Below, piece after piece: positions 1 to 40,393 of a DNA stretch of 40,393 nucleotides (its first letter is position 1; every line of letters begins with the position of its first letter). Position numbers and translations under genes: made by a program. The DNA is from a virus (Duplodnaviria > Caudoviricetes), in IMG/VR virus record IMGVR_UViG_3300048856_000120, positions 1 through 40,393 of that record. One strand, written 5' to 3'. The notes beneath the pieces were generated by a model. That model ran no database searches. It was not told where the DNA came from and saw nothing but the letters and a program-made list of their open reading frames with translations.

Positions 1-137
1 GCCCTAATACCCTTCGCGTCATTAAGCGGAAAGTCATCATTACCGGGCCACTTTCCGTCAATTGGAATGCCGAGCGCAAAGATGCACTATTTCAAAATCA
101 GCAATTTTTCGAGGCACTTTTAGCAAAGTCCAAGCTT

Positions 138-797
138 CTATTGAGCGGCAGCCCTCCTATCCCTTTCAATGCGCTCGAGCCGATCAAGCACCTGCATGTT
201 GAGATCCCGTTGTCCGAAGAACCCGGACTGTGTCTGCTTGATCTCGTCAATCTGACGTTGCAGGTTCTGGCTGGCTGCCATGCGGGCTTGCCGATCGGCC
301 GCGAGCTGCGCATCGTATGAGACCCATACCCGTTCGTGCTCCTTCCGGGGCACCTGATCCTCTTGTAGCGATTTGACCGACGCTTCCATGCGCGCGCGGT
401 CTTCGGTCCCTCTTGCCTGTCGCCAGTCCATCTCTTCGCGTGTGACCATGCGTTCAGACAGGGTCAGCACGGAGGATTTCAGATCAGTCGTGGCGGTATT
501 GATCGGCCAGTAAGCCAGACCGCCAAGGAGCGTGCAGAAGGTCAGTGCCACACCCAGAGCCTGCCATTGCGGCTTGTTGCGCTCGGCGATGGTGGTCGAC
601 AAAGCTGACAAGGAACTGCGCGTCTCATTGGCAAGGCCGCTGAGTGCCGTTTCCATCTGCTTAAAGCCGGAGCGCATTTCCGATTCAAGATCGGTCTGCC
701 GTCGTCCCAGATTGGTGACGCGTTCGCCGAGCTGCGCCTGCATCGCGTCCTGGTAGTGCCGGGAAGCATCATTACCATTGTTCATATCATCCACCAT
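138..797 (-). CDS. Lysis-region membrane protein (coiled coil plus one TM segment)
   Basis: 219 aa, AAGGA RBS, hydrophobic WQALGVALTFCTLLGGLAYW between coiled-coil stretches, directly after the spanins. Confidence 0.75.
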   Translation of the reverse strand: MVDDMNNGNDASRHYQDAMQAQLGERVTNLGRRQTDLESEMRSGFKQMETALSGLANETRSSLSALSTTIAERNKPQWQALGVALTFCTLLGGLAYWPINTATTDLKSSVLTLSERMVTREEMDWRQARGTEDRARMEASVKSLQEDQVPRKEHERVWVSYDAQLAADRQARMAASQNLQRQIDEIKQTQSGFFGQRDLNMQVLDRLERIERDRRAAAQ

Positions 798-813
798 TGA
801 GGTTCCTTGCCCG

Positions 814-1113
814 CTATTGGATCGTCTTGCTGAGATTGTCGTAGAAGCCAGCGCAACGGTCCGTGCGGCTGTTCTGTCGGTCGAGGGCTAGCCTTTCCCG
901 CTTGAGGACTGATCGCACTTCCGAACCAACGACAAGCGCTGCATGAGCTTCCTTGGCCCGGCAATCCTCCGGATAGGCCGGAAGGGTGACGCGCGCCTGA
1001 GCCGTGCCTGTCTGGGTAGCGGCAGTCTTCAATTGCTTATCGAGACTCGAACATCCGGATATCATCAGCATTGAGATCGCACCTGCGACCAGCAGCCCGT
1101 AAGAGTTTTTCAT
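814..1113 (-). CDS. Rz1-like outer-membrane lipoprotein (o-spanin)
   Basis: Start MKNSYGLLVAGAISMLMISG-C (lipobox). Overlaps the 3' end of the i-spanin in another frame; Pro- and Cys-containing C-terminus. Confidence 0.75.
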   Translation of the reverse strand: MKNSYGLLVAGAISMLMISGCSSLDKQLKTAATQTGTAQARVTLPAYPEDCRAKEAHAALVVGSEVRSVLKRERLALDRQNSRTDRCAGFYDNLSKTIQ

Positions 1114-1471
1114 AGTCTCGAATCCTTGTTTCGGTGTCGGCTGCCGTCTGCTCGTCTCGAGCGCGATCGTTCTTGGCGATTTCCTGATAGCTGGAGATGA
1201 CGATCTGTCCGGCGTTGACCTGGCGTTGCAGCTCGGTTGCCTTGGCTTCAGCCGCCGTCGCTCGCGCCTCTGCCACATATCCTTCCCGTGCCGCTGCGGC
1301 AGCCTTCGCCCTCTCCGTCGGCACTCGACCGACGATCAGTTCGCGAACAACCGGGATGCGATCGGCAAACGGAATGTCGCGCAGAACGGGCACGCCTTCG
1401 TAGTAGGCAAGCATCATAAGGAAGATGCAGAGCGGAGCGCCGAGCGCGCGTAGAACCACGAGGAGGGTCAT
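1037..1471 (-). CDS. Rz-like inner-membrane spanin (i-spanin)
   Basis: N-terminal TM, Ala-rich coiled coil, C-terminal Cys; follows the endolysin with a 4-nt overlap. Confidence 0.75.
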   Translation of the reverse strand: MTLLVVLRALGAPLCIFLMMLAYYEGVPVLRDIPFADRIPVVRELIVGRVPTERAKAAAAAREGYVAEARATAAEAKATELQRQVNAGQIVISSYQEIAKNDRARDEQTAADTETRIRDYEKLLRAAGRRCDLNADDIRMFESR

Positions 1472-1947
1472 TTCAGCCCCTCAAGGCAAATCGCCCTTTC
1501 ATCGGATCGGCGGAGGACCAAACCACGCACATTCTTCTTTGCGCCGGCGTTGACGTAGAGCATCAGCGCATTGCATGCGCCGCGAAGATCCCCTGCGTTC
1601 GCCAGGCGCGCCATGCTTGATCGGCAGAAAGCCCCTACTCCGATGTTGTAGGTTCCGGAGAGAAAGGCGAGATACGATTTGTCGGGAATGGCATCCGGGT
1701 TTTTCAGGCATTTGCGCATTCCCGCCTCGTGGTCAACCAGGCTATCAACGAGCATCGAATCGCACTGGCCCTTGGTGAACTTCATCCCCTTGTGCATGCC
1801 TTTGGTCTCGCCATAGCAGCCGGTCCACACCCCAATGATGTCTGGATAGCTGTAGAGCCTGAGGCCTTCCTTGCCGCCGACATAACCGACCGCGACCGCA
1901 CCAAGAGCTGTGACGCCAACGAGGGCGTTGCGTATTCTACTTTTCAT
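1468..1947 (-). CDS. GH24 phage lysozyme, probable SAR endolysin
   Basis: EGLRLYSYPDIIGVWTGCYGET catalytic E/D/T motif, YNIGVGAF, GLVLRR; weakly hydrophobic Gly/Ala N-terminal anchor. Start taken at MKSR (1947). Confidence 0.92.
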   Translation of the reverse strand: MKSRIRNALVGVTALGAVAVGYVGGKEGLRLYSYPDIIGVWTGCYGETKGMHKGMKFTKGQCDSMLVDSLVDHEAGMRKCLKNPDAIPDKSYLAFLSGTYNIGVGAFCRSSMARLANAGDLRGACNALMLYVNAGAKKNVRGLVLRRSDERAICLEGLK

Positions 1948-2158
1948 CTGAGATGCCTTTCTGGGCGACAAGCCGCGCAACGAAGGCGAAGCCGACCGTG
2001 AAAAAGGTCAGCAAGGCGAACAGGCGCGGCGGGATGGGAAGGATGCCGTCAAGCAGCGGCAGGACGACTTCTGCACCGGACAAAAGACCGGCAAGCAGCA
2101 TCAAGCGGATGCTCCACGCATAGCGAAGCACCGCGCGCCAGTTACGGACGGGTTTCAT
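1937..2158 (-). CDS. Holin (two TM segments)
   Basis: 73 aa, NWRAVLRYAWSIRL then two hydrophobic segments, immediately upstream of the lysozyme. Confidence 0.8.
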   Translation of the reverse strand: MKPVRNWRAVLRYAWSIRLMLLAGLLSGAEVVLPLLDGILPIPPRLFALLTFFTVGFAFVARLVAQKGISDEK

Positions 2159-2199
2159 TTGTGATTTCCTTGTTCGGGGGGTTCGGGAGTATTTTAGAT

Positions 2200-2281
2200 G
2201 GGCTGAGGGTTCTCTCCCGTCAGCAGAGGCCCGGTTTATCGGTAATCGAGGGGGGAGCTGATAGATCGGGCCTTGCTTCTT
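2200..2281 (+). ncRNA. Candidate anti-SD sRNA copy 1 (suhB/alpha-r8-like architecture)
   Basis: Hairpin GCTGA..TCAGC enclosing TTCTCTCCC, then a long stem 2226-2242/2258-2274 and a pyrimidine tail. Confidence 0.5.
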
Positions 2282-2292
2282 AGCCGAGCATC

Positions 2293-2317
2293 GGAACGTT
2301 AAGCCCGTGTTGCAGTT
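2293..2317 (+). promoter_or_regulatory. EcfG/RpoE2 (general stress sigma) promoter
   Basis: GGAAC-N17-GTT about 6 nt upstream of sRNA copy 2. Confidence 0.6.
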
Positions 2318-2323
2318 TATCGC

Positions 2324-2393
2324 GGGTCGGGGTTTACCCTCTCCGACAGAGGCTCGTCTAAGCGCGCACCACCGATCTAGATGGGCCTCATTT
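2324..2393 (+). ncRNA. Candidate anti-SD sRNA copy 2
   Basis: Hairpin GTCGG..CCGAC carrying CCCTCTCC, then stem GAGGCTCGTCTA/TAGATGGGCCTC plus ATTT; same layout as copy 1. Confidence 0.55.
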
Positions 2394-2410
2394 AGAGCAA
2401 GGAGCCCGAT

Positions 2411-3076
2411 CTATCGGTAATTGCGGTCCGGTAGGTCGGGCTTTCCGTTAAAGCCGAGGCCATCTAGCCTTATTGTCCAGAGCTTGTTGCCTGCGATTGG
2501 CGATCGTTCCATGGTAAATACCTCGGGACGAGACTCGAAGTAGCTTTCTAGCTGCTGGAACCTGTTCCTTTGTCCACTGATGAATGGAGCAAACTGCAGC
2601 CTGACCTGACGCAACAGCTCTGAAGCTTCTCTAGACGAAGCGAACATCCGGTAGATTTCGAATGTCGATTGAGGTTTCAGTAGCGGATCCAAGTTTTTCC
2701 ACATTCCAACGAATTGGTTGACCAACGCCAGCTTTGGATCTGGACGCCTCGGACTTTTCGGCGGGGACAAGGCGAGCGCTAACCTTTGCGCGGCGTCCAC
2801 GATCTCGACGTAACGGTCAGTATCCTTGTCAATAACCTTGCCATTTACAGTGACAGCACCCGTCGTGATTGTAACGGGAAAGCGAACCGACCCATCAATT
2901 AGAAGCAGTACGTGCGGCGATTCTCCCATTTCACCAGCAGATACAATTAAAGAACACGTGTGCTCTGCCGGGTCCGGACATGATTCGCGCCATCGGATTG
3001 CTTTCGCCACCGATTGTAGGAATGCTCGAACCGCAAGGATGTCTCTATCGCGATAGACAGGATTAAATGTCCACAT
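2411..3076 (-). CDS. Hypothetical moron protein
   Basis: 221-aa ORF, lower GC, divergent from the porin; no recognisable motif. Confidence 0.6.
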   Translation of the reverse strand: MWTFNPVYRDRDILAVRAFLQSVAKAIRWRESCPDPAEHTCSLIVSAGEMGESPHVLLLIDGSVRFPVTITTGAVTVNGKVIDKDTDRYVEIVDAAQRLALALSPPKSPRRPDPKLALVNQFVGMWKNLDPLLKPQSTFEIYRMFASSREASELLRQVRLQFAPFISGQRNRFQQLESYFESRPEVFTMERSPIAGNKLWTIRLDGLGFNGKPDLPDRNYR

Positions 3077-3319
3077 TGTGTTGAGAAATGCCTTATTTTG
3101 CGTGTTCTAAAGGAGGCTTCCGGAAGACGAAAGTTACTAGTTCCTTAATGATTTCAACCTGTTGTAGCTAATGAATGGTTAATACTGGGTAGTTTCGTGA
3201 TAAAATGGCAACACCAAGGCGGCAAGCGTGGCAACAAAGCCACTTGGTGATTGCCGTGGTCGATAAAATTGGATTAAACAGTATTGGTCAATATGACTGA
3301 GACATTGGAGAGATCAACA

Positions 3320-4411
3320 ATGAACATTAAGAGCCTTCTTATCGGCTCCGCTGCAGCCCTGGTTGCAGTCTCGGGGGCACGTGCTGCAGACGCAGTAGTT
3401 GTTGCAGAACCAGAGCCAGTTGAATACGTTCGCGTTTGCGACGCATACGGCGCTGGCTTCTTTTACATTCCAGGAACTGAAACCTGCCTGAAGATCAGCG
3501 GCTATGTCCGTTATGATGCTGCTGGTGGCGACAACGTTTACACAGGCGGCAACGTCGGTGCAGACGGTGAAGAAACCTGGTACAAGCGCACTCGTGCAGA
3601 AGTTCGTTTCGACGCTCGTTCGGAAACCGAACTCGGCACTCTGCGTTCCTACATCCAGGGCCGTTTCCAGTTCACGAACGGCGATGACAATGGTGGTTCG
3701 CTGCCGCAGGCATGGATCGAACTCGGCGGCTTCCGCATCGGTGTTGCTGACGAACTCTTCGGTTCGTGGACGAACTATGCTGGCAACATCATCAACGACG
3801 ATGTTATCAACTACCAGTCCGGCACAACCAACCAGGTCAGCTACACCTTCACTGGCGGCAATGGTTTCTCCGCAATGATCGGTGCTGAACAGGGCCAGGA
3901 CGGTTTCGGTACCTTCGGCGACGATTATGTTATCGAAGATTACATGCCACACGTTCTTGCTGGTGCGAAGTTTGAACAGGGCTGGGGTGGTATCTCCGGT
4001 GTTGTTGGCTACGACTCCAACATTGAAGAGTTCGCTGGCAAGCTGCGTTTGGACGTAAAGGTAACGGACACGATCTCGTTGTTCGCAATGGGCGGATATC
4101 AGTCCGGCTATGACGAAGACCTGGTTGACCGTAACTGGTTCGGCGCTTGGGAAGGCGATTGGGCAGCTTGGGCAGGTTTCTCTGCTAAGCTCACCGAGAA
4201 GGCCACTCTTAACGGTCAGGGCGCATACGAGTCCGAAGGCACCTATGCTCTCGCGCTTAACGTAGCTTACGAACTGGTTCCTGGTTTCGTTATCACGCCA
4301 GAAATCAACTACACCAAGTTCGATGGCGCTCGTGCTGATCAGGCTGATTTCCTCAGCGGTGGCGATGACGACGCATTCGGCGGTATCATCCGCTTCCAGC
4401 GTAACTTCTAA
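3320..4411 (+). CDS. ropA: RopA/Omp2-family outer-membrane porin (Porin_2)
   Basis: MNIKSLLIGSAAALVAVSGARA|ADA..EPEPVEYVRVCDAYGAGFFYIPGTETCLKISGYVRYD signature, C-terminal RFQRNF, GGAGAG RBS. Confidence 0.95.
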   Translation: MNIKSLLIGSAAALVAVSGARAADAVVVAEPEPVEYVRVCDAYGAGFFYIPGTETCLKISGYVRYDAAGGDNVYTGGNVGADGEETWYKRTRAEVRFDARSETELGTLRSYIQGRFQFTNGDDNGGSLPQAWIELGGFRIGVADELFGSWTNYAGNIINDDVINYQSGTTNQVSYTFTGGNGFSAMIGAEQGQDGFGTFGDDYVIEDYMPHVLAGAKFEQGWGGISGVVGYDSNIEEFAGKLRLDVKVTDTISLFAMGGYQSGYDEDLVDRNWFGAWEGDWAAWAGFSAKLTEKATLNGQGAYESEGTYALALNVAYELVPGFVITPEINYTKFDGARADQADFLSGGDDDAFGGIIRFQRNF

Positions 4412-4436
4412 TCCTTTACTGGATTGGTGTTGAAAG

Positions 4437-4466
4437 TCCGGGGGCTAACGCTCCCGGATTTTTTTT
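4437..4466 (+). terminator. Rho-independent terminator of the porin gene
   Basis: TCCGGGGG-ctaacg-CTCCCGGA followed by T8. Confidence 0.85.
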
Positions 4467-4607
4467 GACTAATCTCTCATTTCGAGTAATGTGCTCAGTG
4501 TCCAAGGCTTTGTAGAAGGACTGCAAGGCTTTGTATGGTGCGATTCTCCAGTCACATCATATTTGATCGCATAAGCGGTGGGCTACCCGGCTCACCGCTT
4601 ATGTTCT

Positions 4608-5057
4608 TTAGAACTCCGCGGCTGCAATCCAAAGCTGATCGATCTGTTCGGACGTCATTCCCTGCATGGTTCCGAACAGATGCACCCACTCATCATCGCG
4701 CCTGAAGGTATTGGCCATCAATGCCATGCGAGCGGGGAACTGTTTTTCCGCTGGAAGTGCCTCGACAAATGCTTCGAAGGCAGCAGGCAACACGCCGGTA
4801 CCTAGATACGCCAAAGCTTCCGCCTGTGTGATGAACCCCATGATGGCGAGTTGCTGGAAGCATTGCCGATCAGATATCTCATAGGGAACTGGCGGCGGTG
4901 GAGGAGTATAGGGCTGGACTTCATCAGGCCACCCTTCCCATTCCTCCAAGCGCTGCCGATCGGCGTTTGCCATGTCGTCGGGGACGTACTTTGTGATCTC
5001 GTCTTCGACAACTTCGAATGTCCTGGCCTCTGTCATTCTTACAGATTCAATTGCCAT
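4608..5057 (-). CDS. Tail fibre assembly/chaperone-like protein
   Basis: Directly after the tail fibre; PYTPPPPP linker and C-terminal EQIDQLWIAAA typical of such proteins. Confidence 0.65.
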   Translation of the reverse strand: MAIESVRMTEARTFEVVEDEITKYVPDDMANADRQRLEEWEGWPDEVQPYTPPPPPVPYEISDRQCFQQLAIMGFITQAEALAYLGTGVLPAAFEAFVEALPAEKQFPARMALMANTFRRDDEWVHLFGTMQGMTSEQIDQLWIAAAEF

Positions 5058-5060
5058 TCT

Positions 5061-7088
5061 TTATAACCTCGAATTCGCTGTGCAGATTGATGAGAAGGTG
5101 CCTGATGTAGTGGTGCCAGTTGACGCTCGGGCTTCCACTGCATTTGTTAATGCCGCGCCACCGGCATTGAGCGCACTTCCGGGAGTTGTAGCAAATCCAC
5201 TAGTACCACCCACATTTGTAAGTGTGAGTGAAGGTGTTGCCCTCATCTGAACCGGAAACTGGAAATTCATATAGTATGACGCTCCCGCCGTAACCGACGC
5301 ACTGAAGATATTATAGGTTTGGTTCCAATACCTCTGACAGTCTTCAAGGTCCGTGCGGTAATCTGTCTTTTCGAAGGGTCGAGCCGCGGTAGCACCATCG
5401 GCATTGATATACATGTCGAAATCGTAAAGATAAAACGTTCCGGATGCACCCATTCCATTAGTGTTGGCGGAGGTTCCGTAAGCGCCGCCGCTCCATCCAG
5501 CTACGCCTTGGAGGTTTGTTCCTAGAGCAAAGCAGAACGACACTTCCATTCCAAGTCCATTGGTTGTGTCCCAAACTGTCGCAGCTGTGTCGCCGGGAAC
5601 AAAGATAGCCTGTCGTGTCGGCGTATTGCCTTGCGGTGCAGTGATGGTAAAGTTCGCGACGTAAGAACGCGTTCCTGCGCCATTCCTAAGTGCTATCGAA
5701 TACGTCCCTGCCGGTCCCGTAAAACCAAACGCCACCACTATCGGACGGGCTGCCGCCGTACCCCACATAAAGTCCGCAATTCGATAGCCTTCAATTCTTG
5801 TTCTGGCGATCCAGTATTCACCCGCAGCGAGTGAAGTGTCGGGCGTAGCGCAGGAGAAACGAAGTCGATTAGATGAACCATCAGGTGTAGGGGCGTTATT
5901 CATCAATTGTGAGGCAAAGGTCCCGGTTGAGGAACCCCAAACCGAATAGAACTGATCTGCAACATAGTAGTTCACAAGGTTCGAAGCCGTGAAGCCATTT
6001 TCCTGACTGATATTGCACGACGGATTGACGAAACGATTGCGCCTCGGGCCATTGCGGAAGGAGTCGACCAACGCAACCGAAATACCCGAATCCTTGAGGG
6101 ATTTACCCGTGGCCCCGTTGAACAATGCAAGGTTATTATCGACCGCAGAAGCAGGTCCGCTGACATCGCCATCGCCTTTGGCTGCAATCAACTGCCATTG
6201 AGTGTTAACGGTGGTGGGCAGCGCTGGGGGAGCGTTGCCGGTCGTGGACATGAGCGCGATCCAGGACGAGTTGTTGTAGAGCACGACATCGTCTTTGACG
6301 TAGGCAGTCGCACCCGAATACGCACCACGGAACACAAAGCCGCTACCCGCCGCTGAGAGCAGGAACCATTGCGTGTTTGATGTCGTCGGCAGGGTTGGCG
6401 GTGCGTTGCCTGTCGTGTTGACACGTGCAACCCATGACGAACCGTTCTGAAGAACGATATTACCGACAACATACGCCGTCAGTGGATTGTACGGTCCTGA
6501 CTGTACGACCGTTCCACTAGGACCAGTCAGATAGGCAGGCGTAGACCAGTCGCCAGACGTACTAGATTTCTTGAAGTAAATTGCAGACCTGCCGTCACCA
6601 ACATCATTGACCAAGACAGAGAAGCCAATCGGCTCGCCATCATAAGCGGCGCGCTCGGCTAGTGTCTCGACCTTGGCATCGGTCTGGATGCCCTCGATAA
6701 GTTCATTCTTCGGAATGAGCGTTAGCGCACCAGTACCCGTAAAGATCGGGATCATGTCCAATGCGCCGGCAAGTGCGGCGAAGGCTTCCAGATTGCCGTT
6801 GCCGAGCTCGACAATCAGGTCGCGCACAGAGCCCGTGTATCGCGAACCATCCGACTGGAACCGCATGCGGTATGGCGCAGCGACAAGTGCCGCCCCCGTC
6901 CATGGCTCAACGAGTTCGATAGTGTCATTGTCGACAACCTCGGCGATGATGGCGCTAAGGTTTTGGACCTTTAACTCATCGCCAGCCTGCAGTGTAGACG
7001 ACGCCCAAAAGGTATCAACGCCGGTGATTGTGGTACCGCCCTCGGCAAGCGATATGGTGCCGACATCGTAGTCTGGTTTGACGGCCAT
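5061..7088 (-). CDS. Tail fibre / receptor-binding protein
   Basis: 675 aa, N-terminal YDVGTISL..GTTITGVDT anchor, two CBM-like repeats, DLEDCQRYW C-terminal module. Confidence 0.85.
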   Translation of the reverse strand: MAVKPDYDVGTISLAEGGTTITGVDTFWASSTLQAGDELKVQNLSAIIAEVVDNDTIELVEPWTGAALVAAPYRMRFQSDGSRYTGSVRDLIVELGNGNLEAFAALAGALDMIPIFTGTGALTLIPKNELIEGIQTDAKVETLAERAAYDGEPIGFSVLVNDVGDGRSAIYFKKSSTSGDWSTPAYLTGPSGTVVQSGPYNPLTAYVVGNIVLQNGSSWVARVNTTGNAPPTLPTTSNTQWFLLSAAGSGFVFRGAYSGATAYVKDDVVLYNNSSWIALMSTTGNAPPALPTTVNTQWQLIAAKGDGDVSGPASAVDNNLALFNGATGKSLKDSGISVALVDSFRNGPRRNRFVNPSCNISQENGFTASNLVNYYVADQFYSVWGSSTGTFASQLMNNAPTPDGSSNRLRFSCATPDTSLAAGEYWIARTRIEGYRIADFMWGTAAARPIVVAFGFTGPAGTYSIALRNGAGTRSYVANFTITAPQGNTPTRQAIFVPGDTAATVWDTTNGLGMEVSFCFALGTNLQGVAGWSGGAYGTSANTNGMGASGTFYLYDFDMYINADGATAARPFEKTDYRTDLEDCQRYWNQTYNIFSASVTAGASYYMNFQFPVQMRATPSLTLTNVGGTSGFATTPGSALNAGGAALTNAVEARASTGTTTSGTFSSICTANSRL

Positions 7089-7089
7089 G

Positions 7090-7263
7090 TTATGCGGGCT
7101 CCTCGGTCGGATCAGTTGGCTTCAGTTTCACAAGCTCTTCGCGCACTTCGTTCAAAGCTTCGTTCAGAAGTTTCACCTGTTCGGCTTCAACCCGGCGCAT
7201 CGCCTGGATGCCAAGAACACGCTGGCGATAGAACTCGTTGAGCGCCATCGCTTCTTCGGCCAT
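7090..7263 (-). CDS. Small coiled-coil tail-associated protein (57 aa, not in ORF track)
   Basis: MAEEAMALNEFYRQRVLGIQAMRRVEAEQVKLLNEALNEVREELVKLKPTDPTEEPA; stop lies 1 nt before the tail fibre ATG. Confidence 0.55.
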   Translation of the reverse strand: MAEEAMALNEFYRQRVLGIQAMRRVEAEQVKLLNEALNEVREELVKLKPTDPTEEPA

Positions 7264-7339
7264 ATCGGCAATCGTGATTTCATGGGTTCTCCTTCCCGCA
7301 GGAGCGGGCTTACTGTGTTCTGTTTTCAGAAAAGTGGCG

Positions 7340-10300
7340 TTAGCGTTTCCACCAAAGAGTGGTAAGCGTTCCGGTTGGTGTGCCGGAAACGTTCACAACT
7401 CCGGAAATCGACCCAAGTATGCATTGGAAGGTATTGTTTCCTACAACGTTTTGCCCGAAGGCGAAGCCGGAGTCGTTGATCGCTTCGGTATCGCCATCGC
7501 CAATGTTGTAGTTCTTGCTGAAAACAGTGACGCCCGTCGTAGTATTGATTATTCGAGCTTGAATCGTAGCGCCGTTTGGGGCCGTGTACGTACCGGCATA
7601 TTGAAATTGCAACATCGATCGGTTGGCGACCGGCAAGTTGATCGTGCGCGAAAGAGGATTCGGTTGCCCGCTCACCGTATCACTGCTTGTCACGGCATCA
7701 ATGCCAAGGTTCGACGTGCCAACGATCAAGGAACCGATCACAGCCGAACTGATATCCACCGCACCGAGTGTCGCCGACAGGGCCGATAGGGTGGTGACCC
7801 TGAGTTCGTCTGCGAACAGCACACCACCTGTGATTACGAACGGACGACGCTTATTGGGACCGTTGACGACATAGAATGAGTCCGCCGTGATCCCAACTTC
7901 GCTGAGTCCCCCTGCTATTGCACTGAGGAACAATGCGGCTTGGCTTGTAGGTCCGACCCCTGTTGCCGAGACGCTGATGCCAATAGTAGACAGTGCGCCT
8001 GCTTGAGTGGCGACTTGCTCCGACCGAAACAGACCATTGGCTGAAAATTTGCCGATAGAAACGGTGTTCGCATTGACGGTGTTCGTTACTGCCGTGAGTT
8101 CCCCGTCGATAATGCCGATCGTTACGGAATTTGTCTCCGTGATCTCGCCTATCGCAGCAAGACCGCTGACCGGGTCGTTAACTTGAGCGGACAGCTGTGA
8201 GACATGCACGACAAGAGCAGAGGTTTCGGTCGCTACGACCTTGAGCTCTTCCGTGAACCTCGCACTCGTGCTTCCAACCTCGGCAAGAAGTTCACGCTTG
8301 TCGAAAACGCTTTGTGCTCCGGTTTCGGCTGCGAGATGGTCCGCTTGCTCAAGAACGTCCCGTGCGTAGTGCGTGGCCTCTTCGATCCATTTCAGCTTCG
8401 CGTCAAGACGCTGCAGAACGCCGTCGACCATGCCGGGGAGATAGATGTCGTCGGCACCGAGCAGAACGTTCGGCGTGGTGACATCGATCAGACCAGACCA
8501 GGTGAAATTCTTGCCGATGTTGGAGACGAAAATGCCACGAACCAGATAATCCGTATTCGGCGCAAAGACGGCGACAAGCTTGGTCGAATACTGCTCGTCA
8601 AGCGGTGCGTCATAGGGCATCTCGCCGTCGAACCAGAGATTGCCGGTATCCTTCTGATAGACCTCTACGCGGATCCTGTCGACGCCATCCTGATCACCGG
8701 CATAGAAAACCTCGATCGTCTGTCGGCGCGGACCACTGCCGTCATCCAGAGTGGCCGGAAGTGCCTGCCATCCAAACATCGGGTGAGATGGATTGACGAT
8801 CGGGCCAACCGGACCGACGGAAACCGGCTGTTGCTCAGCCGTCGACCAGTCGTAATCGGATGGATCGATCTCCTTGAGCACCACAAGCTGATTAAAGCTG
8901 CGCTCACCGTCGATGCGGACCACAAGAAATTTCTTGTTCACATATCCATTACGGACAGATGACCAGGAGACAACGTCATTCGGCTCGAGCGTCCACGCAT
9001 CCGGTGGCAGATAGAACGAATGGACCCGGAAGCGCCTATCTTCCTCGATTAGCAGTTTCATCAGCCGCTGCACCTGGACAGGGAAAGGAACAGCTTCGAA
9101 GGTTACGCCCGAAGCGAGCCGACGGGTACCGTCCGCTGATTCCAGATCGGTCGAATAGCGCGCCGGCGCGTCCTTGGTCGCCCACTTCTCCAGTGGCTCC
9201 GGATAGGTGGCCTCAATCCCGTTATAGGTGGCGTCGAGACCCGGGAATGGCGTGTAGTTCTGGCCCTTGGTGACGAGGATATCATTGTCGCTGAAGGAAT
9301 AGACAGCGGCGCCCGGAGCACCAACCAATATCTTGAAGATACCGCCGACCTCGGCAATGCGGCCGTTGCAAGCCTTCTTCAATTTATCAATGACGTCGAG
9401 CGGCACCATATCGCAGTTGATTTCTGTACCGCAGCGGAACTGCTTTTCCGAACCGCCACCGGCAAGCGGGATTAGCCGGTCGCATTCATTGGCGGCAACC
9501 ATCCAATTGGAAGCAGGCAGGCGATACGCCGGTAGGTTCTGACCGCCATAGATCCATTCGGTACCGTAATAGACGCCGCGGATGATGTTGTAGATCAGAA
9601 TGACAGGATTGTCGGATGGCTCCCATGTTGCCGGGTTGTCCCACCGATGCGTACCTGACCCGCCATTGGTCGAATCCTTGCGGATATCGTACCAGCCGCT
9701 GACCGGCGGTTCACACAGATAAGTCGGCTGATTGGGGAATAAGTCCTGATCGAGTCTGGCGGTGGCTATGAAATACGGGCAGCCGCGCCCGATCATGGTT
9801 GACTTGTAAGGACGATCCGGGTCCGCGCTGAATTTGGTCAGCAGGAAGGCATCAGCCGTGGTTTGTGTGCCAGGGTAGTACTTGAACCAGAGATAGTCCT
9901 TGCCGTTCTTGCGGAACTCCTGAACCGGATAGCCCTGCTCTACGGGAGCTTCCCCCCAAAGGACAGTGACTTTCTGATCATCGACCCAGAACGCAGGAAC
10001 ACCAGGCGCAGGGATATTGCCGACCTCGATGACATCGGTCAGGTAGGCATTCGGTGTCTTGCCGTCCTTGCCCCATGCCCCGATATACTTCCGCTTGCCG
10101 GATGTCGCGGTTGTTCCGGCCGTGAACGACATCGGCTTGTCGTCGCCCATCTGCACCGTGAGCTTGACGCCCGCAGTTTGCGTCGGCTGCTGTTCGCCAA
10201 AGAGCGCCTGGGAAAGCAGGGAGACGCCGTAAGCTATACCGGCGCCAATCAGGTAGGTAACAACAGCCCCTGCCGTCGTGGCGGCAAATGCCGCGCCAAA

Positions 10301-10390
10301 CAAAGCAATCGTGATCGGTTCCGCGTGGGCAAGCGAGAGCGCCGCCAGCATGAACCACGATGCGGTCACCAAAATACCAATGCTTTTCAT
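7340..10390 (-). CDS. Tail tip / host-specificity protein (gpJ-like)
   Basis: 1016 aa, YDIRKDSTNGGSG..WEPSDNP motif, DUF1983-like C-terminal region, canonical position. Confidence 0.85.
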   Translation of the reverse strand: MKSIGILVTASWFMLAALSLAHAEPITIALFGAAFAATTAGAVVTYLIGAGIAYGVSLLSQALFGEQQPTQTAGVKLTVQMGDDKPMSFTAGTTATSGKRKYIGAWGKDGKTPNAYLTDVIEVGNIPAPGVPAFWVDDQKVTVLWGEAPVEQGYPVQEFRKNGKDYLWFKYYPGTQTTADAFLLTKFSADPDRPYKSTMIGRGCPYFIATARLDQDLFPNQPTYLCEPPVSGWYDIRKDSTNGGSGTHRWDNPATWEPSDNPVILIYNIIRGVYYGTEWIYGGQNLPAYRLPASNWMVAANECDRLIPLAGGGSEKQFRCGTEINCDMVPLDVIDKLKKACNGRIAEVGGIFKILVGAPGAAVYSFSDNDILVTKGQNYTPFPGLDATYNGIEATYPEPLEKWATKDAPARYSTDLESADGTRRLASGVTFEAVPFPVQVQRLMKLLIEEDRRFRVHSFYLPPDAWTLEPNDVVSWSSVRNGYVNKKFLVVRIDGERSFNQLVVLKEIDPSDYDWSTAEQQPVSVGPVGPIVNPSHPMFGWQALPATLDDGSGPRRQTIEVFYAGDQDGVDRIRVEVYQKDTGNLWFDGEMPYDAPLDEQYSTKLVAVFAPNTDYLVRGIFVSNIGKNFTWSGLIDVTTPNVLLGADDIYLPGMVDGVLQRLDAKLKWIEEATHYARDVLEQADHLAAETGAQSVFDKRELLAEVGSTSARFTEELKVVATETSALVVHVSQLSAQVNDPVSGLAAIGEITETNSVTIGIIDGELTAVTNTVNANTVSIGKFSANGLFRSEQVATQAGALSTIGISVSATGVGPTSQAALFLSAIAGGLSEVGITADSFYVVNGPNKRRPFVITGGVLFADELRVTTLSALSATLGAVDISSAVIGSLIVGTSNLGIDAVTSSDTVSGQPNPLSRTINLPVANRSMLQFQYAGTYTAPNGATIQARIINTTTGVTVFSKNYNIGDGDTEAINDSGFAFGQNVVGNNTFQCILGSISGVVNVSGTPTGTLTTLWWKR

Positions 10391-10818
10391 TATCCGACCT
10401 TGAAGGCTCTCTTGGCTTTGAGCAGATCCATCGTTCCGACACCTTCCGGGCGAAGCACGAACACGCGCTCGCCATTGACGACGCCGAGCGCATAGCCGAA
10501 GGGGCTGTCCATCTCATAGGCGACGATGTCGCCGAGGCTGGCTTGCGACGGGTGAATTTCGGGCAGGAATGACGCAACGAGATCGGCCAGGTTGTCGAAC
10601 CCTGCGCTTTTCATGACCTTGAGCGCGCCCTTGGCCGTCTTGTAGCGCCCCTGAAACTTGACGGTCAGGTCCTCACCAGTGATGGCATAGACCATGCGAC
10701 CGGCGAGACCGGGACCGCAATCATGCTGTTCGGCCCAATCGAATGGAACGAACTTGATCTCATCAATGGCGGCTTCAAATCGCGAACGCCAGTTCGGCAG
10801 ACGGGTCAGTTCAATCAC
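10390..10818 (-). CDS. NlpC/P60-like tail tip protein
   Basis: RLPNWRSRF..PFDWAEQHDC..ASLGDIV pattern; GTG start at 10818 overlapping the upstream stop. Confidence 0.75.
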   Translation of the reverse strand: MIELTRLPNWRSRFEAAIDEIKFVPFDWAEQHDCGPGLAGRMVYAITGEDLTVKFQGRYKTAKGALKVMKSAGFDNLADLVASFLPEIHPSQASLGDIVAYEMDSPFGYALGVVNGERVFVLRPEGVGTMDLLKAKRAFKVG

Positions 10819-11437
10819 GCTTTTGCCCCCAAGGTACGTTCCACGATGACAGAGTGCTCGAATAGAGGCCCCACTCGTCACCGCCCCGGCGCTTCTGCCC
10901 CTCATAGGAACTCTTGCTCGGGTTGGTTCGGGTCAACATGCTGATCGCGTCCGAGTTCAATTCGATCTTGATCGATCCTTCTTCACCAACAGCCGGCGTT
11001 TCAATCGGATTGCCGTTGACCTCGCCCATGAAGACAACTTCAGGATTTGCTGAAGGCAGCTTCGTGAGCGGATCAAGGGTGACTTCGTAAACGTCGGCCT
11101 TGGCAAGGCGCAGATCGTATTCCCGCGCGATTTCCTGAACTGCTATGGCGATCTGGGAAAGGTCAACCTCCACCGTTTGAATGGTAAGGTCTGATACCCT
11201 CGGGATCGAGCCAATATCGAGGTTCACGCCACCAATGAAATCGCGATTGACGATTATGCCGGTGTTGCGATCCGGAACGCCAAAGGTAACGGTATCGTCG
11301 CCAGTCCAGAAACCCCGGAGAAACGGCAGACCGGTAGATCGCTCGATCGCCTCGACCAAGAGCAATTGACGTGGCACCAAGCCATTGTCGCGGGCGGCCG
11401 CAAGGGCTGCGGCCATTTCAGCGCTGATGTCTTTCAT
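10811..11437 (-). CDS. Minor tail / hub protein
   Basis: 208 aa, positioned between Dit-like and NlpC genes, translationally coupled. Confidence 0.7.
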   Translation of the reverse strand: MKDISAEMAAALAAARDNGLVPRQLLLVEAIERSTGLPFLRGFWTGDDTVTFGVPDRNTGIIVNRDFIGGVNLDIGSIPRVSDLTIQTVEVDLSQIAIAVQEIAREYDLRLAKADVYEVTLDPLTKLPSANPEVVFMGEVNGNPIETPAVGEEGSIKIELNSDAISMLTRTNPSKSSYEGQKRRGGDEWGLYSSTLSSWNVPWGQKRD

Positions 11438-12093
11438 TATCGTTTTTCGATCACTTTGAAACCGGCACCCGAGGTCAGGAGCCCTGCCCCCGATCCTGGG
11501 TTCGATGTGCCGGGCGAGATGAAAACCTTGCAGGCGGGCTTCGCCAGCGTCACCACATCATTTATGGCTACGCCAGTCGGAGCATTTGGAAACACCTCAA
11601 AGGAAGGCGTTACACCGGCGCCGCTTGCCGTGACGAGATCATCCGACACTTCCAGGAAGGCATTTCGGATAGGTGACGTTGCATAGGCGATCTGAAGTTT
11701 GTCAGCGAGGGTCAGGACATATCCTGGCGGTAATCCCTTCAGGCTTATCGTGCGCCCACCCGTACTTATGCCGTTGATCCGCACCGCCGCTGCGCCAAGG
11801 ATCGAACCATCGGGATCGGCTTGCGGGTATTTCGACAGCGGATCGAACAGGAAGAACAGTTCCTGCGCGCCATGCAGTTTGCGAACACGCGCCGCTATCT
11901 TCTTCAAATCGTTGCTGTCGCCGATGTTCAGTTTAACGTCGCCGGTCCACAGCGGTGGCGCGAGCTCGGCCTGCCAGACCCGACCGTCTCCGGTACCGGA
12001 CAATTCGTCACTGCGCTGGATGTCCCATGTCACCGACTCTATATCGAGCCGGTCTGCGAGCATGGCGAGAGTGTAGGGATAGGTGATTGCCAT
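11437..12093 (-). CDS. Distal tail protein (Dit-like)
   Basis: Follows the tape measure; SGTGDGRVWQAELAPPLW motif. Confidence 0.7.
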   Translation of the reverse strand: MAITYPYTLAMLADRLDIESVTWDIQRSDELSGTGDGRVWQAELAPPLWTGDVKLNIGDSNDLKKIAARVRKLHGAQELFFLFDPLSKYPQADPDGSILGAAAVRINGISTGGRTISLKGLPPGYVLTLADKLQIAYATSPIRNAFLEVSDDLVTASGAGVTPSFEVFPNAPTGVAINDVVTLAKPACKVFISPGTSNPGSGAGLLTSGAGFKVIEKR

Positions 12094-12096
12094 GTC

Positions 12097-14313
12097 CTAT
12101 CCCCTCTTTCTCGGTGCCATTTTGATTTCATTCAGCCGATCCGGTAGTTCCCGCTTACTGAATGTCCTGACGCGGGCGTCCGCCTGTTGAGCGCCTGCCT
12201 CCGATCCGGCCTGCTTGGCGATGACAGCCAGCTTGCCGTCATCATCGACAGAGACACGGATATCGAGCGGCATAGGCGCATTATTGTTGGCGCCACCATT
12301 GGAAGAGACACCCAACCGTCCGGAACTATCACGCTGGAGCGGCATGATCGCCTCCGGGCCCGCCTCGCCCATCATTCCGGTACCCTTGGCGAACCGGAAC
12401 TTGGTTGGGCTTGAAACTACTGAATTGGTGAAGGCTCCGCCGTTGGCGAAACGTTGAACACCGCCGACGAATGCGCCACCGTTTGCCATGCGAAGGCCAG
12501 CCCATGGGTCAGATGCCGCAGATGCCCCGCCGCCGAATATCTTGCTGAAGATACTCATGATGCCGCCGCCGATCCCGCCGAGGCTTCCACCCGCCTTGTT
12601 GACACTGAACAGAGCGTTGACGAGATCATCCTGGAGCTTGTCGACAACCTTATCGATGACGTTCATCGCCGCATTGCCGAACGACTTGAAGAAGCCCTCT
12701 CCGCTTTGCAGACCAGACCGGAGATCGGAGAGAAAGCCGCCCGTCGCGTCTTTGGCGAAGTCGAGCGCTTCCTTGGCCTTCTTGGTGGCAGCCTCGATCG
12801 AAGCCATCTCACCGGCAAGTCCGGAGAGCTCGACCTTTTGCGAGGCAGTCAGGGTGATACCCTTCTGCTGTGCCTGGTTGAGCAGGTCTGTCTCGTAGCG
12901 CAGCTTTGCCGCGGCTTCCTCGGTAAGGCCAATGGCAGCTTGTTCGGCCTTCAGCGAGGCGATACGGCGTTCGGCACCTTTGACAATGTCGTCGTACTTC
13001 TCGGCCTCTGTCTTGCCGCCCTTCTTTTTCTTCGACTTGTCATCGACGGACAGCAGATCCTTTGCCATCTCCTTGAGCTTGGCAGATGCCGCCGACGCTC
13101 CCTTGGCAATCGCCGAACCGAAGTTGCCGACATAGTCCGTGCCTTGTGCCGACTTGATCGCATCAGCGATACCAGCATCAACCGAGTTTGCGGCACCGGA
13201 ATAGGGATTGTCGACACCGCCAAATTTCACCTCGTCAATCCCGGTGAACTTACCGATATCGACACCGACCTTGCTGGCGAACCCGGAGATACTGTTGTAG
13301 GCGCCACCAATGTAGTCATTCATCAACTTGATGACGCCATTGATCATCGATTCAACGCCTTTGATCGTGGCGTTGACAGTCTGGTAGACGATATCGCCGA
13401 TGGCAGACGGCAACTGTTTCCACGTCGCTTTGATGCCCTGATAGGCGCCGACGAAAGTTGCGATGAGCGCGTTCACGCCGTCTTTCGCAGACTCCACGAT
13501 ATCGAAGCCGAATATATGGGCAAGTTCGTCACGGAAGATGTTCGCAGCGGCAACGGCAGCGGTGATGCCGAGGATGAAGGCAAGGCCGGGGTTGGCAGCG
13601 GCCATGGCGCCGGCAGCGATGACGGCAGCAACAGCGACGCGGCCAAGCAAGGCGATGACCTGAACGATACCGCCGATGATCGCAGGCGCATAGAGCAAGG
13701 CAAGCGCCGCAGCGGCACCGATCGCGTAAGGCGCAATGACCTGAAGGGAGTCGGCAAGCCCGACGAGAGCAGCGGCCCCGAGCTTTGTCCAGTTGACGAG
13801 CTGCAGACCCGCAGCAACAGCAGCGACCAATCCAATGGTAGCAAGGCTGACCGGAGAGATAATCGAGAGGAAGGCCGAGCCGAGGTTCTTCAACGCTCCT
13901 GCCGCGCCCATCGGACCGAGCACGGCACCGATCTGGGTACCCTGTTGCAACGCGATCTGAAGCGGGTTCATCGACATAGCAGCGGAGACGCCGATATCCT
14001 GAAACTGTGCCGCAAGGTTTGCAACGTTGTGGTTCGCACCGACAAGCTGGCGACCGCTTGCGCTTACCGCAGTAGCATGGGCCTTCATCGCTCCTGATGC
14101 GCGCGCTGCCGCGGCAGCTTCGGCATTGAGAGCCGTGGCGTGGGCGTTGGCAGCCTGAGACGCCATGGCACCGGCTCGGCTCGAAACTGGGCCTATGGCC
14201 CCGGTAGCGGCTTCGGCACGCTTGGCAGCACCAGTCAGCCGATCGAGGGCCTTTGCAGTTTGATCGACGCCGGATGCTTTGGCTTCAACCCCGAGTGATG
14301 CAATATCTGGCAT
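12097..14313 (-). CDS. Tail tape measure protein
   Basis: Start MPDIASLG (14313); AAQFQDI..LQQGTQI lambda-type motif, Ala/Gly-rich, C-terminal MGEAGPEAIMPL. Confidence 0.93.
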   Translation of the reverse strand: MPDIASLGVEAKASGVDQTAKALDRLTGAAKRAEAATGAIGPVSSRAGAMASQAANAHATALNAEAAAAARASGAMKAHATAVSASGRQLVGANHNVANLAAQFQDIGVSAAMSMNPLQIALQQGTQIGAVLGPMGAAGALKNLGSAFLSIISPVSLATIGLVAAVAAGLQLVNWTKLGAAALVGLADSLQVIAPYAIGAAAALALLYAPAIIGGIVQVIALLGRVAVAAVIAAGAMAAANPGLAFILGITAAVAAANIFRDELAHIFGFDIVESAKDGVNALIATFVGAYQGIKATWKQLPSAIGDIVYQTVNATIKGVESMINGVIKLMNDYIGGAYNSISGFASKVGVDIGKFTGIDEVKFGGVDNPYSGAANSVDAGIADAIKSAQGTDYVGNFGSAIAKGASAASAKLKEMAKDLLSVDDKSKKKKGGKTEAEKYDDIVKGAERRIASLKAEQAAIGLTEEAAAKLRYETDLLNQAQQKGITLTASQKVELSGLAGEMASIEAATKKAKEALDFAKDATGGFLSDLRSGLQSGEGFFKSFGNAAMNVIDKVVDKLQDDLVNALFSVNKAGGSLGGIGGGIMSIFSKIFGGGASAASDPWAGLRMANGGAFVGGVQRFANGGAFTNSVVSSPTKFRFAKGTGMMGEAGPEAIMPLQRDSSGRLGVSSNGGANNNAPMPLDIRVSVDDDGKLAVIAKQAGSEAGAQQADARVRTFSKRELPDRLNEIKMAPRKRG

Positions 14314-14315
14314 GA

Positions 14316-14636
14316 CTATCCTTTTTTGCGTTCCACGACGCGCCGGTTCGATGCCGCGCCCCTGATCCGGAGCTTGGCTTCCTGTACATCCGCCGGTGTC
14401 GCCTGGCTTTGGCTCGGCTCGTGCTTGCCGGTCTTGTTGATGACCGCAAGGACCGCCTGATCCATGCGGCGGATTACGGATAATTCCCATGGATCGATGA
14501 GAGCGCCGGTCATCCGGCAGAACGCCTCGACCTCGAGAAAGCTGATCGGGTTGGCGCTGAAGCCGGTTTCGCGGGAATTGTGCAGTTGAACGAACCAGTC
14601 CCAGATATAATCGGTATATTCCGGAGCTTCCGGCAT
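14316..14636 (-). CDS. Tail assembly chaperone, C-terminal (gpT-like) part
   Basis: YIWDWFVQLHNSR..NPISFLEVEAF..PWELSVIRRMD motif; frame stays open upstream into the gpG gene. Confidence 0.8.
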   Translation of the reverse strand: MPEAPEYTDYIWDWFVQLHNSRETGFSANPISFLEVEAFCRMTGALIDPWELSVIRRMDQAVLAVINKTGKHEPSQSQATPADVQEAKLRIRGAASNRRVVERKKG

Positions 14637-14683
14637 CGGATCGTTCTTGCGGCGCGGGGTGAAGTGCGCCCTCGCGAAGCCGA

Positions 14684-15100
14684 TCAGCTCTTCAGCGAGG
14701 GCTTCACGAAATGCGCGTCTTCATCCGCGGCTTTGTCGATCTGTTCGGAGATAAAGAAGTAATCCGGGTTGGAAATGACCTTCAACACGCTTTCCGGCGT
14801 GCATTCGACCGGCTTGCCACCGTTCGTCAGGTTCCATGAGATCACCGAAGCAGCCACGATCTCGTTGGTTTTCTCTTCGATCTCTTCGACCGTGCCGACC
14901 TTCTTGGGGTTTTTCTTCCCCTCGCGAATGGCGGCATTGGCAAGGCGGCGCTGAACGCGCTTCACCCGTTCCGAACGATAGGATGCTACCTTGATCACAA
15001 GGCCCGTCTTTTCGCCCGTAGATGGATGCAGGATGTCTAGGTCAAAGCCTTCTTCAAGTTTTGCGGCAATACCGTCGAACTGCGCCAGTTCAAATGTCAT
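14684..15100 (-). CDS. Tail assembly chaperone (gpG-like)
   Basis: Start MTFELAQ with GGAG RBS; ILHPSTGEKTGLVI..VISWNL; lies between tube and tape measure. Confidence 0.8.
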   Translation of the reverse strand: MTFELAQFDGIAAKLEEGFDLDILHPSTGEKTGLVIKVASYRSERVKRVQRRLANAAIREGKKNPKKVGTVEEIEEKTNEIVAASVISWNLTNGGKPVECTPESVLKVISNPDYFFISEQIDKAADEDAHFVKPSLKS

Positions 15101-15152
15101 GTGGAGTACTCCAGGGGAGAGGATGGCCGGCTGTAAAACCGGCCGTTGAAGC

Positions 15153-15644
15153 TTACGGGAGGAGAGCGGTATCAACGGTCAGGATCGGCGTCGAAATGCC
15201 GACATTGAAGGTCCGGCGAAGCACATTGTCGCCCGTCCCGATGTTCTTTCGGGCCGACATGACCAGACCGCGGAAGTAGTCCACGCTGTTCTCGTAGAGT
15301 TCGCTTGGTGCGTCCTCGTATTCGATCTTGAAGTTATAATTGAACTTCGTTTTTTCAGCCGCCCGCATGGCGATCTGGCCCGGATCAAGCGGATCATCGC
15401 CAACGACCATGGCAATGGTACCGGCATCGCGAGCACCCTTGAGGTGACGGACGCGACCATCGCCAAGAGACTGGAACGTCACATCGGCAGACTCGTCGCC
15501 GACCTCGCCACCATCCTCGACTTCCTTGATCTCGACCCAGGTCAAGGCCTCGAATGCCGCGATAGCGCCTGCATCCGTGGTGTAGTCAATAGCGGTTGTC
15601 CCGCCGATATAATATTTCGCACCTGTTGCCGTGGTGATGGCCAT
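15153..15644 (-). CDS. Major tail tube protein
   Basis: WVEIKEVEDGGEVGD..HLKGARDAGT..DPGQ motif. Confidence 0.87.
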   Translation of the reverse strand: MAITTATGAKYYIGGTTAIDYTTDAGAIAAFEALTWVEIKEVEDGGEVGDESADVTFQSLGDGRVRHLKGARDAGTIAMVVGDDPLDPGQIAMRAAEKTKFNYNFKIEYEDAPSELYENSVDYFRGLVMSARKNIGTGDNVLRRTFNVGISTPILTVDTALLP

Positions 15645-15706
15645 GGGTTTTTCCTTTCACGATGAAAACCCCGGATCGGGGCGGGTTAGACCGGAGTGTC
15701 CGGGTT

Positions 15707-16123
15707 TCAGTTGAAGCTGCGATAAAGAATGGTGACGGGCACGCTGATCTTGTCAGTTTCAATCATCGGAGCGCCGACAGAGGGCTTCGTGTAGACCTTC
15801 ACCTTGACACCCGAGCCGTGGAGGATTGTTCCCTTGGCGAAATGGGTGGCGACTAGCCCCGCGGTATTCGTTGGCTTGATGACGCCCTGCCCCACTGGAT
15901 AGATCGCCATGACCTGCAGAATACCCTGATGCCTGGCAGTGGCGTCATTGGCGAGCCCGAGGTTATCGGTCCGGTTCGGAATGAAATCGGCGCGAAGGTA
16001 AGCACCAGTCGGAGGTGTGAATGCCAAACCGGGATAGGCCACGGGCAAAACCGGCGATACCACCAATGAGGTAAGCCTGGTGAACAGCAGCTCGGCGATT
16101 GTGGCTTCAACAGTTGCGGCCAT
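15707..16123 (-). CDS. Tail terminator-like protein (DUF4128-like)
   Basis: VAYPGLAFTPP..GILQV..HFAKGT pattern, immediately upstream of the tube gene. Confidence 0.8.
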   Translation of the reverse strand: MAATVEATIAELLFTRLTSLVVSPVLPVAYPGLAFTPPTGAYLRADFIPNRTDNLGLANDATARHQGILQVMAIYPVGQGVIKPTNTAGLVATHFAKGTILHGSGVKVKVYTKPSVGAPMIETDKISVPVTILYRSFN

Positions 16124-16142
16124 CGTGATAGTCCTTCCGGCA

Positions 16143-16352
16143 ATGGCCGATAAACTCAGTGACGATCAAGCCTATGAAAGGCTGCACACTGCCCTTCTCT
16201 CGCTCGGCAAGGAGGAAGGCCAAACCGTTCGCGGCGATACGAGCCTGAAGGCTGCCAAGCGGGCGTTAGCCCTGCTTCAGATGGGTTTGCTGAAAGCAAT
16301 GGATGAGAGCAGCGACAAAAACGTTGCGATCAAAGACCCAAGCGACGTTTGA
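16143..16352 (+). CDS. Small antisense moron protein (69 aa)
   Basis: MADKLSDDQAYERLHTALLSLG..; fills the gap between two tail genes and reads as helical protein. Confidence 0.55.
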   Translation: MADKLSDDQAYERLHTALLSLGKEEGQTVRGDTSLKAAKRALALLQMGLLKAMDESSDKNVAIKDPSDV

Positions 16353-16776
16353 GCTCGTTCGCCTTCGCTTCCACGATACTGTCCCAACGCTGCACGGCTG
16401 ATCGGACAAAGGCGTCCGGTGCCTGACCATTCGAGCCATATTCCCGATGTACGGCATAGGCAGCCGTATACCCGAAGTAGAGCGTGTCATTGACATCAGC
16501 GCCAAGGATGACCGCTTCGATTTGACCTTCATCATAGGAATAGGCCTTACCGCCTGTGGGTACTTTCCCGGAGGAGATCGACGGCATCGATGCAGTCGAG
16601 GCCATCAGTGATGCCCTGAGAAACCCGGTATTAACCCGCATCCGCCCGCCTGCGGCAACCGGCGTTTGCATTTCGGATACAACCTCTTGCACCGCTTCCT
16701 TGAAAATCGCTTCAACCGCGCCCGGGATCTTCTCGGCGAATGCTGCAACTTGGGCACTGAACGATAGCTTGGCCAT
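16330..16776 (-). CDS. HK97 gp10-like tail completion protein
   Basis: Start MAKLSF; RVNTGFLRAS..YAVHREYG..QAPDAFVR motif. Confidence 0.85.
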   Translation of the reverse strand: MAKLSFSAQVAAFAEKIPGAVEAIFKEAVQEVVSEMQTPVAAGGRMRVNTGFLRASLMASTASMPSISSGKVPTGGKAYSYDEGQIEAVILGADVNDTLYFGYTAAYAVHREYGSNGQAPDAFVRSAVQRWDSIVEAKANELKRRLGL

Positions 16777-17822
16777 CAGACTATTCCATACGTTCGAACG
16801 ACCGAGGCGAGATAATCGACCTTGTATTCTAGATGGCAGCGGCAGCCCGATATTTCGTTTATAGGCGCATCCGGATCGCCGGGGTAACGCAGGCGTGCCC
16901 CTGACAAGCTTTGAAAAGCACCATCGAACCCGATCGCCTTGCCGTTCAGAACATGGTGTGTGTGTCGGACCCGGCCGTCGCCGGCCGATCGCCATATCTT
17001 CTGCACATCGGAAACAGCGACCTTGCCGTTGTCGATCTGCTGACGCATGGCATTGTCGCGGGCAGTGCCTATCGCCATCATAGTCTCTGTCCGGGCGAGC
17101 ATTTCTCCGCGAAGCTGAAGCAGCCGGTCTGAATAGCGGCCGACCATGCGAGAGACGGTCTCGGCAGGAACTGGCTTGCCTTCGTTGATCGCCTTCAACA
17201 CGGTGCCGTCAAAACGTTTGTCACGCCGCTGCCTTGTCAGATAGTTGCGCAGAAGCGCGGTATCGCCCGAAAGTAGTTCGGCACGCGCCGAGGCAACGAA
17301 ACGCTCCTGCGGTGCCGTCAGTCCTATTATGCCGCCTTCCCGCTTGCCGGTAACCCTGCTGATGCGTCCAATAACGTCGAGAGCGGTCGACCGAGGGTTC
17401 CTGCCCTCCGATAGACCTGTCTCAAGTGCCTGGCGAACCGCGACGCGCTGATCGTCAACGATACGTGTCACAAGTTGCGCCGAATGATCGCGCAAGAAAG
17501 CGTCGCCCTCGGGGTTACGGACGCCGAAACGGAAGATCACCCGATTGCCTTCCGGATCCTTCAGCTTGGGCAGGTTTTCGACAAAGCTGGTACCGCCTGA
17601 GTTATAGGCATCCCGCAACGCCAGCTCCAGCGCGGTAAATGCCTCACCTTCCAGTTGTATGGCTTCAATCGCTCCTGTGATGTCGCCTTTCTCCAGGCGC
17701 TCGACCACTATGCGAAGGGTAATCTGCGATTTGATCGCGTCGATGCCTTGATAGAACGCTTCAACTAGTGCTGCGTCGTACTTGTCGAGCAGCTGCTCGA
17801 AGATACTGCGGTTGCTTGCCAT
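16776..17822 (-). CDS. Head morphogenesis protein (MuF/SPP1 gp7 family)
   Basis: LARTET..KIWRSAGDGRVRHTH..YPGDP..CRC motif. Confidence 0.9.
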   Translation of the reverse strand: MASNRSIFEQLLDKYDAALVEAFYQGIDAIKSQITLRIVVERLEKGDITGAIEAIQLEGEAFTALELALRDAYNSGGTSFVENLPKLKDPEGNRVIFRFGVRNPEGDAFLRDHSAQLVTRIVDDQRVAVRQALETGLSEGRNPRSTALDVIGRISRVTGKREGGIIGLTAPQERFVASARAELLSGDTALLRNYLTRQRRDKRFDGTVLKAINEGKPVPAETVSRMVGRYSDRLLQLRGEMLARTETMMAIGTARDNAMRQQIDNGKVAVSDVQKIWRSAGDGRVRHTHHVLNGKAIGFDGAFQSLSGARLRYPGDPDAPINEISGCRCHLEYKVDYLASVVRTYGIV

Positions 17823-17876
17823 CAGATGAACTCCTTAGGGATGGGAGCATCTCTGAGCATCGGTCTCTCCCATACA

Positions 17877-17902
17877 AAAGGCGGCCCACAAGGACCGCCT
17901 TC
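17877..17902 (-). terminator. Terminator of the 17929-18261 moron
   Basis: Minus strand AAGGCGGTCC-ttgt-GGGCCGCC-TTTT. Confidence 0.7.
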
Positions 17903-17928
17903 AGCTACTCAGAGTAGTGGACTAGATT

Positions 17929-18261
17929 TCAGAGGCGGAAGATCGCCAATGGGTACCAATATCCGTCATTGTGACGACGGTAGCCGCGGCGCTGTTCGCG
18001 GTAACCACGGTGGCCATTCCAATAGCCACGACGATCGCGACGGGTCTCATACCGATCATGGCGCCTATCGTGACGATCCCAACGCTTCTTTCTCTCATTC
18101 CGATGTTCGTAGCGGCGTTTATCATTGTGCTGGACCTGCACAACGTTCGAAGCCACTGGAACCTGGGAGGCGAACGGCGTTGCCGATGCCGTACCAAGCG
18201 ATGTCAGGCCCATAAAGACGGCCATGATTCCTGCGATAAATGTAGAAACGATTTTTTTCAT
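17929..18261 (-). CDS. Secreted Arg/His-rich protein resembling the N-terminal half of BA14K-family proteins
   Basis: Signal peptide MKKIVSTFIAG..ASA, VVQVQ, YWNGHRGYRE..RRHNDGYWYPLA; GGAG RBS. Confidence 0.7.
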   Translation of the reverse strand: MKKIVSTFIAGIMAVFMGLTSLGTASATPFASQVPVASNVVQVQHNDKRRYEHRNERKKRWDRHDRRHDRYETRRDRRGYWNGHRGYREQRRGYRRHNDGYWYPLAIFRL

Positions 18262-18327
18262 AGAAGCTCCTATTAACAATGCGCTGAGAGGTGCGCCTTT
18301 GACTGTTAACAGGGCATGAACAGATTT

Positions 18328-18690
18328 TTAGTTTCGGGCCTGCACCTCGTAATAGACACTGGTTCCGGCCGGATTAAGCGGCATAACACGAACAAGTGAA
18401 TGAGACACTCCGCCGATCATCAGTTTATCCGTGGTGACAGGAACAATCGCTAAGCCTTTGGCGGCAATGTAGACCTTCTTGTCGCTTGCCTTGATCAGAG
18501 TGCCGTCGATGTCCTTATTGTCAAACCGCAGCACCGCTAGCGTGCAAGGCGTCTTCTGGATCGTTGGTTCGCCCGGATCCCAGACAGGACCGCTGCCGGG
18601 AACGTCGCGCCATATCTCGCCAGCCTGCCCGAACTTGTCGAGCAGACGCAGCGCAGTGGCTTGCGCGCGGGCATAATCGAACTTTGCCAT
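18328..18690 (-). CDS. Head closure / head-tail joining protein
   Basis: FDYARAQATALRLLDKFG..IDGTLIKASD..PLNPAG..YEVQAR motif. Confidence 0.8.
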   Translation of the reverse strand: MAKFDYARAQATALRLLDKFGQAGEIWRDVPGSGPVWDPGEPTIQKTPCTLAVLRFDNKDIDGTLIKASDKKVYIAAKGLAIVPVTTDKLMIGGVSHSLVRVMPLNPAGTSVYYEVQARN

Positions 18691-19184
18691 CAGCCTATCG
18701 ACCACATTCCAATGGACTGAGCCGGAACGATGCGCAGATACGGCGCGAGCATTCCGTCCACGACAGTCATGATCGGGGTTAGCCCGTCGACGAGCGACCC
18801 GCTGCTCGACGAGTTTTGATATTCAACCTCGAGTTCGCCGACCTTCTCGCGTTTTACGGTGGTCGTTGACGAACCGACAGCAGTCAGGCTGCCGGGATTG
18901 GTTGCCTCCTGGAAGGCAGCATAGAAGCTGGCATAAACGACAGCATTCGGAGTGGTTGTTTCCGGTATGGCAACCCCACCCACAACCGCATTACGACGAG
19001 GCCATGCACGGTCTTGCCCGAACGGAGCGACAGGTTCACCAACGAACCGCGCTCCATACAGGCTATCGATATACTGGCTGCCACGCTGGCGGAGAATGGC
19101 TTTCGCGGGAGCATTTTCCGGCAACGTATAGCCGTTATCGCTCAACCACGTGGTGAACAGCTCGTCGGTGCCGTATCCAGCCAT
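18690..19184 (-). CDS. Head-tail adaptor (often annotated DnaT-like)
   Basis: MAGYGT..LRQRGSQYID..QDRAWPR..REKVGELEVEY. Confidence 0.8.
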   Translation of the reverse strand: MAGYGTDELFTTWLSDNGYTLPENAPAKAILRQRGSQYIDSLYGARFVGEPVAPFGQDRAWPRRNAVVGGVAIPETTTPNAVVYASFYAAFQEATNPGSLTAVGSSTTTVKREKVGELEVEYQNSSSSGSLVDGLTPIMTVVDGMLAPYLRIVPAQSIGMWSIG

Positions 19185-19238
19185 GGCTCTATTCTCCGGT
19201 GAAATGAGGTGCCCTGCCATTTCCAGCAGGGCAAATGA

Positions 19239-19571
19239 TCAAGGCTGAGTTGCGAGCTCTTCAAGAGCAGCAATGATCTCTTCCTTGGTACCCGGCGTCT
19301 TGTCGCCAAGAAGCTTTTTTGCTTCAGACTTGAACGTCATGAAGTTTCCCGTCTGCAATTCCAGAACCTGGAGAGCAGTCTTCGGGCTTTCGTCCTTGTC
19401 TGCAGCCGGTGCAGGATTGGTGACAGCCTTCTTGCCTTCAGTATCGCCGCCGGAAATGACTTCATAGCGTCCTGCCCAGCCTTTGGGCTCTTCTTTGACG
19501 GTCAATTGGGTACCAATGGCGATCTCGCCATCCTTACCGAATATCCCGCCCTGAGTGATTTTGATTTTCAT
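19239..19571 (-). CDS. Head-associated hypothetical protein
   Basis: Start MKIKIT with GGAG RBS; follows the major capsid gene. Confidence 0.7.
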   Translation of the reverse strand: MKIKITQGGIFGKDGEIAIGTQLTVKEEPKGWAGRYEVISGGDTEGKKAVTNPAPAADKDESPKTALQVLELQTGNFMTFKSEAKKLLGDKTPGTKEEIIAALEELATQP

Positions 19572-19600
19572 GTGCTTATCTCCAAGCAATGAGAGGGGGA

Positions 19601-19623
19601 AGCCCCGCCCGAAGGCGAGGCGT
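19601..19623 (-). terminator. Stem-loop after the major capsid gene
   Basis: Minus strand GCCTCGCC-TTCG-GGCGGGGC-TT, a C(UUCG)G tetraloop. Confidence 0.6.
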
Positions 19624-19628
19624 TGGGA

Positions 19629-20687
19629 TCAGTCGATGTCGGTGGAATAGAAAACGCCAGACTTGCCGTTGAAGTCAGCCCGGATTTCGATGCCCATCGC
19701 TCCCATGATGAGGAACTGATAGTTGTCGGTCGGGTTCTGGCGGGTCTTGGCAGTCGTGTTCACGGCCATCCCCACGAGCGGACGGATGTAATCCGAGTTC
19801 GGTACGAACCCGAAGAATGCATTGCCTGTCAGCTCATAGGTCACCGCGATCTTGTTGATGCGGCGGTTTTTGGCGACGAACTCCATGATGGTGCCGGGTT
19901 TGAAGCCAGCAGCAGCGGAATAAGCCTTGTCCCACGCACGAGCGATTTCTGGCGAGATGTAAAGGTTCACCTTGCCGGTAATCAGATTGGCATCGAGCAT
20001 CGCTCCGAACGGGCCGGAGAAGAACGCATCGATCTGGTCAGCCGTGGCTGTGGTCAGATCAATATTCGCGCCACCGGCTGCTGAGCCAAGGTTGATGGCC
20101 TTGGACAGCGGAGAGGTGCGAATGCCGTAGGCCTGATAGCCGCCGACAACGATCGTCGAATCGCCATCGAGAGCGTAGAGGGCCATGTCGCGGCGGATCT
20201 TCGCGGTATGGGCTTCCTGATCGTCCGACAGAGCGTCAAAATTCTCGGACTGAAGCGTGTTCCACTCGCGCCATTCGCGACCGTAGGCGGTCGAGAAGAT
20301 CGGCACGGGCGAACCACGATAGTCGTAGGTGACCTTGTCGAGCGGGACAGGAACCTGACCGGACATCGAGCGTACCACCGTGCCGGCATCCGAAGACACT
20401 CGGTTCAGGTGGACGAGTTTGCCGATGTTGACGGCCTTCGCAAGCGGCATAAGATCGGCCATATAGACCTGACCTTCGTCGTTGCGCATCACCCGGCGGG
20501 TAATACCGTCGAGATCAAGCCAAGCATCGCGAGGAAGGATGGCAGCGGCATTGCCGAGCATTTCCTGCATCAGATTGGCGTGGATTTCCTCGGTGCGATG
20601 GAAGTGTTCCCGTTCCACCGAGAGTTCGCCCCACCAGGCCGCGTGCGGCCGGGAGTTGGCGACTAGCTGTTGATCGAAATAGCGCAT
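19629..20687 (-). CDS. Major capsid protein
   Basis: Start MRYFD with AAGGAG RBS; about 352 aa, PVPIFSTAYGREWREW; follows decoration gene. Confidence 0.88.
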   Translation of the reverse strand: MRYFDQQLVANSRPHAAWWGELSVEREHFHRTEEIHANLMQEMLGNAAAILPRDAWLDLDGITRRVMRNDEGQVYMADLMPLAKAVNIGKLVHLNRVSSDAGTVVRSMSGQVPVPLDKVTYDYRGSPVPIFSTAYGREWREWNTLQSENFDALSDDQEAHTAKIRRDMALYALDGDSTIVVGGYQAYGIRTSPLSKAINLGSAAGGANIDLTTATADQIDAFFSGPFGAMLDANLITGKVNLYISPEIARAWDKAYSAAAGFKPGTIMEFVAKNRRINKIAVTYELTGNAFFGFVPNSDYIRPLVGMAVNTTAKTRQNPTDNYQFLIMGAMGIEIRADFNGKSGVFYSTDID

Positions 20688-20697
20688 GTCGGTCTCC

Positions 20698-21147
20698 TTA
20701 TGCCGCTGCCAGAGTACCCTTGGCCGCGCGAGCGCGAACAAGCTGATCTGATCCAGAGGTGTTGTTGTAGGCTTCTTCAGCAAAGGCGATGATGCGATTG
20801 CCTGTAGCAGCCAAAATGAACTTGCCCGATGCATTCGTGGTCAGAGCAGCGCCGCGAGCGACGTTCACTCCTGTTGGAACGCGGACGTTGAAGAACTGCT
20901 CGTCGAGCATTTCCATACCAATGACGCGGTCACCGGCTGCCCATGCCTCGTCCACGCCCTTGAGTGTCAGGTAGTTGTCCTGAGCGACGTAGATCTTGAG
21001 GTTGCTGTTTGCGCCGGCCTGGGCGAAGTTCGCGCCGGACTCCACGAGTGCGGTGCCGGGCAGGATAGCAGCAGCGCAGATACGCTCCTGAACCTGGGGT
21101 GTTGCCTCGGTAAAGGGACCGGCAAAGATCTTGTTATAACGGGCCAT
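20698..21147 (-). CDS. Head decoration protein
   Basis: 149 aa between protease/scaffold and capsid genes; GAALTTNASG motif. Confidence 0.75.
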   Translation of the reverse strand: MARYNKIFAGPFTEATPQVQERICAAAILPGTALVESGANFAQAGANSNLKIYVAQDNYLTLKGVDEAWAAGDRVIGMEMLDEQFFNVRVPTGVNVARGAALTTNASGKFILAATGNRIIAFAEEAYNNTSGSDQLVRARAAKGTLAAA

Positions 21148-21148
21148 C

Positions 21149-22264
21149 TTACTTGTCTCCTTCCGGAAGCTTGAATGCAGGCGCCTCGCCTTTCGGCTTG
21201 AATGCGCCGTTGAGCGCAGCGGCTGTTCCTGGCTTTGCCTTCTCGGCCAGCTTACGCGCGGCGTTAAGGGTCAATTCCTTGGCGCTGTCTTCGTCGAGGA
21301 TGTTTGCCTTGACGATTGTCTGCACCAGGCCGGCCAGTTCAGCGTCGTCCTTGGACTTCTGGTTGGCCTGCATTTCCGAGAGATTGTCGGTCAGCGGCTT
21401 TACGGCAGCGCTGACCGCGTTGGAGATCGTTTCGCCGATCTTGTCGAGGCCTTCCGAGAGGGTATTCACCTTCGCGGAAAGCTCATCGAACTGCTCTTTC
21501 GATACAGTCATATCTGCTTCCTTTCGATTTGCAGAGGGTTCCCGCTCGGAGCTGAATGCTTCGATTAATGCGGCTTTCAATCGCTCCATGAGAGGTGCGC
21601 GCTGGCGCTTCTCAAGAGCCCGGACAGCTGAATCCAGTGCCCAATCCAGATCACGATCCGCTTCGTCGATCGCGGAGTTGATGACCTCGATTTCTTCTTC
21701 CTCGCCGTTCGCATTGACCAGCATGCCGACACCCTGCTCCGGGGTGGCAGCGCCTTCTGCATTGAGCAGAATGGCGTCATGGTCGAATACAATGTCGCGA
21801 GCGATATTCTTGTAGGGAACGTCGCCATTGGCGGCTTCCATCATGCAGTAAAGGCCGGTTGAGGTATGGATGGCCTCGCCCTTGTCAATGGCAGACAGGA
21901 CGGCCTTGCCGCCTTCCGATTCATTGGCGCGCGCGACATCAATCACCTTGTCAAGAAAGACACGGCCGTTCTCCCGGCGCAGGTTCTCATTCCAGGCACC
22001 GATCCAGCCTATATTAATGCCTTCGGGGTCACTGGCAGAGACGAACTTCCCGTTGATTGTCGGATGACCGAGGGGAGCAGGCGTGCGGTTGAGGCCGACG
22101 AAGCTCTTTGCGATCTCTTCTGCCGGATACATGATGTCATTCATGACGATGTTGTCAGGCAGCGTGGCGCTTGGAACGATGATCACATCGCGACCGTTGC
22201 GCTTCTCCTTGCGGACAGCCTTGGTATTGGCCGTCGAGCGTATATTGACGCGGACGTGCTTCAT
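21149..22264 (-). CDS. Prohead protease/scaffold
   Basis: PAPLGHP, IHTSTG, FDHDAILL..GAATPEQGVG; coiled-coil C-terminus. Confidence 0.82.
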   Translation of the reverse strand: MKHVRVNIRSTANTKAVRKEKRNGRDVIIVPSATLPDNIVMNDIMYPAEEIAKSFVGLNRTPAPLGHPTINGKFVSASDPEGINIGWIGAWNENLRRENGRVFLDKVIDVARANESEGGKAVLSAIDKGEAIHTSTGLYCMMEAANGDVPYKNIARDIVFDHDAILLNAEGAATPEQGVGMLVNANGEEEEIEVINSAIDEADRDLDWALDSAVRALEKRQRAPLMERLKAALIEAFSSEREPSANRKEADMTVSKEQFDELSAKVNTLSEGLDKIGETISNAVSAAVKPLTDNLSEMQANQKSKDDAELAGLVQTIVKANILDEDSAKELTLNAARKLAEKAKPGTAAALNGAFKPKGEAPAFKLPEGDK

Positions 22265-23649
22265 TGGGTTTTTTCCTTTGCAGGGGTTTTGACTGGAGGC
22301 GTCAAAGCGCCTTCCTTGTCAGCGTCGCTGTCCGTGTCGCGAAACTTCTCGTCGTCGGAAAGCGGCTCGTAATCAACGGACGCGCGAATTTCCTCGGGCG
22401 TGAAAACGAACTCGCCTGTGTCCTTCATCTTCTGATTGACGTCGGCCATCTTGGCCGCGCGATCGATCTTCTCGCTCATCGACGTTTCAGTCAGATCGGT
22501 CCATTGAAGGAACCAGTCCATTTCCGGCAGGATCCGGAAGCGCTCGAGGCGGTTGACCAGCGACATGGTGTTCGGAATGACCTGGCCGGTTCGGCGCGAC
22601 ATGTTGGTCTGCGCCCATTCGGCGGCATCTTCGGTGCTGGCGCGCTCGCCTGTCTGCGATCCGACAAGGATCTTCATAGGGATCGGGATTGAGGCTGCGA
22701 ACGACTGCAGGGCGATAGCGAAGAAATGTTCAGGCGATGGCAAGGTGATGTCGAGCGTTTTCGCCTGCATTCCCTGGATCATCAGCAGCTGGTCAAAGCC
22801 CTTCTGCCAATCCTTTACCTGATCGTCCATACGGTCAGCGATCTCTTCGAGCGGGACGCCCATGGCCTTCGCCATGTCTTCCAGACGGGCTTCCTTGTCG
22901 ATTTCAAACACCGGGGCGGATTTCGCATTCTTCCAAAAGCCCTCGCCGCCGGCGCCGCTAACCTTCTCCAGCGTCATCAGATCGTTGTAGCCTGGCTCAA
23001 GCAGTGATCGGTTGTGCACCGTGCCGTCACGAGACCAGATCAACACTCGATCGGGATGAAGCTGGAACTGGCGCTGTACCTTCTGCGACTGGTCAACCTG
23101 GGATTCGTTGAACTGGTACATCTTGGGATGTCCGTAATTCTCCGAACGCTCGTCAGTGTCCCATTCTGCTACCTGCAGCTGGCCTTCCCATGCGGGGATA
23201 AGTTCGACCAGTCCCAGAAGGCCACCGGGAACGGTATCCACCGGTTCCTGAAAGGTCTTGCTGTCGGCAAAGCGGAGGATGACACCCGAATAGCTCCCCA
23301 CGAGCGAACGACGGTCTGCATCGGCAAGGTTCTGCCAGAAGCGAAGATCATCAAACCGCTGGCGGATTTCCTTCTCCAGCTTGGTTTCCTTGGTGTCCTT
23401 GCCTTCGCTGCCGTCCCTCTCCTTCTCGAGAAGGAAGGGCATGTCTTGCCATGTCTTGAGGATTGTTTTCTCAACACCTGCGTGGGCAATCCCATTGCGG
23501 GTGTACATGTCGTAGAGCTGCTTGAACGTGAGATCAGTAGGAAAGCCGAAATCCGCGTAATGGTTATGCTTGATCTGGGCGAAGAAGCCGGGGAACATCG
23601 TGTCCAGACGTCGGACAGCCGCATTCCTTATCGATTGAATAGCATTCAT
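22261..23649 (-). CDS. Portal protein (DUF1073-like)
   Basis: 462 aa after TerL; YGHPKMY, IPMKILVGSQTGERASTED. Confidence 0.88.
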   Translation of the reverse strand: MNAIQSIRNAAVRRLDTMFPGFFAQIKHNHYADFGFPTDLTFKQLYDMYTRNGIAHAGVEKTILKTWQDMPFLLEKERDGSEGKDTKETKLEKEIRQRFDDLRFWQNLADADRRSLVGSYSGVILRFADSKTFQEPVDTVPGGLLGLVELIPAWEGQLQVAEWDTDERSENYGHPKMYQFNESQVDQSQKVQRQFQLHPDRVLIWSRDGTVHNRSLLEPGYNDLMTLEKVSGAGGEGFWKNAKSAPVFEIDKEARLEDMAKAMGVPLEEIADRMDDQVKDWQKGFDQLLMIQGMQAKTLDITLPSPEHFFAIALQSFAASIPIPMKILVGSQTGERASTEDAAEWAQTNMSRRTGQVIPNTMSLVNRLERFRILPEMDWFLQWTDLTETSMSEKIDRAAKMADVNQKMKDTGEFVFTPEEIRASVDYEPLSDDEKFRDTDSDADKEGALTPPVKTPAKEKTQ

Positions 23650-25058
23650 GAGCGGTGCTTCTTCTTCAGGAACATGGCGGCAACGGCCGGGTCATTGAGC
23701 AGCGCATTGAAGGCTCGGCTCGTGCTGTCTGCATCGTCGTCATGAGAAGCCTCGGGGAAGCCTTCGAGTTCAGAGAACCAGATTTCATTCCATGGAGCGC
23801 GAAGGACGAAGACGTTTCCGGCCTCGGCCTGCGCTGAGAAGGCGCTGAAGCGGGTAATCTTGTCGCCGGACTCGGGTGAAGCCCTGACGTTGAATCCAAC
23901 AAGCAGTTTCGTCAGCGCCGCTATTTGGCTCTTGCCCGCCTGCCCCGGATCCTGCGGGAGTGAAATTTCTACGCCGGTACCGTCAGCATCAGCCGTATTC
24001 TTGATCAGCCGTTCAACGCCGCTTGGCGACAACCGATCGCGGCGATGATCGGCAATGAAAAACCGACCGTCCTGCGTCTTTCCAATCTTGGTACCGGCAG
24101 TCCAGTCCGGATCGTTGCTCTCGATCTTCGGTGTTGCCGCCAAGTCCCATCCGCGAAGCCAGCGAATGTCGCTCGGTACTGCGTCAACAACCTGACACCA
24201 GCCACGCTGGAAATAGAGACCAGCAGCTGGTCTGATCTTCCAGTTACCACCGAGAAGCCGCTCACGCTCTACCGTGGGAAGAGACATAAGGCTGGCGAGG
24301 TAGCTTGGATCAGCTGCCATCAAAGCGCGGTTGTCGCTAAGCTTGGCAGGGATGAACGTTACTGACTTCGGAGGTATCGGCGCATCAATGCCGTCCTCGT
24401 TAGGTGCGGTGTAGTGAGCGAGATCCGCAGGACTATCGCCCCAGATGATCGCATCACCGATACGAACGAACCATCGCAGGACGCCGGCACGCTCTGGAAT
24501 GGGTAATCCTGTGTCGGGATTAATCCACCAGGATATGAACTCGGCAACCCAGCTATCAGCATCGGGATTGCATGTGGCCCGGATATAAGGCTTCACGCCG
24601 CTCATCGAGCGGTTGCGCGAAACCATGTACCAGAACTGTTTGGCGCTGAAGTGCGTCAGCTCATCGAAACAGATGAGCGGGATCTGCGAGCCCTGCCAAT
24701 TGAGAACGGTCTTGTCATGCTCAAGGTGAGCAAACGAAACCGACGAACCTGAAGGAAAATTCCATTGGAGCACATGCTCCTTTGGAGCTGCCCCGATAGA
24801 CGGATAGAGCTTTTCGCTCTCATCCCACAGACCACCCTCGTTACGAACCTGGACAGTGGACCGGCGAAAGAACACGGCGCCGAACTGCGGGTTGGCCACA
24901 TGGCGCAGCGGCTCCATAAGCAGTGCCCATGTCTTACCGCCTCCGGCAGAGCCGCCATAGATCGCGATATCAGCGGGAGACGCCAGGAAAGCAGTCTGCG
25001 GTCCTTCCTGCGGTCGAATGATTGTCTGGGCAACGTGCCCTGCGCTAGCTCCTGCCAT
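23646..25058 (-). CDS. terL: Terminase large subunit
   Basis: Walker A YGGSAGGGKT, Walker B ICFDE, ATCNP, nuclease WDLA..HDDDAD. Confidence 0.96.
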   Translation of the reverse strand: MAGASAGHVAQTIIRPQEGPQTAFLASPADIAIYGGSAGGGKTWALLMEPLRHVANPQFGAVFFRRSTVQVRNEGGLWDESEKLYPSIGAAPKEHVLQWNFPSGSSVSFAHLEHDKTVLNWQGSQIPLICFDELTHFSAKQFWYMVSRNRSMSGVKPYIRATCNPDADSWVAEFISWWINPDTGLPIPERAGVLRWFVRIGDAIIWGDSPADLAHYTAPNEDGIDAPIPPKSVTFIPAKLSDNRALMAADPSYLASLMSLPTVERERLLGGNWKIRPAAGLYFQRGWCQVVDAVPSDIRWLRGWDLAATPKIESNDPDWTAGTKIGKTQDGRFFIADHRRDRLSPSGVERLIKNTADADGTGVEISLPQDPGQAGKSQIAALTKLLVGFNVRASPESGDKITRFSAFSAQAEAGNVFVLRAPWNEIWFSELEGFPEASHDDDADSTSRAFNALLNDPAVAAMFLKKKHRS

Positions 25059-25509
25059 TGTCGGGTAACTGGAAGATCGTCACCGGAGACACTGGCACCG
25101 GCAAATCCTTTCCATCCTTCCCGGTCAGTTCGCGCCGGTTGGTGTATGATCCGCCAACCTCTTCGGCTGCCTGTTTCAGTAAGGAGGATGCGAGGACCAT
25201 GTTTCCCTGCGTCTCTGCCTTGTCTGCCATGCGCTGGAGAGCGCGCAACCGAACGGCGCGATGAGAAATGGCAATCGTTGCCGTATCCTCGAGGAAAGTC
25301 TTGCGCGTCTCTTCGAACAGCGCTTTCCACTTCTCCGCGAGTTTGCTGCCCGCCTTCTTGCTCGGGTCGTATCCCTCAACCGACTGGCGAGTGATCGTTT
25401 CCCCGAATTCCTTCCTGACTGCATCGACAACAACAGAAGGTGTGTCGAAGCATGCGAGGCTCTGCACGATGAAGGTTTGCACGTGCTGACTGAGTTTTCC
25501 TTTCGCCAT
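25045..25509 (-). CDS. terS: Terminase small subunit (DUF2280)
   Basis: FIVQSLACFDTPS..YDP..RELTGKDG; overlaps the TerL start. Confidence 0.88.
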   Translation of the reverse strand: MAKGKLSQHVQTFIVQSLACFDTPSVVVDAVRKEFGETITRQSVEGYDPSKKAGSKLAEKWKALFEETRKTFLEDTATIAISHRAVRLRALQRMADKAETQGNMVLASSLLKQAAEEVGGSYTNRRELTGKDGKDLPVPVSPVTIFQLPDNGRS

Positions 25510-25534
25510 GGATTTGTCAGGCTCCGGTCAGGAA

Positions 25535-25700
25535 TTACGCAGCACACAGCTGGCAGATACCGCATGCATGAGCGATACGGACATTGGCAATTTCTGGCCC
25601 TGCATTGGCTGCATCTACGAGTGCACGGACATGTGAGCCATCTGCCCCATAGCGGCGGACACACCGATGAACTCTTCGATGTCATGTCCTTCCAGGGTAT
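25535..25700 (-). pseudogene. Frameshifted, 5'-truncated putative phage metallopeptidase
   Basis: LEGHDIEEFIGV, then after a 1-nt shift VRRYGADGSHVRALVDAANAGPEIANVRIAHACGICQ*. This matches the C-terminus of the metallopeptidase usually found upstream of terS. Confidence 0.75.
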
Positions 25701-25770
25701 ATCTCCGCTTGCATTCCGGTCTTGGTGAGCGTCCAATAATCTGCGCGCCGGGATGCGCGGAGGAGAAGTA

Positions 25771-25962
25771 ATGACCCACGATAAACAGGCTTCGGGTTGG
25801 AAGAACCGCACCTCTGGAAAGGCTGGAGAGACCTATACCGTTGACCATCTTATGGAAGCGTTTGGTCTTAATAGAGATGACGCAGAACAGTTGATCGAAA
25901 AATACAACGGTGATTGCGAAAGGATCAACGATTTTATCCGCGCTCGAAAAACGCGCAAGTAA
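25771..25962 (+). CDS. DUF3606-like small protein, copy 1
   Basis: GGAGGAG RBS; ETYTVDHLMEAFGLNRDDAEQLIEKYNGD is similar to the 27978 ORF. Confidence 0.65.
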   Translation: MTHDKQASGWKNRTSGKAGETYTVDHLMEAFGLNRDDAEQLIEKYNGDCERINDFIRARKTRK

Positions 25963-26202
25963 AGCTCTTGTGGCGTTTGCCGTCAATTTGGCTTGAACCA
26001 CTTCGTTATCGCGCCAGGCTCAACGTTGGTATGAAAGAACGGTCCATACGAGTCGCCCGTCGCCTTCACTCCAATGTAGGCACCGCGATGCTCCTGCCAT
26101 GTCGCCAGCATCAGACCGTGTTCCTTGTGAGTGACAAGGATGGGATCAGAACGCAGTGCATCGAAACATCGCGATCTGAGGTTGTAAATTGCTGACAATG
26201 CA

Positions 26203-26688
26203 CTACGTTGGCGTCGGCAAACCAACGACCCCTCGGTTTGCTCCCCTTAGGCCGGACTTACACAGTCCGGCTTTTTCTTTGAGCCATCGGAGCTGTGCGA
26301 ACTCCTGATCGCCGGTCATCTTGTAGATCGCGGCTTCTGACAGATGGTCTCTCGGGTTCTCGCCTACCGACAGGAGCCACAGGCACTGGACCGTGATCGC
26401 TTCCACCTCAGTCGGATCGAAATGGTAGAAGTTGTTCCCCGTTATCTCGACATCGTTGCAACGTTGAATGTGATGCACCAACTCGTGCACGAGCACACTC
26501 TGGTCGAACAGATTGCCGTCGCGCAACTGGCGCAGTGCTATGAGCGGAGCGCGCAACCACGACCAGCGAATCTGACCCAGGCATTCCAGATCGGTCTCGA
26601 CCCTTATCTCGGGCAGATCATCCGGACATTCGTATCCAAGCAGATCGGCGGCGTAGACCATCATCTCGCGAGCATGATCGAGGTCCAT
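26203..26688 (-). CDS. HEXXH zinc-metalloprotease-like protein
   Basis: DQSVLVHELVHHIQ and downstream EVEA third-ligand motif. Confidence 0.7.
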   Translation of the reverse strand: MDLDHAREMMVYAADLLGYECPDDLPEIRVETDLECLGQIRWSWLRAPLIALRQLRDGNLFDQSVLVHELVHHIQRCNDVEITGNNFYHFDPTEVEAITVQCLWLLSVGENPRDHLSEAAIYKMTGDQEFAQLRWLKEKAGLCKSGLRGANRGVVGLPTPT

Positions 26689-26693
26689 GGGGG

Positions 26694-26762
26694 TTTTCCG
26701 TACACGTTTATTTTCTTTTCCGTACACGAATATTCTTGATCCGGGATCAATTTCCGTGTACG
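26694..26762. promoter_or_regulatory. brnTA promoter/operator repeats
   Basis: TTTTCCGTACACG twice, inverted CGTGTACG at 26755-26762, inner palindrome TTGATCC-G-GGATCAA. Confidence 0.65.
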
Positions 26763-26770
26763 AATAATCC

Positions 26771-27016
26771 ATGAAAATCACTTTCGACCCACCGAAGCAG
26801 CAGAAAAACCTCAACGAGCGGGGCTACGACTTTGCTGATCTCGATCTTGAGTTCTTCGCTGACTCGGTCGTAATCCCGGCCAAGGAAGGCCGTTACAAAG
26901 CCATTGGCCTGTTTCGTGGTCAAATCCTTGCAGTGATCTTCAAGCCGCTTGGCACCGAGGCGATTTCGGTCATTTCAATGCGTCGTGCCAGCAAGAAGGA
27001 AAGGACACTTTTATGA
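26771..27016 (+). CDS. brnT: BrnT family toxin (type II TA)
   Basis: MKITFDPPKQQKNLNERGYDF..RYKAIG..VISMRRASKKER. Confidence 0.93.
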   Translation: MKITFDPPKQQKNLNERGYDFADLDLEFFADSVVIPAKEGRYKAIGLFRGQILAVIFKPLGTEAISVISMRRASKKERTLL

Positions 27017-27315
27017 GCATCAAGTACACAAAGCCACTCTCCGATAAGGAGGAAGCCGAGATCCAGAAGCAGATCGCCGCTGATCCCGATGATAGCGACG
27101 CGACGGATGCAGAGATCGCCCAGGCCAAACCTTTCAAGGACGCCCTGCCTGAACTGTATGCCAGCATTCAGCGTACGCGCGGCCGGCCGAAGTCAGAGGC
27201 ACCGAAAGAGGCAGTAACCCTGCGGCTGGATCCTGCTACCCTTGAGCGGTTTAAGGCTACCGGTGAAAACTGGCGAGCCAAGATGAGCGAAGTGCTTGAC
27301 CACGCGAAGTTATAG
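27013..27315 (+). CDS. brnA: BrnA family antitoxin
   Basis: RGRPKSEAPKEAVTLRLDP..FKATGENWRAKM; ATGA overlap with brnT. Confidence 0.93.
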   Translation: MSIKYTKPLSDKEEAEIQKQIAADPDDSDATDAEIAQAKPFKDALPELYASIQRTRGRPKSEAPKEAVTLRLDPATLERFKATGENWRAKMSEVLDHAKL

Positions 27316-27337
27316 AAAAATCCCGCACTAAGCGGGA
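27316..27337. terminator. Hairpin terminator after brnA (U-tract on the minus strand)
   Basis: AAAAA-TCCCGC-actaa-GCGGGA. Confidence 0.6.
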
Positions 27338-27524
27338 CTGGTTGGCATCACCCGCAGAGCGGATGACGAGTGCAAAGACTTTCTTGGGCCATGCATCGTT
27401 GGACAGGACGGACGGCGCCTGCAACGAACCCCGCGATGCGCTCCGGTATTCACCATGCTACGGCATGCAGAATCTCACCGTGTCACCGTCTAACTGCTTG
27501 CAAAACTTAAATTTTTGTAATGCG

Positions 27525-27550
27525 GGAACGTAGGTCAACCTCGGGTGGTT
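27525..27550 (+). promoter_or_regulatory. EcfG/RpoE2-type promoter
   Basis: GGAAC-N18-GTT, 30 nt upstream of the 27581 start. Confidence 0.5.
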
Positions 27551-27580
27551 CTTCATTCGTCACTTCACCAGAGGTAGAAA

Positions 27581-27799
27581 ATGAAAAAGATATTCCTTGC
27601 TGCTGCTATCACAATCACATCCCTAGCTGGATTGAGTGCTCCGTCGCTCGCCGCCAGTACCACTGTTGTCGTCAAGCGTGTCGACCATCACCGTCCTATG
27701 GCACGAACGATGTACCGTCATCGCGACTGTTATGTTAAAACAGTCAAGCACCGCGACCATGGTAGGGTCGTAGTGCGTAAAACTCGAGTTTGCCGATAA
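27581..27799 (+). CDS. Small secreted basic protein with a Cys pair
   Basis: Signal peptide MKKIFLAAAITITSLAGLSAPSLA, C..C at the C-terminus, GAGG RBS. Confidence 0.75.
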   Translation: MKKIFLAAAITITSLAGLSAPSLAASTTVVVKRVDHHRPMARTMYRHRDCYVKTVKHRDHGRVVVRKTRVCR

Positions 27800-27809
27800 T
27801 CCATGTGTT

Positions 27810-27834
27810 GCCCCGGCACTTAAAACGCCGGGGC
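27810..27834. terminator. Hairpin between the secreted gene and the tRNA 3' end
   Basis: GCCCCGGC-acttaaaac-GCCGGGGC. Confidence 0.6.
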
Positions 27835-27838
27835 CATT

Positions 27839-27920
27839 TGGTTGCGGTAGGTCGGATTCGAACCGACGATCTTCTGGTTTGCTTATGAGCCCGACGAGAT
27901 GACCACTTCTCCACGCCGCA
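27839..27920 (-). tRNA. tRNA-fMet(CAT)-like gene, aberrant or pseudo
   Basis: TGCGGCGTGGAGAAGTGGTCATCTCGTCGGGCTCATAA[GCAAA]CCAGAAGATCGTCGGTTCGAATCCGACCTACCGCAACCA: intact D and T arms and CCA, but a 5-nt insertion after the anticodon loop. Confidence 0.75.
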
Positions 27921-27921
27921 T

Positions 27922-27946
27922 GGAACGAAATCACAAACTTGATGTT
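27922..27946 (+). promoter_or_regulatory. EcfG/RpoE2-type promoter
   Basis: GGAAC-N17-GTT, 31 nt upstream of the 27978 start. Confidence 0.65.
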
Positions 27947-27977
27947 TTCCAGATCAGAACCGACGGGAGGTGCTGAA

Positions 27978-28163
27978 ATGACTGACGACAAGTCCCAACA
28001 AGACAATCGCGATCGTTCGAAAGTCTCCGCTAGTGAAGACTACGAGGTCGAATATCTTATGAGTAAATTCGATATCAGTAAGAACCGTGCATTGGATCTC
28101 ATCGCGAAACACGGCGGAAATCGCAAAAAGATCGAGGACGAACTATCGGCGATTGACATCTGA
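27978..28163 (+). CDS. DUF3606-like small protein, copy 2
   Basis: MTDDKS..DRSKVSASEDYEVEYLMSKFDIS..LIAKHGGNRKKIE; GGGAGG RBS. Confidence 0.8.
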   Translation: MTDDKSQQDNRDRSKVSASEDYEVEYLMSKFDISKNRALDLIAKHGGNRKKIEDELSAIDI

Positions 28164-28382
28164 TTTTGGTGAATAGCTTTCCATGGAGGGAAGCGGTGAA
28201 GCTCGGAGGGGACCATAAACCTTCATCTGCCGCAAGCTATTGCTTGGGCTGGGTTTGACCGGCGAGTATTCCCTGTCCAAAGGTCCGCACTGAACATCAA
28301 ATCATCCTGCATGCGCGTATAAACTGATTTGCGTCCCACATGAAAGGATTATTTTCATGAAACTGGGGATAATTGCCTCTTA

Positions 28383-28952
28383 CTACGCAGGCTGCAGTTG
28401 TCTCGCATCAAACTCGACTGGAGTCATCCGGCCGAACAATTGCATCAAAGCCTTGATTTTGCCTGACTTGGTGACCTCTTCGACAATCCCGCAATGATGG
28501 GTGAAGGGGTTTCCCATGTCTACAACGATGACGCTTTGGCCTGACGGAAACTGACGAGCCGTGTTTTCCTTCTCCGTTGCCAGTTCTTCCTTCCGGTGGA
28601 TGCGAGCGGCTCTAGTATCGTCAAAGTCCATGTCGATTTCAGCCACGTAGATATCTTGGACGCTCTTGCCAGAAATGCGGATCGGACGGCCATCAACGCC
28701 GAGAATGCCTTCTACGCCATCGCAATTCCGGACCTGATAGAAATCCGGATTGCCGACGAACAGATACCGAGGCATTAGAGCCTCTTCCTTCACCACGTAG
28801 ACCTTCGTGCGCCGATGCTGAACTTCGACCCTGCGACGAGGGTAATACGTGTCGTAGCCGGCCTTGCGAATATTATCGAAAGCCTTCTCTTCGCCCTTCA
28901 CGGTAGTCCGCACCACATACCAGTGCTTGTCTTTGTCGATGCCGGATTTCAT
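28383..28952 (-). CDS. NusG/RfaH-family late antiterminator (Q position)
   Basis: WYVVRT..EEKA..LMPRYLFV NGN domain; C-terminal KOW domain ending LFGRMTPVEF. Confidence 0.88.
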   Translation of the reverse strand: MKSGIDKDKHWYVVRTTVKGEEKAFDNIRKAGYDTYYPRRRVEVQHRRTKVYVVKEEALMPRYLFVGNPDFYQVRNCDGVEGILGVDGRPIRISGKSVQDIYVAEIDMDFDDTRAARIHRKEELATEKENTARQFPSGQSVIVVDMGNPFTHHCGIVEEVTKSGKIKALMQLFGRMTPVEFDARQLQPA

Positions 28953-28994
28953 GTCCTGTCCTGTCCGTTGAAGGTGTGGGGCGCCGCTTCCCCG

Positions 28995-29306
28995 TCATGC
29001 TGCTTTGAGAATGATCGATCGCCGCTGATGGGGCTCTATCTCGACATAGCCACGGGCCTGGAGCCGGTGGAGCATGTAGAACGCCGCGGTGGATGAGCAG
29101 CCCAACGCCTCCGCGGCTTCCTTGTAAGTCGGGGGCACACCATGTTCCTGCTGGTAGGCCTTGAGAACGTCCAGCGCCTGCTGTTGACGATCGGTCAACC
29201 TCTTGGGCTTCGGATCGAACTGGCGGACGATCTCGCGAGCCAATGCCGGGCTTGCTGCAATCAGCCTTTTGGCCCGTTCCTGTATTTCATCGTTCTCAAA
29301 CATCAC
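28995..29306 (-). CDS. LexA-type winged-HTH DNA-binding protein without peptidase domain
   Basis: LTDRQQQALDVL..HGVPPTYKEAAEALG..LQARGY. Confidence 0.82.
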   Translation of the reverse strand: MMFENDEIQERAKRLIAASPALAREIVRQFDPKPKRLTDRQQQALDVLKAYQQEHGVPPTYKEAAEALGCSSTAAFYMLHRLQARGYVEIEPHQRRSIILKAA

Positions 29307-29314
29307 GCTTACTC

Positions 29315-29617
29315 CTACTGAATAACCACCTGCCCCGGCTTCACGCCGGCGCGGGCCATGATTTCCCGCATCTGTTTCCGATACCGAACTTCGTCACAGA
29401 GCTGCGCTGTTGACGGGCAATAGGCCTTGTTGACCTCCTTGACTTCGCCCTGTCGAAACCGCTCTACCGCTGCCAGCACGTCCACACATTCGAAGTCCTC
29501 GACCGCGTCGAGGTAGGCGCGAAGCTGAAGGTCAGGATCGGACATAGGCGATTGCGGGAAGCTCCCGAACAGTTTGGTCAATGACTTTGTCGCCTCGATC
29601 TTCTCCGAGTTGTTCAT
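29315..29617 (-). CDS. Replication-region protein (possible helicase loader)
   Basis: Start MNNSEK with AAGGA RBS; AYLDAV..AYCPSTAQL; overlaps the initiator gene. Confidence 0.6.
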   Translation of the reverse strand: MNNSEKIEATKSLTKLFGSFPQSPMSDPDLQLRAYLDAVEDFECVDVLAAVERFRQGEVKEVNKAYCPSTAQLCDEVRYRKQMREIMARAGVKPGQVVIQ

Positions 29618-30158
29618 TTTCCTTGAGCTCCTGAATGAGTGAACGTGCTGCATCTGTTGATTTCCGAAGGTGGACAAATCCATTCGGTTTTCGCGCGCTT
29701 GCGCCCTCTGAAAAACTGGTAGGTTTTTCTATGGGATTGGGTTCTGGGTTATGGGGGCTTTCGTTTCGCTTATCGTTTGGGTTTCCATTTTGAAAACCGT
29801 TCGCTTGATCTAAGCGATTGTTTATGTTGGCTTTGGGTCTGCCTCCACGTGCACCGTTGGCCGCATTCTTGTTGCGTTTTTCGCTCACATAATCCCATTC
29901 TTTTTTGAGGCGTTTCTGCGTGAGAAAATTACCGTCCACGGTAAGAAAGGGCATGAGCCGCTTCCGCATCTTGCGCCACGATTTGATGTCGAGACCGACG
30001 ATGCGCGCGATGTCGCGATCGTCATCCGGCACCGTTCCGTTGCGGCGCCACATGGCCATGAGCAGCAAGAAGTAAGCTCCATGCTCTTCGGTGCTGAGAT
30101 GCGTCGTGTCAGCCAGATAGGCATCTGGAAACACTGGCATTGCGGGAGCGGAACTCAT
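29532..30158 (-). CDS. DUF1376 (YdaU) family replication initiator
   Basis: MPVFPDAYLADTTHLSTEEHGAYFLLLMAMW..NGARGGRPK. Confidence 0.88.
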   Translation of the reverse strand: MSSAPAMPVFPDAYLADTTHLSTEEHGAYFLLLMAMWRRNGTVPDDDRDIARIVGLDIKSWRKMRKRLMPFLTVDGNFLTQKRLKKEWDYVSEKRNKNAANGARGGRPKANINNRLDQANGFQNGNPNDKRNESPHNPEPNPIEKPTSFSEGASARKPNGFVHLRKSTDAARSLIQELKENEQLGEDRGDKVIDQTVRELPAIAYVRS

Positions 30159-30358
30159 GCGGCACCTCGGACCCGCTCAGATGCAGCGGCATAATCAGAC
30201 ACAGCCTGTTTCAGGACGGCGAGCTCGCGCCATTTTGCCTCGATTTCGTGGTCGGGGCGCTTTCGCCTACCCTCTGAGAATTCCTGAAGCCAAGTTGCTT
30301 TGCCAATGACGAGCTTGTTCAGTTCCTCGGCCATCTCGTTGTTTGGAATGCGCTCCAT
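30155..30358 (-). CDS. Hypothetical protein
   Basis: Coupled by stop/start overlaps on both sides. Confidence 0.65.
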   Translation of the reverse strand: MERIPNNEMAEELNKLVIGKATWLQEFSEGRRKRPDHEIEAKWRELAVLKQAVSDYAAASERVRGAA

Positions 30359-30930
30359 CATACGGCCACTCCAAATTTACCGGCTTCTTTGCCCCATGCG
30401 GTCCAGCCCGGACGATTCGTGCGTGAAAAAAGATCGATACGATGAGCACGAGGCATCAATCGCTCTGCTTCGAAGTAGGCTTCCTCGGGCTTGCGGGAAT
30501 GCTCACGTGCCTTGCCGTGAATGACTGATCGGGTTGATTTCGTGAGCTTTGGTTCACCTCGTTTGGCAATGATGAAGGGCTCATGAGAACCTCGAAGGCC
30601 ATAGCCAGTGCCGAAGGAGACCTTGCCGTGCTTGGTCATCTTCACCCACACGCCCTCGGTGCAATATTCGAATCCCCATGCTTTAATCGTGGTGAGCTGC
30701 TGCGGGAGCATTGGAGCGGTGCACCAAAGCCAAAGCACGCAATTCGGTGCAGCAAGATCCATGACAGGCATAGCGTTGATTTCATCCAGCGCCATGGTGT
30801 CGTAGTGCGCCTGCGCGCTCTTGCCCTCGCCTTTCTCTGATCGAACGATAAACCTCCATGGCGGATCGGCCATGATGAAGTCAAAGCTATGTGGGTTGAT
30901 TCCTTTGAACGGCCAGTCAAACAGGTGCAT
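30358..30930 (-). CDS. MT-A70 family N6-adenine methyltransferase
   Basis: FIMADPPW, LWLW, WGFEY..WVK, GTGY, REHSRKP, DLFSR, WG. Confidence 0.92.
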   Translation of the reverse strand: MHLFDWPFKGINPHSFDFIMADPPWRFIVRSEKGEGKSAQAHYDTMALDEINAMPVMDLAAPNCVLWLWCTAPMLPQQLTTIKAWGFEYCTEGVWVKMTKHGKVSFGTGYGLRGSHEPFIIAKRGEPKLTKSTRSVIHGKAREHSRKPEEAYFEAERLMPRAHRIDLFSRTNRPGWTAWGKEAGKFGVAV

Positions 30931-31046
30931 CAAATCCCCCGAATGAAGAACAGAGGGACGATCATCCAAGCGAGGGCAACGAGTGCCAGGCACACGCCGA
31001 GGACGATGTTCAAAGGGCTGACGGTGTCATTGTGATTATCGTTCAT
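30930..31046 (-). CDS. 38-aa single-TM peptide (not in ORF track)
   Basis: MNDNHNDTVSPLNIVLGVCLALVALAWMIVPLFFIRGI; GGGAGAGG RBS; TGATG overlap with the MTase. Confidence 0.55.
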   Translation of the reverse strand: MNDNHNDTVSPLNIVLGVCLALVALAWMIVPLFFIRGI

Positions 31047-31120
31047 ACCGCCTCTCCCATTGATAAATGGCCGGCGAAGTGAAATTGTCCGTGCGGGGCA
31101 GATACGTCTGGGGGAAATCT

Positions 31121-31933
31121 ATGAGTTGGGGCTTTGAGCGCGGCCGTATTTACAATCGGCGCAAAGACATTCATGCGCCGTTTGGCGGCCAACAACAGGG
31201 TGGTATCATTACCCCTGCCAAGCACGCCTTGGTGATTATCATCACTGGCGAAGAAGGCGCCGAACATGGATACGCCGATCGCTGGCGTGTGGACGGTGCA
31301 TTTGAATACTTTGGTGAAGGTCAGGTTGGCGATATGTCGATGAGAGCCGGCAACAAACGAATTGCTCAACATTCGGTCGACGGCAAAAGCCTGCTTCTTT
31401 TCACCAAAACTAGGGCCGGGCTGCGATTTGAAGACGAGTTTGTCTACGAATCTCACCACATCGAACGTGCGCCAGATCGGGAAAAAAATCTTCGCGATGC
31501 GATAGTGTTCGAGTTGAGGCCGATTACCAGCGTTGTCGAGGTTGTTGCGGAAGAAGAACCTGCAGTCAGAGCTGCTGTCGATCTTGAAGAGCTTCGTAAA
31601 AAGGCAATGGCCGCTGCGAACGAAAGTCCTGGCAAAACGAAAACAACAACGACGGTATATGAACGAAGCCGGTACGTTCGAGACTATGTGGTGGCGCGGG
31701 CGAAAGGCAGCTGCGAGGGATGCAAAGGCCCTGCCCCGTTCTTGCGATCGAATGGGGTTCCGTACCTGGAGCCACATCACATTCGCAGGATGACAGATGG
31801 CGGCCCGGACGATCCGCGGCACGTGATAGCCCTCTGCCCCAATTGCCATAGGCGTGTTCATTCCGGAGCTGACGGCTCCGATTTCAATGTGAAGCTGGCA
31901 ACTGCCATGCTTGGGATTGAAAAGAAGGGCTGA
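31121..31933 (+). CDS. SRA-like domain plus HNH endonuclease (type IV, modification-dependent restriction-like)
   Basis: N-terminal FGGQQQGGI..YADRW..FEYFGEGQVGDM..GNKRI; C-terminal CEGC..YLEPHHI..ALCPNCHRRVH. Confidence 0.85.
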   Translation: MSWGFERGRIYNRRKDIHAPFGGQQQGGIITPAKHALVIIITGEEGAEHGYADRWRVDGAFEYFGEGQVGDMSMRAGNKRIAQHSVDGKSLLLFTKTRAGLRFEDEFVYESHHIERAPDREKNLRDAIVFELRPITSVVEVVAEEEPAVRAAVDLEELRKKAMAAANESPGKTKTTTTVYERSRYVRDYVVARAKGSCEGCKGPAPFLRSNGVPYLEPHHIRRMTDGGPDDPRHVIALCPNCHRRVHSGADGSDFNVKLATAMLGIEKKG

Positions 31934-32059
31934 TTCTTGTGGGGCGCGGCTGCTTATGCTGCCACCTAGCGCGAAGCCGTAACCCTGTTCGAACTCCTTA
32001 GTGAGAGCGAGCAGCGCCGACCAGCAGGCAGTCCGGATGCTTGTCATTTGTTGTCCGCC

Positions 32060-32482
32060 CTATGTTCTGGTTTCAGGTCTTTTCGGTGCTTTCTTCGCTT
32101 CACGAACCTTCGCCAAAAGCTGCGAAGCCTCGCGCTCAAAATCCTCCATATGAGCATCCGGATTCACCGACCTTTCGAGTTCTAATTCGTGCTTGAGATT
32201 TGAAATTTGCTGTTCGCAGAAATGGAGATACGCGGCCCTGATGCGCTGAAATGTGCCATCATCGACCGTCTTCGCGCGGCGCTTTCTGAGATGATTAAGC
32301 GTCCACTTGGAGAGTCGATAGCGGCGTCCCAAACGTTCCATTGCCGGGTACACATCGCCCCAGCCCTGGCTCTCGCCATCAACCATGCGGTTGACGTAAC
32401 TACTGGCAATTTCGGCCCTACTCACGACTTCCGGCTCCGATTTCAATTTGACAACGTGATGCTCGTTTTCTGACAACGTCAT
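32060..32482 (-). CDS. Hypothetical early DNA-binding-like protein
   Basis: 140 aa helical ORF in the cro operon. Confidence 0.65.
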   Translation of the reverse strand: MTLSENEHHVVKLKSEPEVVSRAEIASSYVNRMVDGESQGWGDVYPAMERLGRRYRLSKWTLNHLRKRRAKTVDDGTFQRIRAAYLHFCEQQISNLKHELELERSVNPDAHMEDFEREASQLLAKVREAKKAPKRPETRT

Positions 32483-32884
32483 GCTCGAATTCCCTGGCTA
32501 GGTTGGCTGCATGACGAAGCAGCCAACCGAACCCTTGGAGAGAGAGACGAGCAAAACAGAGCAGGCCCACGAAGGGGCGAACGACAGCAGCAACCACAGC
32601 GATGGGGATCACGGGGTTGATGACTGGTCGGAAAAACAGATTGGTTTTCTCGCTGAACGCGTTCTGTCCAGCGCAATCGAGGCGAGAAAAAAGACAGGGG
32701 AAGCCACGGCGTTGGCTTCCCCTGTCAGTTTTGCTCAAGCCAGCTTGGGAGGTCTTGAGGACGTGGCGAGCAAATCGATTCGAAGTGCCGTTCGCGCCGG
32801 AAACAGGCGCAACGGATGCACTCTGTTCGGGCACGACAATGAGAATTTCATGGCAGAACAGAAGACAAAGTGACGCGCGGTCCA

Positions 32885-33898
32885 TTAGGCGACCTCGCTC
32901 TCAACTGCCGTCAATCTTGTACAGGAATAGCAATGCTTGAGCCCCGACGCGCCACAGGCATCAGGCTTCTGACAGTGCGGACGGTAATCGCGGATCGTCT
33001 TTGCCGGCTGATCCTTGATCAGGAATGCCGGTGGATCAAATTGGGTGACGGCTTGCTCTTCTTTCGAACCCGTATGGATAACACCGCTCGCGCGGCCCTG
33101 ACCGACGATGGATGGGAGTCCATCGCTTTTTACGCTCGCGGGAGAAGAGCTTGGTATACTGCGCTGGCCGTCGGCAGCACTCAAGGTACGCGGGTCAGGG
33201 TTGGTCTGGCTGGACGACAACGGTTCAACGTCAGCGACGTTCGCCAGTCGGGATTGACCCTTCACTGCAAAGATTGCGTCATCGTCCATCTCGTTTGCCG
33301 TTTCCGGCGAATTGGTTGCGCCGACTTCCACGGCGCTGCTGGCGCGCAATGCGCTGCGGTCTACATCCTCGCCTCCTGCGTTGGCAGGGCTCGCGACCGT
33401 CATCGGATCGTTTATGCTCGCGCTGCTTTGGTCAGTCCCATCGGACGCCATGCCGAGGGAAGCTGTGATCTCGCCTATGTTAGGATCAGAGTTCTCTTCG
33501 CGGTCGATCATTATGTCGACGGCAGCGATCAGAACCTTGCGTCCGGTTTCGGTCTGCAAGCCAGCTGCGACAGTTTCAACGAGCTTGGCTTGTGCGTAGG
33601 AGTTGACCGGAAATTCTTCAATGTTTTCTCGTGTGCGCGCAGGCGCCGGCGCCCGACCGCCAGTCTCGTAGGCCGAAAGGTACATTTCGAAGATTGCTTC
33701 GCGCTCGCTGAGCGTGTCGCGGCCAAGCTTCTCAACTTTTCGGAGATGCGAAACGACGTTGCCGAGCACGGTCTTGTCGTAGCCCCTGCCCTTCGCCTCG
33801 GCGTAGACTTCGCGAATATCTTCGCCAAGCGTGTCCTGCTCTTCCTTCAAGCGGAGAATGCGATCGATGAACTGCTTGATCTCAACTTCGGCACTCAT
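32885..33898 (-). CDS. GapR/DUF2312 domain fused to a low-complexity linker and a C-terminal Cys cluster
   Basis: IKQFIDRILRLKEEQDTLGEDIREVYAEAKGRGYDK..YL; C-terminal RPHCQKPDACGASGLKHCYSC. Confidence 0.85.
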   Translation of the reverse strand: MSAEVEIKQFIDRILRLKEEQDTLGEDIREVYAEAKGRGYDKTVLGNVVSHLRKVEKLGRDTLSEREAIFEMYLSAYETGGRAPAPARTRENIEEFPVNSYAQAKLVETVAAGLQTETGRKVLIAAVDIMIDREENSDPNIGEITASLGMASDGTDQSSASINDPMTVASPANAGGEDVDRSALRASSAVEVGATNSPETANEMDDDAIFAVKGQSRLANVADVEPLSSSQTNPDPRTLSAADGQRSIPSSSPASVKSDGLPSIVGQGRASGVIHTGSKEEQAVTQFDPPAFLIKDQPAKTIRDYRPHCQKPDACGASGLKHCYSCTRLTAVESEVA

Positions 33899-34140
33899 GC
33901 TGCGACGTCCTCACCCAATGGAATGAAGTCTTTCTCGCTGAGTGGCACGCCGTGGAGCTTGGCATACGAAAGCAGTTTTGGAGCATGGTTGACCGGAATC
34001 AGCCCCCCAGTCCCTCCGTTATCTTTCGGTTGCGTCCATCGATACACACGTGTGCGGCTCGCGCCAGTTATGGATTGGACGACTGCTAGTCCGCCGAGAC
34101 GCGCAATGATACTGTTTGCAGGTTCGAGAGCTTGGGCCAT
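33895..34140 (-). CDS. cro: Cro-like repressor
   Basis: EPANSIIARLGG..SRTRVYRW..GGTGGLIP; divergent from cI. Confidence 0.82.
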   Translation of the reverse strand: MAQALEPANSIIARLGGLAVVQSITGASRTRVYRWTQPKDNGGTGGLIPVNHAPKLLSYAKLHGVPLSEKDFIPLGEDVAA

Positions 34141-34148
34141 GTACATAC

Positions 34149-34233
34149 TGTGCTATAATCGCACAATAAATGCAAGCACAACTATGCGATCTTCGCACAT
34201 GACGGCCGAAATCTCGTGTGCGAAAATCACATA
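34149..34233. promoter_or_regulatory. Right operator: three 17-bp palindromes
   Basis: TGTGCTATAATCGCACA (34149-34165), TATGCGATCTTCGCACA (34183-34199), TGTGCGAAAATCACATA (34217-34233); 34-bp period. Confidence 0.88.
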
Positions 34234-34919
34234 TGATTGAAGATCCTTATAAAATTTGGGTTGTTGAGAACCTAGCTCGCCCCGGCAAGACGCAAACCGG
34301 TTTGGCTGAAAGCCTCGGCTTGCACCCATCTGCAATAAACAAGGTGGTTAAGGGCAAGCGCCAGCTCAAATCACATGAAGTTGCGGCTGCGGCAGCATAC
34401 TTTGGCGTTGAAGCGCCTAAACCGGAAATTCGTATGTTAACCACTGGGCTAGTTCCAGTGCCATTGGTTGGCAAAACCGAAGCTGGCTCGTTTCGAGAGG
34501 TCGATCAGTTTGATCAATCTGAACAGGAATTTATTTCTCTTCCACCAGATGATCGATTTCCTGGTGCTCGACAGCTGGCATTCGATGTCGAGGGGGACTC
34601 GATGAACGCATTGAAACCCAGACCAATTTTCCCAGGCGATCGAGCTGTCGGTGTCGCTTATGAAGATGTTGCACACGAAGCAACTTTGCGCGACGGGATG
34701 GTGGTAGTTGTACAACGAACAAGAGATGGCGGACATACGCGAGAGTGGTCAATTAAACAGGTAGAAATTTACGAGGGTCGAACGGAATTTCATCCACGAT
34801 CTACAAATCCGAAACATAAGCCTATCGTAATAACCCGGGATATGCATGTGGACGAGGGAACGGCCGTTGAAATCATCATGCTCGTCCGGCGGATTGTAAA
34901 CGATTTACCGCTAATTTGA
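34233..34919 (+). CDS. cI: CI-like repressor (XRE HTH plus S24 peptidase)
   Basis: TQTGLAESLGLHPSAINKVVKGKRQLK HTH; EAG cleavage site, VEGDSM serine, IKQ lysine. Confidence 0.92.
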   Translation: MIEDPYKIWVVENLARPGKTQTGLAESLGLHPSAINKVVKGKRQLKSHEVAAAAAYFGVEAPKPEIRMLTTGLVPVPLVGKTEAGSFREVDQFDQSEQEFISLPPDDRFPGARQLAFDVEGDSMNALKPRPIFPGDRAVGVAYEDVAHEATLRDGMVVVVQRTRDGGHTREWSIKQVEIYEGRTEFHPRSTNPKHKPIVITRDMHVDEGTAVEIIMLVRRIVNDLPLI

Positions 34920-34931
34920 ATTGGAATTTTT

Positions 34932-35327
34932 ATGCCAGATTGGGTCAATTTCATGCTATTTTTGACAGCGTGCTTTGGCCCCTTTTGGCTCATTAAAGTT
35001 TACCAGATTGCTCGATCAAGTCGCTGGCTCACAGTGATTGGAATGATGACGCATATACGGCATGTCCAAGGAGCCGAGGACAGTCCCTCCCTAACGGTTA
35101 GTTACGAGTTTGATAACATCAATTATGTCGAGGAAGTTGCCGATTGCGGAAGTCTCGACCTTGCTGATGAAACGCAGATTGGCAGGGAGGTCGTGCTACT
35201 TGTCGATCCCTCAAATCCGAGACGATGCATCGTCCGGAATGACGGTCGTGGCGCCTTCAATAAGAGCGCGTTGGTCGCAGCAAACTGGTTCAATCGCATA
35301 TTCATGGTTCACACTAGCACTCACTAA
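34932..35327 (+). CDS. Membrane protein co-transcribed with cI (DUF3592-like)
   Basis: N-terminal TM, W..V.G, VSYEFD, VLLVDPSNP; starts 12 nt after the cI stop. Confidence 0.65.
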   Translation: MPDWVNFMLFLTACFGPFWLIKVYQIARSSRWLTVIGMMTHIRHVQGAEDSPSLTVSYEFDNINYVEEVADCGSLDLADETQIGREVVLLVDPSNPRRCIVRNDGRGAFNKSALVAANWFNRIFMVHTSTH

Positions 35328-35548
35328 AAATGCCTTGCATCTGTTATTGCAACTAGTCGGCCAATTACACTCTCGCAGTACACGCAAGAAAATTGCAATC
35401 GCTCGATGAGACCACTTTCAATGAGTTCATCGACGGACGATGGCCCCGCTTCCCCTGCATAAATTTCCTTCGTGCTTTCCCTGATGCAGTTGGAGCATCG
35501 GATGTGAAGCGCAAAGCTTCGATTGCATGTTTCAAGCGCCAAACCCAT
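35324..35548 (-). CDS. Small zinc-ribbon protein under a LexA box
   Basis: CSNC...CVYC; AGGAGA RBS inside the SOS box. Confidence 0.7.
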   Translation of the reverse strand: MGLALETCNRSFALHIRCSNCIRESTKEIYAGEAGPSSVDELIESGLIERLQFSCVYCESVIGRLVAITDARHF

Positions 35549-35552
35549 ATTT

Positions 35553-35567
35553 GTTCTCCTTATGTTC
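35553..35567. promoter_or_regulatory. Alphaproteobacterial LexA (SOS) box
   Basis: GTTC-TCCTTAT-GTTC, an exact GTTC-N7-GTTC match. Confidence 0.8.
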
Positions 35568-35640
35568 GCATTCAAAACAGAACTTCGGTTATGAGTCGAG
35601 TCGCTATTTTTTGGTCACTCAGCTTCGGGCATTCTCAAAT

Positions 35641-35694
35641 TGTGCTGTTTTCGCACAAATAGTTCTTGCTATAATTGTGCGATTATCGCATATT
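35641..35694 (+). promoter_or_regulatory. Left operator (two 17-bp palindromes) and early promoter
   Basis: TGTGCTGTTTTCGCACA (35641-35657), TGTGCGATTATCGCATA (35676-35692); TTGCTA-N17-CATATT overlapping. Confidence 0.85.
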
Positions 35695-35712
35695 TAATCC
35701 ATCGAACAACGG

Positions 35713-36153
35713 ATGGATGCCATGAACGTCATCAACCAAGAATTCAGAACACGGGAACAGGTCGAAGCCGAAACGGGCTACATCATTGAAGCTATCGGCG
35801 ATGCCCTCCGCTTTTACCCAGACACCAACTCCAAGCACTATGCCTGCCAAGCTGCCGCCGATGGAAAGCCTGCTTTCTGGGTTCGCACCAGCTACGGCAA
35901 CACCGCCTCTGCCATCTTCACAGACAGCGCCAATCTTACAGGCGATCTGGAAACAGCCGTCGCGCTGGCAAAGCTGCCGCGCGATTGCTGGACCGTCTAT
36001 CAGCAGCTCGAAGCGCTGATCCCTCTCAACCGCCAAGCTGCAGAACAGATGGTCGAGCAGTATTCCCTACTTGGTCACATTCGCGACGTCGACGAGCTCT
36101 TGGCTCGCGAGACGCACATCATCTGCAACGGCTTCAAGTCGAGGGCAAACTGA
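35713..36153 (+). CDS. Hypothetical early protein
   Basis: First ORF after the left operator; start may be 35722. Confidence 0.7.
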   Translation: MDAMNVINQEFRTREQVEAETGYIIEAIGDALRFYPDTNSKHYACQAAADGKPAFWVRTSYGNTASAIFTDSANLTGDLETAVALAKLPRDCWTVYQQLEALIPLNRQAAEQMVEQYSLLGHIRDVDELLARETHIICNGFKSRAN

Positions 36154-36257
36154 TGAGCATCCTTGTAGCCATCGTCGCCCTGCTTGGCCTTATGGCTGTG
36201 TTCTTCGGCACCATCGAAGATGCAGCTGAGAAATCCCGCGCGGAGGTGGACCAATGA
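36153..36257 (+). CDS. 34-aa membrane peptide
   Basis: MSILVAIVALLGLMAVFFGTIEDAAEKSRAEVDQ; coupled on both sides. Confidence 0.55.
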   Translation: MSILVAIVALLGLMAVFFGTIEDAAEKSRAEVDQ

Positions 36258-36445
36258 CCCCGCGCAAAATCCTAATCGTGATTGCTGCCCTGCAACTGTC
36301 CGGTTGCGGCACATACAACTCTTGGACGCCACGCAAGATTGAGGCTGCCACGCGCTACTCCTGCGCAGATGGCTACTTTGATTGCGGTTTGCGGACGAGC
36401 AATCGCTCCGGTGAAATGGGTCGCAGTTCGCGGAGTTCCAAATGA
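36254..36445 (+). CDS. Small lipoprotein
   Basis: MTPRKILIVIAALQLSG-C lipobox; GGAGG RBS. Confidence 0.6.
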   Translation: MTPRKILIVIAALQLSGCGTYNSWTPRKIEAATRYSCADGYFDCGLRTSNRSGEMGRSSRSSK

Positions 36446-36615
36446 CTGCCACCCAGATTTGCATCGCGTCTGACCTGTCGATCATCGATCGGCTCTCCCG
36501 CGAAGATGCGCTCAAACACCTCGAGAGCCGCCTGCGCACGGAGCCTGATGGCACTGTCAGGCTGGCTTTGAAGCGCGCTTACAACTCAGTTTTTGAACGG
36601 AAGGAAGTAGCCTGA
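36442..36615 (+). CDS. 57-aa hypothetical protein
   Basis: MTATQICIASDLSIIDRLSREDALKHLESRL..; ATGA and TGATG overlaps. Confidence 0.6.
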   Translation: MTATQICIASDLSIIDRLSREDALKHLESRLRTEPDGTVRLALKRAYNSVFERKEVA

Positions 36616-37385
36616 TGTCGGCCTCACAAGCAATCATTGAACACGACGCAACACCACCATCACGACGCCGCCCCACAAGATCGGCCGTCGTCACCCCGAT
36701 GGAAATGCTCAACCAGGCAGTCGCGTCCGGTGCCAGTATCGAGACGCTGACAAAGCTAATGGATTTGCAGGAGCGCTACGAGAAGAACCAAGCCCGCCGG
36801 GCATTTGACGAGGCGATGGCAGACGCCAAGGCTGAAATCCCGGTCATCCGCAAGAACAAGGCCGTGGACTACAAAGGGAAAAACAGCGACGTGCGGACCA
36901 ACTACCGGCATGAAGACATGGCCGAGATTGCGCGTACTGTCGATCCGATCCTGACCAAATATGGTCTATCGTACCGGTACCGGTCGGAACAGGATGGCGG
37001 AATGGTGCGGGTCACCTGTGTCGTATCGCATCGCGACGGACATTCGGAAGAGGTCACTCTCTCAGCAGGATCCGACAGCACCGGCAACAAGAACAACATT
37101 CAGGCTGTCGGCTCAACGATCACTTACTTGCAGCGCTACACGCTCAAAGCTGCGCTCGGGTTGGCTGCATCCGCTGATGATGATGGAAACGCATCGGAAA
37201 AGACCGCCGAAGAGCTGGCCCTGATCACAGAAGATCAGGTCGAAAACCTGCGTGATCTCATCCTCTCGCTCGACGTGAATGAAGGCCGTTTCCTTGCGCA
37301 CATCGGTCTCCCCGATCTGGCTTCCATAGGAGCCAAGAACTTCGACGCAGCCGTCGCAATGATCAGAAAGGCAGGCAAGAAATGA
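36615..37385 (+). CDS. erf: ERF family single-strand annealing recombinase
   Basis: QAVGSTITYLQRYTLKAALGLAASADDDG signature. Confidence 0.92.
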   Translation: MSASQAIIEHDATPPSRRRPTRSAVVTPMEMLNQAVASGASIETLTKLMDLQERYEKNQARRAFDEAMADAKAEIPVIRKNKAVDYKGKNSDVRTNYRHEDMAEIARTVDPILTKYGLSYRYRSEQDGGMVRVTCVVSHRDGHSEEVTLSAGSDSTGNKNNIQAVGSTITYLQRYTLKAALGLAASADDDGNASEKTAEELALITEDQVENLRDLILSLDVNEGRFLAHIGLPDLASIGAKNFDAAVAMIRKAGKK

Positions 37386-38065
37386 CCGATATCATTCAGG
37401 GAACTCCGGAATGGCATGCCATCCGCCTCGGGAAGGTCACTGCGTCGCGCGTGGCCGATGTCATTGCCAAGACGCAAAAAGGATGGGGGGCATCGCGCGC
37501 CAACTATGCCGCGCAGCTCATCGCCGAGCGCCTGACCGGTGAAGTTGGCGAGAGCTTCACCAATGCCGCCATGATCCATGGAACCGAGACAGAACCCGAA
37601 GCGCGGCGCGCATACGAGTTCTACCAGGACGTCGACGTGGTTCAGGTTGCCTTTGTCCCGCATCCTTCAATCGCCATGGCAGGCGCCAGTCCGGACGGTC
37701 TTGTCGGTGATGAAGGCCTTTGCGAGATCAAGTGCCCTAACACCGCAACCCATATCGAAACGCTCCGGGCGCAGAAGGTGCCGGCGAAATACGTCACTCA
37801 AATGCAATGGCAGATGGCCTGCACAGGCCGAAAGTGGTGTGACTTCGTTTCCTATGATCCTCGCATGCCAGAAGCGATGCGCCTTTTCATTAAGCGCATC
37901 GACCGCGACCCGGTGTTGATCAAAGAGCTGGAAATGGAAGTGGCCGTTTTCTTGCACGAGCTCACCCTGACCTTGGACGAACTCAACGCTCTCTACGGCT
38001 TAACCGCCGCCAATATCAACACCCTGGATCAGCCTGAAGCTGTTCGAAATATGATGGCCGGCTGA
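37382..38065 (+). CDS. YqaJ/lambda-exonuclease family protein
   Basis: QGTPEWHAIRLGKVTAS, GASPDGLV, EIKCP, QMQWQM. Confidence 0.93.
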   Translation: MTDIIQGTPEWHAIRLGKVTASRVADVIAKTQKGWGASRANYAAQLIAERLTGEVGESFTNAAMIHGTETEPEARRAYEFYQDVDVVQVAFVPHPSIAMAGASPDGLVGDEGLCEIKCPNTATHIETLRAQKVPAKYVTQMQWQMACTGRKWCDFVSYDPRMPEAMRLFIKRIDRDPVLIKELEMEVAVFLHELTLTLDELNALYGLTAANINTLDQPEAVRNMMAG

Positions 38066-38067
38066 TC

Positions 38068-38544
38068 ATGAGCTCGCCGATCTTCTCCCACGAGATAATC
38101 CAAGGGCAACATGTGCTTGTACCTTGCGATGATGACGGTCGTGAAATGCTCCGGGACATGAAGATCGGCAAGCAGTGTCATGTCGAGATCCATCTACCAC
38201 GCAATCCAGCCCATCACCGCATGATGTTCTTGCTGATGAAGCGGATCATCGACAGTGGCGCATGGGACGGCGACGACGAAAGCCTTTTGACCTGGCTGAA
38301 ATACGCAACCGGTCATGTCGAAACGAAAGTCGATCATAACGGCGAGGGTCACTACACGCCGAAGTCGATCAAATTCGCTTCGCTTGATCAAGCCGGGTTC
38401 CGCAAGTTCTTCGACCGAGCTGTCTGGATGATGTGCAACCGCCTGACCCACGAAGAAGACTGGGAAGCGGTTCGCGATGAGATCATCGCCATTGTCGACG
38501 CGCCTTACCGTTCACAAGCCAATCATCTCGCGAGGGCATCATGA
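38068..38544 (+). CDS. DUF1367/NinB-like recombination-associated protein
   Basis: PRNPAHHRMMF..PKSIKFASLDQAGFRKFFD. Confidence 0.75.
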   Translation: MSSPIFSHEIIQGQHVLVPCDDDGREMLRDMKIGKQCHVEIHLPRNPAHHRMMFLLMKRIIDSGAWDGDDESLLTWLKYATGHVETKVDHNGEGHYTPKSIKFASLDQAGFRKFFDRAVWMMCNRLTHEEDWEAVRDEIIAIVDAPYRSQANHLARAS

Positions 38545-38714
38545 ACTTATCTATCCCCCTGTTTGCGCCCCATGATGTTCGGCGCTCGCGCAAGATCGCC
38601 GTTCGCTACAGCCTCATGCACGAGCAGCTGAAGCTTGAAGTCGAGACCAGCGAGCGAACCTTGGCGCGCTACCTCGACAATGTCCTCTCCGATGAAAAGT
38701 GGGAGGGAAACTGA
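38541..38714 (+). CDS. 57-aa hypothetical protein
   Basis: MNLSIPLFAPHDVRRSRK..; coupled overlaps. Confidence 0.55.
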   Translation: MNLSIPLFAPHDVRRSRKIAVRYSLMHEQLKLEVETSERTLARYLDNVLSDEKWEGN

Positions 38715-38866
38715 TGGGTTACCAGTTCGAGCGCTACCTGATCGACAGTGGCTATTACGACATCACCCCCGAGCAGGAGGAGGAGATTTACGAAGCCGAG
38801 GAGATGGCTCGGCTTGAGGCTCACGCACGAGATTGGGACGAACACGACCTGCTGGAGGTCGCGTGA
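38714..38866 (+). CDS. 50-aa highly acidic protein
   Basis: MGYQFERYLIDSGYYDITPEQEEEIYEAEEMARLEAHARDWDEHDLLEVA; GGGAGG RBS; TGATG overlaps. Confidence 0.6.
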   Translation: MGYQFERYLIDSGYYDITPEQEEEIYEAEEMARLEAHARDWDEHDLLEVA

Positions 38867-39273
38867 TGGCCCGCACCGTTGCAGAATGGGTCGGCAAGAC
38901 CGACGATAGCAAAATACCTGGCGCTGTGAAGGACCGCATTGTTGCCCGACAGGGCGGATGCTGCGCTCTTACCGGAAGCATATTCGGTCCCGGCAATAAG
39001 CCCGAGTTCGATCACAAGGTCGCTCTATGGCTTGGCGGCGAACATCGTGAATCCAACCTTCATGCAATTTGCAAGGCAGAGCACAAGGCAAAAACAGCAG
39101 CCGAGTCGACGGTTCGCGCCAAGGTGAACAGCCAGCGCAAAAAGCACATCGGCATTACCGAGCCGAAAGGCGCCATCCAATCAAAGGGATTTGCAAAGGC
39201 TGAGAAAGCCAGGCGCGCGACGTCAAAGCTCATGCCACCTCGCCGTTCACTATTCAGGAGCATTCAGCCATGA
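38866..39273 (+). CDS. HNH endonuclease
   Basis: EFDHKVALWLGGEHRESNLHAIC..HKAKT; GGAGG RBS. Confidence 0.85.
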   Translation: MARTVAEWVGKTDDSKIPGAVKDRIVARQGGCCALTGSIFGPGNKPEFDHKVALWLGGEHRESNLHAICKAEHKAKTAAESTVRAKVNSQRKKHIGITEPKGAIQSKGFAKAEKARRATSKLMPPRRSLFRSIQP

Positions 39274-39455
39274 CCCTCTCCCTCGAACTACTCGCAATGA
39301 TCCACTGCGAACGGTGCAAGAGCCTCTTAGACCATCGCCTTGTCGATGCGATTATGTTGGATGACGAAGGACACAATTGCTCGACAGCGGTATATTGCGA
39401 GCCGTGTTTTGATGCCGTCAAGATCGTGGCCGATGACGAATGGAGGCCGCTATGA
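39270..39455 (+). CDS. Small CxxC..CxxC protein
   Basis: CERC..CEPC; AGGAG RBS. Confidence 0.6.
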
Positions 39456-39541
39456 ACCATCTCCTCCCCGCCCTCGCATCTTTCGCCCTCACCTATGGCT
39501 TGCTCTATCTGGCGAGCCGCTATGGAGCAAAACGATCATGA
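39452..39541 (+). CDS. 29-aa hydrophobic peptide
   Basis: [29 protein letters not shown]; GGAGG RBS; ATGA overlaps. Confidence 0.45.
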
Positions 39542-40158
39542 CGACACTCAAAGGCGACGGTACATCTTGCGGCCTGATCGACACCAGCGCCTTGGAAGCC
39601 ACGACGGCCAAAGCCATGAGCACAGTAGAGCCAGTGAGCGACAGCATCCGGTACGCGATCGATTTGTTGACCGAGCGCAAGTATGGCAACCCCGCACGAT
39701 CCCCAAATCACAATGCGCGAGTGATCCTCGAAAGCGCCCTCGCCGCCCTTTCACACGTACAAGCACCCGCTGAGAAACCGTATGTAACGACAAATGAAAA
39801 GGGTCAAATTGAGACGCATAATTGCCCAGTTGGATTGGTTGCTCGCGGAAATCCTGACAGGCCATTTCTCACGGAGATGCTTGACGATTACAACAAACAG
39901 AACGCGACCACCCCACAAATAGACGAGGCTATGGTGGAGCGGCGGTTCAAACTTGGCGACCGCGTGCACAAATCAAAGGGCGCTGCCTGGCAAGGCAAGG
40001 TCGTCGGCTTCTACAGCACCACGCTAACGCCGATTGGCTACGCCGTGGAAAGTGAACGGGAAACAGGTTCCGTGCAAATCTATCCGGAAGCCGCCCTTGA
40101 GGCTGCAATAGGAGCAAAGCCGGTGCCTGTGGATATCGGGGAGCAATCCCATGGCTAG
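39538..40158 (+). CDS. Phage protein with C-terminal DfrB/R67 (type II DHFR) domain
   Basis: [52 protein letters not shown] aligns without gaps to R67 DHFR; GGAG RBS before 39538. Confidence 0.88.
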
Positions 40159-40393
40159 ACATGATTCTATTTATTATCCCCCCCGGGGATTATGCCGTGA
40201 AGATGCCGCCCGCTACATAGGGGTCGGCACTTCCAAGTTTGATGAACTTGTCAAAGACGGACGGATGCCGAAACCAAAGCGCCTTGATGGACGCACAGTT
40301 TGGGATCGCATGGCGCTTGACATGGCGTTTACCGACTTGCCAGATGAAGGACGCGGCAACTTCTTCGATCAGATCACATTGAAGGCGGTATGA
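40151..40393 (+). CDS. Excisionase (AlpA-family HTH)
   Basis: [42 protein letters not shown]; last gene of the early operon. Confidence 0.85.

Follow-up and report, generated by a model that had tools for sequence, protein, structure and literature searches.

What do a porin gene, an uncharacterised reading frame (the ORF) and tandem small-RNA-like units (units 1 and 2) do between the tail fibre and the holin of a tailed phage, and do they act together? The original prediction saw a possible receptor-swap system, in which RNAs carrying CTCTCC would silence a host porin through its ribosome-binding site (RBS) and the phage would supply a loop-variant replacement. Our best reading of the window, i.e. 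the whole virus record of 40,393 bp, is that porin and RNAs are stacked lysogenic-conversion morons: the moron slot of a likely Phyllobacterium prophage would hold a host-like porin cassette and a row of predicted small RNA (sRNA) genes, two cargos that move separately and probably work side by side in the lysogen, not as a single switch (probability about 0.55).

An exchangeable slot in the late region

The window is organised like a temperate tailed phage, with genes for a repressor, recombination, a transcription antiterminator, terminase, portal, tail, holin and endolysin in the usual order, and homologues of its genes point to Phyllobacterium as the likely host. The late genes occupy the minus strand. 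Among them, the porin/RNA region is bounded on the left by the holin (1937-2158, minus strand; phrog_1356 holin, E = 5.8e-11; DUF7940) and on the right by a gene (4608-5057, minus strand) that follows the tail fibre (5061-7088, minus strand) and is likely to serve fibre assembly. The contents of this slot are exchangeable between phages, since a sister phage (L029), 92% identical to the window over 156-2358, carries the RNAs without the porin and the ORF, and other phages have an acyltransferase (L030, L171) or a methyltransferase (L181) in the same place. As is typical of a moron, the porin is inserted between conserved genes and missing from close relatives, namely from L029 and 30 other loci. 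Among the further marks of a moron (own promoter, terminator and expression in the lysogen), the terminator is present, and one RNA run holds an identical gene-sized contig, which is strandless.

A porin of host origin

The porin gene (3320-4411, plus strand; ATG at 3320, stop at 4411) is intact, runs antisense to the late genes and encodes 363 aa. Its product matches the Pfam Porin_2 profile (PF02530; E = 4.8e-104, 349 bits against a cut-off of 22) and is modelled as a barrel with 16 long strands (pLDDT 86.5); together with a C-terminal F and a signal peptide recognised by eye, this is the architecture of the Porin_2 (RopA/Omp2) family. The gene has its own RBS, GGAGAG at 3307-3312 (plus strand), and its own intrinsic terminator at 4436-4466 (plus strand), a 10-bp stem (4436-4459) followed by eight T (-18.5 kcal/mol), as the original prediction had it. 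A simple scan missed this terminator.

The leader with the RBS is common to one class of host paralogue: 9 of the 31 genus genomes have the exact 18-nt motif, in one chromosomal class (the unpublished genome G022 is counted only within the 31-genome tallies), and about 100 nt beyond the terminator match host DNA downstream of the same class. This host-like stretch (4506-4611, no strand assigned) is 71-74% identical to DNA found downstream of chromosomal porin genes at six host loci and to L157. All 31 genomes contain porin matches, 3-15 in each and 218 in total, of which 68 lay outside the check for prophage context; none of the porins in 12 stretches fetched around porins or RNA matches lies within a prophage. 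The closest Phyllobacterium paralogues are 83-90% identical, the best (90%) being a copy in G031. Along the gene, 60-nt windows match one paralogue or another at 97-100% identity, depending on the stretch, and in a tree of 38 proteins the porin branch is short (0.051), with a placement that lacks firm support. The identity to the G031 copy, the short branch and the changing nearest paralogue mark the porin, by sequence comparison, as one of host origin and as a mosaic among paralogues.

With loop limits set by hand from the structure model, 32 of 45, 37 of 53 and 19 of 38 differences from host paralogues fall in predicted loops, which make up 129 of 341 residues; the porin is in this sense the loop variant that had been proposed. 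Loop-biased variation is expected among any porin paralogues. The porin would be made in the lysogen in addition to several host paralogues, placing a loop-variant channel in the outer membrane, and may exchange loop segments with these paralogues by recombination; the mosaic itself can be read from the gene, and we infer its direction and benefit.

Copies in metagenomes and an RNA run

The arrangement of porin and RNAs is not an assembly artefact, because contigs of sequencing runs span its junctions. Exact contigs (2329-3448 and 4399-5363) in the DNA run X1, which may be the source sample, bridge unit 2, ORF and porin, and porin and tail, respectively, and the soil run X3 holds a diverged copy across the hairpins, the ORF and the start of the porin (24/636 and 8/545 differences). 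The RNA run X2, from one study, contains an identical contig of 1131 nt (3299-4429), which begins 21 nt ahead of the porin ATG and stops just short of the terminator; its ends fit a single-gene porin transcript, and the contig gives neither strand nor level and may be DNA-derived. Pieces of X2 over 2337-2574 have a depth of 2.3-2.4 and are likewise strandless. Within 1-9000, X2 has no contig over the tail, the lysis genes or unit 1, a gap that proves nothing. Matches in X5, X6, X10 and X11 were rejected as copies of the window, being porins of other organisms or scraps.

Porin morons in other phages

Alignment of the porin matched 29 viral contigs, where a single-protein scan gave one porin relative; a collection of annotated phages held no match for the porin or the hairpins. 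Eight of the contigs have a porin moron in their late region that runs antisense to the genes there; these late-region morons are new here. The porin lies between tail fibre and endolysin in L220 and L226, as in the window, and just beyond the lysis genes in L221, L224, L225, L227, L228 and L229. Seven of these porins (L225 was outside the comparison) are mutually 73-94% identical and mostly 32-36% identical to the window porin, and all four that were looked up belong to clusters named Agrobacterium porin, which implies that Agrobacterium-type prophages probably captured a porin separately. Seven contigs with the porin beside an integrase (L214-L217, L219, L222, L230) were treated as probable host flank rather than as morons; L218, L223, L231 and L240-L242 were left out of both groups.

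The porin alone might serve as a receptor defence, diluting or mixing with the host receptor porin or donating variant loops through recombination and so cutting the adsorption of rival porin-binding phages, with the RNAs as bystanders. RopA1 of Sinorhizobium meliloti is the receptor of phages phiM12 and N3. One paper cites RopA1 as the receptor of over 10 S. meliloti phages and describes ropA1/ropA2 recombination in a phage-resistant Agrobacterium clone (PMC10132094), and the loop enrichment, the mosaic tracts and the recurrence of porin morons in eight other viral contigs would all suit such a role. However, the loop bias is normal between porin paralogues, and because the host retains its own paralogues (3-15 matches per genome) an added copy need not remove the receptor. 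We regard this explanation as rather unlikely, though the strongest of the rivals.

A cassette of ORF and porin

Head-to-head with the porin, and between tail fibre and holin as originally noted, lies the divergent ORF (2411-3076, minus strand). Its 221-aa product has seven homologues (50-68% identity) and no match in Pfam, PHROG, the Atlas or among PDB folds (model pLDDT 63.6); the window copy extends 19 aa beyond the usual end of its homologues, into an orphan hairpin. The ORF has matches in 3 of the 31 genus genomes, two of them full-length (G014 and G021), and it stands head-to-head with a porin in both of these and in plasmid NZ_CP104967.1, i.e. in three non-phage records. No window-like phage protein occurs in 19 kb of flank in G014 and G021 (the G014 contig stops inside the porin) and no window-like phage gene near the pair on the plasmid; ORF and porin are therefore a cassette that is independent of the phage. 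Four full-length cassettes were seen, in the window, in G014, in G021 and on the plasmid, the copies in G014 and on the plasmid sharing 92% identity. In each of the four, an array-type RNA module follows the ORF downstream and has the same strand as the porin.

Two types of predicted small RNA

The two tandem sRNA-like units of the original prediction are both present; they are, however, of different types (I and II), and a third, orphan hairpin accompanies them. The region 2170-2490 folds with z = -4.15 on the plus strand and -2.46 on the minus strand. Unit 1 (2202-2283, plus strand), of type I, has a 5-bp and a 17-bp hairpin and matches model R1, in whose training set it was included. Its first hairpin carries a CU-rich loop (2207-2219, with CTCTCC at 2212) and the 17-bp hairpin a G-rich loop (2243-2257). 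A -10-like hexamer (2190-2195, plus strand) 6 nt before the unit is a predicted promoter without a clear -35; [TC]AnnnT stands 6-7 nt upstream of 21 of 32 type I units (background 4%), 3 of 35 copies without a locatable stem having been set aside. Among ten type I copies 94.4% of cells are paired and seven pairs have changed on both sides, a result matched by 0 of 500 shuffles, a control that related sequences can beat even without structure. Many of the changes are G-U/A-U or U-G/C-G, which are compatible with the plus strand only.

Unit 2 (2325-2393, plus strand), of type II, has two hairpins, with CTCTCC (2339) as the 3' side of the first; 7 of 20 pairs in the type II structure show changes on both sides. 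Upstream lies a promoter motif of the type used by EcfG, the general-stress sigma factor (GGAAC-N17-GTT; 2293-2317, plus strand). The motif GGAAC-N17-(G/A)TT, as given in PMC6599016, precedes 10 of 11 type II copies, against a background of 21 in 51,442 positions (0.04%), and is found in 29 of 35 matches to model R3, which itself includes the promoter. The orphan (2401-2446, plus strand) is what is left of a second type I unit, its long hairpin; in comparison with the sister phage the promoter and first hairpin of this unit are missing. Several copies outside the window have, by eye, a CtrA-box-like motif (consensus from PMC9437464). The U-tails of the hairpins are often weak.

The units thus look like small RNAs with independent promoters, predicted from their covarying two-hairpin structure and motifs at fixed spacing, with lengths of 65-100 nt. 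They would regulate in trans and respond to different signals, with unit 2 driven by EcfG and unit 1 by a sigma70-like promoter. Expression in the lysogen, action in trans and any benefit of the porin or the RNAs are what we infer from this organisation.

R1 has matches in 25 of the 31 genus genomes (E <= 0.1), often as arrays in prophages, prophage remnants and accessory islands, where the copies are mostly co-oriented over tens of kb; the type II model has none in 13 host stretches of 20 kb. In a search of 150 other genomes that scored only 31 and 26 candidates per genome, type I was found in none and type II in two, weakly and without the promoter motif. Wherever late genes are recognisable, orientable units are antisense to them, and the RNAs occupy moron sites convergent with late genes in the window, L029, L040, L155, L178, L179, L180 and others. 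The family has a conserved 3' scaffold and a variable 5' region, the long hairpin of type I units has a conserved loop, and C-rich loops are common; the copies are related, and these counts are of non-independent events.

The alpha-rhizobial sRNA families in Rfam include ar7, ar9, ar14, ar15/AbcR, ar35 and ar45. Such families, and the cuckoo RNAs, also have several hairpins with C-rich loops, whereas the window RNAs are tied to prophages and accessory islands and have no match in Rfam 15 at the gathering score or at E <= 10, nor do 13 homologous loci at E <= 5. Inspection of motifs, together with the Rfam result, led us to discard readings of the hairpins as ribozymes, attC sites, put-like elements or CRISPR. 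A short-pattern scan returned 27 viral loci, of which only L019 is homologous, and six loci from a metagenome pattern scan were judged unrelated palindromes. Kissing-loop pairing (permutation p = 0.003, 28 units) was rejected as a family feature because three related copies drive the signal.

Porin messages as targets

For a receptor swap, the RNAs would have to silence a host porin through its RBS and leave the phage porin to replace it. The predicted sequence elements are there: CTCTCC occurs at 2212 and 2339, where about 0.07 copies per 270 nt are expected at the window's frequency, and the GGAGAG RBS precedes the porin. In unit 1 four of the six bases are unpaired (opening cost 4.7 kcal/mol) and the unit can pair over 7 bp with a GGAGAGA RBS; the isolated fold of unit 2, by contrast, pairs four of the six (8.9 kcal/mol). 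C-rich loops in the family, the co-location of RNA and porin in the window, L220, L226, G014, G021 and the plasmid copy, and the precedent of E. coli IpeX (PMC12197685) would likewise speak for a swap. The RBS matched by unit 1, however, is that of the phage porin and of a single class of host paralogue, the GGAGGTCAGAA-leader class being unmatched. For a swap this is the wrong way round: the phage porin would be silenced as well.

Target prediction also went against the proposal. With a home-made duplex-plus-accessibility scorer, run on proxy genomes in place of the host's own, 27 porin leaders scored no better than 108 background leaders (means of -5.4 against -5.2 for unit 1 and -1.6 against -3.9 for unit 2); the best porin leader reached only the 12th percentile, and the phage's own leader the 47th for unit 1. 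CTCTCC is not conserved: 2 of 35 type I matches have it and 4 of 35 type II matches, it is absent from the RNAs of L220 and L226, and the sister phage has TTCCTCCC in its place. What survives of the receptor-swap proposal is a real porin moron beside sRNA-like units; the RNAs find no support as anti-Shine-Dalgarno (anti-SD) partners of porins, and the system as a whole is improbable. Alternatively, the CU-rich loop of unit 1 could serve as an anti-SD seed for messages in general, without favouring porins.

Co-residence of porin and RNAs

The expected co-occurrence of porin and sRNA in related prophages is seen in the window, L220 and L226, but the RNAs are found far more often without a porin. 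L220 and L226, both used to train the model, have a type II RNA with an EcfG motif between endolysin and porin, so that all three porins in a tail-lysis slot have a type II RNA upstream. L228 and L229, which were outside the training set, keep a type II RNA between tail and endolysin, where the lysis genes separate it from the porin; four of the eight late-region porin contigs have no type II match at E <= 0.01. None of 31 other tail/lysis or array loci, at least seven of which span the slot from fibre gene to holin, contains a porin. The position of the RNA tracks the slot rather than the porin. Co-residence is real, since every ORF-porin cassette adjoins an array-type module, and it is explained without regulation by the common use of one insertion slot. 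Both elements recur in related prophages, mostly apart, and are therefore likely to be two separate cargos; porin and RNAs are mostly not one module.

The hairpins might instead be DNA or terminator elements, such as cassette boundaries, recombination sites or insulators that aid the exchange of morons, and not free RNAs. They mark moron junctions, mostly share one orientation across tens of kb of an accessory island and often have weak U-tails, and G-T pairs are tolerated in hairpins of single-stranded DNA. Yet sigma-factor motifs stand at a fixed distance 5' of the first hairpin, the loop of the long hairpin is conserved, and no conserved integron-type core site was seen by eye; we consider this reading quite doubtful. 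That the region is a host fragment acquired by chance and now in decay is very improbable: the ORF lacks the end usual among its homologues and only part of the third RNA unit is left, but the porin is intact with RBS and terminator, a diverged copy exists in a second soil run, and Agrobacterium-type prophages apparently captured a porin separately.

A putative AbcR sponge

Within the preferred reading of two separate cargos, unit 1 is tentatively an anti-sRNA, a sponge of the host sRNA AbcR, its best computed partner. AbcR has a GcvB-like role. In the long hairpin of unit 1, and in that of two related phages, a G-rich loop replaces the usual family loop. This loop shows complementarity to each of the two seeds of AbcR (ar15; 12 matches in three genomes) in the host, a prediction that is new here. 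The computed energy is about -12.5 kcal/mol (-12.3 to -12.6), which none of 150 random host 100-mers reached (closest control -12.4) in a comparison chosen post hoc; four other members of the RNA family gave 0 to -1.7. The pairing would rest on 6-8 bp, and the G-rich loop could instead pair with the unit's own CU-rich loop (-12.3).

Relation to known systems

The Lc porin of coliphage PA-2 is located near the lysis genes. PA-2 Lc and DLP12 NmpC with IpeX, as described in PMC12197685, resemble the window in that the late-region moron of a temperate phage encodes a relative of a host porin and lies close to an sRNA. Lc and NmpC belong to another porin family, whereas the window porin is a Porin_2 protein. 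IpeX is processed from the porin transcript and is reported not to depend on complementarity alone (PMC12197685); the window RNAs, in contrast, lie more than 900 nt upstream, end by 2446 with the opposite-strand ORF between them and the porin, have promoter motifs of their own, also occur without a porin and show no predicted preference for porin mRNA.

The closer likeness of the RNAs is to AgvB and AsxR of lambdoid prophages in EHEC, as described in PMC4104026: both sets are short, lie at moron sites convergent with late transcription, and have a conserved 3' and a variable 5' part and related, non-identical copies across prophages. AgvB mimics a GcvB target (PMC4104026), much as unit 1 may mimic the target of the AbcR seed. 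The window RNAs are nonetheless longer (predicted 65-100 nt with two or three hairpins, against 51-60 nt), form tandem arrays with several promoter types, have the putative mimic in a 3' hairpin loop and show no sequence homology to the EHEC RNAs. The porin is a true member of the family of RopA1/RopA2 and Omp2 paralogues (PF02530) and a mosaic among them; unlike these, it is carried inside the late region of a prophage.

Porin morons (PMC12197685) and moron-site sRNAs (PMC4104026) are already known in E. coli phages, where a 2026 bioRxiv paper on Pas sRNAs also belongs. Searches of the open-access literature, including PMC6117902, gave no Porin_2 moron or such RNA in rhizobial prophages; sRNA catalogues in subscription papers or supplements could list some copies.

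Implications

A bolder combination, which we think unlikely, is that rhizobial prophages captured, at least twice, a porin that is itself a major phage receptor and keep it as a reservoir of loop variants that alters the surface of the lysogen, with the slot holding a modular library of RNAs under swappable, host-controlled promoters (sigma70-like, CtrA-box-like and EcfG), one of them sponging AbcR. If true, the reading with the AbcR sponge would be an independently evolved alphaproteobacterial counterpart of Lc porin conversion and AgvB. Since RopA-type porins are reported receptors of many rhizobial phages, their carriage and recombination in prophages could influence how plant-associated bacteria resist phages and how permeable their membranes are. 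The RNA family, undescribed in Rfam, would count as one of the earliest known sRNA systems of Rhizobiales prophages and is a candidate link from the prophage to the host's general stress response and AbcR-controlled nutrient uptake.

Gene content around the porin

The slot between the tail-fibre region and the holin holds the Porin_2 gene in the window. In related prophages it carries different genes that probably also modify the cell surface, among them an acyltransferase-SGNH fusion, an acyltransferase and a methyltransferase (L030:4643-6643, L171:8527-9525 and L181:9011-9910; also L088, L091 and L034). Elsewhere in the window, a gene matching the PHROG 'transcription antiterminator' (28383-28952, minus strand) precedes the late operon, where lambda has its Q gene, and 27843-27919 (minus strand) gives a weak tRNA match (35.4 bits) whose anticodon loop is enlarged. 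The open frame at the left end (3-320, plus strand), convergent with the lysis genes, has no match in Pfam and is possibly a further moron or a host gene.

Porin_2-like proteins of about 450 amino acids, without a name in the sources, are also encoded by eight low-GC viral contigs (L232-L239, e.g. L235:7923-9290; GC 45-46% where measured), in a genomic context that differs from that of the prophage porin morons.

Hairpin arrays

Several types of hairpin module, all pointing the same way, form long arrays that reach about 1.2 kb in prophage remnants of Phyllobacterium and in islands that carry stress-type genes (SRAP, DUF982, DUF892, ligase and Hsp20) (L190:7600-8800, L183:7440-8300, L037:7950-8830 and L199-L213). 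The CTTCTTTTTCAC loop motif recurs in them, as do putative CtrA-box-like promoters.

Possible exchange between phage and host porin genes

The leader and terminator of the window's porin resemble one host paralogue class, whereas the 17 nt 3' of its stop codon (4412-4428) match the other, the class with the GGAGGTCAGAA leader. Contigs from sequencing runs X1 and X3 track the window up to 4428 and continue with the host-type terminator; this switch suggests that phage and host porin genes recombine. The host paralogue whose leader is also that of the phage porin adjoins an FAD oxidoreductase gene and a tRNA-like sequence, recognised by eye (L042, L050 and L054), and this tRNA site could be a place of porin capture. 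In seven viral contigs (L214-L217, L219, L222 and L230) the integrase directly adjoins a Porin_2 gene, suggesting that prophage insertion next to porin genes is frequent.
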